From contig OZ024740.1 of the NCBI GenBank assembly GCA_964016885.1, positions 356,066,001-356,130,000 on the forward strand: 64,000 nt of DNA, written 5' to 3'. This document shows positions 1 to 64,000 of the stretch, piece after piece (positions within the stretch are counted from its first letter, which is position 1; each line of letters starts with the position of its first letter). This DNA comes from Eledone cirrhosa (taxonomy: Eukaryota). Under the pieces are notes generated by a model that saw only the letters and a program-made list of their open reading frames with translations, was not told the origin of the DNA and searched no databases. Both the position numbers and the translations under genes were made by a program.

Positions 1-496
1 AGAAATACTATTTAATAATCAATATGGTTATTCGATCATTATCCCACTAGCCATTGCTTTTGCTGGCATGGGATGGAAGTCATGGACTAGAGAAAATCGT
101 TAGCTACTATATATTAATATATAATTAATTTACTCTACATCCTTATTTCCTTATTGAGTACACTCTACTTTATTCAGAAAATCACTTGTAAAGTCTGCAC
201 GAAAGAAAAAGATTGCTGTGGCATGGACATGTGTAAAGAAGTGTTGAGGAATTGAAGTAAATAGAATCTGAGGGAGAGAAAGACACACACACATGGCAAT
301 GTACAGCAATGTTGTAAACATCAAAACATCCAGTTAGTCTTATAAGTGAATGAAGAAATGTCAGGGAAAGATAATGTAATACATCAAAAAAATATACTTA
401 TATATATATGTAAACCTACCCAGACACACACGTAAGTGTGTGTGAGTACATGCATGTGTTTTTTTTATGCACAACACACACACACACATATATATA

Positions 497-886
497 TATT
501 ATATATAAAAGTGCCCAGCTCACATTGTAAGGCAGTTGTGAAAGTGTCACTACAAAAAGCACCCAGTACTCACTGTAAATGTGGTTGGCATTAGGAAGGG
601 CATTCAGCTGTAGAAACCAAGTCAAAATCAGTTCTGTATGAGCAAGATATGGTCATCTGCTAGCATGGAAAGTGGACGTTAAATGGTGATGATGATATAT
701 ATGTATGCAGTAGAGGAAGACCAAGAAAAACTGGGCAGACTTGGTTAGAGCTGATCCCAAAGTACTAAATCTCACAGAATAGATGTTGAAGGAACACTGA
801 GTAGGTAGAGGCTATGCTGGTACAAACCTGTCCAACCCATGCAAGCATGGATAAAAGAGCATAAAATGATGAAGATGATGATGATG
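497..886 (+). mobile_element. Two adjacent decayed RTE-LINE 3' end/tail fragments
   Basis: Contains cactgtaaatgtggttggcattaggaagggcattcagctgtagaaa and tagcatggaaagtggacgttaaatggtgatgatgat. These are followed by a GRGRPRKTW-like coding remnant and a second (GAT)n tail. Same motifs as the 3' ends of RTE copies at 12200-12507 and 50506-50800. Confidence 0.7.
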
Positions 887-920
887 GATAGCATTACTGT
901 AATTAATAGTTATAATAATA

Positions 921-1870
921 ACGATGAGGGTAATTTATAGCAGAAATGTTGGAGCATTTGTGTATTTAATTATACCCACTTATATTCTATCTAGTTCAAA
1001 TTATTTCAAGATCAATTTGCCTTTCATGCGCTTTGAGTTTGAGACAAATTAGTACTAATAATATACTGCCATTAATACAAACTACTGTCTCCTTAGCAAA
1101 TAGAAACATCAGTCATAAACTGACCCTTTTCTCCCAATTTCCATGTCAGTATCTAATTCCAAATTCAACTTAATTTAGCTTAATAAATGAATAAGGCACT
1201 GATGTTAAACTATCATCAAAAAGAAGAACAGAAAGGAAGAAAGGGACATTATTGTCAGAAAACATGGCATAAATATATCCCCAAATTTAATCTTTAGCAA
1301 ACTCATAATAGGTGGATTGGCAGTATCGGTAGAGGGTCGGACGCAATGCTTTGACGCATAGAGCTACGGCCCTTGCCTTGCCATTCTGAGTTCAAATCCC
1401 GCCGAGGTTAGCTTTAACTCTCATCCTTACGGGGTCGGTAATTGCTGGCCTTGTGCCAAAAAGTAGAAACAATTATTATAATATTATGAGTTTGCTAAAG
1501 ATTAAATTTGGGGATATATTTATGCCATGTTTTCTGACAATAATGTCCCTTTCTTCCTTTCGGTTCTTCTTTTTGATGATAGTTTAACATCAGTGCCTTA
1601 TTCATTTATTAAGCTAAATTAAGTTGAATTTGGAATTAGATACTGACATGGAAATTGGGAAAAAAGGGTCAGTTTATGACTGATGTTTCTATTTGCTAAG
1701 GAGACAGTAGTTTGTATTAAGGCAGTATATTATTAGTACTAATTTGTCTCAAACTCAAAGCGCATGAAAGGCAATTTGATCTTGAAATAATTCGAACTAG
1801 ATAGAATATAAGTGGGTATAATTAAATACACAAATGCTCCAACATTTCTGCTATAAATTACCCTCATCGT
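921..1870. repeat. ~390-bp near-perfect inverted repeat (arms 921-1310 and 1482-1870) with a SINE as spacer
   Basis: acgatgaggg...actcataata is the reverse complement of tattatgagt...ccctcatcgt, with only a few mismatches and one 1-bp indel. Confidence 0.95.
1311..1478 (+). mobile_element. tRNA-derived SINE, family B
   Basis: Head ggtggattggcagtatcggtagag (A-box-like), B box gagttcaaatc, central tcatccttacggggtcg, tail gtagaaacaattatt. More than 10 copies in the window. Confidence 0.85.
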
Positions 1871-1917
1871 ATATATATATACACACACCCCCAATACATT
1901 ATATATATATATGTGTA

Positions 1918-1954
<37 letters not shown>

Positions 1955-3217
1955 GCACACATAAACAGTACTATTAAGCAACCTTTATTGACACTAAAAA
2001 GCATAAAGTGAAAAGTGCATTAAAGTTACTAGGTAACAGAGTGAGTAGTTTTTACAACAGAATATTTAGTTTTGTATGATTATTGTTTAAAAAGTTCCTT
2101 GTTTGATGTTTGTAGGGATTTAATACTTTTCCAATATTATAAGCAAATATGCATACACACCTGTAAACACACACATTTTTAAATACACACCTGTGAACAC
2201 ACACACACACATTGATGTGATGCAACCCTCTTGCTTACATTGAGACACAGTTGATACATGCACACACACAAACGTGTACCCATAGACACATACGAGCATA
2301 CAAAATTGTAGAAATAAAACTACCAATTTCTGAGAGCCATTTGTGTCACTACGTTTTTGATAAGATTTCTCACTTCTCTGTTAAAACGAACATTGGTATT
2401 CTGGTCATACTAAAAACTAACAAAACTAAAAACATGCCTGCAGTATCTCTAGAACTCTCTAAAAGGACAATTTTTGACTTTGATTTGCAGCATCAAGCAG
2501 ATAACAAATAAATCTTCACCCAGATTGAAGACCAGTCCATCAAAAGGGAGAATCTCACATCTGCTATCTATTCTTGATATCTAGGAGATATGAGGTATTA
2601 AGATTTAAGTGTTCTGACTTCCAAACTATCAACAGAATATCAAAAATTGCCACGTATGCATTTGAACTGAAAATTTCTGAGCTGGTAGTCGAACATATTT
2701 AGGGCAGTGGATTGGTAGTATTGGTAGAGCGCCGGACATCTTTCTTTAGTCAAACATTATATTTACTCAGCTATTTCGCTGATACTTCAACTTTGTCAAT
2801 TTTTACACAAGTTTTATGATGATGATCAAAGAAAACTTAACTTTTAAATCTTAATGTCCTGTATCATATGAAACCACATTAGCAAATTGTTGAAAAGTAT
2901 AAAACAGCACTATGACTGTATCGCATTAAAAGTTAAAGTCCCTACTCGGATACTGCAATATCCCACAAGGATCTGTTCACTAGTAAAAATATTATAAATA
3001 TTTTAATTAACAAATCTGTTTTTAGTTATTTTCTCCTCTAATCATTACAGGATGTTAAGAGTTTATTGCTAAATAGATACAAAGTTAAGATATATCCAAT
3101 CTTTGTATTATTGACATAGTTTGGTTGATTTGCCATGATTTTGTTCAATTCTTTTAAGATATTGCATTTTTTCACTAACAATTCTTTACTAACAACAATA
3201 ACAATTATACTGTTTAA

Positions 3218-3435
3218 CCCTTTAGCATTTACATTTCTCTATATTTACTATATTTTCACAGTAAAGTCTTTATCTCACATAATTATCTCACATAATATTG
3301 AATCCATGAGATTTAGATGTTATTTATTTTGAGAACAATACCTTAACATCAGTATGAGCAGCCGTTTACAGCCTGTTTGAACAGAAAGAAGTGAGGAAAT
3401 TCTGACTGGATATAGCCAGTTTAAATGCTAAAGGG
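3218..3435. mobile_element. piggyBac-like MITE
   Basis: TTAA|ccctttagcattta ... taaatgctaaaggg|TTAA terminal inverted repeats with TTAA flanks. Related copies at ~13360-13553 and 36558-36771. Confidence 0.8.
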
Positions 3436-3832
3436 TTAAGGGGTTAAGGGTTAGTCTGCCTTGTGGTCTCAGTGGATAGAATGGAAAAAAATGTTGCCCT
3501 GGAGGATGGCAAGGGAGATAAGCTGGAACAGCAATATAACTCATGTGGCATGCTCTTGTGAGTATGCAAGTCCACCCATATAGCAGTGAGTAGGGATGTG
3601 GTCCGGGGTCCCAAAACACTGGGAGTTTCCTTGTCAAATGATTATGAGAGACTGATATCATCAGGGTTGCTTTTTGACACCTTGTATTCTAGAATAACCT
3701 CACTACTCTGTAGCATCTTCCAATAATGGCAGCATCCAATAAAAGATGAAAACAATGCTCAAATAAAACTGACAGGCAATAAATCATATTTATGTTGCAA
3801 CTATCTTTTCCTTTTAACCAACTTCATACCAT

Positions 3833-4322
3833 TAATCCTTTCAATGCTAACCCTCATTTTATTATACAAAATTACCCATTTATATTAAAACAGCACATCA
3901 TAATTTTATTTAAGGAATTTTTGTTAATTTATGCTTTGGACATCAGATTACTAATGAAAATGTTAGTTATTTTAATAAATTTCTCCAACCTTTTATAATT
4001 TTCAAAATTATTTGAAACATGTAGACAGTGAATTTCATTATAAACATGGAACAGAAAGAGTTAGCCCTCTTGATACCGAATTATTTGAAATCGTTTTTTG
4101 TTCTACAATACAAAGCTGTTTATTTCAAAGCGTTTATATTTATCTAAAACCTTCCATCATAATTTTATGTAAGAAACTTTGTTAAGCTATTTTTTAAACA
4201 CCAGCTTAATAATGAAAGAGTTAGTCATTTTACAAAATCCCTTCAAATTCATGATTATTTTCAAAACAAATTGAAAATTATAAGCAGGTCTTTCATTACA
4301 GCTATAGCATTGAAAGAGTTAA
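3833..4322. mobile_element. Decayed TTAA-flanked MITE copies (second piggyBac-like family)
   Basis: Ends ttaatcctttcaatgc..., ...gaaagagttag/ccctcttgatacc..., ...gcattgaaagagttaa. Related ends at 30050-30070 and 31410-31620. Confidence 0.45.
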
Positions 4323-4837
4323 AAATTTTTTTTTTCAAATCAGTCAACATTGACTGATCTTATTGGTATGTTACCTAAATGAGAATGAAAACAATTCAAA
4401 AGCAAGTTTCCTTACTTAATGCTTTTTATACCAACATTATTATTGGAGTTATTGTCTTGGAACAACATCCCTCTTTGTGTTCATCAGAGTAAAAACTACA
4501 AGGTATTCATACTTATGCACCACAGTACTAGCTACCTTACTAAATACAGTGAATCTTCTCAGCTGATGTTGTGTTAATCAGCAAGTGTTGATGTAATAGC
4601 TGGTTGTAATGGCTGGCACTGCTACCTGGTTAGTAAATCTGCCAGATATCTTTTCTCCAGTACATCTCTACATTCATACATTCACTCTGTCTCTCTGCAA
4701 AGCATCTCATTTACAAATCCTGCCATATCTAAATACATGTACATCCCAAGAAAATACTCTTATCTATAACCACTATATTTTACCAATTTGTTAATGAAAA
4801 CATTTCTTATTTCAAAATTTTGCATATTTCAGCTAAA

Positions 4838-5215
4838 CATCATCATCATCATCATTGTTGTTTTAATTTCTTCTTTCCCTTCTAGCAAGGATTGGATGGG
4901 TCCATATAGACTAAGTCTGAAGCAGAGCCACTGATCTTCCAGGCCTGCTAGAGACCTGTGCACTTATGTATACTCTCATGTTCCATCGAGTGTTCAGGAG
5001 AGGTTGTCATGCTATTGACACTACTGAGAGTCCACCCAACCCTTTGTTAAGCAAGATTTCTTGTCATGCCCTTGACATGGCTGAAGGGTGCTTCTGACCC
5101 TTTGTCTCGCAAGCCTTCTATGGCTGGATGCTCTTCCTATCGCCAACCATTTTACAGCATGTACTGGGTGCATTTATCATGTAGATCACCAACACTAGGG
5201 AGGTTGTCATGTATA
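4838..5215 (-). mobile_element. RTE 3'-tail-related repeat (non-autonomous or decayed)
   Basis: (CAT)n tail, tctagcaaggattggatggg and ggatgctcttcctatcgccaacc motifs. Homologous to 56935-57130 (+) and 55560-56090. Confidence 0.6.
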
Positions 5216-6034
5216 TATGTTACTCTGGCTCTTAAAGGGGTTATAAACAAATAATTCTTTCAAGTTGATTCATCTATTTTTTTAAAATTATTTTATTATC
5301 AGTATACTTTATTGGGTGACCACAGCCACATTATTTCTATCACTATCATATTGGTGGGATTTGTAAGTGAGATATATTATAGAGAAACAGTCAATGTGTG
5401 AATGTAGACTTGTGCTGGATAAAAGATATCACCAGGTTTCTATGCCAGTCAGAAACTGAAACATCAAAATCCTTTTGATGGCAGGTATTTCAAAAGCCAA
5501 AAACAAAACATTGTTTACTTTTAAACACCCACCTGACGACAAAGCATTGAGTAACTGTTACATAATGACATTGTGGTGACTATAAAATGTACATAACAGC
5601 TGTGATGTAATAAACTGAAGTTGAATATGTAAAATTGTTCAAAACATTAAAACTCTTATTAACATGCTATTGATATTAACATGCTACTCATAACATAGTT
5701 CTCAGGTAAATTCAGCATGACTTCTTCCTATTATATCAACTGTTAAACTAATATATATCTTTATTCTAATGTATCACTTTGCCGTGTTGTTTATCATTTC
5801 ACTTTTTGCATACATATATATATATAAATACTTACAAGGACACCCTAAATTCATTGTGTTCCTACATCTTCCTGAAACTGGATCACTAGACTTTTTCCAT
5901 TACTTTTTGCATTCTCTTTTCATCATTATCTCACTATTCTTTTTCCTTGTCACTCAGTTACCTTCCCTTACTCCATTTCTTCCTCTTCTCAATCTCGTCT
6001 ATTTTTCTATTTCTTCTCTTATTTCTCATTCTAT

Positions 6035-6070
6035 GTTCTGATGAAGGATTAACACCTGAAACATTAAAAC
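6035..6070 (+). ncRNA. Minimal type-I hammerhead ribozyme-like motif
   Basis: gtt-CTGATGA-agg(attaaca)cct-GAAA-cat-TA-aaac; stem I is weak. Confidence 0.55.
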
Positions 6071-6215
6071 TCTTCTTGTTATATCAAGTGTTAATCTAAT
6101 ATATATCTTCATTGTTTTACTGTGTTGTTTATCTGTTTACTTTATATATACATAAAGATATATACATATATATATGGAAGTATGTGTGGAATGCAGTGAG
6201 CGAAGTTTAGAATTT

Positions 6216-6348
6216 AGAAGTTTTACTGTAACATTGCCTAAATAATATAGTCTAATAATGGGGCGTATAAATCCACTGAACGGAAAAGGTGGCTTTATAC
6301 ACCCTGTTATTAGACTATATTATTAATCAATGTTACAGCGAAGCTTCT
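6216..6348. repeat. Imperfect ~60-bp-stem hairpin between (TA)-rich tracts
   Basis: agaagttttactgtaacattg...gtataaatccac pairs with gtggctttatac...caatgttacagcgaagcttct; loop ~12 nt. Confidence 0.85.
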
Positions 6349-6360
6349 CTATCTATTTCA

Positions 6361-6391
<31 letters not shown>

Positions 6392-6486
6392 TATCCTCCA
6401 CTTCCACCAAGCGTGAACCTAATATAACTGTATACAATTGCCTCCTGTGTTTTGTTCATTCATTCATTCTCAACTATATATATATA

Positions 6487-6731
6487 GGCAGCAAATTAGC
6501 AGAGTTGTTAGAACGTCGGATACAATGCTTTATGGTATTCATTTCATCCTTTTGAGGTCGATAAAAAAAGTACCAGTCTAGTACTGATGTCGATTCTTCC
6601 TCTTTCTGGTAGAAATCATCTGTACTCAGGCCTGGAGAGGGATGGGCTCTGCCAGGCTTAAAATGCCCCCAAAACGCTATATGTCTATAGAGCACTCCTA
6701 CGACCCTATCAGGAGTTACGGAACCATACCA
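6487..6731 (+). mobile_element. SINE family-B-related element with alternative 3' tail
   Basis: Head ggcagcaaattagcagag, central tttcatccttttgaggtcgataaa...gtaccag, then tail gcctggagagggatgggctctgccaggc...tatcaggagttacg. Reverse-complement copy at 39900-40185. Confidence 0.65.
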
Positions 6732-9296
6732 TATATGTATAATTATATGTAAGACAATCAATTGCCTTAACTTGAACATAAACAAATATACATCAAACCC
6801 ATGCTATCCTTGAACTCAAGTGAATATATATATTATATAATAATCCTACAATCACGCCTCTCCCACCAAAAACACACTACTCAAGACATAAATTAAAAAT
6901 TCTAACACATCCTTCAAAACTGTACTCTAAACATCCATCCTGCACCAATTACGGTAGGGCTTTCAAAAGCCATATTCCACTCACAAGATATTGGTTAACT
7001 TGAGGCTCTGGTATAAGACATTGGCCAAATGTACTATGCAGAGGCACTAAACCTAGAACCATACAGCCATACCTGTACCAATAGACATTTGTTGAGAACT
7101 AACCTTTACTATACTTAACATTACCAAATGTTAATTATACATCTGACTTCATGACACCTTGTTTTATTTTCGAGATTTTACTAATAATACACAAGCTTTA
7201 GAAGCTGCAGTTAAGTAGATTTATTCTGCTTCAGATGCCATAACATCAGTGTATAAGGTCACCACAACCCTTCGTTTATAAATACTACAATCACAAGTAA
7301 AGCAGACTGGATAATTTCATTCCCCAACCACATAATTGTAGGTTCTATTCCATTGCACAATAATTTGAGCAAGTGTCTTCTACTTTAACTTCTAATTAAC
7401 CAATCACTTAATTGAAATTCGGTAGGTTAAACAGTGTAGAAGTCTGTCATATATACATTAATGTACTTCCACACACACATACACACACAATTAATATGTA
7501 AGTGGCTGAGCATTCCACAGAAACGCTTACCCTTAAGAAAATTCTCAGGGACATTTAACATGACTCAGTGTGTGACATGGATGGTCTTTTGAAATATTGG
7601 TAATTGGTACAGTTCTTCTTATGAGATTCCAAACTGTTTCTCTCTATTTTCCTTAATGACTATGAAGAACTACATCCATCTATCCAAACATACACACACA
7701 CATACATACATTCATGCACACACACACATACATACATCCAAACATATAAACACATACATACATACATACTTACATCCACCCATCCAAACATATAGACACA
7801 TATTCTTACATACATCACATACATACACACACATATACTTACATACATCACATACATACATATATACATACATACTTAGAAGAACCATGGCTGAAGAAAA
7901 TCAGTGCATTGAACAAATAAATTAGAGTATCTAATTCCATCCAAGTTCACCATTTTGTATGATGGCCTACTTAACCATACCACCCCCTTCAACCTATCCA
8001 TGATACCAGTCAAGGACACAGTAAACCAGGAAGACTGTAAATGATTAAATATTTTTCTCAAACAAGAAATCTTGATGGAAAGGAATTATTACTAAGTTAT
8101 TTGGTTATGGTATCAAAATCTACAAAATATATATGAAATGGTTATAAGAATCATTGCAAGAGAAATTTGAAATTAAATATTAGAGTTACTCCACATTTAT
8201 TTCCCTGACTACTCTGATAATTTTGTAATATTTGCCTCAGACACCACATTAAATTCATGATCATTTTTAAGAAATAACAAGCATTGCATGGAATATTAGA
8301 AAGTTTAGTACGGCAAAACAAATTTCCTCTTATGCCGAGTGCATTTAATCAAGTTTATTGCCTCTATATATCACTTGCATCACCACCTGCATCAGTATCA
8401 GCACCAACATCATCAGCAGGATTATTACCGCCCTAACTATCACCCCTACCACCACCACTAACACAACTGCTACCACTACAACCTCTACAAACACCCTTCA
8501 CCACCACAATGACAACAACAACAACCATCATCACCCCCATTACAACCTTAACCACCAAAATAAAAATAATGATGTTGAGGTTAAGAAATTCATTTCACAT
8601 CTTGGATTCTATCCCACTTGGCCAAGTGATTTCCACTAAATCCTTGGGTTAACCAATGCATTGTAAGTAAATTTGGTAGACAGACAGTGTGAGAAAGCCT
8701 ATCACATACATATCCTCCTCATCAGCAATGGTTTACACCTGTTTTTCTATGTTTGCATGAGGTTTTCTATGGTTCCTATTTTTTCTTGATGCCGACTCAT
8801 ACCTTATTTCAAGTATGCTATATGCCACAAATGTTTGTCTGTTACACCTCAGGATGCATTGTTTATGGGGAATGTAAGCAACTATTACCACAAGCTTTTT
8901 TTTTTATAAACAGTGATGATATGTCATTCATGATGACAAGCACACACACATATACCTCACCCAACACACACATGTTGTCAATTATCCAACCCACATATAC
9001 ACACATGATGGGCTTCCTAAGAATTTCTGTCTACCAAATTAACTCACAAGTCATTAGTTGGGCTGGGGTTATAATGGAAGCTATTTACCCAAAGTGACAT
9101 ACAATGGGACTGAAAATAAAACTATGATGCTGAAGTGAACTTCTAAATCCCACAGACATGAATATGCCTAATATATATATATATTTGTACATATATGTTT
9201 TACATTTGATTTATATACATATGTATATATATGTATATAATGATAAAAAGGACGAGGTGTTATATCGTCATTACATTTATTGAGGTGTGATGCGTG

Positions 9297-9331
<35 letters not shown>

Positions 9332-9889
9332 GAGAGTGAAAGAGGGGTATGTAAAATCCTGACTGTGGTAGCAAGTGGTTTCAGCTTGTGTGTTTAGCAA
9401 GCCTTTTCAAAGGTATTGTAATATTTGTAAGGTGTGAAAAAAATAGGTCACTGGTTTTGATAGTGCTTTGATTGAATTTACCAATATTAGTAGCATAATA
9501 GTAAACTGGTCTGATGGAGAAAGTGGAGGCCAGAGTATGGTAAGTGTATCTGGACTGGCAAGGGGTCAGGAGAAGGATGTAGAGTAGGTGAGGGTAGGAG
9601 TGGAGTTGGAGGAGAAGGGGCATAATGGTCATAGAAATAGGTGTAAGGCTATGTATAGATGGGGCGTATAGGCTGAAGAAATATTTCTAAGTGAAGAATT
9701 AATAATAAAATTGAGTTATATAGAAGTAATATATATATATAAACATGCACACACATACATACATATATTTGTGTGTCTGTGTGTGCATGGAAATGTTTGA
9801 ATCCTAAATTCAGAAAATAACCATAATAACAATAGATCACAATAGATAATAGCTGAGAAAATCAGGTAAATTACCTCTATACGTATATA

Positions 9890-10779
9890 TTCATCATTGA
9901 CATTCCAAATCCATTCCCCCCAAACTTGCATGGGTTGGGTGAGTTTTTTTCAGCACAGCCTTCTCCCACTTGTGTTCCTTTGCTACTGCCTCTGTGAAGT
10001 TCAGTGTTTTGAGATTAGTTCTAACCATTGTTGCTCCAGTCTTCATTTGTCTTCTTTTACTGCAGCTTCCTTCCTATGTGATTTCTTGGCACTTCTTCAC
10101 CTAACAAGCACTATCCATATGCATCACAAGTCAATACCAGCACAGTTGTTCATGCGCACAAAACATTACACATCCAAGTTCAGTTTTCTCCTGCTTTCAC
10201 ATATCATCTGTGTTTAACACTCATGTCTGACTGCTATAGTCTTGCACTTCTCATTCAATCTGTCTTTTGCTCATAGAGAGAAAATCCCTTTGTTGTCATG
10301 AGAGGCAGTTTCTTGAAGGCTCTCTATCTAGCTCCTATGCTTTCAGAGCTACCCTTTTCACTGCTAATTACACCACTTAGATAACAGAAACTAACAACTA
10401 CTTCTATAGTTTATTTCCCAGAATTGGAAAAAGTTTATTTCACTGGTGTTCTTACTACAAACTATCTCTGAGCATCAGCCACATACATGTCTATCTTTTC
10501 TGTTAGTGTGACTACTACCACACTACATATCTTTTATTCCCATATTTTATATTGTGTTCATTGTATAGAGTTCTTACCTACTCCTTTTCTTCATAGTGAG
10601 CATGGTTAATTTCCAGATTGAATCAGTCTTGCCTTCTTTCCTACTTATTAAAACTTTAAGTTTTCTCTAAGTTCTTTAATTTAAGTTTTATTTCCAGTTT
10701 TAAGCTCCTTTGTTATAGCTTAGAGAACTCTAATAAACAGGAGGAAGCTGAGGACTGAGCCTTGATGGATATCTACCTG
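9890..10779 (-). mobile_element. Old decayed RTE LINE (3' part), interrupted by a younger RTE
   Basis: Minus strand gives remnants of HQGSVLS, SGKL-C, FCYL and a (GAT)-like tail. Sequence resumes at 12508. Confidence 0.75.
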
Positions 10780-12507
10780 AAACTATAGAGGTATAAAGCT
10801 GATGGACCAGGTCATGAAAGTAACAGAAAGAGTTATAGCACAGTTGATTAGGGACCGGGTGAAACTAGATGAGATGCAATTTGGGTTTATGCCAGGAAGA
10901 GGCACCACAGATGCCCTCTTCCTTGTGAGGAAAAGTACCTAGCTAAAAGTAAGCCACTCTACCTGGCATTCGTCGGTCTCGAGAAAGCCATTGACAGAGT
11001 TCCCCGTGCTATAATCTGGTGGGCTCTTAGAAAACTAGGAGTAGATGAATGGCTTGTGAAAGCTGTACAAGCCATGTATAGGAGAGCAGTCAGCAAAGTT
11101 AGGATTAGCAATGACTATAGCGAGGAATTTAGCGTACAGGTCGGTGTCCACCAGGGCTCTGTTCTTAACCCTCTCCTGTTCATCATAGTCCTGCAGGCTA
11201 AACGGAAGAGTTTAAGACCGGAGGCCCATGGGAATTCCTGTATGCAGATGACTTCGCACTTATAGCTGAATCTATGGTAGAACTAGAGAAGAAATTCCAA
11301 ACTTGGAAGCAGGGACTAGAAAGAAAGGGTCTCAAAGTCAACCTGACAAAGACTAATGTCCTTGTAAGTAGACTAGAAAATAGAACCCAGATCCCCTCAG
11401 GGAAATGGCCTTGCTCAGTATGTAGGAAACGTGTAGGTAGGAACTCCATTCTCTGCCCCAAATGCAAACAATGGGTACACAAGAAATGTAGATGGATCTT
11501 AGGAAGCTTAACTAAGAATGTAGGCTTCACATGTAGCAGCTGTGCTGGGACAGCAAGCAGCAAACGGCCACAGGAAACAAGTACCACCAAACTCTGAGAG
11601 GGCTCTGTAGAAACAGTAGACAGCTTCCGCTACTTAGGTGACCAAATTAGCAGCGAAGGTGGGTGTTCGGAAAGTACAATAACTAGGGTAAGAACGGGAT
11701 TGAAGAAGTTTAGGGAGCTACTGCCACTGCTAGCTACAAAAGGTTTTTCCCTCAAAATGAAAGGCAGATTGTATGATGCATGCATACAAGTAGCAATGTT
11801 ACATGGTAGTAAGACCTGGGCGCTGTCTGTGGAAGACTTGCGTAGATTAGAAAGAAACGAAGCCTGCATGATCCGATGGATGTGTAATGCGCGAACGGCA
11901 AAGCATAAATGAATTGAGAGAGAGACTGAGCATAAGAGGAATCAAATACTGCGTGCAGGAGAGGTGGTTGCATTGGTATGGACATGAGATGCGTATGAAG
12001 GATGATAGCTGCATAAAAAGGTGCAGAGCACTAGAAGTCGATGGAAGCCGCAGAGTGGGGAGACCCAAGAAGACCTGGGTTGAGGTGATAAAAGCCAACC
12101 TAACCCAATTACACCTCTCAAAGGTGATGACACACGACCGTGACCTCTGGCGTGACGCAGTAATACAGAGTACCCGACCCCCCACGAGTACAAGCCGAAG
12201 CTGAAGCATATATACAATATGCCCTCACACCCTCCCACTGCAAAGTGGTCATGGAGGTGCCATGGTAAAAAAGCACCCAGCCCACACTGTAAAGTGGACG
12301 TATAGGCGCCACAGAAAAAAGCACCCAGCACACACTGTAAATGAGGTTGGTGTTAGGAAGGGCATCCAGCTGTAGAAATCAAGCCAGAATCAGTTCTCGT
12401 ATGAGCAAGGCATGGTCTGCTGACCGGACACTGCCGACAACAGTACAACCCGTCTAACCCATGCTAGCGTGGAAGAACGGACGTAAAACGGTGATGATGA
12501 TGATGAT
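10779..12507 (+). mobile_element. 5'-truncated RTE-clade LINE (RT pseudogene + 3' UTR + (GAT)n tail)
   Basis: NYRGIKLMDQ, QVGVHQGSVLNPLLF, YADD (frameshifted), C-x2-C finger and VGRPKKTW motifs with stops and frameshifts. Close relative of 50506-52492. Confidence 0.95.
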
Positions 12508-13064
12508 ACCACATTGAATTCTTCAACAAACTCATTACCTATTCACAGTTTACTGATAGCTCCACTGTACAAGGCTGCTTTCACAAACCACTCATCTACA
12601 TTCAATTTCCCCAAGTATCACCAAATAACAGATCATGATACTCTACAAAAGCTAGGTATAATGGCTTATATTTAGTTAAAATTGTCATTTGTAGCTGTCT
12701 TACTAGGAAGAGAGCATCTGTAAGGCTTTTTCCTGACACAATTGCTTATTTCTAGATATATAAGTATATTACATACTTAGGTAATAAATATACAATGACT
12801 TGCATAACAGTAAAATCATTAATTGTTACAGGGTAAAAGGTGATGCTCTAGAAATAAGCAATTATGGAAGCATAAAATTGATGAATCAAATTCTGAATGT
12901 GACAGAAAGCATTCTGGGTCATCTAATTAAGGAACCAAATTAAATGAGATGCAGTTTAGCCTTGTGTCAGGAAAAAGCCTTACAGATGCTCTCTTCCTAG
13001 TAAGACAGCTACAAATGACAATTTTAACTAAATATAAGCCATTATACCTAGCTTTTGTAGAGTA
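12508..13064. mobile_element. Remaining 5' part of the old RTE, partly inverted and duplicated
   Basis: 12508-12756 continues the minus-strand RT. 12820-13064 is plus-strand RT (KGDALE-SNY, EMQF, TDALFLVRQLQ). 12639-12741 and 12962-13064 are reverse complements. Confidence 0.8.
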
Positions 13065-13359
13065 ACTAAGTAACTATGAGAGTGACGAGCTTGAGTCCTA
13101 CATCCCCAACTCAGTAACTAGCTTTGATAGTGTAGCAGGTTTTTTCATTTTTCATCTTTCTGATTACTTTATTTTTTGTCATTTTTGGTAGCTGATCCAT
13201 CTGTTAAGTCTGCTGTGAACAGACCCTCTTCTTCCATTCATTCTCCACATTCATCAACCTCTTATAATAAAATTGTCAGGTCTCTTTCTTCTGAACATTG
13301 GTGGGACTAAATGTATCAGTATGTTGCCTCTGGTATAGCTACCAGACTATGAATTCCTT

Positions 13360-13553
13360 AACTGACCAGAATTCTCTCACCTCTTTGTGTTCAGACTGGC
13401 TGCAACCAGCTCTTTATACTGATGTCATGGTATTGTTCCCAAAATGAATATCAAAATCTCATAGATTTGATATTATGTGAAATAATTATATGAGATAAAG
13501 CCTTTACCATGAAAATACAATAGTAAATATAGAGTAATGTAAATGCTAAAGGG
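13360..13553. mobile_element. piggyBac-like MITE, partial
   Basis: Ends taaatgctaaaggg|TTAA; internal sequence matches 36558-36771. Confidence 0.65.
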
Positions 13554-14285
13554 TTAAACTCCCCATCTCTCACTATCTTTATATTTACCCCTTACTGACA
13601 TTCTCCCTTTTTCTACCTGCTCTTTCTCCCTGTCAGTCCTGCTATCAATCTCTATGTTCATTTTATCAATACATTGACTAATTGATAACAGGTATGCAAC
13701 TTCATAGTATTAATCTCAAGAAAATACATCCATTCTGCCAATCATGCTCAGAAACAATATATACACATACACATATACATATAATGTTTGTGTGTGTGTT
13801 TCTCCCTCTCTCTCTCTCTAACTATGTCTTCATATCAACACTGTTTAAAGCAAGCAGTGATGTTTGTTTATATCCTACATAAACAAAAATGAGTGGTACA
13901 TAGCATATTTAAAAGTAATATGTAAGGGCTGGCAACAGAAAGGAGATCCAGATATAGAAACTGCCTCTTCTCTATAATTATTCCTTTTAAATGTGGAAAA
14001 TAGTTGGCATTAGAAAGGGTATATTCAGCTGAAAAATATCCTAAGACTTCTATAAACTTGCCAGAGAATTTGTCAGGAACCAAGTATTAGAAGTGTGATA
14101 AAACTTTTTGACACATTATAGTATACACCAATATTAAGAAATAATCAAAAGTGAATGTAACAGTTTTTGTGTCTGTTTTAAAATGTTTATATAAAGTAAT
14201 AATTAATTCTTGATAAATATTGGCATTGAAACATTGTTTAAAATAGGTAAAAAATAAAATATAAATGGTAAAAAGACCTTAATTC

Positions 14286-14466
14286 ATAATTGTTTCTACT
14301 ATTGACACAAGGTCAGCAATTATCCCAGTACATTACTGGTACTTTATTTCATCGATCCCGTAAGGATGAAAGGCAAAGTTAACCTCGGGAAGGATTTGAA
14401 CTCAGATCATAAAGGGCCGTAACTCTTTGGTGCAAAGCATGGCGTCCGACCCTCTACTGATACTGC
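14286..14466 (-). mobile_element. SINE family B
   Basis: Reverse complement of the 1311-1478 and 14774-14960 consensus. Confidence 0.85.
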
Positions 14467-14773
14467 TCATAATGAAGTCATATGAGCAATGTCCTAATAC
14501 ATTGCATGACTTGAGCATTCTAAATCTTGTGGACCCATTTCCACCTCCAGGGAAAGAGAGAGAGAGAGAGAGATAGTGAGAGAGAGGGAGGGAGGGAGAG
14601 AGAGAGAGAAAACCAATCCTAGTACTGGACAGGTACTTTATTTATCAACATTACAAAAGAATGAAAGACAAAGTTGATCTTGAAAGGATTTGAACTTAGA
14701 ATGCAGTGAGCAAGAACAAATACTGAGGCATTTTTAATTTGTAGCCTTAAAATCCCTGCCAATTTGCCCCCAT

Positions 14774-15243
14774 TGGATTGGCAGTATTGGTAGAGTCGGG
14801 TGCCATGCTTTGAAGCATAGAGTTACCTCCATTTATGATCTGAGTTCAAATCCCGCCGAGGTTAACTTTGCCTTTCATCCTTACGGGGTCGATAAAATAA
14901 AGTACCAGTAATGCACTGGGATAATTGCTGGCCTGGTGCCAAAAATAGAAACAATTATTTAAAGAAGAGGTGGATTGGCAGTATTGGTAGAGGGTCGGAC
15001 GCCATGCTTTGATGCAAAGAGTTACGGCCCTTTATGGTCTGAGTTTAAATCACCCCGAGGTTACCTTTGCTTTTCATCCTTACGGAGTCGATGAAATAAA
15101 GTACCAGTAATACACTGAGATAATAACTGGCTTTGTGCTAAAAGTAGAAACAATTATTTAAAGAAGAGAGCGGTGGATTGGCAGAATCGATAGAGCGTCC
15201 TTGGCAGCATAGAGTTACGTCCCTTTATGTTCTGAGTTCAAAA
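14774..15243 (+). mobile_element. Head-to-tail tandem of three SINE family B copies (third truncated)
   Basis: Heads tggattggcag at 14774, 14971 and 15174; units joined by aattatttaaagaagag. Confidence 0.9.
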
Positions 15244-15655
15244 CCTTGGCAGGATTTGAACTCTATTTGATTTTTATTGGAGAGAAATTCGGCTGCTATC
15301 TCTAGCAGGTAGAGAAATCATAATTTTTTTTTTATCTGATTTTGGCAAATCTTCTGGTCAAGTTACGCCACACTTGGAAAAAACAAAACAAAACAAAAAA
15401 ACCCCAATATTTTTGGTGTTACTTACAATTTTAATGTATTTCTCTTCTCATTCTCTTCTCCAAGAGGTGTACTAGATTTTTCCCTTCCAAATTCTTGGTT
15501 TTTTGCCATTTTCTTTGTTTTTATTGAATTCTCAGTACATCCACAATTATTCAGTTCGCAGTTAAGAAACCATGGGTATTTTTAACAAAATGTTTATAAT
15601 GCTGTTGTTGGATTATATTCTAATTAAAGGTATGCTGATACAAACATACAGCGAC

Positions 15656-15712
15656 ACACACTGATGAGTATGTTTGACTGATGACAGCCGCATGAAACCT
15701 TTAGGTATGATG
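15656..15712 (+). ncRNA. Hammerhead ribozyme-like motif (partly decayed)
   Basis: ca-CTGATGA-gtatg...cgcat-GAAA-cct(tt)agg-TA-tg. Stem III is good; stems I and II are imperfect. Confidence 0.45.
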
Positions 15713-15951
15713 AGATAATCCAGTTTATCAAAGCGCAATGTGTGAACATATGCGTGTATGTTTTTAAAATGTATTTGAAAGTATAAATGTGATTATGTAT
15801 GCACGAATTTATGTGTGTTTGTGTGCATAGGTTTCACTTATACCATATGCATGTTATATGTGTGGGTGTGAGAGTGCGTATTGTAGGGTAAAAAAGTTCT
15901 TTTTACTGTGTATATTATGTGGGTGTGTATATATATATATGTATTATGATG

Positions 15952-15982
<31 letters not shown>

Positions 15983-16114
15983 GTATATTTGTGTATGTGT
16001 AGGGTATTTATATATGTATATATGAGTGTGTGTTTGAATTCATGTGAGTAAAAGTATCCAAATGCAAGTTCATATGCATGCCCATGAAATTATAAAGTTT
16101 GTTTATATATATGA

Positions 16115-16177
<63 letters not shown>

Positions 16178-16444
16178 TATATACATATACAACTTTTGCT
16201 AACATGGAAATAGGACGTTAAATGATGATGATGAGAATGTTGATGCTGATGTTAATAATGATGTTGATGATGATATGTATATATGTCTGAGCACGTGTAA
16301 GTATGTATGTGTGTGTTTGTATGGGTGAAAATATCTAATACTGCAAGGAAGAATATTGTTTCACTTGTTGCCTAGGTGACAGCAGAGGTCAGAATGAGAT
16401 TGCAGCTGTGCTTCCTTGTGAAGATTCTGTATTTTATATAACTA

Positions 16445-16487
16445 CACTCACACACACACACACACACATAGCACACATATACATACA

Positions 16488-16522
<35 letters not shown>

Positions 16523-16539
16523 GCACACATACACATACA

Positions 16540-16575
<36 letters not shown>

Positions 16576-17860
16576 TACACATACACTTACACACACACAC
16601 GCACACACACACACACACACATACACACACACATACACTCACATACACACACACACATACACACACATACACTTACATACACACACACTCACACACACAC
16701 ACATACACTCACACACACACACACTCACACACACACACTCACACACACACACGCATACACACACATACACTTACACACACACACTGACACTGACACACAC
16801 ACACACCCACCCACACACATACACACACAGACATACACTTACACACACACTCACACACACACACACACACACTTACACACGCACACACACACTTACACAC
16901 ACACACACATACACTTACACACACACACTCTCACACACCCACCCACACACCCACACACTCACACACATACATACACACACACACATACACATACACACAC
17001 ATACACTCACACACACACATACACACACATACACACACATACACTTACACACACACACACACTCACACACATACACACACATACACACACACACACACTG
17101 ACACACACACATACACACACACTCACACACACATACACACACCTACACTTACACACACACACACTCACACACACATACACTCACACACACACACACACAC
17201 ACACATACACACACATACACTCACACACACACATACACTCACACACACACACATACACTTACACACACACACACTCACACGCACACATACACACACATAC
17301 ACTCACACACACACACACACATACACACACACACATACGCACACACACGCTCACCCACACACACATACACACACACGCACTCACACACACACATACACAC
17401 ACATACACTCACACACTCACACAGACTCACACTCACACATACATACACATGCACTCACACACACTCACACACACACACTCACTCACACACTTACACACAC
17501 ACACACACTCATACACACACACACTCACATACGCACACACACACACTCACACACTCACACACTTACACACACACACACACACTCACACACACTCACACAC
17601 TTACACACTTACATACATGCACACAAACATACATACGCACGTACACGTTCACACACATAAACACACACGCACACACACACACTCACACACTTGCACACTT
17701 ACACACATGGACACAAACATACATACGCACGTACACGTTCACAGACATAAACACACACACACACACTCACACACTTACACACTCACAGACACACTTACAC
17801 ACATGCACACAAACATACATACGCACGTACACGTTCACACACACACACATACGCACATAC
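16445..17860. repeat. ~1.4-kb degenerate (CA)n microsatellite
   Basis: Continuous CA/CACT/CATA repeats. Confidence 0.95.
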
Positions 17861-17982
17861 ATATATATATATTATATAACTATACACACATAAATACATT
17901 AGTACATATATAACTATACACATACATATAAATACATTAGTATATATATATTTTCTAAAACTATTTACACTCACTCACACAT

Positions 17983-18250
17983 ATATACATACATATATTT
18001 TATATACCTACATACATAGACATATATACACTAGTACATATATTTTATAGAACTACATGCATACATATATTTTATATACCTACATACATACATATATTTT
18101 ATATACCTACATACATACATATATTTTATATACCTACATACATACATATATTTTATATACCTACATACATACATATATTTTATATACCTACATACATACA
18201 TATATTTTATATACCTACATACATACATATATTTTATATGCCTACATACA
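17983..18250. repeat. 27-bp minisatellite (atatattttatatacctacatacatac)
   Basis: About 7 or more tandem units; 9-aa periodicity in the ORF track. Confidence 0.9.
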
Positions 18251-18570
18251 TAGACATATATACACTAGTACATATATTTTATAGAACTACATGCATACAC
18301 ACACATACATTAATACATATATTTTATAGGACTCCACACACACACACTCCCTCTTTCTCTCACATACACACTCTCTCTCTCTCTTTCTCTCTCTCACACA
18401 CACACTCTCTCTCATACACACACTCTCTCTCTCCCACACACACACTCTCTCTCTCCCACACACACATGTTACTACATATAGCACACTAGTCAGTATAAGA
18501 GACAAAGAAGGAAGAGAATTGGTAACTAAGGAAGATTTCTCAGGGGTGTAAAGTATGGCATGAAAGAAAG

Positions 18571-21500
18571 GTGTAGTGGTAGTGGTGGTGGTGTAGTGGT
18601 AGTGTAGGCTGTAGTGGTAGTGGTGGTGGTGTAGTGGTAGTGTAGGCTGTAGTGGTAGTGGTGGTGGTGTTAGGGGTGGTGTAGGCTGTAGTGGTGGTGG
18701 TGGTGTAGTGGTAGTGTAGGCTGTAGTGGTAGTGGTGGTGGTGTAGTGGTAGTGTAGGCTGTAGTGGTAGTGGTGGTGGTGTTAGGGGTAGTGTAGGCTG
18801 TAGTGGTAGTGGTGGTGGTGTTAGGGGTGGTGTAGGCTGTAGTGGTGGTGGTGGTGTAGTGGTAGTGTAGGCTGTAGTGGTAGTGGTGGTGGTGTAGTGG
18901 TAGTGTAGGCTGTAGTGGTAGTGGTGGTGGTGTTAGGGGTGGTGTAGGCTGTAGTGGTAGTGGTGTTAGGGGTGGTGTAGGCTGTAGTGGTGGTGGTGGT
19001 GTAGTGGTAGTGTAGGCTGTTTAGTGGTATTGGTGGTGGTGTTAGGGGTGGTGTAGGCTGTAGTGGTAGTGGTGGTGGTGTTAGGGGTGGTGTAGGCTGT
19101 AGTGGTAGTGGTGGTGGTGTTAGGGGTGGTGTAGGCTGTAGTGATAGTGGTGGTGGTGTAGTGGTAGTGTAGGCTGTAGTGGTAGTGGTGTTAGGGGTGG
19201 TGTAGGCTGTAGTGGTAGTGTAGGCTGTAGTGGTAGTGGTGGTGGTGTTAGGGGTGGTGTAGGCTGTAGTGGTAGTAGTGGTGGTGTTAGGGGTGGTGTA
19301 GGCTGTAGTGGTCATGGTGGTGGTGTTAGGGGTGGTGTAGGTGGTGTAGTGGTAGTGGTGGTGGTGTTAGGGGTGGTGTAGGTAGTAGTGGTGGTGGTGT
19401 TAGGGGTGGAGTAGGCTGTAGTGGTAGTGGTGGTGTAGTGGTAGTGTTGGCTGTAGTGGTAGTGTAGGCTGTAGTGGTAGTGGTGGTGGTGTAGTGGTAG
19501 TGTAGGCTGTAGTGGTAGTGGTGGTGGTGTTAGGGGTGGTGTAGGCTGTAGTGGTGGTGGTGGTGTAGTGGTAGTGTTGGCTGTAGTGGTAGTGGTGGTG
19601 GTGTAGTGGTAGTGTAGGCTGTAGTGGTAGTGGTGGTGGTGTTAGGGGTGGTGTAGGCTGTAGTGGTAGTGGTGGTGGTGTAGTTGTAGTGTAGGCTGTA
19701 GTGGTAGTGGTGGCGGTGTTAGGGGTGGTGTAGGCTGTAGTGGTAGTGGTGGTGGTGTAGTTGTAGTGTAGGGTGTAGTGGTAGTGGTGGTGGTGTAGTT
19801 GTATTGTAGGCTGTAGTGATAGTGGTGGTGGTGTAGTGGTAGTGTAGGCTGTAGTGGTAGTGGTGGTGGTGTAGTTGTAGTGTAGGCTGTAGTGGTAGTG
19901 GTGGTGGTGTAGTTGTAGTGTAGGCTGTAGTGGTAGTGGTGGTGGTGTAGTGGTAGTGTAGGCTGTAGTGGTAGTGGTGGTGGTGTTAGGGGTGATGTAG
20001 GCTGTAGTGGTAGTGGTGGTGGTGTAGTGGTAGTGTAGGCTGTAGTGGTAGTGGTGGTGGTGTAGTTGTAGTGTAGGCTGTAGTGATAGTGGTGGTGGTG
20101 TAGTGGTAGTGTAGGCTGTAGTGGTAGTGGTGGTGGTGTAGTGGTAGTGTAGGCTGTAGTGGTGGTGGTGTTAGGGGTGGTGTAGGCTGTAGTGGTAGTA
20201 GTGGTGGTGTTAGGGGTGGTGTAGGCTGTAGTGGTCATGGTGGTGGTGTTAGGGGTGGTGTAGGTGGTGTAGTGGTAGTGTAGGTTGTAGTAGTAGTGGT
20301 GGTGGTGTTAGGGGTGGTGTAGGGAGTAGTGGTGGTGGTGTTAGGGGTGGAGTAGGCTGTAGTGGTAGTGGTGGTGGTGTAGTGGTAGTGTAGGTTGTAG
20401 TGGTAGTAGTGGTGGTGTAGTGGTAGTGTAGGCTGTAGTGGTAGTGGTGGTGGTGTTAGGGGTGGTGTAGGCTGTAGTGGTGGTGGTGGTGTAGTGGTAG
20501 TGTTGGCTGTAGTGGTAGTGGTGGTGGTGTAGTGGTAATGTAGGCTGTAGTGGTAGTGGTGGTGGTGTAGTGGTAGTGTAGGCTGTAGTGGTAGTGGTGG
20601 TGGTGTTAGGGGTGGTGTAGGCTGTAGTGGTAGTGGTGGTGGTGTTAGGGGTGGTGTAGGCTGTAGTGGTGGTGGTGGTGTAGTGGTAGTGTTGGCTGTA
20701 GTGGTAGTGGTGGTGGTGTAGTGGTAATGTAGGCTGTAGTGGTAGTGGTGGTGGTGTAGTGGTAGTGTAGGCTGTAGTGGTAGTGGTGGTGGTGTTAGGG
20801 GTGGAGTAGGCTGTAGTGGTAGTGGTGGTGGTGTAGTGGTAGTGTAGGCTGTAGTGGTAGTGGTGGTGGTGTTAGGGGTGGTGTAGGCTGTAGTGGTAGT
20901 GGTGGTGGTGTAGTTGTAGTGTAGGCTGTAGTGGTAGTGGTGGTGGTGTAGTGGTAGTGTAGGCTGTAGTGGTAGTGGTGGTGGTGTTAGGGGTGGTGTA
21001 GGCTGTAGTGGTAGTGGTGGTGGTGTAGTTGTAGTGTAGGCTGTAGTGGTAGTGGTGGTGGTGTAGTGGTAGTGTAGGCTGTAGTGGTAGTGGTGGTGGT
21101 GTAGTTGTAGTGTAGGCTGTAGTGGTAGTGGTGGTGGTGTTAGGGGTGGTGTAGGCTGTAGTGGTAGTGGTGGTGGTGTAGTTGTAGTGTAGGCTGTAGT
21201 GGTAGTGGTGGTGGTGTAGTGGTAATGTAGGCTGTAGTGGTAGTGGTGGTGGTGTTAGGGGTGGTGTAGGCTGTAGTGGTAGTGGTGGTGGTGTAGTTGT
21301 AGTGTAGGCTGTAGTGGTAGTGGTGGTGGTGTAGTTGTAGTGTAGGCTGTAGTGGTAGTGGTGGTGGTGTTAGGGGTGGTGTAGGCTGTAGTGGTAGTAG
21401 TGGTGGTGTTAGGGGTGGTGTAGGCTGTAGTGGTAGTGGTGGTGGTGTAGTGGTAGTGTAGGCTGTAGTGGTAGTGGTGGTGGTGTTAGGGGTGGTGTAG

Positions 21501-23640
21501 GCTGTAGTGGTATTGGTGGTGGTGTTAGGGGTGGAGTAGGCTGTAGTGGTAGCAGTGGTGGTGTAGTGGTAGTGTAGGCAGTAGTGGTAGTGGTGGTGGT
21601 GTTAGGGGTGGTGTAGGCTGTAGTGGTAGTGGTGGTGGTGTAGTGGTAGTGTAGGCTGTAGTGGTAGTGGTGGTGGTGTTAGGGGTGGTGTAGGCTGTAG
21701 TGGTAGTGGTGGTGGTGTAGTGGTAGTGTAGGCTGTAGTGGTAGTGTAGGCTGTAGTGGTAGTGGTGGTGGTGTTAGGGGTGGTGTAGGCTGTAGTGGTA
21801 GTGGTGGAGGTGCTAGGGGTGGTGTAGGCTGTAGTGTTAGTGGTGGTGGTGTAGTGGTAGTGTAGGCTGAAGTGGTAGTGGTGGTGGTGTTAGGGGTGGT
21901 GTAGGCTGTAGTGGTAGTGGTGGTGGTGTTAGGGGTGGTGTAGGCTGTAGTGTTAGTGGTGGTGGTGTAGTGGTAGTGTAGGCTGAAGTGGTAGTGGTGG
22001 TGGTGTTAGGGGTGGTGTAGGCTGTAGTGGTATTGGTGGTGGTGTAGTGGTAGTGTAGGCTGTAGTGGTAGTGGTGGTGGTGTAGTGGTAGTGTAGGCTG
22101 TAGTGGTAGTGGTGGTGATGTTAGAGGTGGTGTAGGCTGTAGTGGTAGTGGTGGTGGTGTAGTTGTAGTGTAGGCTGTAGTGGTAGTGGTGGTGGTGTTA
22201 GGGGTGGTGTAGGCTGTAGTGGTATTGGTGGTGGTGTAGTGGTAGTGTAGGCTGTAGTGGTAGTGGTTGTGATGTTAGAGGTGGTGTAGGCTGTAGTGGT
22301 AGTGGTGGTGGTGTAGTGGTAGTGTAGGCTGTAGTGGTAGTGGTGGTGGTGTTAGGGGTGGTGTAGGCTGTAGTGGTAGTGGTGGTGGTGTTAGGGGTGG
22401 TGTAGGCTGTAGTGGTAGTGGTGGTGGTGTAGTGGTAGTGTAGGCTGTAGTGGTAGTGGTTGTGATGTTAGAGGTGGTGTAGGCTGTAGTGGTATTGGTG
22501 GTGGTGTAGTGGTAGTGTAGGCTGTAGTGGTAGTGGTGGTGGTGTTAGGGGTGGTGTAGGCTGTAGTGGTAGTGGTGGTGGTGTAGTGGTAGTGTAGGCT
22601 GTAGTGGTAGGGGTGATGGTGTTAGGGGTGGTGTAGGCTGTAGTGGTAGTGGTGTTGGTGTTAGGGGTGGTGTAGGCTGTAGTGGTTGTGGTGGTGGTGT
22701 TAGGGGTGGTGTAGGCTGTAGTGGTAGTGGTTGTGATGTTAGAGGTGGTGTAGGCTGTAGTGGTATTGGTGGTGGTGTAGTGGTAGTGTAGGCTGTAGTG
22801 GTAGTGGTGGTGGTGTTAGGGGTGGTGTAGGCTGTAGTGGTAGTGGTGGTGGTGTAGTGGTAGTGTAGGCTGTAGTGGTAGGGGTGATGGTGTTAGGGGT
22901 GGTGTAGGCTGTAGTGGTTGTGGTGGTGGTGTTAGGGGTGGTGTAGGCTGTAGTGGTAGTGGTGGTGGTGTTAGGGGTGGTGTAGGCTGTAGTGGTAGTG
23001 GTTGTGATGTTAGAGGTGGTGTAGGCTGTAGTGGTATTGGTGGTGGTGTAGTGGTAGTGTAGGCTGTAGTGGTAGTGGTGGTGGTGTTAGGGGTGGTGTA
23101 GGCTGTAGTGGTAGTTATGGTGGTGTTAGTGGTAGTGGTGGTGATGTTAGGGGTAGTGTAGGCTGTAGTGGTAGTGATGGTGCTGTTAGGGGTGGTGTAG
23201 GCTGTAGTGGTAGTGGTGGTGGTGTTAGGGGTAGTGTAGGCTGTAGTGGTAGTGATGGTGGTGTTAGTGGTAGTGGTGGTGATGTTAGGGGTAGTGTAGG
23301 CTGTAGTGGTAGTGATGGTGCTGTTAGGGGTGGTGTAGGCTGTAGTGGTAGTGGTGGTGGTGTTAGGGGTAGTGTAGGCTGTAGTGGTAGTGAAGGTGGT
23401 GTTAGTGGTAGTGGTGGTGATGTTAGGGGTAGTGTAGGCTGTAGTGGTAGTGATGGTGCTGTTAGGGGTGGTGTAGGCTGTAGTGGTAGTGGTGGTGCTG
23501 TTAGGGGTAGTGTAGGCTGTAGTGGTAGTGATGGTGGTGTTAGTGGTAGTGGTGGTGATGTTAGGGGTAGTGTAGGCTGTAGTGGTAGTGATGGTGGTGT
23601 TAGTGGTAGTGGTGGTGATGTTAGGGGTAGCGTAGGCTGT
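18571..23640. repeat. ~5-kb G-rich 38/39-bp minisatellite
   Basis: Units gtaggctgtagtggtagtggtggtggt followed by either gtagtggtagt (38 bp) or gttaggggtggt (39 bp). Confidence 0.95.
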
Positions 23641-25250
23641 AGTGGTAGTGGTGTTAGTGGTAGTGGTGGTGATGTTAGTGGTAATGGTGGAGATGAATTT
23701 TGTGGTGGTGATGGTAGTGATGGTGATGAATGTTGTGGTGCTGGTGGTAGTGGTAGTGATGATTGTTGTGGTGGTGGTGGTAGTGGTAGTGGTGGTGATG
23801 AATGTTGTGGTGGTGGTGGTAGTGGTAGTGGTGGTGATGATTGTTGTGGGGTGGTGGTAGTGGTAGTGGTGGTGATGATTGTTGTGGTGGTGGTGTTAGT
23901 GGTAGTGGTGGTGATGATTGTTGTGGGGGTGGTAGTGGTCGTGATGATTGTTGTGGGGGTGGTAGTGGTGGTGATGGTTGTTGTGGGGGTGGTAGTGGTG
24001 GTGATGGTTGTTGTGAGGGTGGTAGTGGTGGTGATGATTGTTGTGGTGGTGGTAGTGGTGGTGATGATTGTTGTGGGGGTGGTAGTGGTCGTGATGGTTG
24101 TTGTGGGGTGGTAGTGGTGGTGATGATTGTTGTGGGGGTGGTGGTAGTGGTAGTGGTGGTGGTGTTATTGGTGGTGGTAGTGGTAGTGGTGGTGATGAAT
24201 GTTGTGGTTGGGGGTGTTAGTGGTAGTGGTGGTAGTGGTAGTGGTGGTGGTGTTAGTGGTAGTGGTGGTGATGATTGTTGTGGTGGTGGTAGTGGTAGTG
24301 GTGGTGATGAATGTTGTGGTTGGGGGTGTTAGTGGTAGTGGTGGTGGTGATTGTTGTGGGGGTGGTGGTAGTGGTAGTGGTGGTGGTGTTAGTGGTGGTG
24401 GTAGTGGTAGTGGTGGTGATGAATGTTGTGGTTGGGGGTGTTAGTGGTAGTGGTGGAGGTGATTGTTGTGGGGGTGGTGGTAGTGGTGGTGATGATTGTT
24501 GTGGTGTAGGCTGAAGTGGTAGTGGTGGTGATGATTGTTGTGGTAGTGGTAGTGGTGGTGATGTTTGTTGTGGTAGTGGTAGTGGTGGTGATGTTTGTTG
24601 TGGTAGTGGTAGTGGTGGTGATGTTTGTTGTGGTAGTGATGACTGTTGTTGTGGTAGTGGTAGTGGTGGTGATGAATGTTGTGGTAGGTGGTGTTAGTAG
24701 TAGTGGTGGTGATGGTAGTGGTAGTGGTGTTGATGATAGTTGTGGTGGTGGTGGTAGTGGTAGTGATGATTGTTGTGGTGGTGGTTGAGGATGTAATGAT
24801 GGTGTTGGTGGTGATGGTAGTGGCGTTGATGGTAGTGGTGGTTGTGGTAATGGTGGTGGTTGTAATGATGCTGTTAGTGTTGGTGGTAGTGTTGTTGATG
24901 GTAGTAGTATCAATTGTAGTGGTTTCGGTGGTAGTGGTGGTGTTGGTATCAGTGGTTGTGATGTTGGTGGTGATGGTAATGTTGGTAGGAGTACTGTTAG
25001 TGTTAGTGGTTTTTGTAGTGGTGGTGTTGGTGGTAGAGATGTTGGTGGTAGTGGTGGTGGTGGTAATGGTGATGGTGGGAATGGTGATGGTGCGAATGGT
25101 GTTAGTGGTAAGGGTGTTAGTGGTAGTGGTGTTGGTCATGGTGTTGTTGGTTGTAGTGGTATTGGTGGTGGTGATGTTGGTAGTAGTGTTGTTAGTGGTA
25201 GTGGTGTTGCTGGTAGTGGTGTTAATGGTAGTGGTGATGGTGGCTGGGAT
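23641..25250. repeat. Degenerate (GGT/GTT/GAT)n trinucleotide repeat region
   Basis: Poly-Val/Gly/Thr translations; continuous with the minisatellite. Confidence 0.9.
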
Positions 25251-25536
25251 GTAGATAAACAGAACTGATGAGGCAGTGATGGGGAGGGAGGTGAAGTGAA
25301 AGGCTGATAGACAAGATAAAAGAAACAAATAAATAAATGATTTTAGAATAAATATAAATAAAAAAATAGAAAATAAAAACTGAAATGAAGTTCTTATCAG
25401 ATCAACATGTTTGGATAGAAAATAAATTTTGTTTTACTTTAGTCTGTCTATCTATTTGTCTGTCTGTCTTTCTGACTGCCTGTCTGTCCATATGTCTATT
25501 TATCTATCTATCTATGTCTGTCTACATGTCTGTCTG

Positions 25537-26637
25537 CTGATGCCTAAACACGCATTAAGACTACGGCACCTCCAGGTATTCCTCACCGGTCAACCGGTGT
25601 GGGCCCCGTTTGTGAGACGAACCTTTCCGAGACTCATCTCACTCACCGAGCTGCAATCCTGTGTCAAGCAAAGGCCGAGAAAACTGGGCGCCTGGCGCAC
25701 AAAGTGTTCCCAGGCGCTCACGGCTCTCTGGCAGGCGGACCTGCTATCAGTAGAGACTCCACCTCGACATTCTATAGAGGGCTGGTGCACAGCAGGTGTG
25801 ACGATGCCTTCGGAGAAGACCTAGACATGGAGGAAGACGAACTGGCCAGCCTGTTAGGTAGGACATTTAGCCCGGGACCTATGGACAACTTCCAGAGGTC
25901 CCTGACCTGGCCGTGCTACCGAGGGGCTCTACCCGTTCGAGAAAAGCTCTACAGACACGGGTGCCCGGGTAGGGACCCCTCGAAAAAGATCTGTCCCAGA
26001 TGTGTACGCAACAAGGAAACTGTTGCGCATGCATTGGTACACTGCCCGGGCGTTGCCGATCTGTGGGGCTATGTCGAACAACTGCTGTCACGGGTGGAAC
26101 CTATCTGGTTGACCACCGAGTCCATTATAATGATCAAGCCGCCTCGCCCCTTCAAAAATGCAGGAGAGGCGGTGTTTCTGTGGGTAATAGCCATGGTGAA
26201 AGAGGTTGTATGGTGGACGCATTTGAAAGGGCTGGGGTCTGGCACCTTTCTCTCTGGCCAACAACTGGTCCTTTTCTTCCGATATCATTTCGGAAGAAGG
26301 ATCAGGATGGAGAGAGAGGTGCTCCACCCCAGCCAGTTTTATGAAAGATGGGTGAAAGTGGCGAGAATGGCCCGTGTGAATGGGCCTTCTCTTTATATCA
26401 GCCTGTAGGTGAAAAAGATGGAAGAACAAGGGAGCACCCTGTCTCTGTATTCCTGAGGAGAAGGGTTGCACACTTTTTCGGGGGTGTGTGCAACCCCCCA
26501 AAACGCCTCCTCCCTATTGAGGACTGTATTGTTAATTTTATATTTGTTATTTGTTTTTTACTCGTTCTTTTTTGTAAACCCCCCCCCCCCCATGTATTTG
26601 TCCCCTTCTTTTGTGCCCTCGTGGCAATAAATAGAAA
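25537..26637 (+). mobile_element. 5'-truncated L1/Tx1-clade LINE (C-terminal zf-RVT region + 3' UTR)
   Basis: HALRLRHL, then ALPVREKLYRHG...CPRC-x4-ETVAHALVHC (CCHC zinc knuckle typical of the L1/Tx1 ORF2 C-terminus). GC-rich island ending in aataaatagaaa, embedded in TCTA/TCTG repeats. Confidence 0.85.
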
Positions 26638-26724
26638 TCTATCTATCTATGTGTGTCATCTACCTATCTGTCTGTCTTTCTCTCTATTTATCTACCTGTC
26701 TCTCTGTGTTTATCTCTCTCTGTC

Positions 26725-26771
<47 letters not shown>

Positions 26772-27377
26772 GTCTATCTTTCTATTTATCTATTGACACT
26801 GTTATTACACTGACTTACTTCCTTGTATGTATTCAGTTTGGTGAAAAAGAGAAGAATCAACTTCATATGTACGATAACCTGTAATACATGTATTGAGTAC
26901 TTTTTCTCTCTTGTTTGTATATCCAAACATAAATGCACTTACCATATATATATATATTAGCTATGACATTTAAAATAAAATCAAATTTCTATTTATTTTC
27001 ATATGCTTGAAATCATAAATATGAAAGAAGTTTTTGTGTGATACTGGGCTATGTTAGATGGTAGAATGATGGTGTATCAGTTGGTTGTCCAGTGGCAACA
27101 AAACTGTCTATCATCTTTATGTGATATAATTGCTATGAAGAATAAAGTGAAATGAACCACCCAGTCAATTTTCCACCTCCATTTTCTCTCCTGGTTTTGC
27201 CATTATTATCTTTTGTACTATGTGAAGACTTCCTTGTTGGTGTACATTCTGACAGAAGTGAACAGGCCATATAAACATTCAGATGATGCACTGTGGGTTA
27301 CTGGACTGGGTAAAAAAAAGCTGTAAAATGTCATGTAAAATTGAAGGGATAGACTAAAATGAAAATAGAAGACATCT

Positions 27378-27690
27378 TAGCTGAGCAGTATAAACATGTC
27401 CCTAGCTCTCAGCAGCTTGTTAGTCGGTGTCACCTCAGCTGAGCAGTGTAAACTTGGCCCTAGCTCTCAGCTCTAAGCAGCTTGTTAGTCAGTGTCACTT
27501 CAGTTGAGCAGTGTAAACATGCCCCTAGTGCTCAGCAGTTTGTTAGTCAGTGTTGCCACAGCAGAGCAGTATAAACTTGGCCCTAGCTCTCAGCTCTCAG
27601 CAGTTTGTTAGTGTCACCTTAGCCAAGCAGTGAAAACACATCTTTGGTCCCCAGCAGTCAGTTATTCAGTGTTGCCTCAGCTAAGCAGTG
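27378..27690. repeat. ~58-65-bp tandem repeat, ~5 copies
   Basis: Unit agctgagcagtgtaaac...cctagctctcagcagcttgttagtcagtgtcacctc. Confidence 0.85.
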
Positions 27691-28073
27691 TTAATATGCC
27701 AATAGTCTATTATTGTTACCCAGATGCCCATGCTAATTTTAAGACTCAGTCTACTTCCGAAGTCTGGTAATTATATTTTACATCAGCAAACTAAAGTCAA
27801 TAATAATAGGGCATAAAACTAACACATAGTGGGTGGAAAGCAAATATTGTAGCACAATTAGATCAGCACTCTACTAGTTTAAACTGCATATCAACTTTAT
27901 TATAAGGAATAATATTATTAGAATAATTTCAAGAGAAATTGGCAAAATACATTTTTGTCAATAGGTTATCAGATTACTGAGCTCAGACAGAATTATATTA
28001 ATCTTCAGCCAGGCATATAATGGAGCTCTGTATAATAAGTTGGCTATATATATATATATACACACACACACAT

Positions 28074-28308
28074 ATCATCATCATTTTACGTCCGCTTTTC
28101 CCTGCTTGCAAGGGTGGGACGGGAACTGATTCTGGCTTGATTTCTACAGCTGGATGCCCTTCCTAACACCAACCTCATTTACAGTGAGTGCTGGGTGCTT
28201 TTTTTCCGTGGCGCCTACACGTCCACTTTGCAGTGGAATGATAGGGACCCCAGTCCCTATCATCTCATTTCTACAGCTGAGTAAACTGGAGCAATGTGAA
28301 ATAAAGTG
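28074..28308 (-). mobile_element. SINE family A (5'-truncated) with RTE tail
   Basis: Matches the 3' two-thirds of 32761-33097. Confidence 0.8.
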
Positions 28309-28799
28309 AAATAATTGCAATTACAGCCAGTTGCTATGAAATAGCTAATAAAAACCAGGTAAAGGTCTCTAGAGATGGGAAAAATGTTGGCAATGGCTGT
28401 TGTGTAGAATCGAACAATGTATCTTCCACATACCAGCTAGCTGCTCTAACCATTGAACTAAAGGACTTGATAACATATTACTATTTAAATTAAGATGCTG
28501 ATTCAAAGATCTTTTGAAAATATAAACAAACAACATGTGTGAATCTTTAAGTTTTGAACATATGAAAGTGCCAAGGAAATAAAATTATTAGATGTAGGAA
28601 GCTTAAGCACAGAATATAACAGCAATTTCAGTCAGTTGCTATAAAACAGTTTATAAATAATGGGTAAAGTCTTTTAGAGGTGGAAAAATGTTGGCAGTGG
28701 TTGCTACGAAGAATAAAAGAATGTATGGTGTGCCATATAATCTCAGTGTTTTCCTAATAAATCTTTTTCTCAGGCATTGTGTATATAAGTCTTCATTAT

Positions 28800-29224
28800 C
28801 CAAAATGTTTCCGAAAGTCATGGGAGCTGTGCTGTTTTCTGACTTTGTAGGCATACCCATGTGCGTTAGACACATGTAAATCAAAAAGGTTCTCAGAGTT
28901 GTTGTTGGCAAGATGGTTAATAATTTTGTGGGTGTTTACCAAGTCAGTTGCCAGACGTTGGAACTTCAATGTATCCATGCCCAGGGAAGCAAGGCGTTCA
29001 GAGTATGATAGATGCCTGATGGAGGGTATTCGCTTAGTTGCACGTATCTGAACAGTTTCCAGGAGGTCAATGTTCTGAGCAAGATAGGGGTTCCAGACTG
29101 GTGATGCAAATTCTAAGTGTGGCCGCACCATAGCTATATACAGCTTTAAATAGATAGCTGGAGAGTGGCTGACAAAGGTCTTGCTGAGTGATGCTAAGAC
29201 ATCCTCGGCCTTCTTGACAATTTT
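28800..29224 (-). mobile_element. CR1-clade LINE fragment (RT C-terminal region)
   Basis: KLYIAMVRPHLEFASPVWNPYL...LETVQIRATKRIP..RHLSYSERLASLG..TL..RL..DL...HKI is the typical CR1 ORF2 C-terminus. Confidence 0.9.
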
Positions 29225-29373
29225 AGAGAAAAGGATACTCTAAAATTTTAGTTATATACAGCTAATTTTCTCAATATTATGCTGGTGTTTGGAACATGAA
29301 TTAAGAAAGGTTCTTACTGAAAATTATGATGGAAAATGTTTAAATAAAGTTAAACAATAAAATAAAGTTTTCT

Positions 29374-30030
29374 AAATAAGAGGGATCAGATGTTGTTTAC
29401 TCGAGAGAAGGCTACGTTGGTATGGACACGTGATGCGCATGAAAGTCGATAGCTGTATAACAAAGTGCAGGGCAATAAAGATAGACGGTAGTCACGGAAT
29501 AGGCAGACCTAGAAAAACCTGGGACGAGCTGATAAACTCCGACATCACACACTTACACCTCTCCAAGACAATGTCACTGGACCGAGACCTTTGGCGGTAC
29601 TCAGTAACAGAGAAGACCCGCCTTACCTAAATATATAGTAAAACCTACTCCAGCCAGTAGGCATCTCTAACAAAATACACCCCGTCCCACCACCCCCACC
29701 CCCACCCCATCCACACCACCCCGTTCTATGTAAAGTTATGTTGGTGCCGCGCCATCGAGGCCGAAACAAATGAGATCGTGTAGGTGTCACGACAAAAAAA
29801 CACACAGTCCACGCTGTAATGTGGCCGTGTAGGCAACACGGTAAAAACCTCCCAGACCCACACTGTAAATGTGGTTGGTGTTAGGAAGGGCATCCAGCTG
29901 TAGAAAACCTGCCAGACAGTCCTATGCGAGCAAGACAATCACTCTTGCCTCAAGTGGGACTACCCCCGTCCAAACCCATGCAAGCGTGGAACACGGACGT
30001 TAAACGTTGATGATGATGATGATGATGATG
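29374..30030 (+). mobile_element. RTE LINE 3' fragment (subfamily 2) inserted in a TTAA-MITE
   Basis: RRLRWYGHVMRM...GRPRKTWDE, 3' UTR and (GAT)n tail; near-identical organisation to 42469-43295. Confidence 0.9.
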
Positions 30031-32760
30031 ACAACCATTGGCGGTTTCAGGTTTGGTATAAAAAGGGTTAATACAATCGCAAATCTTCTAAAAACCTGTA
30101 ATAAATATCTTGAGTTTTTAGCAGCCTATTGCTTTCTACATCATTAGCACTCTAGGAGTTTGTTATTATAGACTAAAATACCTTGTAGTCTTTTACTAAA
30201 ATCCTAAGCCTTTTACCAGCTAGTTTACCCAAGTTACCATTCCATTATTTAATTTTCAAGTAGACTTCCAACATAACTCCTCAGTATATTACTAGTCTCA
30301 TGATGGACTCTCAGTGTGGTGACTCAAACATTTAGAAATAGCCGCCATATTATATCATAAAAATCACAATGTGTCATCTTAAAAAAAAGGAATGACAGTC
30401 CTACATACATTATGACTGAAAAAAAAAGAAGAAAAAAATTAAAGCCGAAAATAATCATTGCTAAAATGCCTTTGACTATAAGTCTCCTAGATCAGGACAA
30501 ACCTGGGGCTAAACATCAGCAACAACTATAGTCAGTTATCAAGGTCTTCAACATGCAACCTGTCTGACAACCAGCATCAAAATACTCTGCATCATTAAGA
30601 TACTAAAATACGATAGTAATCTGATACACTAGACTGATACACTAGACTGATACACTAGACTAAATACGTCATTAAAGAATCAACATTATTGCCAATAAAA
30701 TGGTAGTTTTGTTGTTGTTGTTGGCTAGCACTAGGTTAACTCTGAACGAGCAGACCTTTAATCTAGCAGACCTATAATCAAAGGCATTCCAAACATGACT
30801 ATTTTATTATATTTTTGAAATTGTTCATTTTTTAAAGATGGTAGTGTAAGCTGCTAATTCAGACATCTTGAGCAGCCACATAGAAGATTCCTTATTGATT
30901 AATTGCAGGTATTAGTGTAGATAAAGCTGTAGTTATTGCAGTTGTTGTTCTTGGTAAAGCTAAATTTATTGTAGTTATTGTTGTTCAGCCCCAAGTCAGT
31001 CCTGGTTGAGAAGATCAATGATCAAAACAACTGTATCTGCAGTCATGTTGTTTATATTTTTCAAACAGTGTTATCTCAGACTACTTTATCCAATGTGGTC
31101 TGTATTTTATTTTTATATACAGCAGGTTATGATTTGAAGGGCATTTAGCTGTTACTTCAAGGAAGTCAAGTACTACAGTAGAGGCCCCCTTGTTGTTGTC
31201 ATTGTTTTGTCCCAGGCCAGCCTTAGCTATGCATAAATATGATCAAAGGCAATCCAGTTGTGGTCTTTTTGTCTTTTTCCTACATGCACGGAACTCAGGG
31301 TCACATTGTCCAATGTGTCTTTTTCTAAAGTGTGAGATATATTTGGCTACTATTTCTAGTAGCTTAAGCAGCCATGTACAGGTTCTTTAGTTACTGCAAT
31401 AGCTGTTGTTTTAACTGTTTTGATACCAGCCTGGCTGAAACCGACTGTAGTTCTATGAAATAAAACCACCCATTGTAAAGGGTTCGTAGTTAATTTAAAT
31501 ATTCCGACATAATTTTATATAAACACATATCTTAGTAATGAAATAGTTAATAATTTTAGTAAATCTTTCAAAATTCTTTATTAACCCTTTTGATACCAAC
31601 CTGTCCAAAACTGGTTCTAGTTCAAATTTATAATTTTCTAACATCATTTTATATAAGAACCATATGTTGAATTACTACCTTAATAATGAAATTATTGATA
31701 ATTTTAGTGAATCAGTTAGATTAGAACTCACTGTTGCAAACTTCAGAAGAACTATAAAATTCACAGCAATGAGTTCAATCTCTTTTGCTTCCACCAAACT
31801 AACTTGGATGAGGAAGTCAAAAAGGGCTAAAATGTCAAAAGAAGGCTAAATATGTCTCTCATATTTATTGAGAAAATTAAAATAATGTCTTTTCCTCGTA
31901 TTCATTTCTAGTTAACATTAAGCAACTTTGCAGAGGAACTGTTTCAGTGACCAGGTTGCAGAGAGAACGATGAACATTTTGACACTAGGAAATAAATGAT
32001 AATATAAAGTAAAATTAACAGTTTTTGTGTATTTTTAAATGGCTTAAAATTATTTTCCATGCAGTAATTGCTTCAATTTTAACATATGGGCTTAGATCAT
32101 GTCACTTGCCAGACAAGTTCAAACCTGAATACTAACTGTATACTAATTTCAAGTATTTAGTGGTGATACCTGGAGTCCAATAGAGTATGGGGCACTCGTT
32201 AGCACTGTATTATGTTTATTTTTGTTGTTATTGTCATCCACCCTCCAGGAAGTTCTGAGTAAGCTGATTTAAGATCAGACGATCCATAACTATCCAGTCT
32301 TATTTTAAGAAGTGTACCTATGTTAACTGATGTATCCCTTTTTAAGAAGGTAAGGTATAATTCAAAAGAGATTTGGCTGTTATTTCTACAAGGTTAAGCA
32401 ATCATGTAGAGGCTGTGTGCATTGGCTAATGTAGTATTAATTTAATTAGTGGTTTGTTCGTTATGCTGAGTCTGTTAATGACAATGATATATTGTGTGTG
32501 ATTAATATCTAGAGCAATGATTTTGAATGTAGAGTGTACACCCCACAGGAGATCAATTTGAAGATTTGGTGGAAAAATAACACACACGCACACACATGTA
32601 ATCTGTGTATATGTATGTACATATATGTATATGTATGTATATGTATAAATATATGTGTATATATGTATAAATATATGTATAAATATATATGTATAAACGT
32701 ATGTATATATATGTATAAATATATGTATATATATATATGTATAAATATATGTACATATGT

Positions 32761-33097
32761 ATCATCATCATCATTTTACGTCCGCTTTTCCCTGCTTGCA
32801 AGGGTGGGATGGGAACTGATTGTGGCTTGATTTCTACAGCTGGATGCCCTTCCTAACACCAACCTCATTTTACAGTGTGGGCTGGGTGCTTTTTTTGCTG
32901 TGGCACCTCCACTACCACAAACCAGTGGAATGATAGGGACCCCAGTCCTATCATCTCATTTCTACAGCTGTGTAAACTGGAGCAATGTGAAATAAAGTGT
33001 CTTGCTCAAGGAAACAACACATCACCCGGTCTGAGAATTGAACTCACAAGCTTTCGATTGCAAGGCCAATGCTCCAACCACTAAGCCATGTGCCTCC
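32761..33097 (-). mobile_element. tRNA-derived SINE family A (full length) with RTE-derived tail
   Basis: Minus strand: A box tggcttagtgg, B box gagttcaattc, central ccttgagcaagacactttatttcacattgctccag, tail cttgcaagcagggaaaagcggacgtaaaatgatgatg. Confidence 0.85.
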
Positions 33098-33110
33098 ATG
33101 TGTATGTGTG

Positions 33111-33285
<175 letters not shown>

Positions 33286-33525
33286 TCATAGAGATCTGGG
33301 ACTTGTCTATTTCTTCTCACTTTCCGTTGCTTAAACCTTTTTGTTTGTTACCCTGGCGTCCCCTTTGTTTACGTGTCCCAACGACTTTTTTTAGCCATTG
33401 TTCGCACCAACCTGAGGCATATGGCCCTTAAAGCGATGAAATGCCTGGGACGGTTGGAGGGTCACTGATGAAGGACTTACTTTTTCATATGCCCCACCAT
33501 TTGCAACGCGCAGCCTATTATTATC

Positions 33526-33568
<43 letters not shown>

Positions 33569-33692
33569 CACATTGTTATACTTTGGGAGGGTCATGTTGC
33601 CAATAAGAAACGCACTCACAAGTTGCTTTCACTTCAATTTATTATATATAAATTTCTGGTTGGTGGCACAACCAGATAGTTGTTTATATATT

Positions 33693-33735
33693 GTCAAAGT
33701 TCTTTCGTCACACATTCTGTGACCTCTTCAGTGAC
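33693..33735 (-). ncRNA. Minimal type-I hammerhead ribozyme-like motif
   Basis: Minus strand: gtca-CTGAAGA-g-gtcaca(gaatg)tgtgac-GAAA-gaac-TT-tgac; one extra G before stem II. Confidence 0.65.
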
Positions 33736-34676
33736 TGGGGATTCTTTTCTTTGTTTTTGTGCCTCTCCTTTGTTCTGTCCTACGCCATTATATATATATA
33801 CATATATATGTATGTATGTGTATATATAAATATATATGTATATATGTGTATATATATATTATATATGCGCATATATATGTGTGTGTATGTGTTATATTGT
33901 GTTAGATTGCTGTTGTTATTATTGTTTTGTCGTAGTTGTAGTTATTGTTGTTGTTAATGTTGATATATTCCTATTGCTCCATTACACACTCCTTTCTTCA
34001 TATCCTTTTAGACAGGACGCTTTCCTGCCAGCTACTTCCTCTTTGCTTTGCTATTCCGCTTACTGTCTGAGATATATTGACACCCCCTACCATATATATA
34101 TATATATATATCTGTGTGTGTGTGTTTATATGTATATATATATGTCTGTGTGTGTGTGTGTGTTTATATGTATATATATATGTCTGTGTGTGTGAATATA
34201 TATATATATGTCTATATATATATAATATATATATATACATATGTAGATAAATCTACCAAAATATATGGTAGTGTCCAATCCGTATGAAGAACTCAATGTA
34301 ATCCAAATATCATGAAAAGAGAAGATGTATTCAACATTTTTTCGATGAAAAACACAGGAAAACAGAGTCAAGATAAGTTAATAATAATATACATACCTAT
34401 ATAATAATAATATACATACCTACACATATATATGCTGTCTTCAGACAGCATATATATGTGTAGGTATATTCCCTCTGATAGTTTGTAAAAATTTTACATA
34501 GATCTATATGATATACATACCAACACACACATATATATCCTAGAAACGATCGTAAAATGATGAATTTTTTAATATAAGGAACTGTTTCTTTGTTTTTATT
34601 CATTATTTTTATTAATTTATATATATATATATATATGTATATATATGTCTGTTTATATATATATACAGTATATATA

Positions 34677-34888
34677 CAGGGTGTTTCAAAAAATTTGATA
34701 TCAATGGCCAGTTCCCAAGGTTGTCACATGGAAATATATATTGTGAATTAATGTTATAACGTGGACCTGTTTTGAGGAATAAATCTTGTGTTACTCAACA
34801 TGGAGCCTGCTTAGTCTCGTTGTCCTAGACCTTGTAGTTTCTGGGATATTTACATCTCAAATGATATTAAATTTTTTGAAACACCCTG
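34677..34888. mobile_element. Tc1/mariner-type MITE
   Basis: TA|cagggtgtttcaaaaaatttgatatca ... tgatattaaattttttgaaacaccctg|TA. Confidence 0.9.
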
Positions 34889-35092
34889 TATATAATATAT
34901 TTATATACATCGTTTAACTTATCCCAAATTCAGAATACAAGCAAAGCTAGCTAATACAAGAGAGTTTCACTTGCATGTTGTCACTAATTGCAGTTTCTGG
35001 AATCAAGAAAGAATATTAATTATCTCAATAAATTACGAAAACAAGCATTGTAAGAAATTCCTTCATGAGAGGGGTTCTTTGGAAGAAGAGCC

Positions 35093-35482
35093 TAATTGTT
35101 TCTACATTTGGCACAAGGCCACACATTTTTGGGGAAGAGGGAAAAGTCAAATAAATCGACCCTGGTGCATTACTGGTGCATTGCTGGTAAGGATGAAAGG
35201 CAAAACTAACCTCAGCGGGATTTGAACTCAGAACGAAAAGGGCCGTAACTCTGTTCTGAAAAGCATGGTGCCCGACGCTCTACCGATATTGGAGGAAGAA
35301 AATAATGGTTTCTGATTCAGGAACAAGGCCAGTAATGGATTACTGGTACTTTATTTTATTGAACCCGTAAGGATGAAAGGCAAAGCTAACCTCAGTTGGA
35401 TTTGAATTCAGAACATAAAGGGCCATAGCTCTATGCTGCAAAGCATGGCGTCTGCTGCTCTATCAATACTGCCAATTCACCA
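35093..35482 (-). mobile_element. Two tandem SINE family B copies
   Basis: Two occurrences of gtaaggatgaaaggcaaa...aacctc...gatttgaa.tcagaac. Confidence 0.8.
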
Positions 35483-36557
35483 ATAATATTCACCTGTTAG
35501 TATCCTTATCGAACCAGCATGGTGCCAATAGTTACACATGTGTATAATTCAACCACTGAAGGAATATCTGTATATGAAGGACAATATGAATCTGTCTAGA
35601 GCAACTCCACAATTAAAGAGAAGTAGATATCAAACAGTGATAAAGAAAAAGTTATTTGTTACTAATATACTGGACATCATCAGTAATAGTCCAACTAGTT
35701 TTAAACTGGTTCTATCCTGATATATATACTGTATATATATCTGTGTGTGTGTGTGTACAACAAAGTATAGCTCAAATTGTTTAAATTGTTTAAAATTGAA
35801 ATTGTTCAGATGTGAAACCACTTCATATATATCCTGAAGGTCAATTGTTTACATGAGAAACACTTATCTACATCATCCAAGTATATTGTTTAAAATGAAC
35901 CAAATCAAGGAGCCTTACCTTATAAGGATAAATAATTTTAAATGAACAGTTTTGAATCATATATCGAGGCAATTTTAGGTGGTTTGGTATTAAAAAAAGC
36001 CCATTGGTTAATTGAGATCCAAATATACTGTCTGAAAAATAGACAAGTTGGATATGCTGAAGCATATTTGATCATAGTTGTGCTTAGTCAAGAAACTAAA
36101 CATTTTCTATTACAACTACACATACTCACATATAAAGAAAGATCTCCTTAGGGGAAGAATGACCATGGGTTTGTACTTTGAAAGTTCCCCTTTGAGTTAA
36201 GGTGTTTTTATGGAAGACCAGCAGTTGCCATATATGTGTCAATCTCAACCTCTCTATGCCACTGATGTTGTCTATGGCAAAGGGCAATACAGTTTATCAC
36301 CAGTAACGTTACAACTCTTTTTTACAACTAAGTGAACTGTAGCAACATGAAATATAGTGTCTTTCTCAATTGAGTTCACAACCTCACGATTGCCAGCCTG
36401 ACCCTAGGCCTTGTGCCTTCACTACTCTTTCTCTCACACACTTATACAACCATGCAGACATACATATATTCTAATACAGGGCCAATGAAATATATTTTGC
36501 AAAGCAGAACAAGACTACTTCCAGGCCATGGGGGAATAAAACTTTTTCAAATTCTAA

Positions 36558-36771
36558 CCCTTTAGCATTTAAATCAGCTGTTTCTGGTTAGAATTCTCTC
36601 ACTTCTTTCTGATCAAACTGGCCATAACTGGCCACATACTTATATTAAGGTATTGTTCTCAAAATAAATAATATCAAAATCTCATAGATTTGATATTATG
36701 TGCGATAATTATGTGAGATAAAGTGTTGACTATGAAAATACAATGTATATATTTATGTAAATGCTAAAGGG
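36558..36771. mobile_element. piggyBac-like MITE
   Basis: ccctttagcattta ... taaatgctaaaggg|TTAA; inverted relative to 3218-3435. Confidence 0.8.
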
Positions 36772-37976
36772 TTAAGGAGTTGAGAGGTTTCTTTAGGTGG
36801 ATGGGGTTGGGGCTCAAATATTTAGGGGCCCTTCCATGGCTAGCTGGGGCTCCTTAATGACATACTTGCTCAACCCAACTTTTGTAGGTTCTATATACAT
36901 ATGGAGATGTGTAATTCAGCATTAGATAACATGTTTCATGTACATTCCACATATAGGGATTGGCATGTGGATGGGTATATGTATGTCAGTGTTTGTGTGT
37001 ATATGTGTATTAATTACATGTGTATGAAATAGAGAGAAAGAAGTGTGTGTTGTGAGATGTATGAGAGTACATGGGTATGTGTGTGTGTGTGTATGTTAAT
37101 CACTGTTATGTATTATTATTATGTGATTTAAAAAAAATCTCTTCATATGCAGGTCTTGGGGGTAGGAGAGAGAGAGGGAATTGACTCCAGTATTGGACTG
37201 ATACTTTATTTATCGATCCCAAAAGAGTGAAAGTAAATTTGACCACAGTGGGATTTGAACTCAGAACACAAAGTTGGAACAAAAACCACAAAACATCCTA
37301 TCTGACACCCTAACAACTCTGACAATTCATCAAATTTAGAGAGTTATCTAAAATTTATTTCTGATAGATGTTTCACTAATCTTGAAAAGTGATTAGCAAA
37401 CAGAAAAACTGATCCATTTATGATTTAGCTCTTATCATTCTGTAGTAATTTAGCAGAAAATATTTAAAAACTGGTTTGTTATTTATAGTATCCTTAATAG
37501 TAGACAACAGATTGTGTTGAAAATTTGCAGTATTAGAGTAAAACATTCTTCTAAATTTTTAATGTGATGCAATCATAATATTTTGTACTTTTAGAGAAAT
37601 TTTTTGCTAATGTGTGCTTTCATGCAGTATCGGATTCTAAGAATAATACAGAGAATGAAGGGAAACAAGATTTTACTAACATTAGAGTATAGGCAATATG
37701 GCAATTATATCTAGGTGATGAGTTCAATTCTGTTGAAGAATTCTTTTTTTTTTCTAAGAACACATTGCATTATTTTATATGCCTAAGAAGAGGAAGAGCA
37801 GTGTAGTGCGCTTGACCATTTTGTAGGATCTCAAGGACTGCTGAGAGAAGTAAGGTATAGATTGATTATCTTTAGTTATCCATAACTCAGAGAGATAATA
37901 TTTTTGTTGCTAGCAGAAGTAGTAGCTAGATGAACTTTTTCCATCTCATTCTAATTTTGGCTTTTAAGCTTCCATA

Positions 37977-38333
37977 TCATCATCATTTTACGTCCGGGAA
38001 CTGATTCTGGCTTGATTTCTACAGCTGGATGCCCTTCCTAACACCAACCTCATTTACAGTGAGTACTGGGTGCATCATTCCGTGGTGCCTACACGTCCAC
38101 ATTACAGTGTTGGCTGGGGGCTTTTTTGCCATGGCATCTACACGTCCACTTTGCAGTGGAATGATATGGACCCAGTCCCTATCATCTCATTTCTACAGCT
38201 GAGTAAACTGGAGCAATGTGAAATAAAGTGTCTTGCTCAAGGAAACAACACATCACCCGGTCTGAGAATTAAACTCACAACCTTTCGATTGCAAAGCCAA
38301 TGCTATAACCACTAAGCCAAGCCATGTGCCTCC
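37977..38333 (-). mobile_element. SINE family A with RTE tail
   Basis: High similarity to 32761-33097. Confidence 0.85.
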
Positions 38334-38361
38334 ATATGTATTATACACACACACACATATA

Positions 38362-38597
38362 CAATCTGTTCACTTTTTACGTGAACTTGAAGTACATGAA
38401 TTCGCTTTAACGCCTCTTGAAAAAATATCATTAAATATTCACTTTGCGCAAATAATCTGATATAATGCGTAAATAACCTGCTATAATGCGTGTAGTTTTT
38501 ATATTTTAATTTATCAGAAATTTAGTCTTGAAGTACACGAATTTGCTTTACATGCCATGTTCATGAATGCATCTTTGTGTAAAAAGCAAACAGACTG
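38362..38597. mobile_element. TA-flanked MITE (Tc1/mariner/pogo-like)
   Basis: TA|caatctgttcactttttac ... gtaaaaagcaaacagactg|TA imperfect terminal inverted repeats. Confidence 0.65.
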
Positions 38598-38746
38598 TAT
38601 ATATGTATATCTATATCTATATAGTGCATGTGATTCAGTGAATTACTGGTGATGGTACCAAATCAGCACTAGATTCACAGTCAGTGTGTATATATTATGA
38701 AAAACAAAGTTTCATTTAATTGTATTTAGTTTTTTATTGTGTATTG

Positions 38747-38838
38747 ACCTGTTATGCGTGTTTCGCAGATGATTGGCTCAAGGTTACCCATAGAAATTAC
38801 AGACCAGACTCCATTATCGATCTGCTCTTCAGATTGGT
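38747..38838 (-). ncRNA. Hammerhead ribozyme-like motif with long stem II loop
   Basis: Minus strand: accaat-CTGAAGA-gcagat(~45 nt)atctgc-GAAA-cacgca-TA-acaggt. Confidence 0.55.
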
Positions 38839-39140
38839 GATTCAACAAAAAATACACATTCATAAATGGGAGATGTTAGCGAAATAAATTCAGAACAACT
38901 AATTATACTCACTCCAAATATCCCTAGTGCAAGACCAATATCAAACATCTTAACTAGCTAAGACATCTAACATTGAGAGAATGCTAACTATCTTAAGGCT
39001 TCTGGGTAAGAAGAAAAATATCCTTTATGTGACTGAAATATATGTGTTTTTCCAAACAAGAAAGCATCACTTGTTTAATGGACAAAATGAAAAAAATAAC
39101 AGGTGGACGAGTAACAAGTTAAAAGGTGTGCTAGAAATAG

Positions 39141-39193
39141 GTCACCAACTCACCTGTTAGTATTACAAGGGAGTATAGAAAAATTATCAGACA

Positions 39194-39224
<31 letters not shown>

Positions 39225-39278
39225 GTGTTTGATAATTTTTCTATACTCCCTTGTAATACTAACAGGCGAGTTGGTAAC
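39141..39278. repeat. ~55-bp-arm inverted repeat with (TA)n loop
   Basis: gtcaccaactcacctgttagtattacaagggagtatagaaaaattatca pairs with tgataatttttctatactcccttgtaatactaacaggcgagttggtaac. Confidence 0.9.
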
Positions 39279-39306
39279 ACAGACACCATATATATATATA
39301 TATATA

Positions 39307-39468
39307 TAATTGTTTCTAGTTTTGGCAAAAGGCCAGCAATTATCACAGTGTATTACTGGTACTTTATTTTATCGACCCCGAAAGGATGAAAGGCAAAGTT
39401 AACCTCGGCGGGATTTGAACTCAGACCATAAAGGGCCGTAACTCTATGCTGCAATGACCCTCTACCGA
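39307..39468 (-). mobile_element. SINE family B
   Basis: Reverse complement of the consensus. Confidence 0.85.
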
Positions 39469-39899
39469 TGACCTACAGTCACATAGGTGGCTCAATGAAC
39501 ATTTTATATATATCTATCCGTCGGGTGTCTGTGTCTACTCGGAACTGCAGGGGCACCTAAAACACTTACTGGACACATGGTACATACGACCAAATCATAC
39601 ACAATTGTGAGTGATAGATGTAGTAGTTTATATATCTATCTGTCTGCCTATATATATATATGATGAATAAATTGAAATAAAAACATCTTAATTTCATTGT
39701 TCTGTAAAGAGCTCAATGGAAGAAGGTTAAAACCCATTCCAGAGCAACACTTATGCAAGAATATTATGAAAAACAATATTAATTATATATATTGTAATAC
39801 ATATGACAAGGTACAAAAGCAATAATCTTTCTCTTTCTCTGTATATATATATATATATATATATATCATATATACACATATACATATATATATATATAA

Positions 39900-40185
39900 T
39901 GTGGTGTGTGTGTCCCATAACTCCTGATAGAGTCATAGGGGCACTGTATTGGCTTACAGCGTTTCTTGGGCATTTTAAAGCCTGGCAGAGCCCATCTCAC
40001 TCCAGGCAGATTTGTTCCAGAGAAAGATACAAAGTGAGAGAGAGGAAATAAGAAAGAGATATAGAGGAACAATCGACCCAGTAGTAGACTGGTACTTTTT
40101 TTATTGACCTCAAAATGAGGAAAAGCAAAGTTGACCTCAGCGGGATTTGAACTCAGAGAGCAGAGAGCTGGAATGAATAACATGA
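39900..40185 (-). mobile_element. SINE family-B-related element with alternative tail
   Basis: Reverse complement of 6487-6731. Confidence 0.65.
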
Positions 40186-40253
<68 letters not shown>

Positions 40254-40292
40254 GTATATATATATATATAATGTATATATATATATATATAT

Positions 40293-40545
40293 ATATTGTT
40301 ATGCTTTGAGAGGGTCATGTTGCCAATAAGAAACATACGCACCAGTTGCTTTCACTTCAATTTATTATAAATTAAGGAATTTATAAATTTCCGGTTGAAC
40401 ATTCGTGTGATTGTGGAACCAACCAACCAACCGGAAATTTATAAATTCCTTAATTTATAAATTTAATTTATAATAAATTGAAGTGAAAGCAATTGGTGCG
40501 TGTGTTTCTTATTGGCAACATGACCCTCCCAAAGCATAACAATAT
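40293..40545. repeat. ~105-bp-arm palindrome homologous to 33571-33660
   Basis: attgttatgctttgagagggtcatgttgccaataagaaac...ccggttg pairs with caaccgg...gtttcttattggcaacatgaccctcccaaagcataacaat. Confidence 0.9.
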
Positions 40546-40601
40546 CGGTTTCAACACACGTTTTCAGATAAAGAATCTTGCTAAACAAATTCAGAAACGA
40601 A

Positions 40602-40636
<35 letters not shown>

Positions 40637-40736
40637 CATAAATACATATATATATATATAAAAGTAGCGAAGCAAGCGGTTATTAAACAATTTTCTAAAT
40701 AAATTAAAAAATGATTAAATAATCACCTGTTCAGAC

Positions 40737-40817
40737 GCTGTTACCGACGGTTTCATCATTCCGAAAGATTGAAAATCCAACGAATTTCCAATGGAAAGAA
40801 ATGAATCTTCAGACAGC
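40737..40817 (-). ncRNA. Type-I hammerhead ribozyme motif (left arm)
   Basis: Reverse complement of the 41026-41106 motif. Confidence 0.7.
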
Positions 40818-41025
40818 CCTATTTCCATGCCATAAGGTATCAAGCCTAATAGCAAGTAAATATTATGCTAATTTTAGTGGCAATTCGACATGTTTATAAT
40901 ATGCCGCTTTTATCAGCGACCTGATTATGCATGTGTGTCATTTTAACGGCTTGACCGCATGCGTTGGGCAGGGAGCATAATATTTACTTGCTATTAGGCT
41001 TGATACCTTATGGCGTGGAAATAGG

Positions 41026-41106
41026 GCTGTCTGAAGATTCATTTCTTTCCATTGGAAATTCGTTGGATTTTCGATCTTTCGGAATGATGAAACCGTCGGT
41101 AACAGC
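41026..41106 (+). ncRNA. Type-I hammerhead ribozyme motif (right arm)
   Basis: gctgt-CTGAAGA-t-tcatttc(...)ggaatga-t-GAAA-cc(gtc)gg-TA-acagc. Perfect 5-bp stem I; predicted cleavage after 41101. Confidence 0.7.
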
Positions 41107-41285
41107 ATCTGAACAGGTGATTATTTAATCATTTTTTAATTTATTTAGAAAATTATTTAATAACCGCTTGCTTCGCTACTTTTATATTGTTCTGGTATCT
41201 CGAATTAGTGCCATTGAACCACATGTATTATAAATAACTTGAATATTTCTACAAGTACATTGTACCTGTTGAAGTATCCATCCAC

Positions 41286-42468
<1,183 letters not shown>

Positions 42469-43293
42469 TTAGCCGCTAAAGGGTTCTCTCTAAAAATGAA
42501 ATGCAGGCTGTATGATGCCTGCATACGAACAGCAATGTTACATGGCAGTGAGACCTGGGCATTGTGTGCAGAGGATATACGCAGACTGGAGAGGAACGAA
42601 GCTTGCATGCTCCACTGGATGTGTAATAGTAATATACGTGAACGGCAAAGCATAAACAAACTAAGGGAAAAATTAGAAATAAGAGGGATCAGATGTTGTT
42701 TACTCGAGAGAAGACTACATTCGTATGGTCACGTGATGCGCATGAAAGACGACAGCTGTATAAAATATTGCAGGGCAATAAAAATAGACGGTAGCCACGG
42801 AGTAGGCAGACCCAGAAAAACCTGGGACGACTTGATAAATTCCGACCTCACACACTTACACCTCTCCAAGACAATGTCACTGGACCGAGATCTTTGGTGC
42901 TACACAGTAATACAGAAGACCCGCCTTACCTAAGTACAAAGTGAAACCTACTACAGTCAGTAGGCACCTCTAACAAAAATACACCCCGTCCCACTACCCC
43001 CACCCCTTTCAATGTAAAGTTATATTGGTACCACAACATCCAGTCCGAAACAAATGAGGTCGTGTACGTGTCACGACAAAAAACACACAGTCCACACTGT
43101 AATGTGGCCGTGTAGGTAATACGGTAAAACCTCCCAGTCCACACTGTAAACGTGGTTGGTGTTAGGAAGGGCATCCAGCCGTAGAAAACCCGCCAGACAG
43201 TCCTATGCGAGCAAGACAACCACTCTTGCTTCAAGTGGGAAAACTCCCATCCAAACTCATGCAAGCGTGGAAGATGGACGTTAAACGATGATG

Positions 43294-43295
<2 letters not shown>
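42469..43295 (+). mobile_element. RTE LINE 3' fragment (subfamily 2) inside (TA)n
   Basis: [30 protein letters not shown]...GRPRKTWDD, 3' UTR and (GAT)n tail. Confidence 0.92.
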
Positions 43296-43369
<74 letters not shown>

Positions 43370-44167
43370 GTATATATACATATATATTTATGTATATTTC
43401 AGAAACGTAATATATATATATATATATTTTTTTTTTTCAGAATATATATGTATATATATATATTTATTTAAAGGTTAAACAAGGTTCAATGAATAAATCA
43501 AAGAATGAGTTTTACAATAGATTGAAAGCACTCAACAGTATGGTTTTCCGGAATTATTAATATTAATTCAAAATATTAACAAAATAGATATTCTTGTGAT
43601 TAAGTATATTTTATTATACATATTTCAGAGGTACCGAGTTATATATACACGCGAAAAGTCAGGAAAAAACACTAAATAAACGGGTTTTAATTTTTGACGT
43701 CTCTTATCAACTGTGTACCTAAAACGATATAACAGATTATAAAACTTTAATAATGTTTTATTTTCTATTCATTTATGATAGAATTAATGTTAGACTAAAG
43801 GGTCCTGTTTAGGTATATAAACATATTATTTGTTAACATGTTCTCTTGATGAATATGCACATCTTTGGATTATTTTAGATATATATAATTTAGATTGGGA
43901 TCCTTATATATTTGTTTTTGTTTTAAATATATAATTTGGATATATAACTTATAAGATTACTGGTTATAATTAACAGTTATTACAAATCATTCATGCATTT
44001 ATATATTTTACTCATTTTGAGTATGTTTTAGGATTCAGAAAGTTAGATTTGTACATTTTTATTTTTTATATATATTTAGGTATAAATGTCACAAATGATA
44101 CTAGTCGACAAATATTGGTCTTTCTTTCCACTGTACTGGATGTAAAACTACAATTATAACATTACTA

Positions 44168-44334
44168 ATAATTGTTTCTACTTTTGGCACAAGTGCATTA
44201 CTGGTACTTTATTTTATCGACCCCGTAAGGAGGAAAGGCAAAGTCAACCTGGGCGGGATTTGAACTCAGATTGTAAAGGGACGTAACTATACTGGAAAGC
44301 ATGGCGTCGACCCTCTACTGATACTGCCAATCCA
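44168..44334 (-). mobile_element. SINE family B
   Basis: Reverse complement of the consensus; inserted in the AT-rich element. Confidence 0.85.
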
Positions 44335-45947
44335 ATAATGATTGTAATTATTTATTTATTATATGTATATTGTTTCACTAATACCTATAATACTCTCTCT
44401 ATATATTTGAACAAATCTGTTTATCTAATATAATAACATGCTCCTAGTTACTTTTATAAGTAATTTGGATACTTAAATGACTCTCTATTGTTATAATTGT
44501 TAGATATTTTCTTAATGTTCTAAATTATATAACGATTATTACTTAATTTAATTTAATTTAATTTAATTTAATTAAATTTGGATTACCTTCGGGTCATTGA
44601 AATCCTTAGCTCCTCTTTCTATCATCTTCGTGGACACTTTAGGAGTGTTGTTAGTCTACTATATAAATCTTAAAAAGCTCTCTTGTATTTTTAAACTATA
44701 TTTTTTGATATTGGGCACTTTTATGATCGCAAACAATTCATTATTTTTACTTTTTCACTTTTTATTTTGAATCTAGTCCTTATCCTTAGGATTCATGAAG
44801 TTTTGACTTGTATATTTATAGTATATATCTATTAAATGATCCTATTATAATAATTGATCTAAAACATTAATTTTAACAATTTTATCAGTAACTTATTTAT
44901 TGTATTGTATTATGTTATGTCTAATTGAGAGGTATTATCTTAATCTTTAGACAATATAATTTTTGTGTATTTTTTTGATAAACGCATATATATAATTTAA
45001 TAATTAAACTTTTTTAAGTTTAATTATAAGACCTGTTGATCCTTTAGGCATTCAAATTGTTAATCTTAAAATTCTTTAAAAACTATAACTGTAATTATAT
45101 TCTAAATTATATAATGTAAACTATTTTCAATATAATATAAATAATTTAATATTATATAATAAATTTAGTAAAGTGAGGATGTAAAGACATGATGTTTTCT
45201 TTCTCATGTTTGTAAATCCTTTAAATTTGATTTCATAAAATTTGATTTCATAAATTAAATATGATAGTATACTTTAATATTAATACATATATTTAGTAAC
45301 TTTTATAACCTAAAATATTATTCATTACTCTGAACTAACTTAAATTAAATGATTTGAATGTTAACGGTCAACCATATATGTTTGGATATATATTGTATAT
45401 ATAGATAATTATCTAAAGACCTATTATTAACCTTCATATGAATACACCCAATTATATTTAAAATTTTAAATTTCGATTGATGAATACCTTTAGATAATTC
45501 AATAATTCAATGAATTGAGTTTTTTCTTTTTCCTAAAGCTAAGCCCAAATGTTGTTCTATATAGAAATATACAATTAATATCTCCCTATATATTACACTA
45601 TAAAAATTATTCCTCTTTATCTCTCTCTCTGTAATCAACTCTCTTTTGCTTTCTATGCTCTTACTAGCTATATTATCCCATCATCTGTTTTTTTCTCTAT
45701 GCCTTTCTTTTCTTTTCTTTCCTCTTTCTTCAGTAATTTAAATTATTTGAATCTCTTAACAGTTATATTGCTGCTATATATTCTTTAAGCTTTCTCACAC
45801 GCATCCTCTCTATTATATGTATTATATGTAGGTTTTTTTTCATGTTTCAATATTAAGGTATATAATTATTGAGTTTTGTCATATATTACTCACTACCATG
45901 ACTGAATTTTAACCATCTACTATGTCAGGGTATGTCATGCATCATCT

Positions 45948-46014
45948 TATTTTATCTGATGAGGACGTACTGTTGAAGTTAACTCAGTACCTCTGAAATA
46001 TGTATAATAAAATA
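45948..46014 (+). ncRNA. Type-I hammerhead ribozyme motif
   Basis: tattttat-CTGATGA-ggacgtactg(...)cagtacctct-GAAA-tatgta-TA-ataaaata; perfect 8-bp stem I. Confidence 0.75.
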
Positions 46015-46067
46015 TACTTGATCACAAGAATATCTATTTTGTTAATATTTTGAATTAATATATATAT

Positions 46068-46097
<30 letters not shown>

Positions 46098-46098
<1 letters not shown>

Positions 46099-46325
46099 CT
46101 AAGGCGTGTAAAATTCCCAAGATCCATGGACGAGTTCTCTCCAGCGGTCTCTGTCCCTCATTATCGCTGCCATATCCTGCATCTCCAACAGACCAGTGTC
46201 TGTCCTTAGGGCATCAACATATGTCAACCTTGGTCTTCCTCTTCTAGTGTGTCCATGTAGGGGCTCCCAAAGGAGCACTGAGTGCAATGTCAACTCTGGA
46301 TGTCGGTGAGCATGTCCAGCCAACC
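46098..46325 (-). mobile_element. 3' ORF fragment of a different RTE-clade LINE
   Basis: [10 protein letters not shown]...[28 protein letters not shown]...MRDRDRWR. Confidence 0.8.
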
Positions 46326-46391
46326 TCAGTCTCCTCTATATATAACCCATGCTGAACGAAGATAATGATGATGATGATGATGATATATATA

Positions 46392-46430
<39 letters not shown>

Positions 46431-46463
46431 GTGTGTATATATATGTGTGTGTGTGTGCTTATA

Positions 46464-46568
<105 letters not shown>

Positions 46569-46839
46569 GTGTGTATATATATATGTGTGTGTGCTTATAT
46601 ATATATAGTGATACTTACATATGTGTTGTGACTTGTTGATTTGGTTTATTCAGATAATCCATTTTTGATTAGGTAAATAATTCTTAAATCATCAAAAAAT
46701 TGATACTAAGCTTAAACAATTTGGTCAATTCCCTGTTACTTGTTAATTCTTTATTAATTATAAGATTATGAAACTGTCTCTCACAAACTGTTGGATTTTA
46801 CTGCTAAGTACCTTTTAGCACAAACACACACATACACTC

Positions 46840-46874
<35 letters not shown>

Positions 46875-48841
46875 AGAATGGGGATGTATAAGTGTTATTA
46901 AGTCGCTCCCTCCTCTCTTTCTCTTTATATATATATATACATACACAAATTCCCACTGTCACATACTTATTTCTATCAGCCCATCATTTCCTGGTACGTA
47001 AACAAAGCTAGCACAATAGTGTTATTAAGTTAGCAGGATATATATATATATCCTATCATATTAACACTTAAATGATGTAATAGAATCTACAGCAATTATA
47101 ATTCTTCATCAGTATAATTATGGTATGCATGAAAGGACTCTTCAGCCTGGAGGATCATGTGACAACATCTCTAGTGTTGGTAGCATGATAAATCATATCC
47201 AGTCCACTCTGTAAAGTGGTAGTGAAAGTGCCACAAAAAATAAACCTAGTACATCCAGTAAGGTCGTTGGTGTTAGGAAGGGCATGGAATTTATGAGCAA
47301 GATAAGGTCCTTCAGACTCATCCGGTTTCAAAGAGTAACATCCTGTCAAATCCAGGGAAATGGACATAAGAATGATGGGGAACAGATTTTCTATTGAACA
47401 GTGAATCTTTATCATAATAAAAAAGTATGAGTTAGTGACAGGTAGGGCATCTCACCGTAGAAATACACTTGGTTAAATTGTAAGTGGTACAAGTGTCAGG
47501 GATTAGGAGACTCATTTGACCAGCAGGATTTACTTTACCTTTCGTCCTTCAGTGGTGGATAAAATATCAGTTAAATATTGGGTGAATGTAATCAATTCGG
47601 ACCCACCTCCTACAATAAATTTGTGTCCTTGTGCTTCAGTTAAACATCATCACTATTAATGTCTATTTTCCATGGTTGGGTGGCTTCGTTTGTTTGTATG
47701 GTCCTTTTTTGGCTTTGTTTCTACAGTTAGAAGCCCTTCTTATTGCCAATCACTTTACAGTGTGTACTGAGTGTAGTTTATCATGACTCCAGCACTACAA
47801 CCTTACAGGGTGGACTAGGTTATTTTTGTCTTGGCACTAGCACTATCACCTTACAGAGCAAATTGAGTGCCTTTTGTCATGGCACCAGCACAACCAACTT
47901 ACGGGGTGAGTAAAATAAGTTACTAACACACGGGGTGAGTAAAAATTATAACTGCTAAGTTACTAACATTTTCATTTCTTTATTAAATTTTTCCATATTT
48001 TGTTTCAAGGAATAATAAAGTTTCAAGGATTGTTAATGTCTCAAGATTATTGGCTGAAAATCTGTGAACTTTGGAGCTTATAAGTGCAGCTTTCTGGAAG
48101 AAGTCTAGATTTTGCATTAAAAAGTACATTTTTGTTGAATTCATTGTATTATATTTTTTCTAATATTGGATAGTTGATAGACAAGATCATTTAAGCATTA
48201 GACAAAATGCTTTATGACATTCAATCTAGTCATTGGATGAGGTTAACTTTACCTTTCATCCTTTCAAGGTCGATAAAATAAAGTACCTGTCAAGTAACAA
48301 GGCCGATATAGTCAACTCTCCTCCCCTACTAAATTGCTCATATTATGCCTGAATTAAAAAACATTATATTTAATCTATTATCTTTTTTTATAGATATATT
48401 TATGACAATTTGAATATATATTTCTTATTTTAATATTTGTAATTACATTTTCACAATAAATGTGATTACATTTTTCCATATATTTAATAAAATTTTCAAC
48501 AATTCAAATTTATTAGAATACATTCAATCCAAGGTCGACTTTGCTTCAAATAGAAAAAGTTTCCTTCTCCTGTACTACACCTTCCCTCTCTTATCTTCTG
48601 TGTACAGTTTGAATCCTTTAGATGATATTCAGGCATCAAATTATGTAGAAGATAAATGTACATATGAAATGATATATGTAAATATAAGGGGATACATTTC
48701 CAGCAGTTATTCACTCTTCAGTTCCATTTCCCCCCTCCTCCCATTCTCATTCTCCTGTTCTATCTTTTAGCTGTTTTTTCTTTCAGTTTCCTTTATTTAT
48801 TTTTTTTTTGTATCTTGATATTATTCCAACACACACATATA

Positions 48842-48895
<54 letters not shown>

Positions 48896-49404
48896 CATGC
48901 ACACATTGCCACATATCATATATAAATATAATAATTAAAATATACTCACACACACACACAGAGACGTGTGTCTGCAGATAAAACTTATATGCATACATAG
49001 AGACATGAAGATACATATGCAAATGTACACACACACATAAACACAAACATACAAACATACATACAAATAATCATGCATATATATTCACAACCTTGTACAG
49101 CACTTACAATTTAATATGCACGGATATATTCAAGCATGAGTACACATCCACACATGCTTAAACACACATATACACTCATTTGTTCACATGCAAATACATA
49201 AACAGAAACAAGAAATAAATATAATGATTCTTATGTCTGTTTAATGATGAGTATCTAAAAACTACATACACCTTGTAAATTAATATAAGTTGCTGAGTAG
49301 TCCAGATGCATTTGTAACCCGAAACATAATCCATACTCAGGTAGAATCAACATCACAGCTTCTGATAATGCTTGCCTTTTGAATTACAGGTAAAATCCAT
49401 CTAA

Positions 49405-49880
49405 TAGACTTCTGCACTGTTCATCAGCTAGCTTGGTCTTGGCATTATCTCTTCATATATTTTCCAGACACCTAGCATAGACTTTACCAAGGAGGTTTAA
49501 CAAGGAGATTCTTCTATAATTAGAACAATCTCTCTTGTTTCACTTTTTGGAAATTGTGATTATCTTTCCCAATTGCCATTGCTTTTTTGCTTTTGAGAGA
49601 TCTAAGCAACACGGCACACATAAGTTAGCCAGAGCATACCATCTCGAGGCTTTTTACAAGATTAGGCCAAATCTCATCCTCTCTAGAAGCTTTGCCACAT
49701 TTGAGCACAGCTCTAGTGACCTCAGCTTCTCAGAAGTTAGTCTTCACCCCTAGAATCATCTTGTGTACACCAGAATATGTTGTTGTGACTGGATTTAGGG
49801 GATCAGCAAAGTATCCTTTCTGCTTCACAAGGATGCACTTCTCTTCAGAGAAAAGGACCCCAGACAATTCTCTGATAACA
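49405..49880 (-). mobile_element. Decayed RTE/Expander-like RT fragment
   Basis: Minus-strand frames give EAEVTRAVLKCGKAS.EDEI, GMLWLT.VC.VA and RDCSNYRRISLLNLLGKVYARCLE. Confidence 0.75.
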
Positions 49881-50505
49881 AGCATGGAGAAAGACTGTTT
49901 ATCATGAAGTCAGCAGATAGTCAGCCCGAATACTATATTTGCCCCAATGAAACATGATGTAGCTAATTTTGAAGAACTCATTAGAGTCATGCCAATATGA
50001 ATAATGTGTGTGTGGACTTGTAACTCCTTATGGAGATGTAGGATCTCCATTGTGACATACAGCATGTATTGGATACTTTAAATCTGGTAGAGCTCATCCC
50101 TTTTCCAGGTCTCAACATAGCCAGCTTCTTCCATAGACAGAGAGATAGAGATTTAGAGATAGGTAGGTAATTAGATAGAGAGATAGATAGATAACGTCCT
50201 AATGACTCTGCCAATACACTGTTTAATATCAATAATATGAATGTAGTAATGGTTATAAAACAAAGAAAACTTCTCGTCTAGATATTGGATACTGTTTTAC
50301 ATTGTTGAAGTAGGTAGAAACCTCATACAGTTAATAGCTTTTTTGTCTCTACTGCTACCTTAATAAATACTCCAACAGAAATACAAAATGTCTGTGTACA
50401 TAAAACATTGCCAAGACTAAAGTTTTAGATATATAGTCTATTTCTTGATACAACATTTCCCAGTCATTTTCAGCTTTAATATATATATATACAAATATAT
50501 ATATA

Positions 50506-52488
50506 TCATCATCATCATCATCACCGTTTTACGTCCGTTCTTCCACGCTAGCATGGGTTAGACGGGTTGTCCTGTTGTGGGCAGTGTCTGGTCGGCTGAC
50601 CATGCCTTGCTCATACAGGAACTGATCTGGCTTGATTTCTACAGCTGGATGCCCTTCCTAACACCAACCTCATTTACAGTGAGTGCTGGGTGCTTTTTCG
50701 TGGCGCCTACACGTCCACTTTACAGTGTGGGCTGGGTGCTTTTTTGCCGTGGCACCTCCACGACCACCTTGCGGTGGGGGGGGGGCATATTGTTTATATG
50801 CTTCAGCATGTACCCATGGGAGGTCGGGTACCCTGTATTACTGCGTGACGCCAGAAGTCACGGTCGTGTGTCATTGACTTTGAGAGGTGTAGTTGGGTAA
50901 GGTCGGCTTTTATCACCTCATCCCAAGTCATCTTGGGTCTCCCCACTCCGCGGTTTCCATCAACTTCTAGTGCTCTGCACCTTTTTATGCAGCTGTCATC
51001 CTTCATACGCATCACATGTCCATACCAGCGTAACCGCCTCTCCTGCACGCAGCATTTGATTCCTCTTATGCTCAGTCTCTCTCTCAATTCATTTATGCTT
51101 TGTCGTTCACGTATATTACTGTTACACATCCATCGGAGCATGCAGGCTTCGTTTCTCTCTAATCTACGTAAGTCTTCCACCTTCAGCGCCCAGGTCTCAC
51201 TACCATGCAACATCGCTGTTCGGATACACGCATCATACAGTCTGCCTTTCATTCTGAGGGAGAAGCCTTTTGCAGCTAGCAGTGGTAGTAGTTCCCTAAA
51301 CTTCTTCCATCCCGTTCTTACCCTAGTTATTGTACTTTCTGAGCACCCACCTCCGTTGCTAATTCGGTCACCTAGGTAGCAGAAGCTGTCTACTGTTTCT
51401 ACAGGGCCCTCCCAGAGATTGGTGGTACTTGTTTCCTGTGGCTGTTTGCTTGCTGTTTCAGCACAGCTGCTGCATGTGAATCCTACATTCTTAATTAAGC
51501 TTCCTGAGATCCCGCTACATCTCTTGTGTACCCATTGTTTGCATTTGGGGCAAAGAATGGAGTTCCTACCTACACCTTTCCTACATACTGAGCAAGGCCA
51601 TTTCCCTGAGGGGATCTGGGTTCTGTTTTCTCGTCTACTTATAAGGACCTTAGTCTTTGTCATGTTGACTTTGAGGCCCTTTCTCTCTAGTCCTTGCTTC
51701 CAGGTTTGGAATTTATTCTCTAGTTCTACCATAGATTCAGCTATGAGTGCGAGGTCATCAGCATACAGGAGTTCCCATGGGCATCCGGTCTTAAACTCCT
51801 CCATTATTACCTGCAGGACTATGATGAACAGGAGAGGGCTAAGAACAGAGCCCTGGTGGACCCCAACCTGTACGCTAAATTCCTCGCTATACTCATTGCC
51901 AATCCTAACTTTGCTGACTGCTCCCCTATACATGGCTTGTACCGCTTTCACAAGCCATTCATCTACTCCTAGTTTTCTAAGAGCCCACCAGATTACTGCA
52001 CGTGGAACTCTGTCAAAGGCTTTCTCAAGGTCGACAAATGCCAAGTAGAGTGGCTTACTTTTAGCTAGGTACTTTTCCTGTAATTGCCTCACAAGGAAGA
52101 GCGCATCAGTGGTGCCTTTCCCTGGTACAAACCCAAATTGCATCTCGTCTATATTCACCCGGTCCCTAATCAGCTGTGCTATAACTCTTTCTGTTACTTT
52201 CATGACCTGGTCCATCAACTTTATACCTCTATAGTTTCCTCTATCTAGTGCATCGCCTTTACCTTTGTAGCAGTTGACAATGATGCTACTGCACCAATCT
52301 TTTGGTATGGCCCCCTCTAGTATTACCTGGTTAACAATACGTGTGGTTATAGTGTGACCTACAGACCCAGATGCCTTCAGCATCTCGGCAGCTATACCCG
52401 ATGGACCGGTTGCCTTCCCTATCTTCATATCTCTGATTGCCTTACTTACTACGCTGCCGCTGACTTGTACTGCTGGTCCCTCTATAGG

Positions 52489-52492
<4 letters not shown>
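50506..52492 (-). mobile_element. Young 5'-truncated RTE-clade LINE flanked by (TA)n
   Basis: Uninterrupted RT ORF, 3' UTR and (GAT)n tail. Homology runs in-frame (DPIEGPAVQVSGSVVSKAIRD) right up to the TA tract. Confidence 0.97.
50803..52428 (-). CDS. RTE retrotransposon reverse transcriptase (N-terminally truncated, no endonuclease) with internal PHD-type zinc finger
   Basis: 541-aa ORF: GKATGPSGIAAEMLK, NYRGIKL, QFGF, FVDLEKAFDRVPR, GVHQGSVLSPLLF, LLYADDLAL, C4HC3 motif, FCYLG, RRLRWYGHVMRM. Confidence 0.9.
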   Translation of the reverse strand: MKIGKATGPSGIAAEMLKASGSVGHTITTRIVNQVILEGAIPKDWCSSIIVNCYKGKGDALDRGNYRGIKLMDQVMKVTERVIAQLIRDRVNIDEMQFGFVPGKGTTDALFLVRQLQEKYLAKSKPLYLAFVDLEKAFDRVPRAVIWWALRKLGVDEWLVKAVQAMYRGAVSKVRIGNEYSEEFSVQVGVHQGSVLSPLLFIIVLQVIMEEFKTGCPWELLYADDLALIAESMVELENKFQTWKQGLERKGLKVNMTKTKVLISRRENRTQIPSGKWPCSVCRKGVGRNSILCPKCKQWVHKRCSGISGSLIKNVGFTCSSCAETASKQPQETSTTNLWEGPVETVDSFCYLGDRISNGGGCSESTITRVRTGWKKFRELLPLLAAKGFSLRMKGRLYDACIRTAMLHGSETWALKVEDLRRLERNEACMLRWMCNSNIRERQSINELRERLSIRGIKCCVQERRLRWYGHVMRMKDDSCIKRCRALEVDGNRGVGRPKMTWDEVIKADLTQLHLSKSMTHDRDFWRHAVIQGTRPPMGTC

Positions 52493-52529
<37 letters not shown>

Positions 52530-52652
52530 CTCATAATTATTTTACTGTTTAGACTTTCTTTTGGAAGTGTTTGTAAACAATAAAAATGGACAGTGCTTAG
52601 TCTGAAGTGTTGTTTACTTCTTAATTGTTGGTTCACTGTGGGGAAGAGTCAA

Positions 52653-52707
<55 letters not shown>

Positions 52708-52835
52708 TACAGAGACACACCCACATATATATATATATGTAATCACATACACACAAATACTCATATATATATTTATAAAAGCACATCATCCTCATCACTA
52801 ACACTTTATCTGTTTTATATATATATATAGATAGT

Positions 52836-53450
52836 CGCTGAGATGCTAAAAGCATCAGAAGTAGGAGCTGAACAAATAACCCATATAGTCAATCAGGTAA
52901 TACAGGACAGTGTCACACTCAATGACTTGTGCAGCAGTACAATTGTAAATTGCTACATGGGAAAAGGTGATGCTCTAGAAAGGAGCAATTACAGAGGATT
53001 AAAACTAATAGACCTAGTTATGAAAGTGATAAAGAGTTCTAGTACAACAAATTAGGGAAAGAGCCAACTTACTTAGACAAGATGCAGTTCAGTTTTGTGC
53101 CTGGGAGAAGTATTACAGATGCCCTCTTTTTAGTGAGGCAGCTACAAGAGAATTTCCTAGCCAAGAATAATCCACTGCATTTAGGTTCTGTTGATCTAGA
53201 AAAGGCCTTTGACAGAGTACCTAGATCTGTCATCTTGTGGTCCTTAAGAAAATTAGGTACAGAAGAATAGCTTATAAGAGCAGTGCAAGCCATGAAGAGA
53301 AGAGCTATCAGTAAAATGAGTGTAAGCAAGGAGTTTAGTGAGGAATTCAAGGACTGGTAGGAGTGCATCAGGTTTCAGTTCTCACTCCACATCTGTTTAT
53401 TATAGTTCTTCAGGCTATAATAGAGGAATTCATGACAGATTGTCCATGCT
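52836..53450 (+). mobile_element. Older decayed RTE RT fragment, head-to-head with the young copy
   Basis: AEMLKAS, GKGDALERSNYRGLKL and VDLEKAFDRVPRS motifs with frameshifts. Confidence 0.85.
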
Positions 53451-54016
53451 TATGTCCAATAACAACAACCGTAAAGACATTTATTCCTGCTATAGCCTTG
53501 TATATCCCATGATAAACTTCTCTGCCATACACACAAAACCTTTTGCTTTTATTTCTTCCTTCATTATCTGTAACTGTAGCTCTCTTGGTCTTCTCCTTTC
53601 TTTAATTCCTTCCACATTAATTTTCATGAACTCCTCCCACCCAGCTATTTTCATCCCTCCTTAACACATGACTCAGCCATTTCATTCCATTTCTTGCCAT
53701 AATATTCATCACTGGCTCTAGTCTTCTCACCCAGTCACTTTCATCTTTCTTTAACTCATGACTCCTTCAGCCATTCTTATTGTTTTCTTTCCAGTCTTCT
53801 CTGCTTCTCTATTGCAGATAATTAATGACTTACCCTCATATAAACACTAAGTTTCTCCCAGAACTCACTATTGGCTGATCACTTTTTGTGCTGGTTGCCC
53901 CAGACTTTTACTTTCCTCCACAAAATCACAACAGATTATACACGAGGAAAGATCACTGTGGGATTGAATGGCTGATGCAGTGAGTGTTGCAGGCTGTTCT
54001 TCACCAAAGGTGTGGA

Positions 54017-54052
<36 letters not shown>

Positions 54053-54083
54053 TACATGAATCAAAGTTCTGTTCAAATCATTT

Positions 54084-54135
54084 ATTAGCTTACAATTGTT
54101 TCTTCCAAACCGAGGTTTGGAGTCTTCGGAGTAAT
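54084..54135 (-). ncRNA. Variant hammerhead motif (CCGAAGA core), left arm
   Basis: Minus strand: attact-CCGAAGA-c-tccaaacc(tc)ggtttgga-a-GAAA-caattg-TA-agctaat. Confidence 0.5.
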
Positions 54136-54490
54136 TTTTCAATGATTGTTTACATACATGACCTCCTTTCCAACACAAGAAACATACAGAAACACATGTA
54201 TATATCGATGCACAGTGGGGTGACATCCATTATAATATTTTAGCATGGCAATTTACATTCAAAGGTTAAAGTCATATTAAAAGAAAATTAAAACAAAATT
54301 AAAGTTAAAATACAACATTGGCAGTTTACGAAGATAATGCAAGAGGATAGTTTGAAGTAGTTAGTGTATGCAATAGTTACACGTGGGGCATGCACGTGTG
54401 TCTTATTTATCTGTGCATCGATATATACATGTGTTTCTGTATGTCTCTTGTGTTGGAAAGGAGGTCATGTATGTAAACAATCATTGAAAA

Positions 54491-54543
54491 ATTTCTCCGA
54501 AGACTCCAAACCTCGGTTTGGAAGAAACAATTGTAAGCTAATA
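54491..54543 (+). ncRNA. Variant hammerhead motif (CCGAAGA core), right arm
   Basis: atttct-CCGAAGA-ctccaaacctcggtttggaa-GAAA-caattg-TA-agctaat; palindromic stem III. Confidence 0.5.
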
Positions 54544-54903
54544 ACTGATTTGAACAGAACTTTGAGTCATGTAATTTCTATATAACTGCTCTGTAGAACA
54601 ACTGATGTTATTACATTGAGCTATTTATCTTACTGGTAATAAGGTAGTAATTAATTACTGTCTTCCACTGTTTAGGGTTTAAAATATATATAACTATAAA
54701 AAGTTTTAGTATATACATAACCATAAATAATATCCTTAATACTATATATATATATATATATATATATTTCAATATATATATATATATATATATATATTTC
54801 AATATATATATATATATATATATATATATTTCAATATATACAGCTTAATTTTATTTTTCAACTGTCTCTTTGTTGTAGCTATACCCAATATACATTGTAT
54901 TAT

Positions 54904-55085
54904 TTGGCAGTATCGGTAGAGGGCCGGACGCCATGCTTTCCAGCATAGTTACGTCCCTTTACGATCTGAGTTCAAATCCCGCCGAGGTTGACTTTGTCTT
55001 TCATCCTTACGGGGTCGATAAAATAAAGTACCAGTAATGCACTGGGTAATTGCTGGCCTTGTGCCTAAAGTAGAAACAATTATTG
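54904..55085 (+). mobile_element. SINE family B
   Basis: Near-consensus copy with A/B boxes and gtagaaacaattatt tail. Confidence 0.88.
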
Positions 55086-55330
55086 CTTTAAGCCTGAATT
55101 TTTCTCTCTGCTGAAATATGTTTGTTGTAATTATGAAGTAATTATACCTATAGCATCTAATAATAGCTCATTCCTATATATTAATCTAGGAAACAAATTG
55201 AATTTGCTGTCGAAATAGCAAGAGCTCAGACATCAAGCCCTGACTCTCTACTGTATTTACAGTATTATCGCAAGTATCAAGTACTCTGCTGAATAATGGT
55301 CTTACTAGTCTAAAACTGGTATAATCCTGA

Positions 55331-55403
<73 letters not shown>

Positions 55404-55559
55404 TAAATACTCAGTTAGGTGCCTGAGCGTACGGTTAGACAACCAAGAGAGAGACAGAGACTCCTAGTTCTTGTTTGGACATCATTCTAGGAGAAGGAAA
55501 ACTCTGATGTAAAATCTGCAATTCAATGGCAGCCAATGATATTGACCTGTTCTTCTTTT

Positions 55560-56090
55560 GCCATTGACACAACTGAGAGTCTACCCAAAACTTTTTTAAG
55601 CAAGATTTCTACAGCTCGATGCCCTTCCTATCACCAACCACTTTACAGTCTGTACTGGGTGTGTTTATTGTGTAAATCACCAACACTAGGGAGGTTTTCA
55701 TGCCCTTGACATGATTAGAGGGGTCTCCCAACCATTTCTCTGGCAAGTTTCAACAGCTGGGTGCTCTTCCTATCGCCAACCACTTTACAGCATGTACTGG
55801 GTGCATTTATCATGTAAATCACCAACACTAGGTTGGCAATTTACATGTCATGTCCTTGACACAGATGAAAGGTCCTCCCAACCCTTTGTTTGACAAGCTT
55901 TCTCTGGCTGGATGCCATTCCTATCATCAACCAGTTTACAGTGTGTACAGGGTGCATCTATTATGTAGATCACCAAAATTAGGGAGGCTGTCATGTTCAT
56001 GATATGGCTGAAGGGTCCTCCTGATCCTTTGTTTATTTGCTTGGCAGGCTTTATATGGCTGAAAACCCTTCCTATACCCAACCACTTCAT
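55560..56090 (-). repeat. Tandem ~140-160-bp modules of an RTE 3'-UTR-derived repeat
   Basis: Four occurrences of ccttcctat..caaccacttta(c/t)ag...gggtgca...atcaccaa. Confidence 0.75.
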
Positions 56091-57220
56091 GGAGTAGTGG
56101 GGTGAAGATGCTAGAAATGTGTATGGGGAGGGGGGAGTAGTGAAGTTGAGAATAACTGTTAGGGAGGGCTAGTAGAAGGGGGAGGGTAGGTCAGGTTACA
56201 TTGTAAGCTGCAGGCCATGTCTTCTTCAGCACTGAATGTATTTATGTGTGTGTGTGTAATTTATATATATTCACCTATTAACTTCATCTTTAAGGTATAC
56301 AGTTTTTAGAATACATTGTATTTCAATTAGTTTGATCTTCAACTATCATCAGCTTGACTAGATAATTGCCTTGGGCACTAAAATCTGCTTCATAAATTAT
56401 GAATAACTTAGAGAAAATTTCTTAACCCAACTAAAATTAGGAAAATCTAATAATAAAATGAGCAAGTGAGGTCACTCCAAGAACAGAAAATGATGTAAGA
56501 CAGAGAGGGTGGGGAAAGGGAAACAAATGACCTATCACATGATTTTTACCAGATAACAGATTCTGTTAGTAATATGATATGCAGGATCTTAAATTTATAT
56601 ATTTTTTTGTGCACACATTAATTATAATTATTTTTCTGCATCTTTCAGATGATTTGAAGAGTGTGACAACTGTAGGAAATTGTAGAAAAAAGATTGGTGA
56701 ATAAGTAGCACATTGACAATCTGGGAGAAAGGGCTGAGAGAAAGGGGTATATATTACAGGACTGGGTTAGAGCACAGAATAGCCTAGCATTAGTTATGTC
56801 ATTAGGAATCATATTCCTGGAGGTGAACATAGTTCCAGGCTGGATTTCAACTATAAACACATATTTCTAAACTAATTTTAATATCTCAACCCATAGTTCA
56901 TTAATACATGTACTAAACATATATTTCCAAACAAAGGGTTGGGAGAACCATCAGTTGTGTCAAAAACATGACAACTTCTCCTGCACACTCGGTGGAGCAT
57001 TGTTCATACATAAGTGAGACTCAGATCCCTGGCCTTCTTGGGAGATCAGTGGCTCTACTTCAGTACTGACTTGGTCTATGTGCACCCGTCCAATCCTTGC
57101 TAGCAGGGAAAGTGGATGTTAAAACGACGCCAAGGATAATGAAGATTAATAGTCTGGAAAAATGAAATTTCAATAAAAACTCATCTGTCATTTAATCTCT
57201 ATTTATTTTAATTTTCTTTT

Positions 57221-57363
57221 AATAATTGTTTCTACTTTAGGCACAAGGCCAGCAATTACCCAGTACATTACTGGTACTTTATTTTATCGACCCCGTAAGG
57301 ATGAAAGGCAAAGTTAACCTCGGCAGGATTTGAACTCAGACTGTAAAGGGACGTAACTATGCT
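57221..57363 (-). mobile_element. SINE family B (5'-truncated)
   Basis: Reverse complement of the consensus. Confidence 0.85.
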
Positions 57364-58964
57364 AGATTTTCTTTGTCTCACATAATTTGACCCCATCAAT
57401 CAATTCATCCTACATCTTCTTTACTCATGGCAATGTTATCATTAAATTCTAATAGTGTTTCACCTGTTCCAACTGTATAATTAACTGAAATATATTATGA
57501 TGCAAATGCAGATTCAAGAATTTTCTCATTTTTCTTTTTAATTTGTTTAGTTGGAAATTTTTAAAGGATGAAGAAAAAAATCAAATTAAAGCAAATTTAA
57601 AAATTGTAATTGGAAATCAAACTAAAACAAAAACTCAATAAAATACATAAATAAATAAATAAATGAAACTGAATTTTACATTAAAATTGATAAATATCTT
57701 TGTAAAATTCGAATTCTAATGTGTTTAAGGAAATGAAACAGAAAAATATTTAATCGAAATTTCTTTTTAAAGTTGATTATTGTTAAGATATATTTCCATT
57801 TGATATGGATTCAAATATTCTAACATAATTTTAAGAAAAAATATTAGGTGAAAGTATTCCCTTCTTAATAGAAAATAAAATTGAAATAGTGTAAGCAGAG
57901 TGCTTAGTTTCTTGATATTAATCTAGATAATTTAATTCTTATATATTCACTTGGGAATAAAATTTGTATAAACGATATGCAACAACTATAAAAGAAAAAG
58001 AAACTTTGATTGAAATTTTTTACTTATTCTCTGAGGCATCCCAGGATAGATAAATATAGAAACAAATGAGAAAAATTATATTAAGTTATGAACATGTTAT
58101 ATATGGAGATAGTTGCTTTACTTTTATATAATATTTTATTTATGATTCATTTTATTTGATATCATTTCATAATCTTTTTATGACATATCAAAAACAATAT
58201 TATTAGATTTTTCTGTAAGTTGTTATTTACTTGAGGCTATAAATCCAGTTTTTGTTGCTAATGTTTCGTAAATATTACTCTTATTAGCTGCTGATGTTGT
58301 TTTTGTTACTGATGTTATTGATATTTTTTACCTCCAGCTCTTAACTGATTTAGCAGATGTTATGATAAAAGGTGTTCCAGCTCATCTTCTTTTTTCAGAC
58401 AAATTATATTGTGTTTTATACTTATTTCATTTTATATCACAATTTGCAAACAATAACATTACTAGTTACAGACTTTCAATAGACCGATCACTAATTCACT
58501 GCAATAGTTACAAGGGAGGTCTGTGTAGAACAAATATCAAGAAAGGACTTTATACAAAGAGCTTTGATTTTTCATTTTTTCTTACAGATATTTACACCTT
58601 CCACGCATGTGTGCGTGTATCACAACTCATACACTGTTCACTTTTCTGACATTTGTACATTATAATATGTACTATATATGCACCTTTGATGAGTTGTAGT
58701 GCACCTGAGCACTATACACAATAATTTTCATTATATTATATTAGTAAAAATACATTATTATATCAGTGTAAGAAGATATACACATCTGATTGTTTTTCTG
58801 CCTGCCTATCTATACTAAAATGAAATTAAATAATACAAATTTCTTAGTATATTTGCACCCTATCATAGATATTTGTGAGGCCCAAGCCAAGCCATTCACC
58901 TTTCTTCATCCATCAGTCAGTTTTGTTCAAGGGAAAGGCCAATATAGCTTGACACCAGTGATAT

Positions 58965-59097
58965 TAGATGAGTGAACTGGAGCAATATGAAATAAAGTGT
59001 CTTGCTGAAGAACACAATGCACCACCCAGTCCAGAAATTAAACTCACAACCTCCCGATTGTGAGCTCAATGGACTAAGCACTAAACCAAGTGCCTTC
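58965..59097 (-). mobile_element. SINE family A head/central fragment
   Basis: gagtgaactggagcaatatgaaataaagtgtcttgct...aactcacaacc matches 32970-33097. Confidence 0.7.
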
Positions 59098-59201
59098 ACT
59101 ATAAATATATGTTATCAATAACAAAAATGCAGTGTGTGCTGGGGGCTTTTTATCATGATTCCTACATGACCACTTTACAGTGTGGGCTGAGTGATTTTTG
59201 T

Positions 59202-59243
<42 letters not shown>

Positions 59244-60702
59244 TTTCAATGATCTATATCAGCAAAGGATATAAATATTGGAGGGAAAGATGAACAGCCA
59301 GTGTTTTTTTTAATGTACTTTCTTGTAATATTTGTTCTTCATTGACTTAATGACAGTCCCTTGTCATATTCACCATCAGAAATACTTCTAGTGATCTGTG
59401 AGAGATCTAAAACTGATGATAGTATTTGTGCTATACAATGAAGATGAAATAATTAGATAAATAATCTGCCCAATTAATACCATAACAGACATAAATGGGA
59501 TACAGACAAAAAATATAATTGTTAATTATTTTCATGTGACAACTTTTCCTTAGTTATTTTCATGTTTACACCTTTTCATCCTCCTTTCTTGTTGCTTTCA
59601 TGAATATTATTCCTCCAACTTCCTCCCATCCCCCCACTCCTCTTCTCCCACTCCTCCCCTCCTTCCTCTTCATTATAATTATAGTCCTCATCATCATCAT
59701 TGTCACTGTCATCCTCAAATCCCACCACCATCACCACCACCACCACCACCACCACCACCAGCATCACCACCAGCATCACAATCACCACTACTACCACCAT
59801 TATTATTATCATTTATTCTTATGTTATGTTTCTGTAATTGCTAAGTTTGTATGGTCACAGATGTTTGTAAAATACACAATACATTTCTCTGTCATTTTCA
59901 CAACCTTCTTTGAGGTAAAATGTTTTTGGTTTCTCACCTACGTACTACATTGATCACAGATAAAGTATACAATGCCAATTAAATTATCTTGGCAGATTCT
60001 TTCTCAAAATTAGATTTTTCTTTTCTATCTTGCAGCATGTAGCCAAACAAGTGATTACAATAAACAATTTCCTGAATTTCCTTCCAGGAATATTTCTGAC
60101 AAAATAACATAATAATCCTAAGTAGTCGTCACCATTGTCTTCTTCTTCTTCTTCTTCTTCTTCTTCTTCTTCTTCTTTCTCAGAGGGCCATCAAATACTC
60201 CTTCCACGAACAAACATCGTCTGAACACCTTTATCATATGCATCAGAGTCAACCTGCGATGAAGAAACAACAACAAAAACGGATCTTCTTCTTCTTCTTG
60301 GGAGGATCATAGGAGCAGGGTCCTCAGACATGACTTCCAAATGGTTCTATCAGAAGCAACCATCTCCATACCTAACTGTGACCAATTGCACCAGCGACGA
60401 CCATAGCAATTTATTTGTGCCCTCTGCTGGGATTTTTAGTTTTATCCCTTTGAAAATGAGAACTATATTTTTAACAAATAGTGTTTAATGTCCTTACAGT
60501 AGCAAAATTCATTAAATTTTCTCGTTAGTACTAGTGCCACAATAAAATATACTCAATACATCCTGTAAATTGTTAGTGTTTGTGCCTTGAAAGAATATAC
60601 CTAGTCAACTTTGTTAAGTGACCATGCTGGTATCAAAGAAACAATGCATCCAGTAACATTTCTAAAGTGGTTTTGTTAGGAAGGACATCCAGCTATAGAA
60701 AG

Positions 60703-63700
60703 CATACCAAATATGTAATGTATGAGCACGATGAGGACAGTGACAATCCATCCAACACATACCAAATATGTAATGTATGAGCAAGATGAGGACAGTGACA
60801 ATCCATCCAACACATACCAAATATGTAATGTATGAGCAAGATGAGGACAGTGACAATCCATCCAACACATACCAAATATGTAATGTATGAGCAAGATGAG
60901 GACAGTGACAATCCATCCAACACATACCAAATATGTAATGTATGAGCAAGATGAGGACAGTGACAATCCATCCAACACATACCAAATATGTAATGTATGA
61001 GCAAGATGAGGACAGTGACAATCCATCCAACATATACCAAATATGTAATGTATGAGCAAGATGAGGACAGTGACAATCCATCCAACATATACCAAATATG
61101 TAATGTATGAGCAAGATGAGGACAGTGACAATCCATCCAACATATACCAAATATGTAATGTATGAGCAAGATGAGGACAGTGACAATCCATCCAACATAT
61201 ACCAAATATGTAATGTATGAGCAAGATGAGGACAGTGACAATCCATCCAACATATACCAAATATGTAATGTATGAGCAAGATGAGGACAGTGACAATCCA
61301 TCCAACATATACCAAATATGTAATGTATGAGCAAGATGAGGACAGTGACAATCCATCCAACACATACCAAATATGTAATGTATGAGCAAGATGAGGACAG
61401 TGACAATCCATCCAACACATACCAAATATGTAATGTATGAGCAAGATGAGGACAGTGACAATCCATCCAACACATACCAAATATGTAACGGATGAGCACG
61501 ATGAGGACAGTGACAATCCATCCAACACATACCAAATATGTAATGTATGAGAAAGATGAGGACAGTGACAATTCATCCAACACATACCAAATATGTAATG
61601 TATGAGCAAGATGAGGACAGTGACAATCCATCCAACATATACCAAATATGTAATGTATGAGCAAGATGAGGACAGTGACAATCCATCCAACATATACCAA
61701 ATATGTAATGTATGAGCAAGATGAGGACAGTGACAATCCATCCAACATATACCAAATATGTAATGTATGAGAAAGATGAGGACAGTGACAATTCATCCAA
61801 CACATACCAAATATGTAATGTATGAGCAAGATGAGGACAGTGACAATCCATCCAACATATACCAAATATGTAATGTATGAGCAAGATGAGGACAGTGACA
61901 ATCCATCCAACATATACCAAATATGTAATGTATGAGCAAGATGAGGACAGTGACAATCCATCCAACATATACCAAATATGTAATGTATGAGCAAGATGAG
62001 GACAGTGACAATCCATCCAACATATACCAAATATGTAATGTATGAGCAAGATGAGGACAGTGACAATCCATCCAACATATACCAAATATGTAATGTATGA
62101 GCAAGATGAGGACAGTGACAATCCATCCAACATATACCAAATATGTAATGTATGAGCAAGATGAGGACAGTGACAATCCATCCAACATATACCAAATATG
62201 TAATGTATGAGCAAGATGAGGACAGTGACAATCCATCCAACACATACCAAATATGTAATGTATGAGCAAGATGAGGACAGTGACAATCCATCCAACATAT
62301 ACCAAATATGTAATGTATGAGCAAGATGAGGACAGTGACAATCCATCCAACATATACCAAATATGTAATGTATGAGCAAGATGAGGACAGTGACAATCCA
62401 TCCAACACATACCAAATATGTAATGTATGAGCAAGATGAGGACAGTGACAATCCATCCAACACATACCAAATATGTAATGTATGAGCAAGATGAGGACAG
62501 TGACAATCCATCCAACACATACCAAATATGTAATGTATGAGCACGATGAGGACAGTGACAATCCATCCAACACATACCAAATATGTAATGTATGAGCATG
62601 ATGAGGACAGTGACAATCCATCCAACACATACCAAATATGTAATGTATGAGCAAGATGAGGACAGTGACAATCCATCCAACACATACCAAATATGTAATG
62701 TATGAGCAAGATGAGGACAGTGACAATCCATCCAACACATACCAAATATGTAATGTATGAGCAAGATGAGGACAGTGACAATCCATCCAACACATACCAA
62801 ATATGTAACGGATGAGCACGATGAGGACAGTGACAATCCATCCAACACATACCAAATATGTAATGTATGAGCAAGATGAGGACAGTGACAATCCATCCAA
62901 CACATACCAAATATGTAATGTATGAGCATGATGAGGACAGTGACAATCCATCCAACACATACCAAATATGTAATGTATGAGCATGATGAGGACAGTGACA
63001 ATCCATCCAACACATACCAAATATGTAATGTATGAGCAAGATGAGGACAGTGACAATCCATCCAACATATACCAAATATGTAATGTATGAGCAAGATGAG
63101 GACAGTGACAATCCATCCAACACATACCAAATATGTAATGTATGAGCAAGATGAGGACAGTGACAATCCATCCAACACATACCAAATATGTAATGTATGA
63201 GCAAGATGAGGACAGTGACAATCCATCCAACATATACCAAATATGTAATGTATGAGCAAGATGAGGACAGTGACAATCCATCCAACACATACCAAATATG
63301 TAATGTATGAGCATGATGAGGACAGTGACAATCCATCCAACACATACCAAATATGTAATGTATGAGCAAGATGAGGACAGTGACAATCCATCCAACACAT
63401 ACCAAATATGTAATGTATGAGCAAGATGAGGACAGTGACAATCCATCCAACACATACCAAATATGTAATGTATGAGCAAGATGAGGACAGTGACAATCCA
63501 TCCAACACATACCAAATATGTAATGTATGAGCAAGATGAGGACAGTGACAATCCATCCAACATATACCAAATATGTAATGTATGAGCAAGATGAGGACAG
63601 TGACAATCCATCCAACACATACCAAATATGTAATGTATGAGCAAGATGAGGACAGTGACAATCCATCCAACATATACCAAATATGTAATGTATGAGCAAG

Positions 63701-64000
63701 ATGAGGACAGTGACAATCCATCCAACACATACCAAATATGTAATGTATGAGCAAGATGAGGACAGTGACAATCCATCCAACACATACCAAATATGTAATG
63801 TATGAGCAAGATGAGGACAGTGACAATCCATCCAACACATACCAAATATGTAATGTATGAGCATGATGAGGACAGTGACAATCCATCCAACACATACCAA
63901 ATATGTAATGTATGAGCAAGATGAGGACAGTGACAATCCATCCAACACATACCAAATATGTAATGTATGAGCAAGATGAGGACAGTGACAATCCATCCAA
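60703..64000. repeat. 55-bp tandem satellite, ~60 copies, runs off the window end
   Basis: Unit cataccaaatatgtaatgtatgagcaagatgaggacagtgacaatccatccaaca; highly homogeneous. Confidence 0.98.

Follow-up and report, generated by a model that had tools for sequence, protein, structure and literature searches.

A head-to-head, hammerhead-bearing insertion in Eledone cirrhosa and its probable origin from a non-LTR retrozyme family

What is an inverted repeat that carries a hammerhead motif on each strand and no gene between its arms? The locus lies in a 64,000-nt stretch of the 3.0 Gb Eledone cirrhosa genome; that whole stretch is called the window. A sequence-only reading took the locus for a double-ribozyme cassette of two 213-bp arms around a spacer, arranged like the inverted pLTRs of Penelope-like elements (PLEs). 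We think it very probable, judging from sequence comparisons, that the locus arose when a 467-bp non-coding repeat bearing a hammerhead was inserted head to head with 5' truncation; the repeat is likely a non-LTR retrozyme that a Penelope-like reverse transcriptase (RT)/endonuclease copied in trans. This explanation is based on the monomer, its tandem arrays, (TA)n flanks, two fixed 3' ends, variable junctions and covarying stems. Non-LTR retrozymes are a known kind of non-autonomous PLE, and the data for the family fit.

Structure of the locus

We confirmed the inverted arms and the two hammerhead cores. The arms (40656-40869 and 40974-41187) are each 214 bp long, not 213, with 4 mismatches and 104 bp between them. 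The element consists of two 5'-truncated monomer pieces, head to head, set within (TA)n. Its parts, in positions of the window, are:

40602..40655, no strand: (TA)n target, left flank
40656..40869, minus strand: left arm, monomer 153-366 by alignment to the monomer, terminating at the "short" 3' end
40737..40817, minus strand: hammerhead motif, the second of the two, with its cut predicted after 40742
40866..40869, no strand: head-to-head junction, a 4-nt microhomology common to both arms (gap -4)
40866..41288, plus strand: right arm, monomer 45-467, terminating at the "long" 3' end
40870..40973, plus strand: former "spacer", monomer 49-152
41026..41106, plus strand: type I hammerhead motif, predicted cut after 41101 (core 41031-41037; stem II region 41038-41088, 51 nt; GAAA 41089-41092; near-palindromic stem III)
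41188..41288, plus strand: 101-bp "tail" separating the short and long 3' ends, on one arm only
41289..41366, no strand: (TA)n target, right flank

Two boundaries had to be redrawn. The element had been given an end at 41186, but the right arm runs 101 bp further, to 41288, where (TA)n follows. The stretch between the arms (claimed as ~105 bp) is not a separate part; it is ordinary monomer sequence (positions 49-152) and travels with the right arm, since most genome matches cover positions 210-530 of the query.

As had been noted, there is no ORF. We found no coding frame belonging to the element, in keeping with the lack of protein-coding capacity in retrozymes. Pfam recognized no host exon in the window, just RT-related fragments in 4 of 44 frames. 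A tblastn search of the window with a 709-amino-acid PLE-like ORF (see below) gave no match, and the RT plus GIY-YIG ORF of an autonomous PLE was not found. The whole-window repeat search was dominated by microsatellites.

The full inverted repeat was predicted to fold into a hairpin of -387 kcal/mol, in agreement with the earlier suggestion that a read-through transcript would bury the ribozyme in double-stranded RNA (dsRNA). The locus is predicted to be a dead end because it lacks a complete monomer, has one sense ribozyme per strand, and forms a 214-bp duplex that would mask it. Taken singly, it is a genuine insertion of a retrozyme family but no more than ordinary repeat debris. A variant common to its two arms was considered as a mark private to this locus and rejected, being present in three other loci.

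Elsewhere in the window, a TA-flanked palindromic element at 40293-40545 (nested arms of 83 and 33 bp) may be an inverted 3' end from a further family of PLE type. Nested inverted repeats lie at 933-1858 (inner arms 132 bp, 99%), and an RT-bearing element with a PHD finger forms an inverted pair (10873-11594 and 50806-52530). Long low-complexity tandem tracts at 16375-26000 have an extreme GC skew, from -0.69 to +0.91.

A monomer family with two 3' ends

The repeat is a non-coding, head-to-tail monomer of 467 bp (natural reference copy, L014:1457-1923) with a tandem period of 457-467 bp, the shorter value being that of a second subfamily. A genome search with the cassette as query gave 1,025 first-look candidates, 40 of which were scored. 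The core pattern had 579 exact matches in the genome, in solo, tandem and inverted copies. The reversed control had none, so the matches are not due to chance. The sequence-only reading had also proposed a search for longer copies with an ORF; inspected copies that extend past the monomer start enter another monomer instead.

The family is inserted at hundreds of TA-microsatellite sites as dispersed, retroposed copies, as expected of non-LTR retrozymes. As a family it also has their short tandem monomers with one type I hammerhead each; the window locus holds no full monomer. The repeat occurs in contigs of the 3 sequencing runs examined (5 were listed, none recorded as RNA), which has no bearing on expression. 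Sister families gave 1,978 matches to a relaxed pattern (control, 0). Nine natural monomers (457-485 nt) were 45-98% identical, with common blocks beside both end sites. One sister retrozyme clade (L180-L219) has monomers of 478-485 nt, a perfect palindromic stem III, and a two-part stem II as in the window family.

We counted 106 distinct insertions (loci L001-L179), 54 inverted and 52 on one strand, a count that skips 10 rows cut by a locus edge and began from a query favoring inverted copies. When non-inverted, non-ribozyme DNA served as the query instead, the inverted share was 12 of 29 distinct loci. TA-rich flanks were present at 47 of the 52 3' ends of one-strand insertions, and at 47/54 left and 46/54 right ends of inverted copies. 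All 54 inversion-junction rows have distinct coordinates (22 overlap, 3 are blunt, and in 29 there are bases that are inserted or do not align); among the inverted loci, L100 repeats L065, and L168 and L172 resemble one duplicated event. Both strands carry a ribozyme in just half of the inverted loci (27 of 54). These results indicate that the double ribozyme is a by-product of insertion and not the conserved cassette that had been proposed.

Copies stop at monomer position 366 (short) or 467 (long), 101 nt apart, and both stops are at TATA merging with (TA)n. One-strand insertions used either end (29 short, 19 long and 4 other; n = 52). Among cleanly classed inverted insertions, 38 of 39 had one short and one long end, one was short/short, and none was long/long (p = 7e-11 against 0.5). 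Automatic classing failed for the other 15 of the 54; inspected by eye, L065 has two long ends, as many as three may have two short ends, and several pair a short end with a long one. Counting all 15 against the rule leaves 38 of 54 (p about 0.002 by hand estimate).

The same pairing was found in the PLE-like family of L132, which has two ends 93 nt apart and in which 23 of 23 inverted copies in fetched loci were short/long. In sister retrozyme families it was found in 7 of 8 inverted copies (by eye, among the matches listed). A retrozyme clade and an autonomous PLE-like family of one genome have a near-strict insertion signature in common, which ties retrozymes to PLE machinery through its footprint and not through co-occurrence.

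Two loci (L060 and L061) form a head-to-head monomer array of 12.9 kb (G000:C1:156425693-156438629), whose two strands hold 18 and 9 full units. One array end is short and one is long. The units differ by 0.05-0.19% on average, and 22 of 30 pieces are identical. One stem II variant, found on each of the two arms, is absent from all other fetched loci; the array variants are mostly singletons, with one variant pair common to two adjacent units. Across 35 inverted loci, the arms were closest to each other in 11, and in the remaining 24 at least one other locus was equally close. Similar arms could alternatively stem from gene conversion.

The hammerhead motif and its stem II

Both arms carry GCUGU-CUGAAGA-51 nt-GAAA-CCGUCGG-UA-ACAGC, as first described. 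The motif has the CUGANGA, GAAA and UH core and the three helices of a type I hammerhead, with stem I open. The U-U pair said to close stem II is indeed present, at a position (10.1-11.1) where a purine-pyrimidine pair would be expected; the sister families have G-C, G-U, A-U or mismatches there. U-U has been reported among natural hammerheads (PMC3088659, PMC7229834), and axolotl HHR_Amex2 likewise has it at the base of helix II.

Rfam gave no hammerhead match, even at E values up to 10 on the motif alone, likely because of the long stem II. The Rfam matches obtained were microsatellite-driven miRNA hits below the gathering score and were rejected. With 579 and 1,978 pattern matches added together, at least 2,500 hammerhead-like motifs of this genome escape searches of the Rfam type.

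For the upper part of stem II, the small 'tttccattggaaa' hairpin suggested earlier is less likely than a single hairpin of 11 bp that sits on an internal loop of pyrimidines. We prefer the 11-bp hairpin because it is predicted by the minimum-energy fold under an active-core constraint and because its layout is kept in the sister families. Within the family, pairing in the two alternative upper hairpins was 98.2% and 97.0%, and these counts do not separate them.

We found that the core is conserved. Comparing majority states, the young and old subfamilies are different at 80 of the 467 positions. None of these is among the 32 positions of the core and stems I and III; 10 fall among the 49 inside stem II and 70 among the remaining 386 (0/32 vs 70/386, Fisher p = 0.005, with the old subfamily sampled with non-ribozyme DNA). 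The sister families keep the core, the palindromic stem III, and a two-part stem II of ~50 nt with compensatory changes. Three basal stem II pairs change on both sides within the family (20 chosen sequences), and double changes occur in 10 of 18 stem I/II pairs across the sister families (25 chosen sequences). Stem I/II cells are paired in 92.9% of cases across sisters, compared to 75.5% when shuffled and at most 52.7% when slid; the search pattern fixed the core and stem III and left stems I and II free, and relatedness inflates covariation scores.

Most sister stem IIIs are perfect 10-nt palindromes (predicted self-duplex, -16.6 kcal/mol for one), and that of the window family is a 9-nt near-palindrome (-11.3 kcal/mol). 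A palindromic stem III fits cleavage as a dimer, as in PMC4209133 and PMC7229834. The lone motif is predicted to misfold: the lowest-energy fold mispairs the core and is favored by 4.9 kcal/mol over the active fold (-25.4 vs -20.5). Folded as a circle, the monomer gave a z of -3.6 against 60 shuffles. In one report, no cleavage was seen in 8 of 9 Xenopus retrozyme dimers (10.64898/2026.07.22.740005).

The number of 5' ends at the predicted cut site was 9, compared to 13 (about 6 after subtracting 7 point variants) and 3 at control offsets. The lack of clear enrichment argues against cut linear monomers as the main template and does not distinguish circles from uncut multimers.

Our descriptor scan of the whole window found the two motifs above plus an unrelated one at 45956. 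This type I motif (45950-46012) has a 32-nt stem II region, a palindrome-like stem III, and relatives in many fetched loci. Stem II regions span 12 to more than 50 nt in the other hammerhead families of the fetched DNA, and several of these have U-U at the base, so neither a long stem II nor U-U is unique in this genome. Just 3' of the predicted plus-strand cut, 41107-41150 is a GGT..AG stretch like a very short intron; GGT is present in most of the nine aligned monomers.

Proposed copying route, alternatives and the search for a partner

The family resembles animal non-LTR retrozymes (PMC7229834; 10.64898/2026.07.22.740005) in its non-coding tandem monomer with one type I hammerhead per unit, its GC content of 36%, its short palindromic stem III, and the presence of PLEs in the same genome. 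Its monomers are 457-485 nt long, compared to 170-400 nt (PMC7229834) and 51-972 bp (10.64898/2026.07.22.740005). Unlike printed retrozymes, it has a ~50-nt two-part stem II region and is known here from DNA alone. About half of its insertions are inverted, whereas the parts of the same two sources that we consulted describe no inversion for retrozymes.

The insertions resemble those of PLEs (PMC3846280, PMC8557442, PMC11167929) in 5' truncation, head-to-head inversion, microsatellite target, two 3' ends and one-sided tail. Inverted truncated copies with a one-sided tail are described in PLEs (PMC8557442, PMC3846280), the tail being the stretch that separates two RT start sites, with both strands extended (PMC11167929). 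In contrast to PLE insertions in print, there is no ORF here, and the tail is 101 nt instead of 30-40 nt. Here UAUA is the sequence of each start site and matches the target; in the anole element, the start sites have no homology to the cut DNA. The tail is optional in the printed accounts consulted, whereas pairing is nearly strict here.

PLE hammerhead variants (PMC4209133) also have a longer-than-usual helix II (6-8 bp), a short helix I, a palindromic helix III, and dual motifs on opposite strands, 100-700 bp apart. By its printed description, the Naiad "HHR_half_core" (PMC8557442), with half cores 35-50 nt apart, is similar. Unlike in either, the long spacing here is a covarying two-helix stem II within a non-coding clade.

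We suggest the following route. Tandem copies would be transcribed, and two adjacent hammerheads would pair by their palindromic stem III and then cut. The cut monomers would be ligated into circles. A PLE protein would cleave the (TA)n target, and both DNA ends would prime reverse transcription on one RNA, one at the short site and the other at the long site; both sites have the sequence UAUA, which could anneal to the target. The two cDNAs would extend toward one another and be joined via microhomology or a few filler bases.

Another route for the same family is possible but doubtful: unequal crossing-over or long tandem transcripts that stayed uncut might account for the arrays, and fold-back or self-priming, as modeled in PMC3846280, would take the place of two-ended priming on one circle as the source of the inversions. 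PLE insertion in vitro works without hammerhead cleavage, with uncut RNA as the main substrate (PMC11167929), and this route is also consistent with ends that show no clear pile-up at the predicted cut site and with the variant pair common to two adjacent array units. However, the mostly singleton array variants argue against this route. Fold-back predicts arms that start at a near-identical monomer position, but they lie within 15 nt in only about 6 of 54 junction rows, and fold-back alone does not predict the short/long pairing.

It is improbable that the locus is a remnant of two pLTRs from an autonomous PLE whose ORF was lost through truncation. The sequence-only reading was right about the Penelope-type inverted arrangement and the type I hammerhead; inverted pLTRs with a one-sided tail are typical for PLEs (PMC3846280, PMC8557442), and many retrozymes are pLTR-like (10.64898/2026.07.22.740005). 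Its pLTR pair minus an ORF does not hold, however: in the part of the family sampled, copies beyond monomer position 1 enter position 467 of the next monomer, and the sole ORF close to a sister ribozyme is a chimeric neighbor.

A selected double-ribozyme regulatory cassette or dsRNA source is very unlikely, in spite of the very stable predicted hairpin and 98% arm likeness, because every junction is different, half of the inverted loci lack the second ribozyme, and Pfam recognized no host exon in the window. An equally small chance attaches to a MITE or foldback DNA transposon inserting at TA, with long terminal inverted repeats, TA flanks and no ORF; the symmetric terminal inverted repeats and uniform length of MITEs were not found, and the asymmetric ends, 52 of 106 insertions on one strand, variable 5' ends, tandem arrays and covarying RNA stems all speak against it.

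A broader reading may be offered tentatively. The PLE RT might act as a dimer on one RNA, with one subunit per start site, extending both ends of the cut (TA)n together. On a retrozyme circle it might roll for up to about 19 turns, and the short/long rule would be the genomic record. The ~50-nt two-part stem II might be an active hammerhead variant missed by standard descriptors; hammerhead-bearing elements would then be undercounted, and Naiad half cores may be complete ribozymes.

What seems new is at the level of the family: the stem II variant and the near-strict end-pairing rule. Retrozymes (PMC7229834), inverted PLE copies, tails, opposite-strand dual hammerheads and U-U closure are already in print. 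The literature searched, which included few subscription papers, held no such clade, no two-part 50-nt stem II and no counted short/long rule; relatives may be among the motifs given in the supplements of PMC8557442 and PMC4209133. The movement of animal retrozymes and the origin of PLE inversions and tails are stated to be open (PMC7229834, PMC8557442, 10.64898/2026.07.22.740005). The end-pairing rule bears on how PLEs copy RNA and gives a prediction testable by the in vitro PLE assay of PMC11167929.

One family examined as a possible mobilizing partner is the abundant, young PLE-like family with a 709-amino-acid ORF at L132 (2171-5389); its search gave 30,235 first-look candidates, other families included. 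The name PLE-like comes from DKT, YRDD and YIG motifs, identified by eye using the account of Hydra elements in PMC8557442 and not from a tree; neither Pfam nor PDB recognized the ORF. We found no DNA similarity between the monomer and this family in 50 loci examined, and no autonomous element with monomer sequence among one PLE-like family seen in full and other PLE families seen as fragments. ORF fragments near ribozymes were rejected as partners because they are neighbors; the one beside a sister ribozyme, inspected fully, is chimeric. Canonical hammerheads are stated to be always present in Hydra-clade elements (PMC8557442). In the L132 family we found no canonical hammerhead 3' of the ORF; inspection by eye showed a stretch near 5230-5260 that resembles the core but for one base.

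What the first reader, a model, noticed from the sequence alone, without database searches (positions are those of the whole stretch)
43561..46060. 2.5-kb ultra-AT-rich unit ending in a canonical hammerhead, with an inverted copy truncated inside the ribozyme at its other end
The cleanest hammerhead in the window (45948-46014, 8-bp stem I, CUGAUGA core) sits ~45 bp before a (TA)-rich tract. The left boundary is an 81-bp inverted copy of the 3' terminus that stops inside the stem-II loop. An inverted, truncated terminal repeat at the 5' end is a known Penelope-type integration signature. The body has no readable ORF, suggesting a large non-autonomous or heavily decayed element.
Basis: partly seen in the sequence, partly recalled or inferred. 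Interest (0 to 1): 0.7.

Follow-up and report, generated by a model that had tools for sequence, protein, structure and literature searches.

The report
Truncated mirror-ended Hydra Penelope retrotransposon copy
This is a cut-short copy of an abundant Penelope-type jumping gene, holding mostly its long non-coding rear part and a predicted self-cutting RNA motif; its two ends stop at two different fixed points, as in most mirrored copies sampled, which likely shows that copying started twice on one RNA.

Summary
The hammerhead fold (45948-46014) and the 82-bp inverted copy are real, but the unit is misread. It starts at about 43459, not 43561: the inverted arm carries a further 100-nt family 'tail'. 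The body is neither decayed nor non-autonomous. It is the last seven codons plus the ~2.2-kb non-coding 3' region of an abundant ~4.4-kb Penelope-like element encoding a reverse transcriptase and a GIY-YIG nuclease with Hydra-clade motifs; a 161-bp repeat has since inserted into it. Copies end at two fixed sites 100 nt apart, joined to (TA)n (676 and 1405 exact ends). In 61 of 66 mirrored insertions one end uses each site. Tail arms often stop at the first site. Arm 5' ends pile up about 170 nt upstream, at a predicted TATA/initiator start, not at the hammerhead cut. Best model (inferred): both nicked strands prime on one uncut RNA. Hydra elements, one-sided tails and two in-vitro start sites are published; this scan noted the asymmetry and twin hairpins before on other DNA of this genome. 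Verdict: new family of a known kind, with testable mechanistic statistics. No RNA data were available.

The parts
43294..43458 (.). Left (TA)n-rich target tract, at the end of a dispersed repeat
   Evidence: Sequence; both flanks are TA-rich, so no target duplication can be read
43459..43560 (-). 100-nt family tail in the inverted arm; its outer end (about 43459-43466, blurred by TA homology) is end site 2
   Evidence: Matches tail positions 1-103 at 92%; 1405 exact site-2 ends on (TA)n against 23 copies that read on into the ORF
43530..43554 (-). First of two bulged hairpins (4-bp stem, inner hairpin, 2-nt bulge) about 6 nt downstream of end site 1; one stem base is changed in this copy
   Evidence: Lead from earlier scan notes; both hairpins found in family copies, the second just past site 2; function inferred
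43561..43641 (-). Inverted copy of the element's last 81-82 nt, stopping in the hammerhead stem II loop
   Evidence: 97.6% to 45980-46061; two private differences, both in this arm
43642..43649 (.). 8-nt TA-rich filler at the head-to-head junction, not templated by either arm
   Evidence: Junction against the family sequence
43650..43675 (+). Last seven codons and stop of the RT-endonuclease ORF (exact last codons differ among copies because of an A-run)
43676..45860 (+). Long AT-rich non-coding 3' region shared by the family (about 2.0 kb without the later insertion)
   Evidence: Multi-copy; 19-24% GC and 89-93% mean identity across most of it; no protein match
44173..44333 (+). Later 161-bp SINE-like dispersed repeat with a 6-bp target duplication (44167-44172, 44334-44339)
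   Evidence: Absent from family copies; many copies in the window; no tRNA gene called; 'SINE' is a recalled label
45861..45894 (+). Predicted core promoter: TATA-like box at 45861 (one base changed in this copy) and initiator A at 45892
   Evidence: Only TATA/initiator pair spaced 29-32 nt in 1990 nt of the family's 3' region; coincides with the pile-up of 5' ends; no RNA evidence
45948..46014 (+). Type I hammerhead motif, predicted dimer type, predicted cut after 46006
   Evidence: covariation across sister families; cleavage untested
46015..46061 (+). Element end up to end site 1, joined to (TA)n through a 4-5-nt AT homology
   Evidence: 676 exact site-1 ends, control 0
46062..46098 (.). 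Right (TA)n target tract
   Evidence: Sequence

Best explanation
The unit is one 5'-truncated, 5'-inverted insertion of an abundant Hydra-clade Penelope-like retrotransposon, and it was likely made when both cut strands of a (TA)n repeat primed reverse transcription at two fixed sites on one RNA. Shown: the ~4.4-kb family unit is tail, ORF (RT, GIY-YIG), ~2-kb non-coding region, hammerhead, end; copies end at site 1 or site 2; mirrored copies nearly always use one of each. Inferred steps: (1) in a partial tandem, Pol II starts at the initiator ~170 nt upstream of site 1 (window 45892), so hammerhead, both sites and both hairpins lie in the 5' leader and again at the 3' end; (2) the nuclease cuts (TA)n; (3) each 3' end anneals by 4-8 nt of AU homology just 5' of one hairpin; (4) the site-1 copy here ran 2.4 kb to the end of the ORF, the site-2 copy ran 183 nt and stopped in hammerhead stem II; (5) the two cDNA ends were joined head to head with 8 nt of filler. 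Starts in the 5' leader would run off at the RNA's 5' end and give the many 170-270-nt stubs. The copied RNA was likely not cut by the hammerhead. This copy cannot move on its own.
For: Family and ORF linkage. Protein: 27 relatives at 30-43%; Hydra motifs in natural copies; RT fold nearest DRT2 RT and telomerase, E 7e-9 to 1e-7; nuclease domain nearest I-TevI, Z 8.8, rmsd 2.4, 89 aligned, then T4 EndoII and UvrC GIY-YIG. Ends. Coupling: 61 mixed, 4 short-short, 1 long-long of 66 outward pairs by script; by hand 37 of 39 and 35 of 36, Fisher p 8e-18; independent choice would make these two fractions sum to 1. Tail arms stopping within 4 nt of site 1: 7 of 20 ends in the 125-nt range. Arms of one insertion share a subfamily variant in 28 of 30 pairs. 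5' ends: 32 of 54 in a 28-nt stretch at the predicted start, 2 of 115 near the hammerhead cut.
Against: No RNA data, so start site, expression and cleavage are untested. The intervals were chosen after seeing the data, and the values were read by hand from BLAST ends. Site 1 lies in an AT-rich hairpin that could stop RT by itself. Many arm pairs overlap by 70-1300 nt, and in some the tail arm is the longer (e.g. L081, L104), which on one RNA needs strand displacement or re-use. Some full-length copies carry upstream repeat beyond the predicted start (to about 1250 nt), which needs read-through, a circle or a template jump. Shared variants could also come from two RNAs of one source or from later homogenisation. 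An extra G at the predicted start (cap copying) was seen in only some ends. The N-terminal motif is RWR, not RWK. No phylogeny against named Hydra sequences was built. No fully intact copy was seen: the one 748-codon frame has a shifted start and two changed cysteines.
Confidence: 0.85

Rival explanations
1. Same element, but the inverted arm arises by fold-back self-priming (possibly on an antisense template), and the one-sided tail by nuclease resolution of the intermediate, as proposed by Arkhipova et al. 2013 and Craig et al. 2021.
For: Published proposals. Several insertions are near-perfect hairpins at the junction (L053, L010, L073) and short snap-back extensions occur near the predicted start. 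Arms share variants.
Against: Fold-back predicts equal inner end points; most pairs differ widely and many tail arms have no overlap with the other arm. The window junction has filler, not a palindrome. In vitro, a Poseidon element extends both strands and starts at two sites that match tail ends (PMC11167929).
Confidence: 0.25
2. Same element, twin-primed, but on two RNA molecules held by an asymmetric dimer (possibly paired through the palindromic hammerhead stem III), one read from each site.
For: Long overlaps between arms and cases with the longer tail arm need no displacement. Stem III is palindromic and covaries; PLE hammerheads are described as dimer-type; a dimer is predicted for the Poseidon protein.
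Against: Does not by itself explain tail arms that stop at site 1 (7 of 20) or 28 of 30 concordant variants, unless one source dominates per cell.
Confidence: 0.25
3. A large non-autonomous or decayed element (retrozyme-like).
For: No ORF in the body; this copy is non-autonomous in the plain sense; short non-coding stubs far outnumber ORF-bearing copies.
Against: The body begins in the ORF's last codons and follows the ORF in the full-length copies examined; left ends of copies vary freely, so 43650 is not a family boundary.
Confidence: 0.03
4. A DNA transposon or fold-back element with terminal inverted repeats that targets TA, or two independent short insertions around unique DNA.
For: Inverted ends and TA flanks.
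Against: Ends are unequal and of variable length; 17 of 60 short-end loci have no inverted arm; the linked ORF is an RT; the body is multi-copy.
Confidence: 0.02

Closest known systems
Hydra clade of C-terminal-endonuclease Penelope-like elements, including Hydra-1_Obim of Octopus bimaculoides (Craig et al. 2021, PMC8557442)
   Same: RT then GIY-YIG in one ORF; DKT; CxCx5C linker; CxxC and CxH around E and N; hammerhead near the 3' end; (TA)n targets; 5' truncation, partial tandems, inverted 5' copy, one-sided tail.
   Different: Unit ~4.4 kb against 'generally <3 kb' (complete Hydra families listed at 2.1-2.7 kb, Hydra-1_Obim 2507 bp); hammerhead 1.8-2.4 kb after the nuclease domain; tail 100 nt against 30-40; RWR for RWK; hammerhead sequence unlike the Hydra-1_Obim row. 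The Hydra-1_Obim sequence itself was not compared.
Poseidon_Ac of Anolis carolinensis, in vitro (Frangieh et al. 2024, PMC11167929)
   Same: Two internal RT start sites that match tail ends; both target strands cut and extended; AT-rich targets; uncut RNA is the main template.
   Different: There the sites are adjacent, inside the ORF and not homologous to the cut DNA; here they are 100 nt apart, upstream of the start codon, and each has 4-8 nt of AU homology to (TA)n. In the two of four text parts read I saw no count of which site is used at which end.
Adineta vaga Penelope families (Arkhipova et al. 2013, PMC3846280) and Drosophila virilis Penelope (Schostak et al. 2008, PMC2377424; author name recalled from its citation)
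   Same: Inverted pLTR with optional tail at one end; TATA plus TCACT initiator in the pLTR (A. vaga); promoter supplied by the upstream partial tandem; a 0.9-1.5-kb spacer before the 3' pLTR in Pen1_Av.
   Different: The Pen1_Av spacer differs between copies; here it is inherited across hundreds of candidates. The D. virilis promoter is TATA-less. Different clade.
Animal non-LTR retrozymes (bioRxiv 10.64898/2026.07.22.740005)
   Same: Type I hammerhead, kinship to PLE pLTRs, non-coding short copies.
   Different: Retrozymes are head-to-tail tandem arrays; this unit is a dispersed truncated copy of a coding element.
L1 twin priming (recalled; not read here)
   Same: Head-to-head inversion from two primers on one RNA.
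   Different: In L1 the second primer anneals at variable internal places and arms barely overlap; here both starts are fixed and arms often overlap.

Membership tests
EN+ Penelope-like element | Single ORF with telomerase-related RT | tested here: met
   YRDD in 16 of 20 loci L061-L080; model pLDDT 77, best folds DRT2 RT and telomerases. Pfam direct hit weak: RVT_1 in 1 of 28, none.
EN+ Penelope-like element | C-terminal GIY-YIG endonuclease | tested here: met
   Domain model pLDDT 88.5; top three folds are GIY-YIG nucleases, I-TevI Z 8.8; Foldseek alone was not significant, E 0.18.
EN+ Penelope-like element | Partial tandems (pLTR), 5' truncation, inverted 5' copies, one-sided tail | tested here: met
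EN+ Penelope-like element | Hammerhead motif in the pLTR | tested here: met
   (96.6% of cells paired against 87.9% shuffled; 7 of 9 stem II pairs with compensatory change; 19 sequences hand-picked from a scan that required stem I and the first stem II pair). Rfam did not detect it.
EN+ Penelope-like element | Hammerhead self-cleavage | not testable with these tools
   Needs an in-vitro assay.
Hydra clade | DKG changed to DKT | tested here: met
   KSDKT in 19 of 20 loci; 28 of 28 aligned proteins DK[TS], 0 DKG.
Hydra clade | N-terminal RWK motif | tested here: inconclusive
   Family has RWR at that place; 26 of 28 aligned proteins have RW[KRE]. A conservative variant, not an exact match.
Hydra clade | CxCx5C linker; CxxC and CxH flanking conserved E and N; no CCHH | tested here: met
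   Invariant C7 C9 C15, C107 C110 E113, N126, C135 H137 in 28 sequences; no conserved cysteine pair inside the GIY-YIG core by inspection.
Hydra clade | Insertion into (TA)n | tested here: met
Hydra clade | Generally shorter than 3 kb (a tendency in the paper, not a strict criterion) | tested here: not met
   Unit about 4.4 kb; sister families have 1.0-1.4 kb after the nuclease domain.
Hydra clade | Groups with named Hydra RTs in a phylogeny | not tested
   Named Hydra sequences were not fetched.
Non-LTR retrozyme | Non-coding head-to-tail tandem units each with a hammerhead | tested here: not met
   Dispersed copy tied to an ORF.
TIR DNA transposon / MITE | Fixed symmetric terminal inverted repeats in every copy | tested here: not met

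The most novel reading that the evidence does not exclude
Penelope-like elements insert by obligatory twin priming on one RNA: two hairpin-positioned start sites 100 nt apart are each handed to one strand of the cut (TA)n target, which fixes the one-sided tail; because the sites sit in the 5' leader of a capped, uncut transcript as well as at its 3' end, most events run off at the transcription start and seed thousands of hammerhead-bearing stubs whose 5' ends map the promoter from DNA alone.
Probability: 0.45. Interest if true: 0.72.

Novelty: new member of a known kind. Interest (0 to 1): 0.42.

Why it matters
The locus itself is one dead fragment among more than a thousand. The family matters because how Penelope-like elements, the closest mobile relatives of telomerase, make inverted ends and a one-sided tail is stated as open in PMC8557442 and PMC11167929. 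The genome supplies counts that separate models and give exact coordinates to test: two start sites, two hairpins, a predicted promoter, and no sign of hammerhead-cut templates. For annotation, it shows that Hydra elements can carry 1-2 kb of inherited non-coding sequence, so such fragments will pass as unknown AT-rich or non-autonomous repeats.

Tried and rejected
Rfam at gathering and E-value thresholds: no hammerhead. Monomer folding does not give the hammerhead. Pfam on three fragments and PDB sequence searches: nothing useful. Decayed second ORF in the body: no tblastn match to 27 relatives. RNA editing signature (lead e1-8664236): A>G 313 against T>C 340 over 21 copies, window 30 against 25, so none. 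Cap-derived extra G at the predicted start: mixed. Sequencing runs: no RNA holder listed; four contig sets of unrecorded kind from one study were laid and cannot show starts or expression. Target duplication: unreadable in (TA)n. An apparent 150-nt tail in early BLAST output was TA low complexity; the tail is ~100 nt. One search had one wrong row and was redone. Rows left out of the hand tallies: L115, L132, L134 (long spacer), L127, L157, L181, L199 (other end not seen), L179, L180 (fetch or alignment failed), L207-L210 counted as one event without inversion; L091 and L164 are one insertion present in both samples. Literature searches; 'Penelope-like' with 'twin priming' listed 3 papers, none on PLE mechanism by title and abstract start; subscription journals, Repbase and Dfam were not searchable, so the family may be catalogued there.

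Full report
Observation. The hammerhead layout is at 45948-46014 as stated: 8-bp stem I, CUGAUGA, a stem II of 3 pairs, a C.C mismatch and 6 pairs, GAAA, a short palindromic stem III, and a predicted cut after 46006. Rfam misses it and the monomer does not fold into it by minimum energy. Across 19 hand-picked sequences from this and sister families, 96.6% of cells pair against 87.9% in shuffles, 47 cells show compensatory change against 17, and 7 of 9 stem II pairs covary; the scan that found them required stem I and the first stem II pair, and the rows are related, so this is support, not a probability. Unstable palindromic stem III is described for dimer-type PLE hammerheads (PMC4209133, passages). 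The 82-bp inverted copy is real (97.6%) and ends in the stem II loop.

The boundary is wrong. The window lies at G000:C1:356066001 of a 3.0-Gb genome. The host was not identified by my calls; earlier scan notes call it octopus. The last 203 nt have 1833 candidates, of which the 40 scored were 97-100% identical. In many copies the sequence after the 46061 position continues with the reverse complement of window 43459-43560. So the inverted arm is 43459-43641 and carries a 100-nt tail that the right end lacks.

The body. The left body has 760 candidates (40 scored, 90-100%). In 10-kb stretches it follows directly on a reading frame with RT and nuclease motifs. An alignment of 20 long copies plus the window gave a 4430-nt unit: tail, start codon about 160 nt after site 1, ORF of about 750 codons, about 2 kb non-coding, hammerhead, end; mean identity is 91-96% in the ORF, 89-93% in the 3' region and 94-96% in the last 230 nt (one poorly aligned row, L032, was left in). 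The window copy starts at the ORF's last seven codons (stop 43673-43675) after 8 nt of filler, and is 91-93% identical to the family. A 161-bp dispersed repeat inserted later at 44173-44333 with a 6-bp duplication. No relative aligns to the body by tblastn. AT-richness belongs to the family's 3' region (19-24% GC), not to decay.

The protein. 27 relatives of 696-806 aa at 30-43% identity. A model of a natural 748-codon frame (pLDDT 77) matches DRT2 RT and telomerases best; the C-terminal domain (pLDDT 88.5) matches I-TevI (Z 8.8, rmsd 2.4, 89 aligned), T4 EndoII (7.2) and UvrC GIY-YIG (5.8), with Foldseek alone not significant. The motifs that PMC8557442 (sections 5, 11, 15, passages, and supplement part 2 of 59) gives for the Hydra clade are present: DKT, CxCx5C, CxxC and CxH round E and N, no CCHH, (TA)n targets; RWK appears as RWR. 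The paper lists Hydra-1_Obim (2507 bp, different hammerhead). This family is longer than any listed; sister families in the fetched loci have 1.0-1.4 kb between nuclease domain and hammerhead, this one 1.8-2.4 kb. Of the 150 best RT matches listed, one has an open frame of 750 codons, and it has a shifted start and two changed cysteines: no intact copy was seen.

The ends. Exact patterns count 676 ends at site 1 on (TA)n, 627 copies that go on into the tail, 1405 ends at site 2 on (TA)n and 23 that go on into the ORF; reversed controls 0 (pattern lengths differ, so the counts are lower bounds and not strictly comparable). I fetched 60 of the 77 site-1 hits on C1 and 63 of the first 100 listed site-2 hits. 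By script, 61 of 66 outward-facing pairs within 5 kb (window included) are one of each, 4 short-short, 1 long-long; two of the four carry a mutated tail by BLAST. By hand, the other end is site 2 in 37 of 39 site-1-anchored and site 1 in 35 of 36 site-2-anchored inversions (p 8e-18); 17 of the 60 site-1 loci have no inversion. Both sites end in 4-8 nt of AT homology to the target. Following leads from earlier scan notes I found a bulged hairpin about 6 nt downstream of each site. Arms of one insertion differ at 3.0 of 76 places against 4.0 between insertions (0 of 5000 permutations) and share a subfamily variant in 28 of 30 pairs (one insertion is counted twice).

The inner break points. Of 115 arm 5' ends read by hand from BLAST output, 32 of the 54 lying 60-250 nt upstream of site 1 fall in one 28-nt stretch; 2 of 115 fall near the hammerhead cut; 7 of 20 tail arms ending within the 125 nt round site 1 stop within 4 nt of it (intervals chosen after inspection). 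The 28-nt stretch holds the only TATA/initiator pair spaced 29-32 nt in 1990 nt of the 3' region, where 29 TATA-like and 23 initiator-like words occur (motif consensuses recalled): window 45861 and 45892. A TATA with a TCACT initiator in the pLTR is described for A. vaga (PMC3846280, passages), and promoter supply by the upstream partial tandem for D. virilis (PMC2377424, passages). In four contig sets of unrecorded kind from one study, depth over the terminal few hundred bases was tens of times that of the body, in line with many stubs; no RNA holder was listed.

Mechanism. Shown: anatomy, two end sites, their coupling, break-point peaks. Inferred: transcription from 45892-equivalent in a partial tandem; cutting of (TA)n; each strand primes at one site of the same, uncut RNA; the site-2 copy stops at site 1 or displaces the first copy; ends join head to head. 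PMC11167929 (text parts 1-2 of 4) shows for a Poseidon element two internal starts, extension of both strands and an uncut template, but without homology to the target. Against: long arm overlaps, cases with the longer tail arm, upstream repeats longer than the predicted transcript, an AT hairpin at site 1 that could stall RT, and no RNA data. I put identity at about 0.95 and, given that, one-RNA twin priming at about 0.5, two RNAs 0.25, fold-back with resolution 0.25.

Novelty. Clade, inverted arm, one-sided tail, pLTR promoter, long spacer and two start sites each have print precedents; this scan noted the asymmetry and twin hairpins before on other DNA of this genome. Added here: the identity of this unit, a 4.4-kb Hydra family with an inherited 2-kb 3' region, the counts of end coupling, the stop at site 1, and the promoter read from break points. 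Searches showed no paper that counts end coupling, but only listings were seen for most; PMC13282606 (passages) does not mention Hydra or hammerheads; the retrozyme preprint was read in part 1 of 5, and its supplements are closed. Unread supplement parts of PMC8557442 may bear on how close the family is to Hydra-1_Obim.

Noticed in passing
L195 (G000:C1:157159800-157166800), between the two arms: Eight tandem ~92-nt repeats of the stretch 87-167 nt upstream of site 1, which holds the 5' half of the hammerhead; looks like repeated RT slippage and a possible start of a retrozyme-like array.
   Followed up: no
L013, L018, L035, L067, L077, L127, L200, L207 and others: Several sister families share hammerhead stems I and III but differ in stem II, all keeping a 3-pair stem, a C.pyrimidine mismatch and a longer helix; at least four unrelated type I hammerhead families also occur.
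   Followed up: partly
L135, L138, L149, L157, L163: Short snap-back extensions and small repeats at 5' ends near the predicted transcription start.
   Followed up: partly
L105, L109, L175: Minor end sites inside the tail at other AT words (about 69, a deleted tail, and 79 in an older relative), also joined to (TA)n.
   Followed up: no
L078:4108-6354 (-), residues about 451-494 and 557-600: Asparagine-rich, low-confidence inserts between RT and nuclease that vary among copies, like the N-rich inserts described in PMC3846280.
   Followed up: no
window 45421-45597: About 180 nt of the 3' region present in some copies and absent in others: a subfamily marker.
   Followed up: partly
L207-L210 (C1:217.3-217.6 Mb) and L023: Four near-identical loci about 100 kb apart (segmental duplication); L023 has two short ends with the same flank, a duplication rather than one insertion.
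   Followed up: no
window 19000-25000 and 16000-18000: Long tracts with extreme GC skew (+0.9 and -0.9), probably simple satellites.
   Followed up: no
window 6038, 15661, 25265 (+); 30284, 33731, 53413 (-): Other CUGANGA...GAAA candidates, not evaluated.
   Followed up: no
window 43079-43293, 47191-47463: Dispersed repeat ending in (GAT)n(AT)n whose tract is the left target of this insertion.
   Followed up: no
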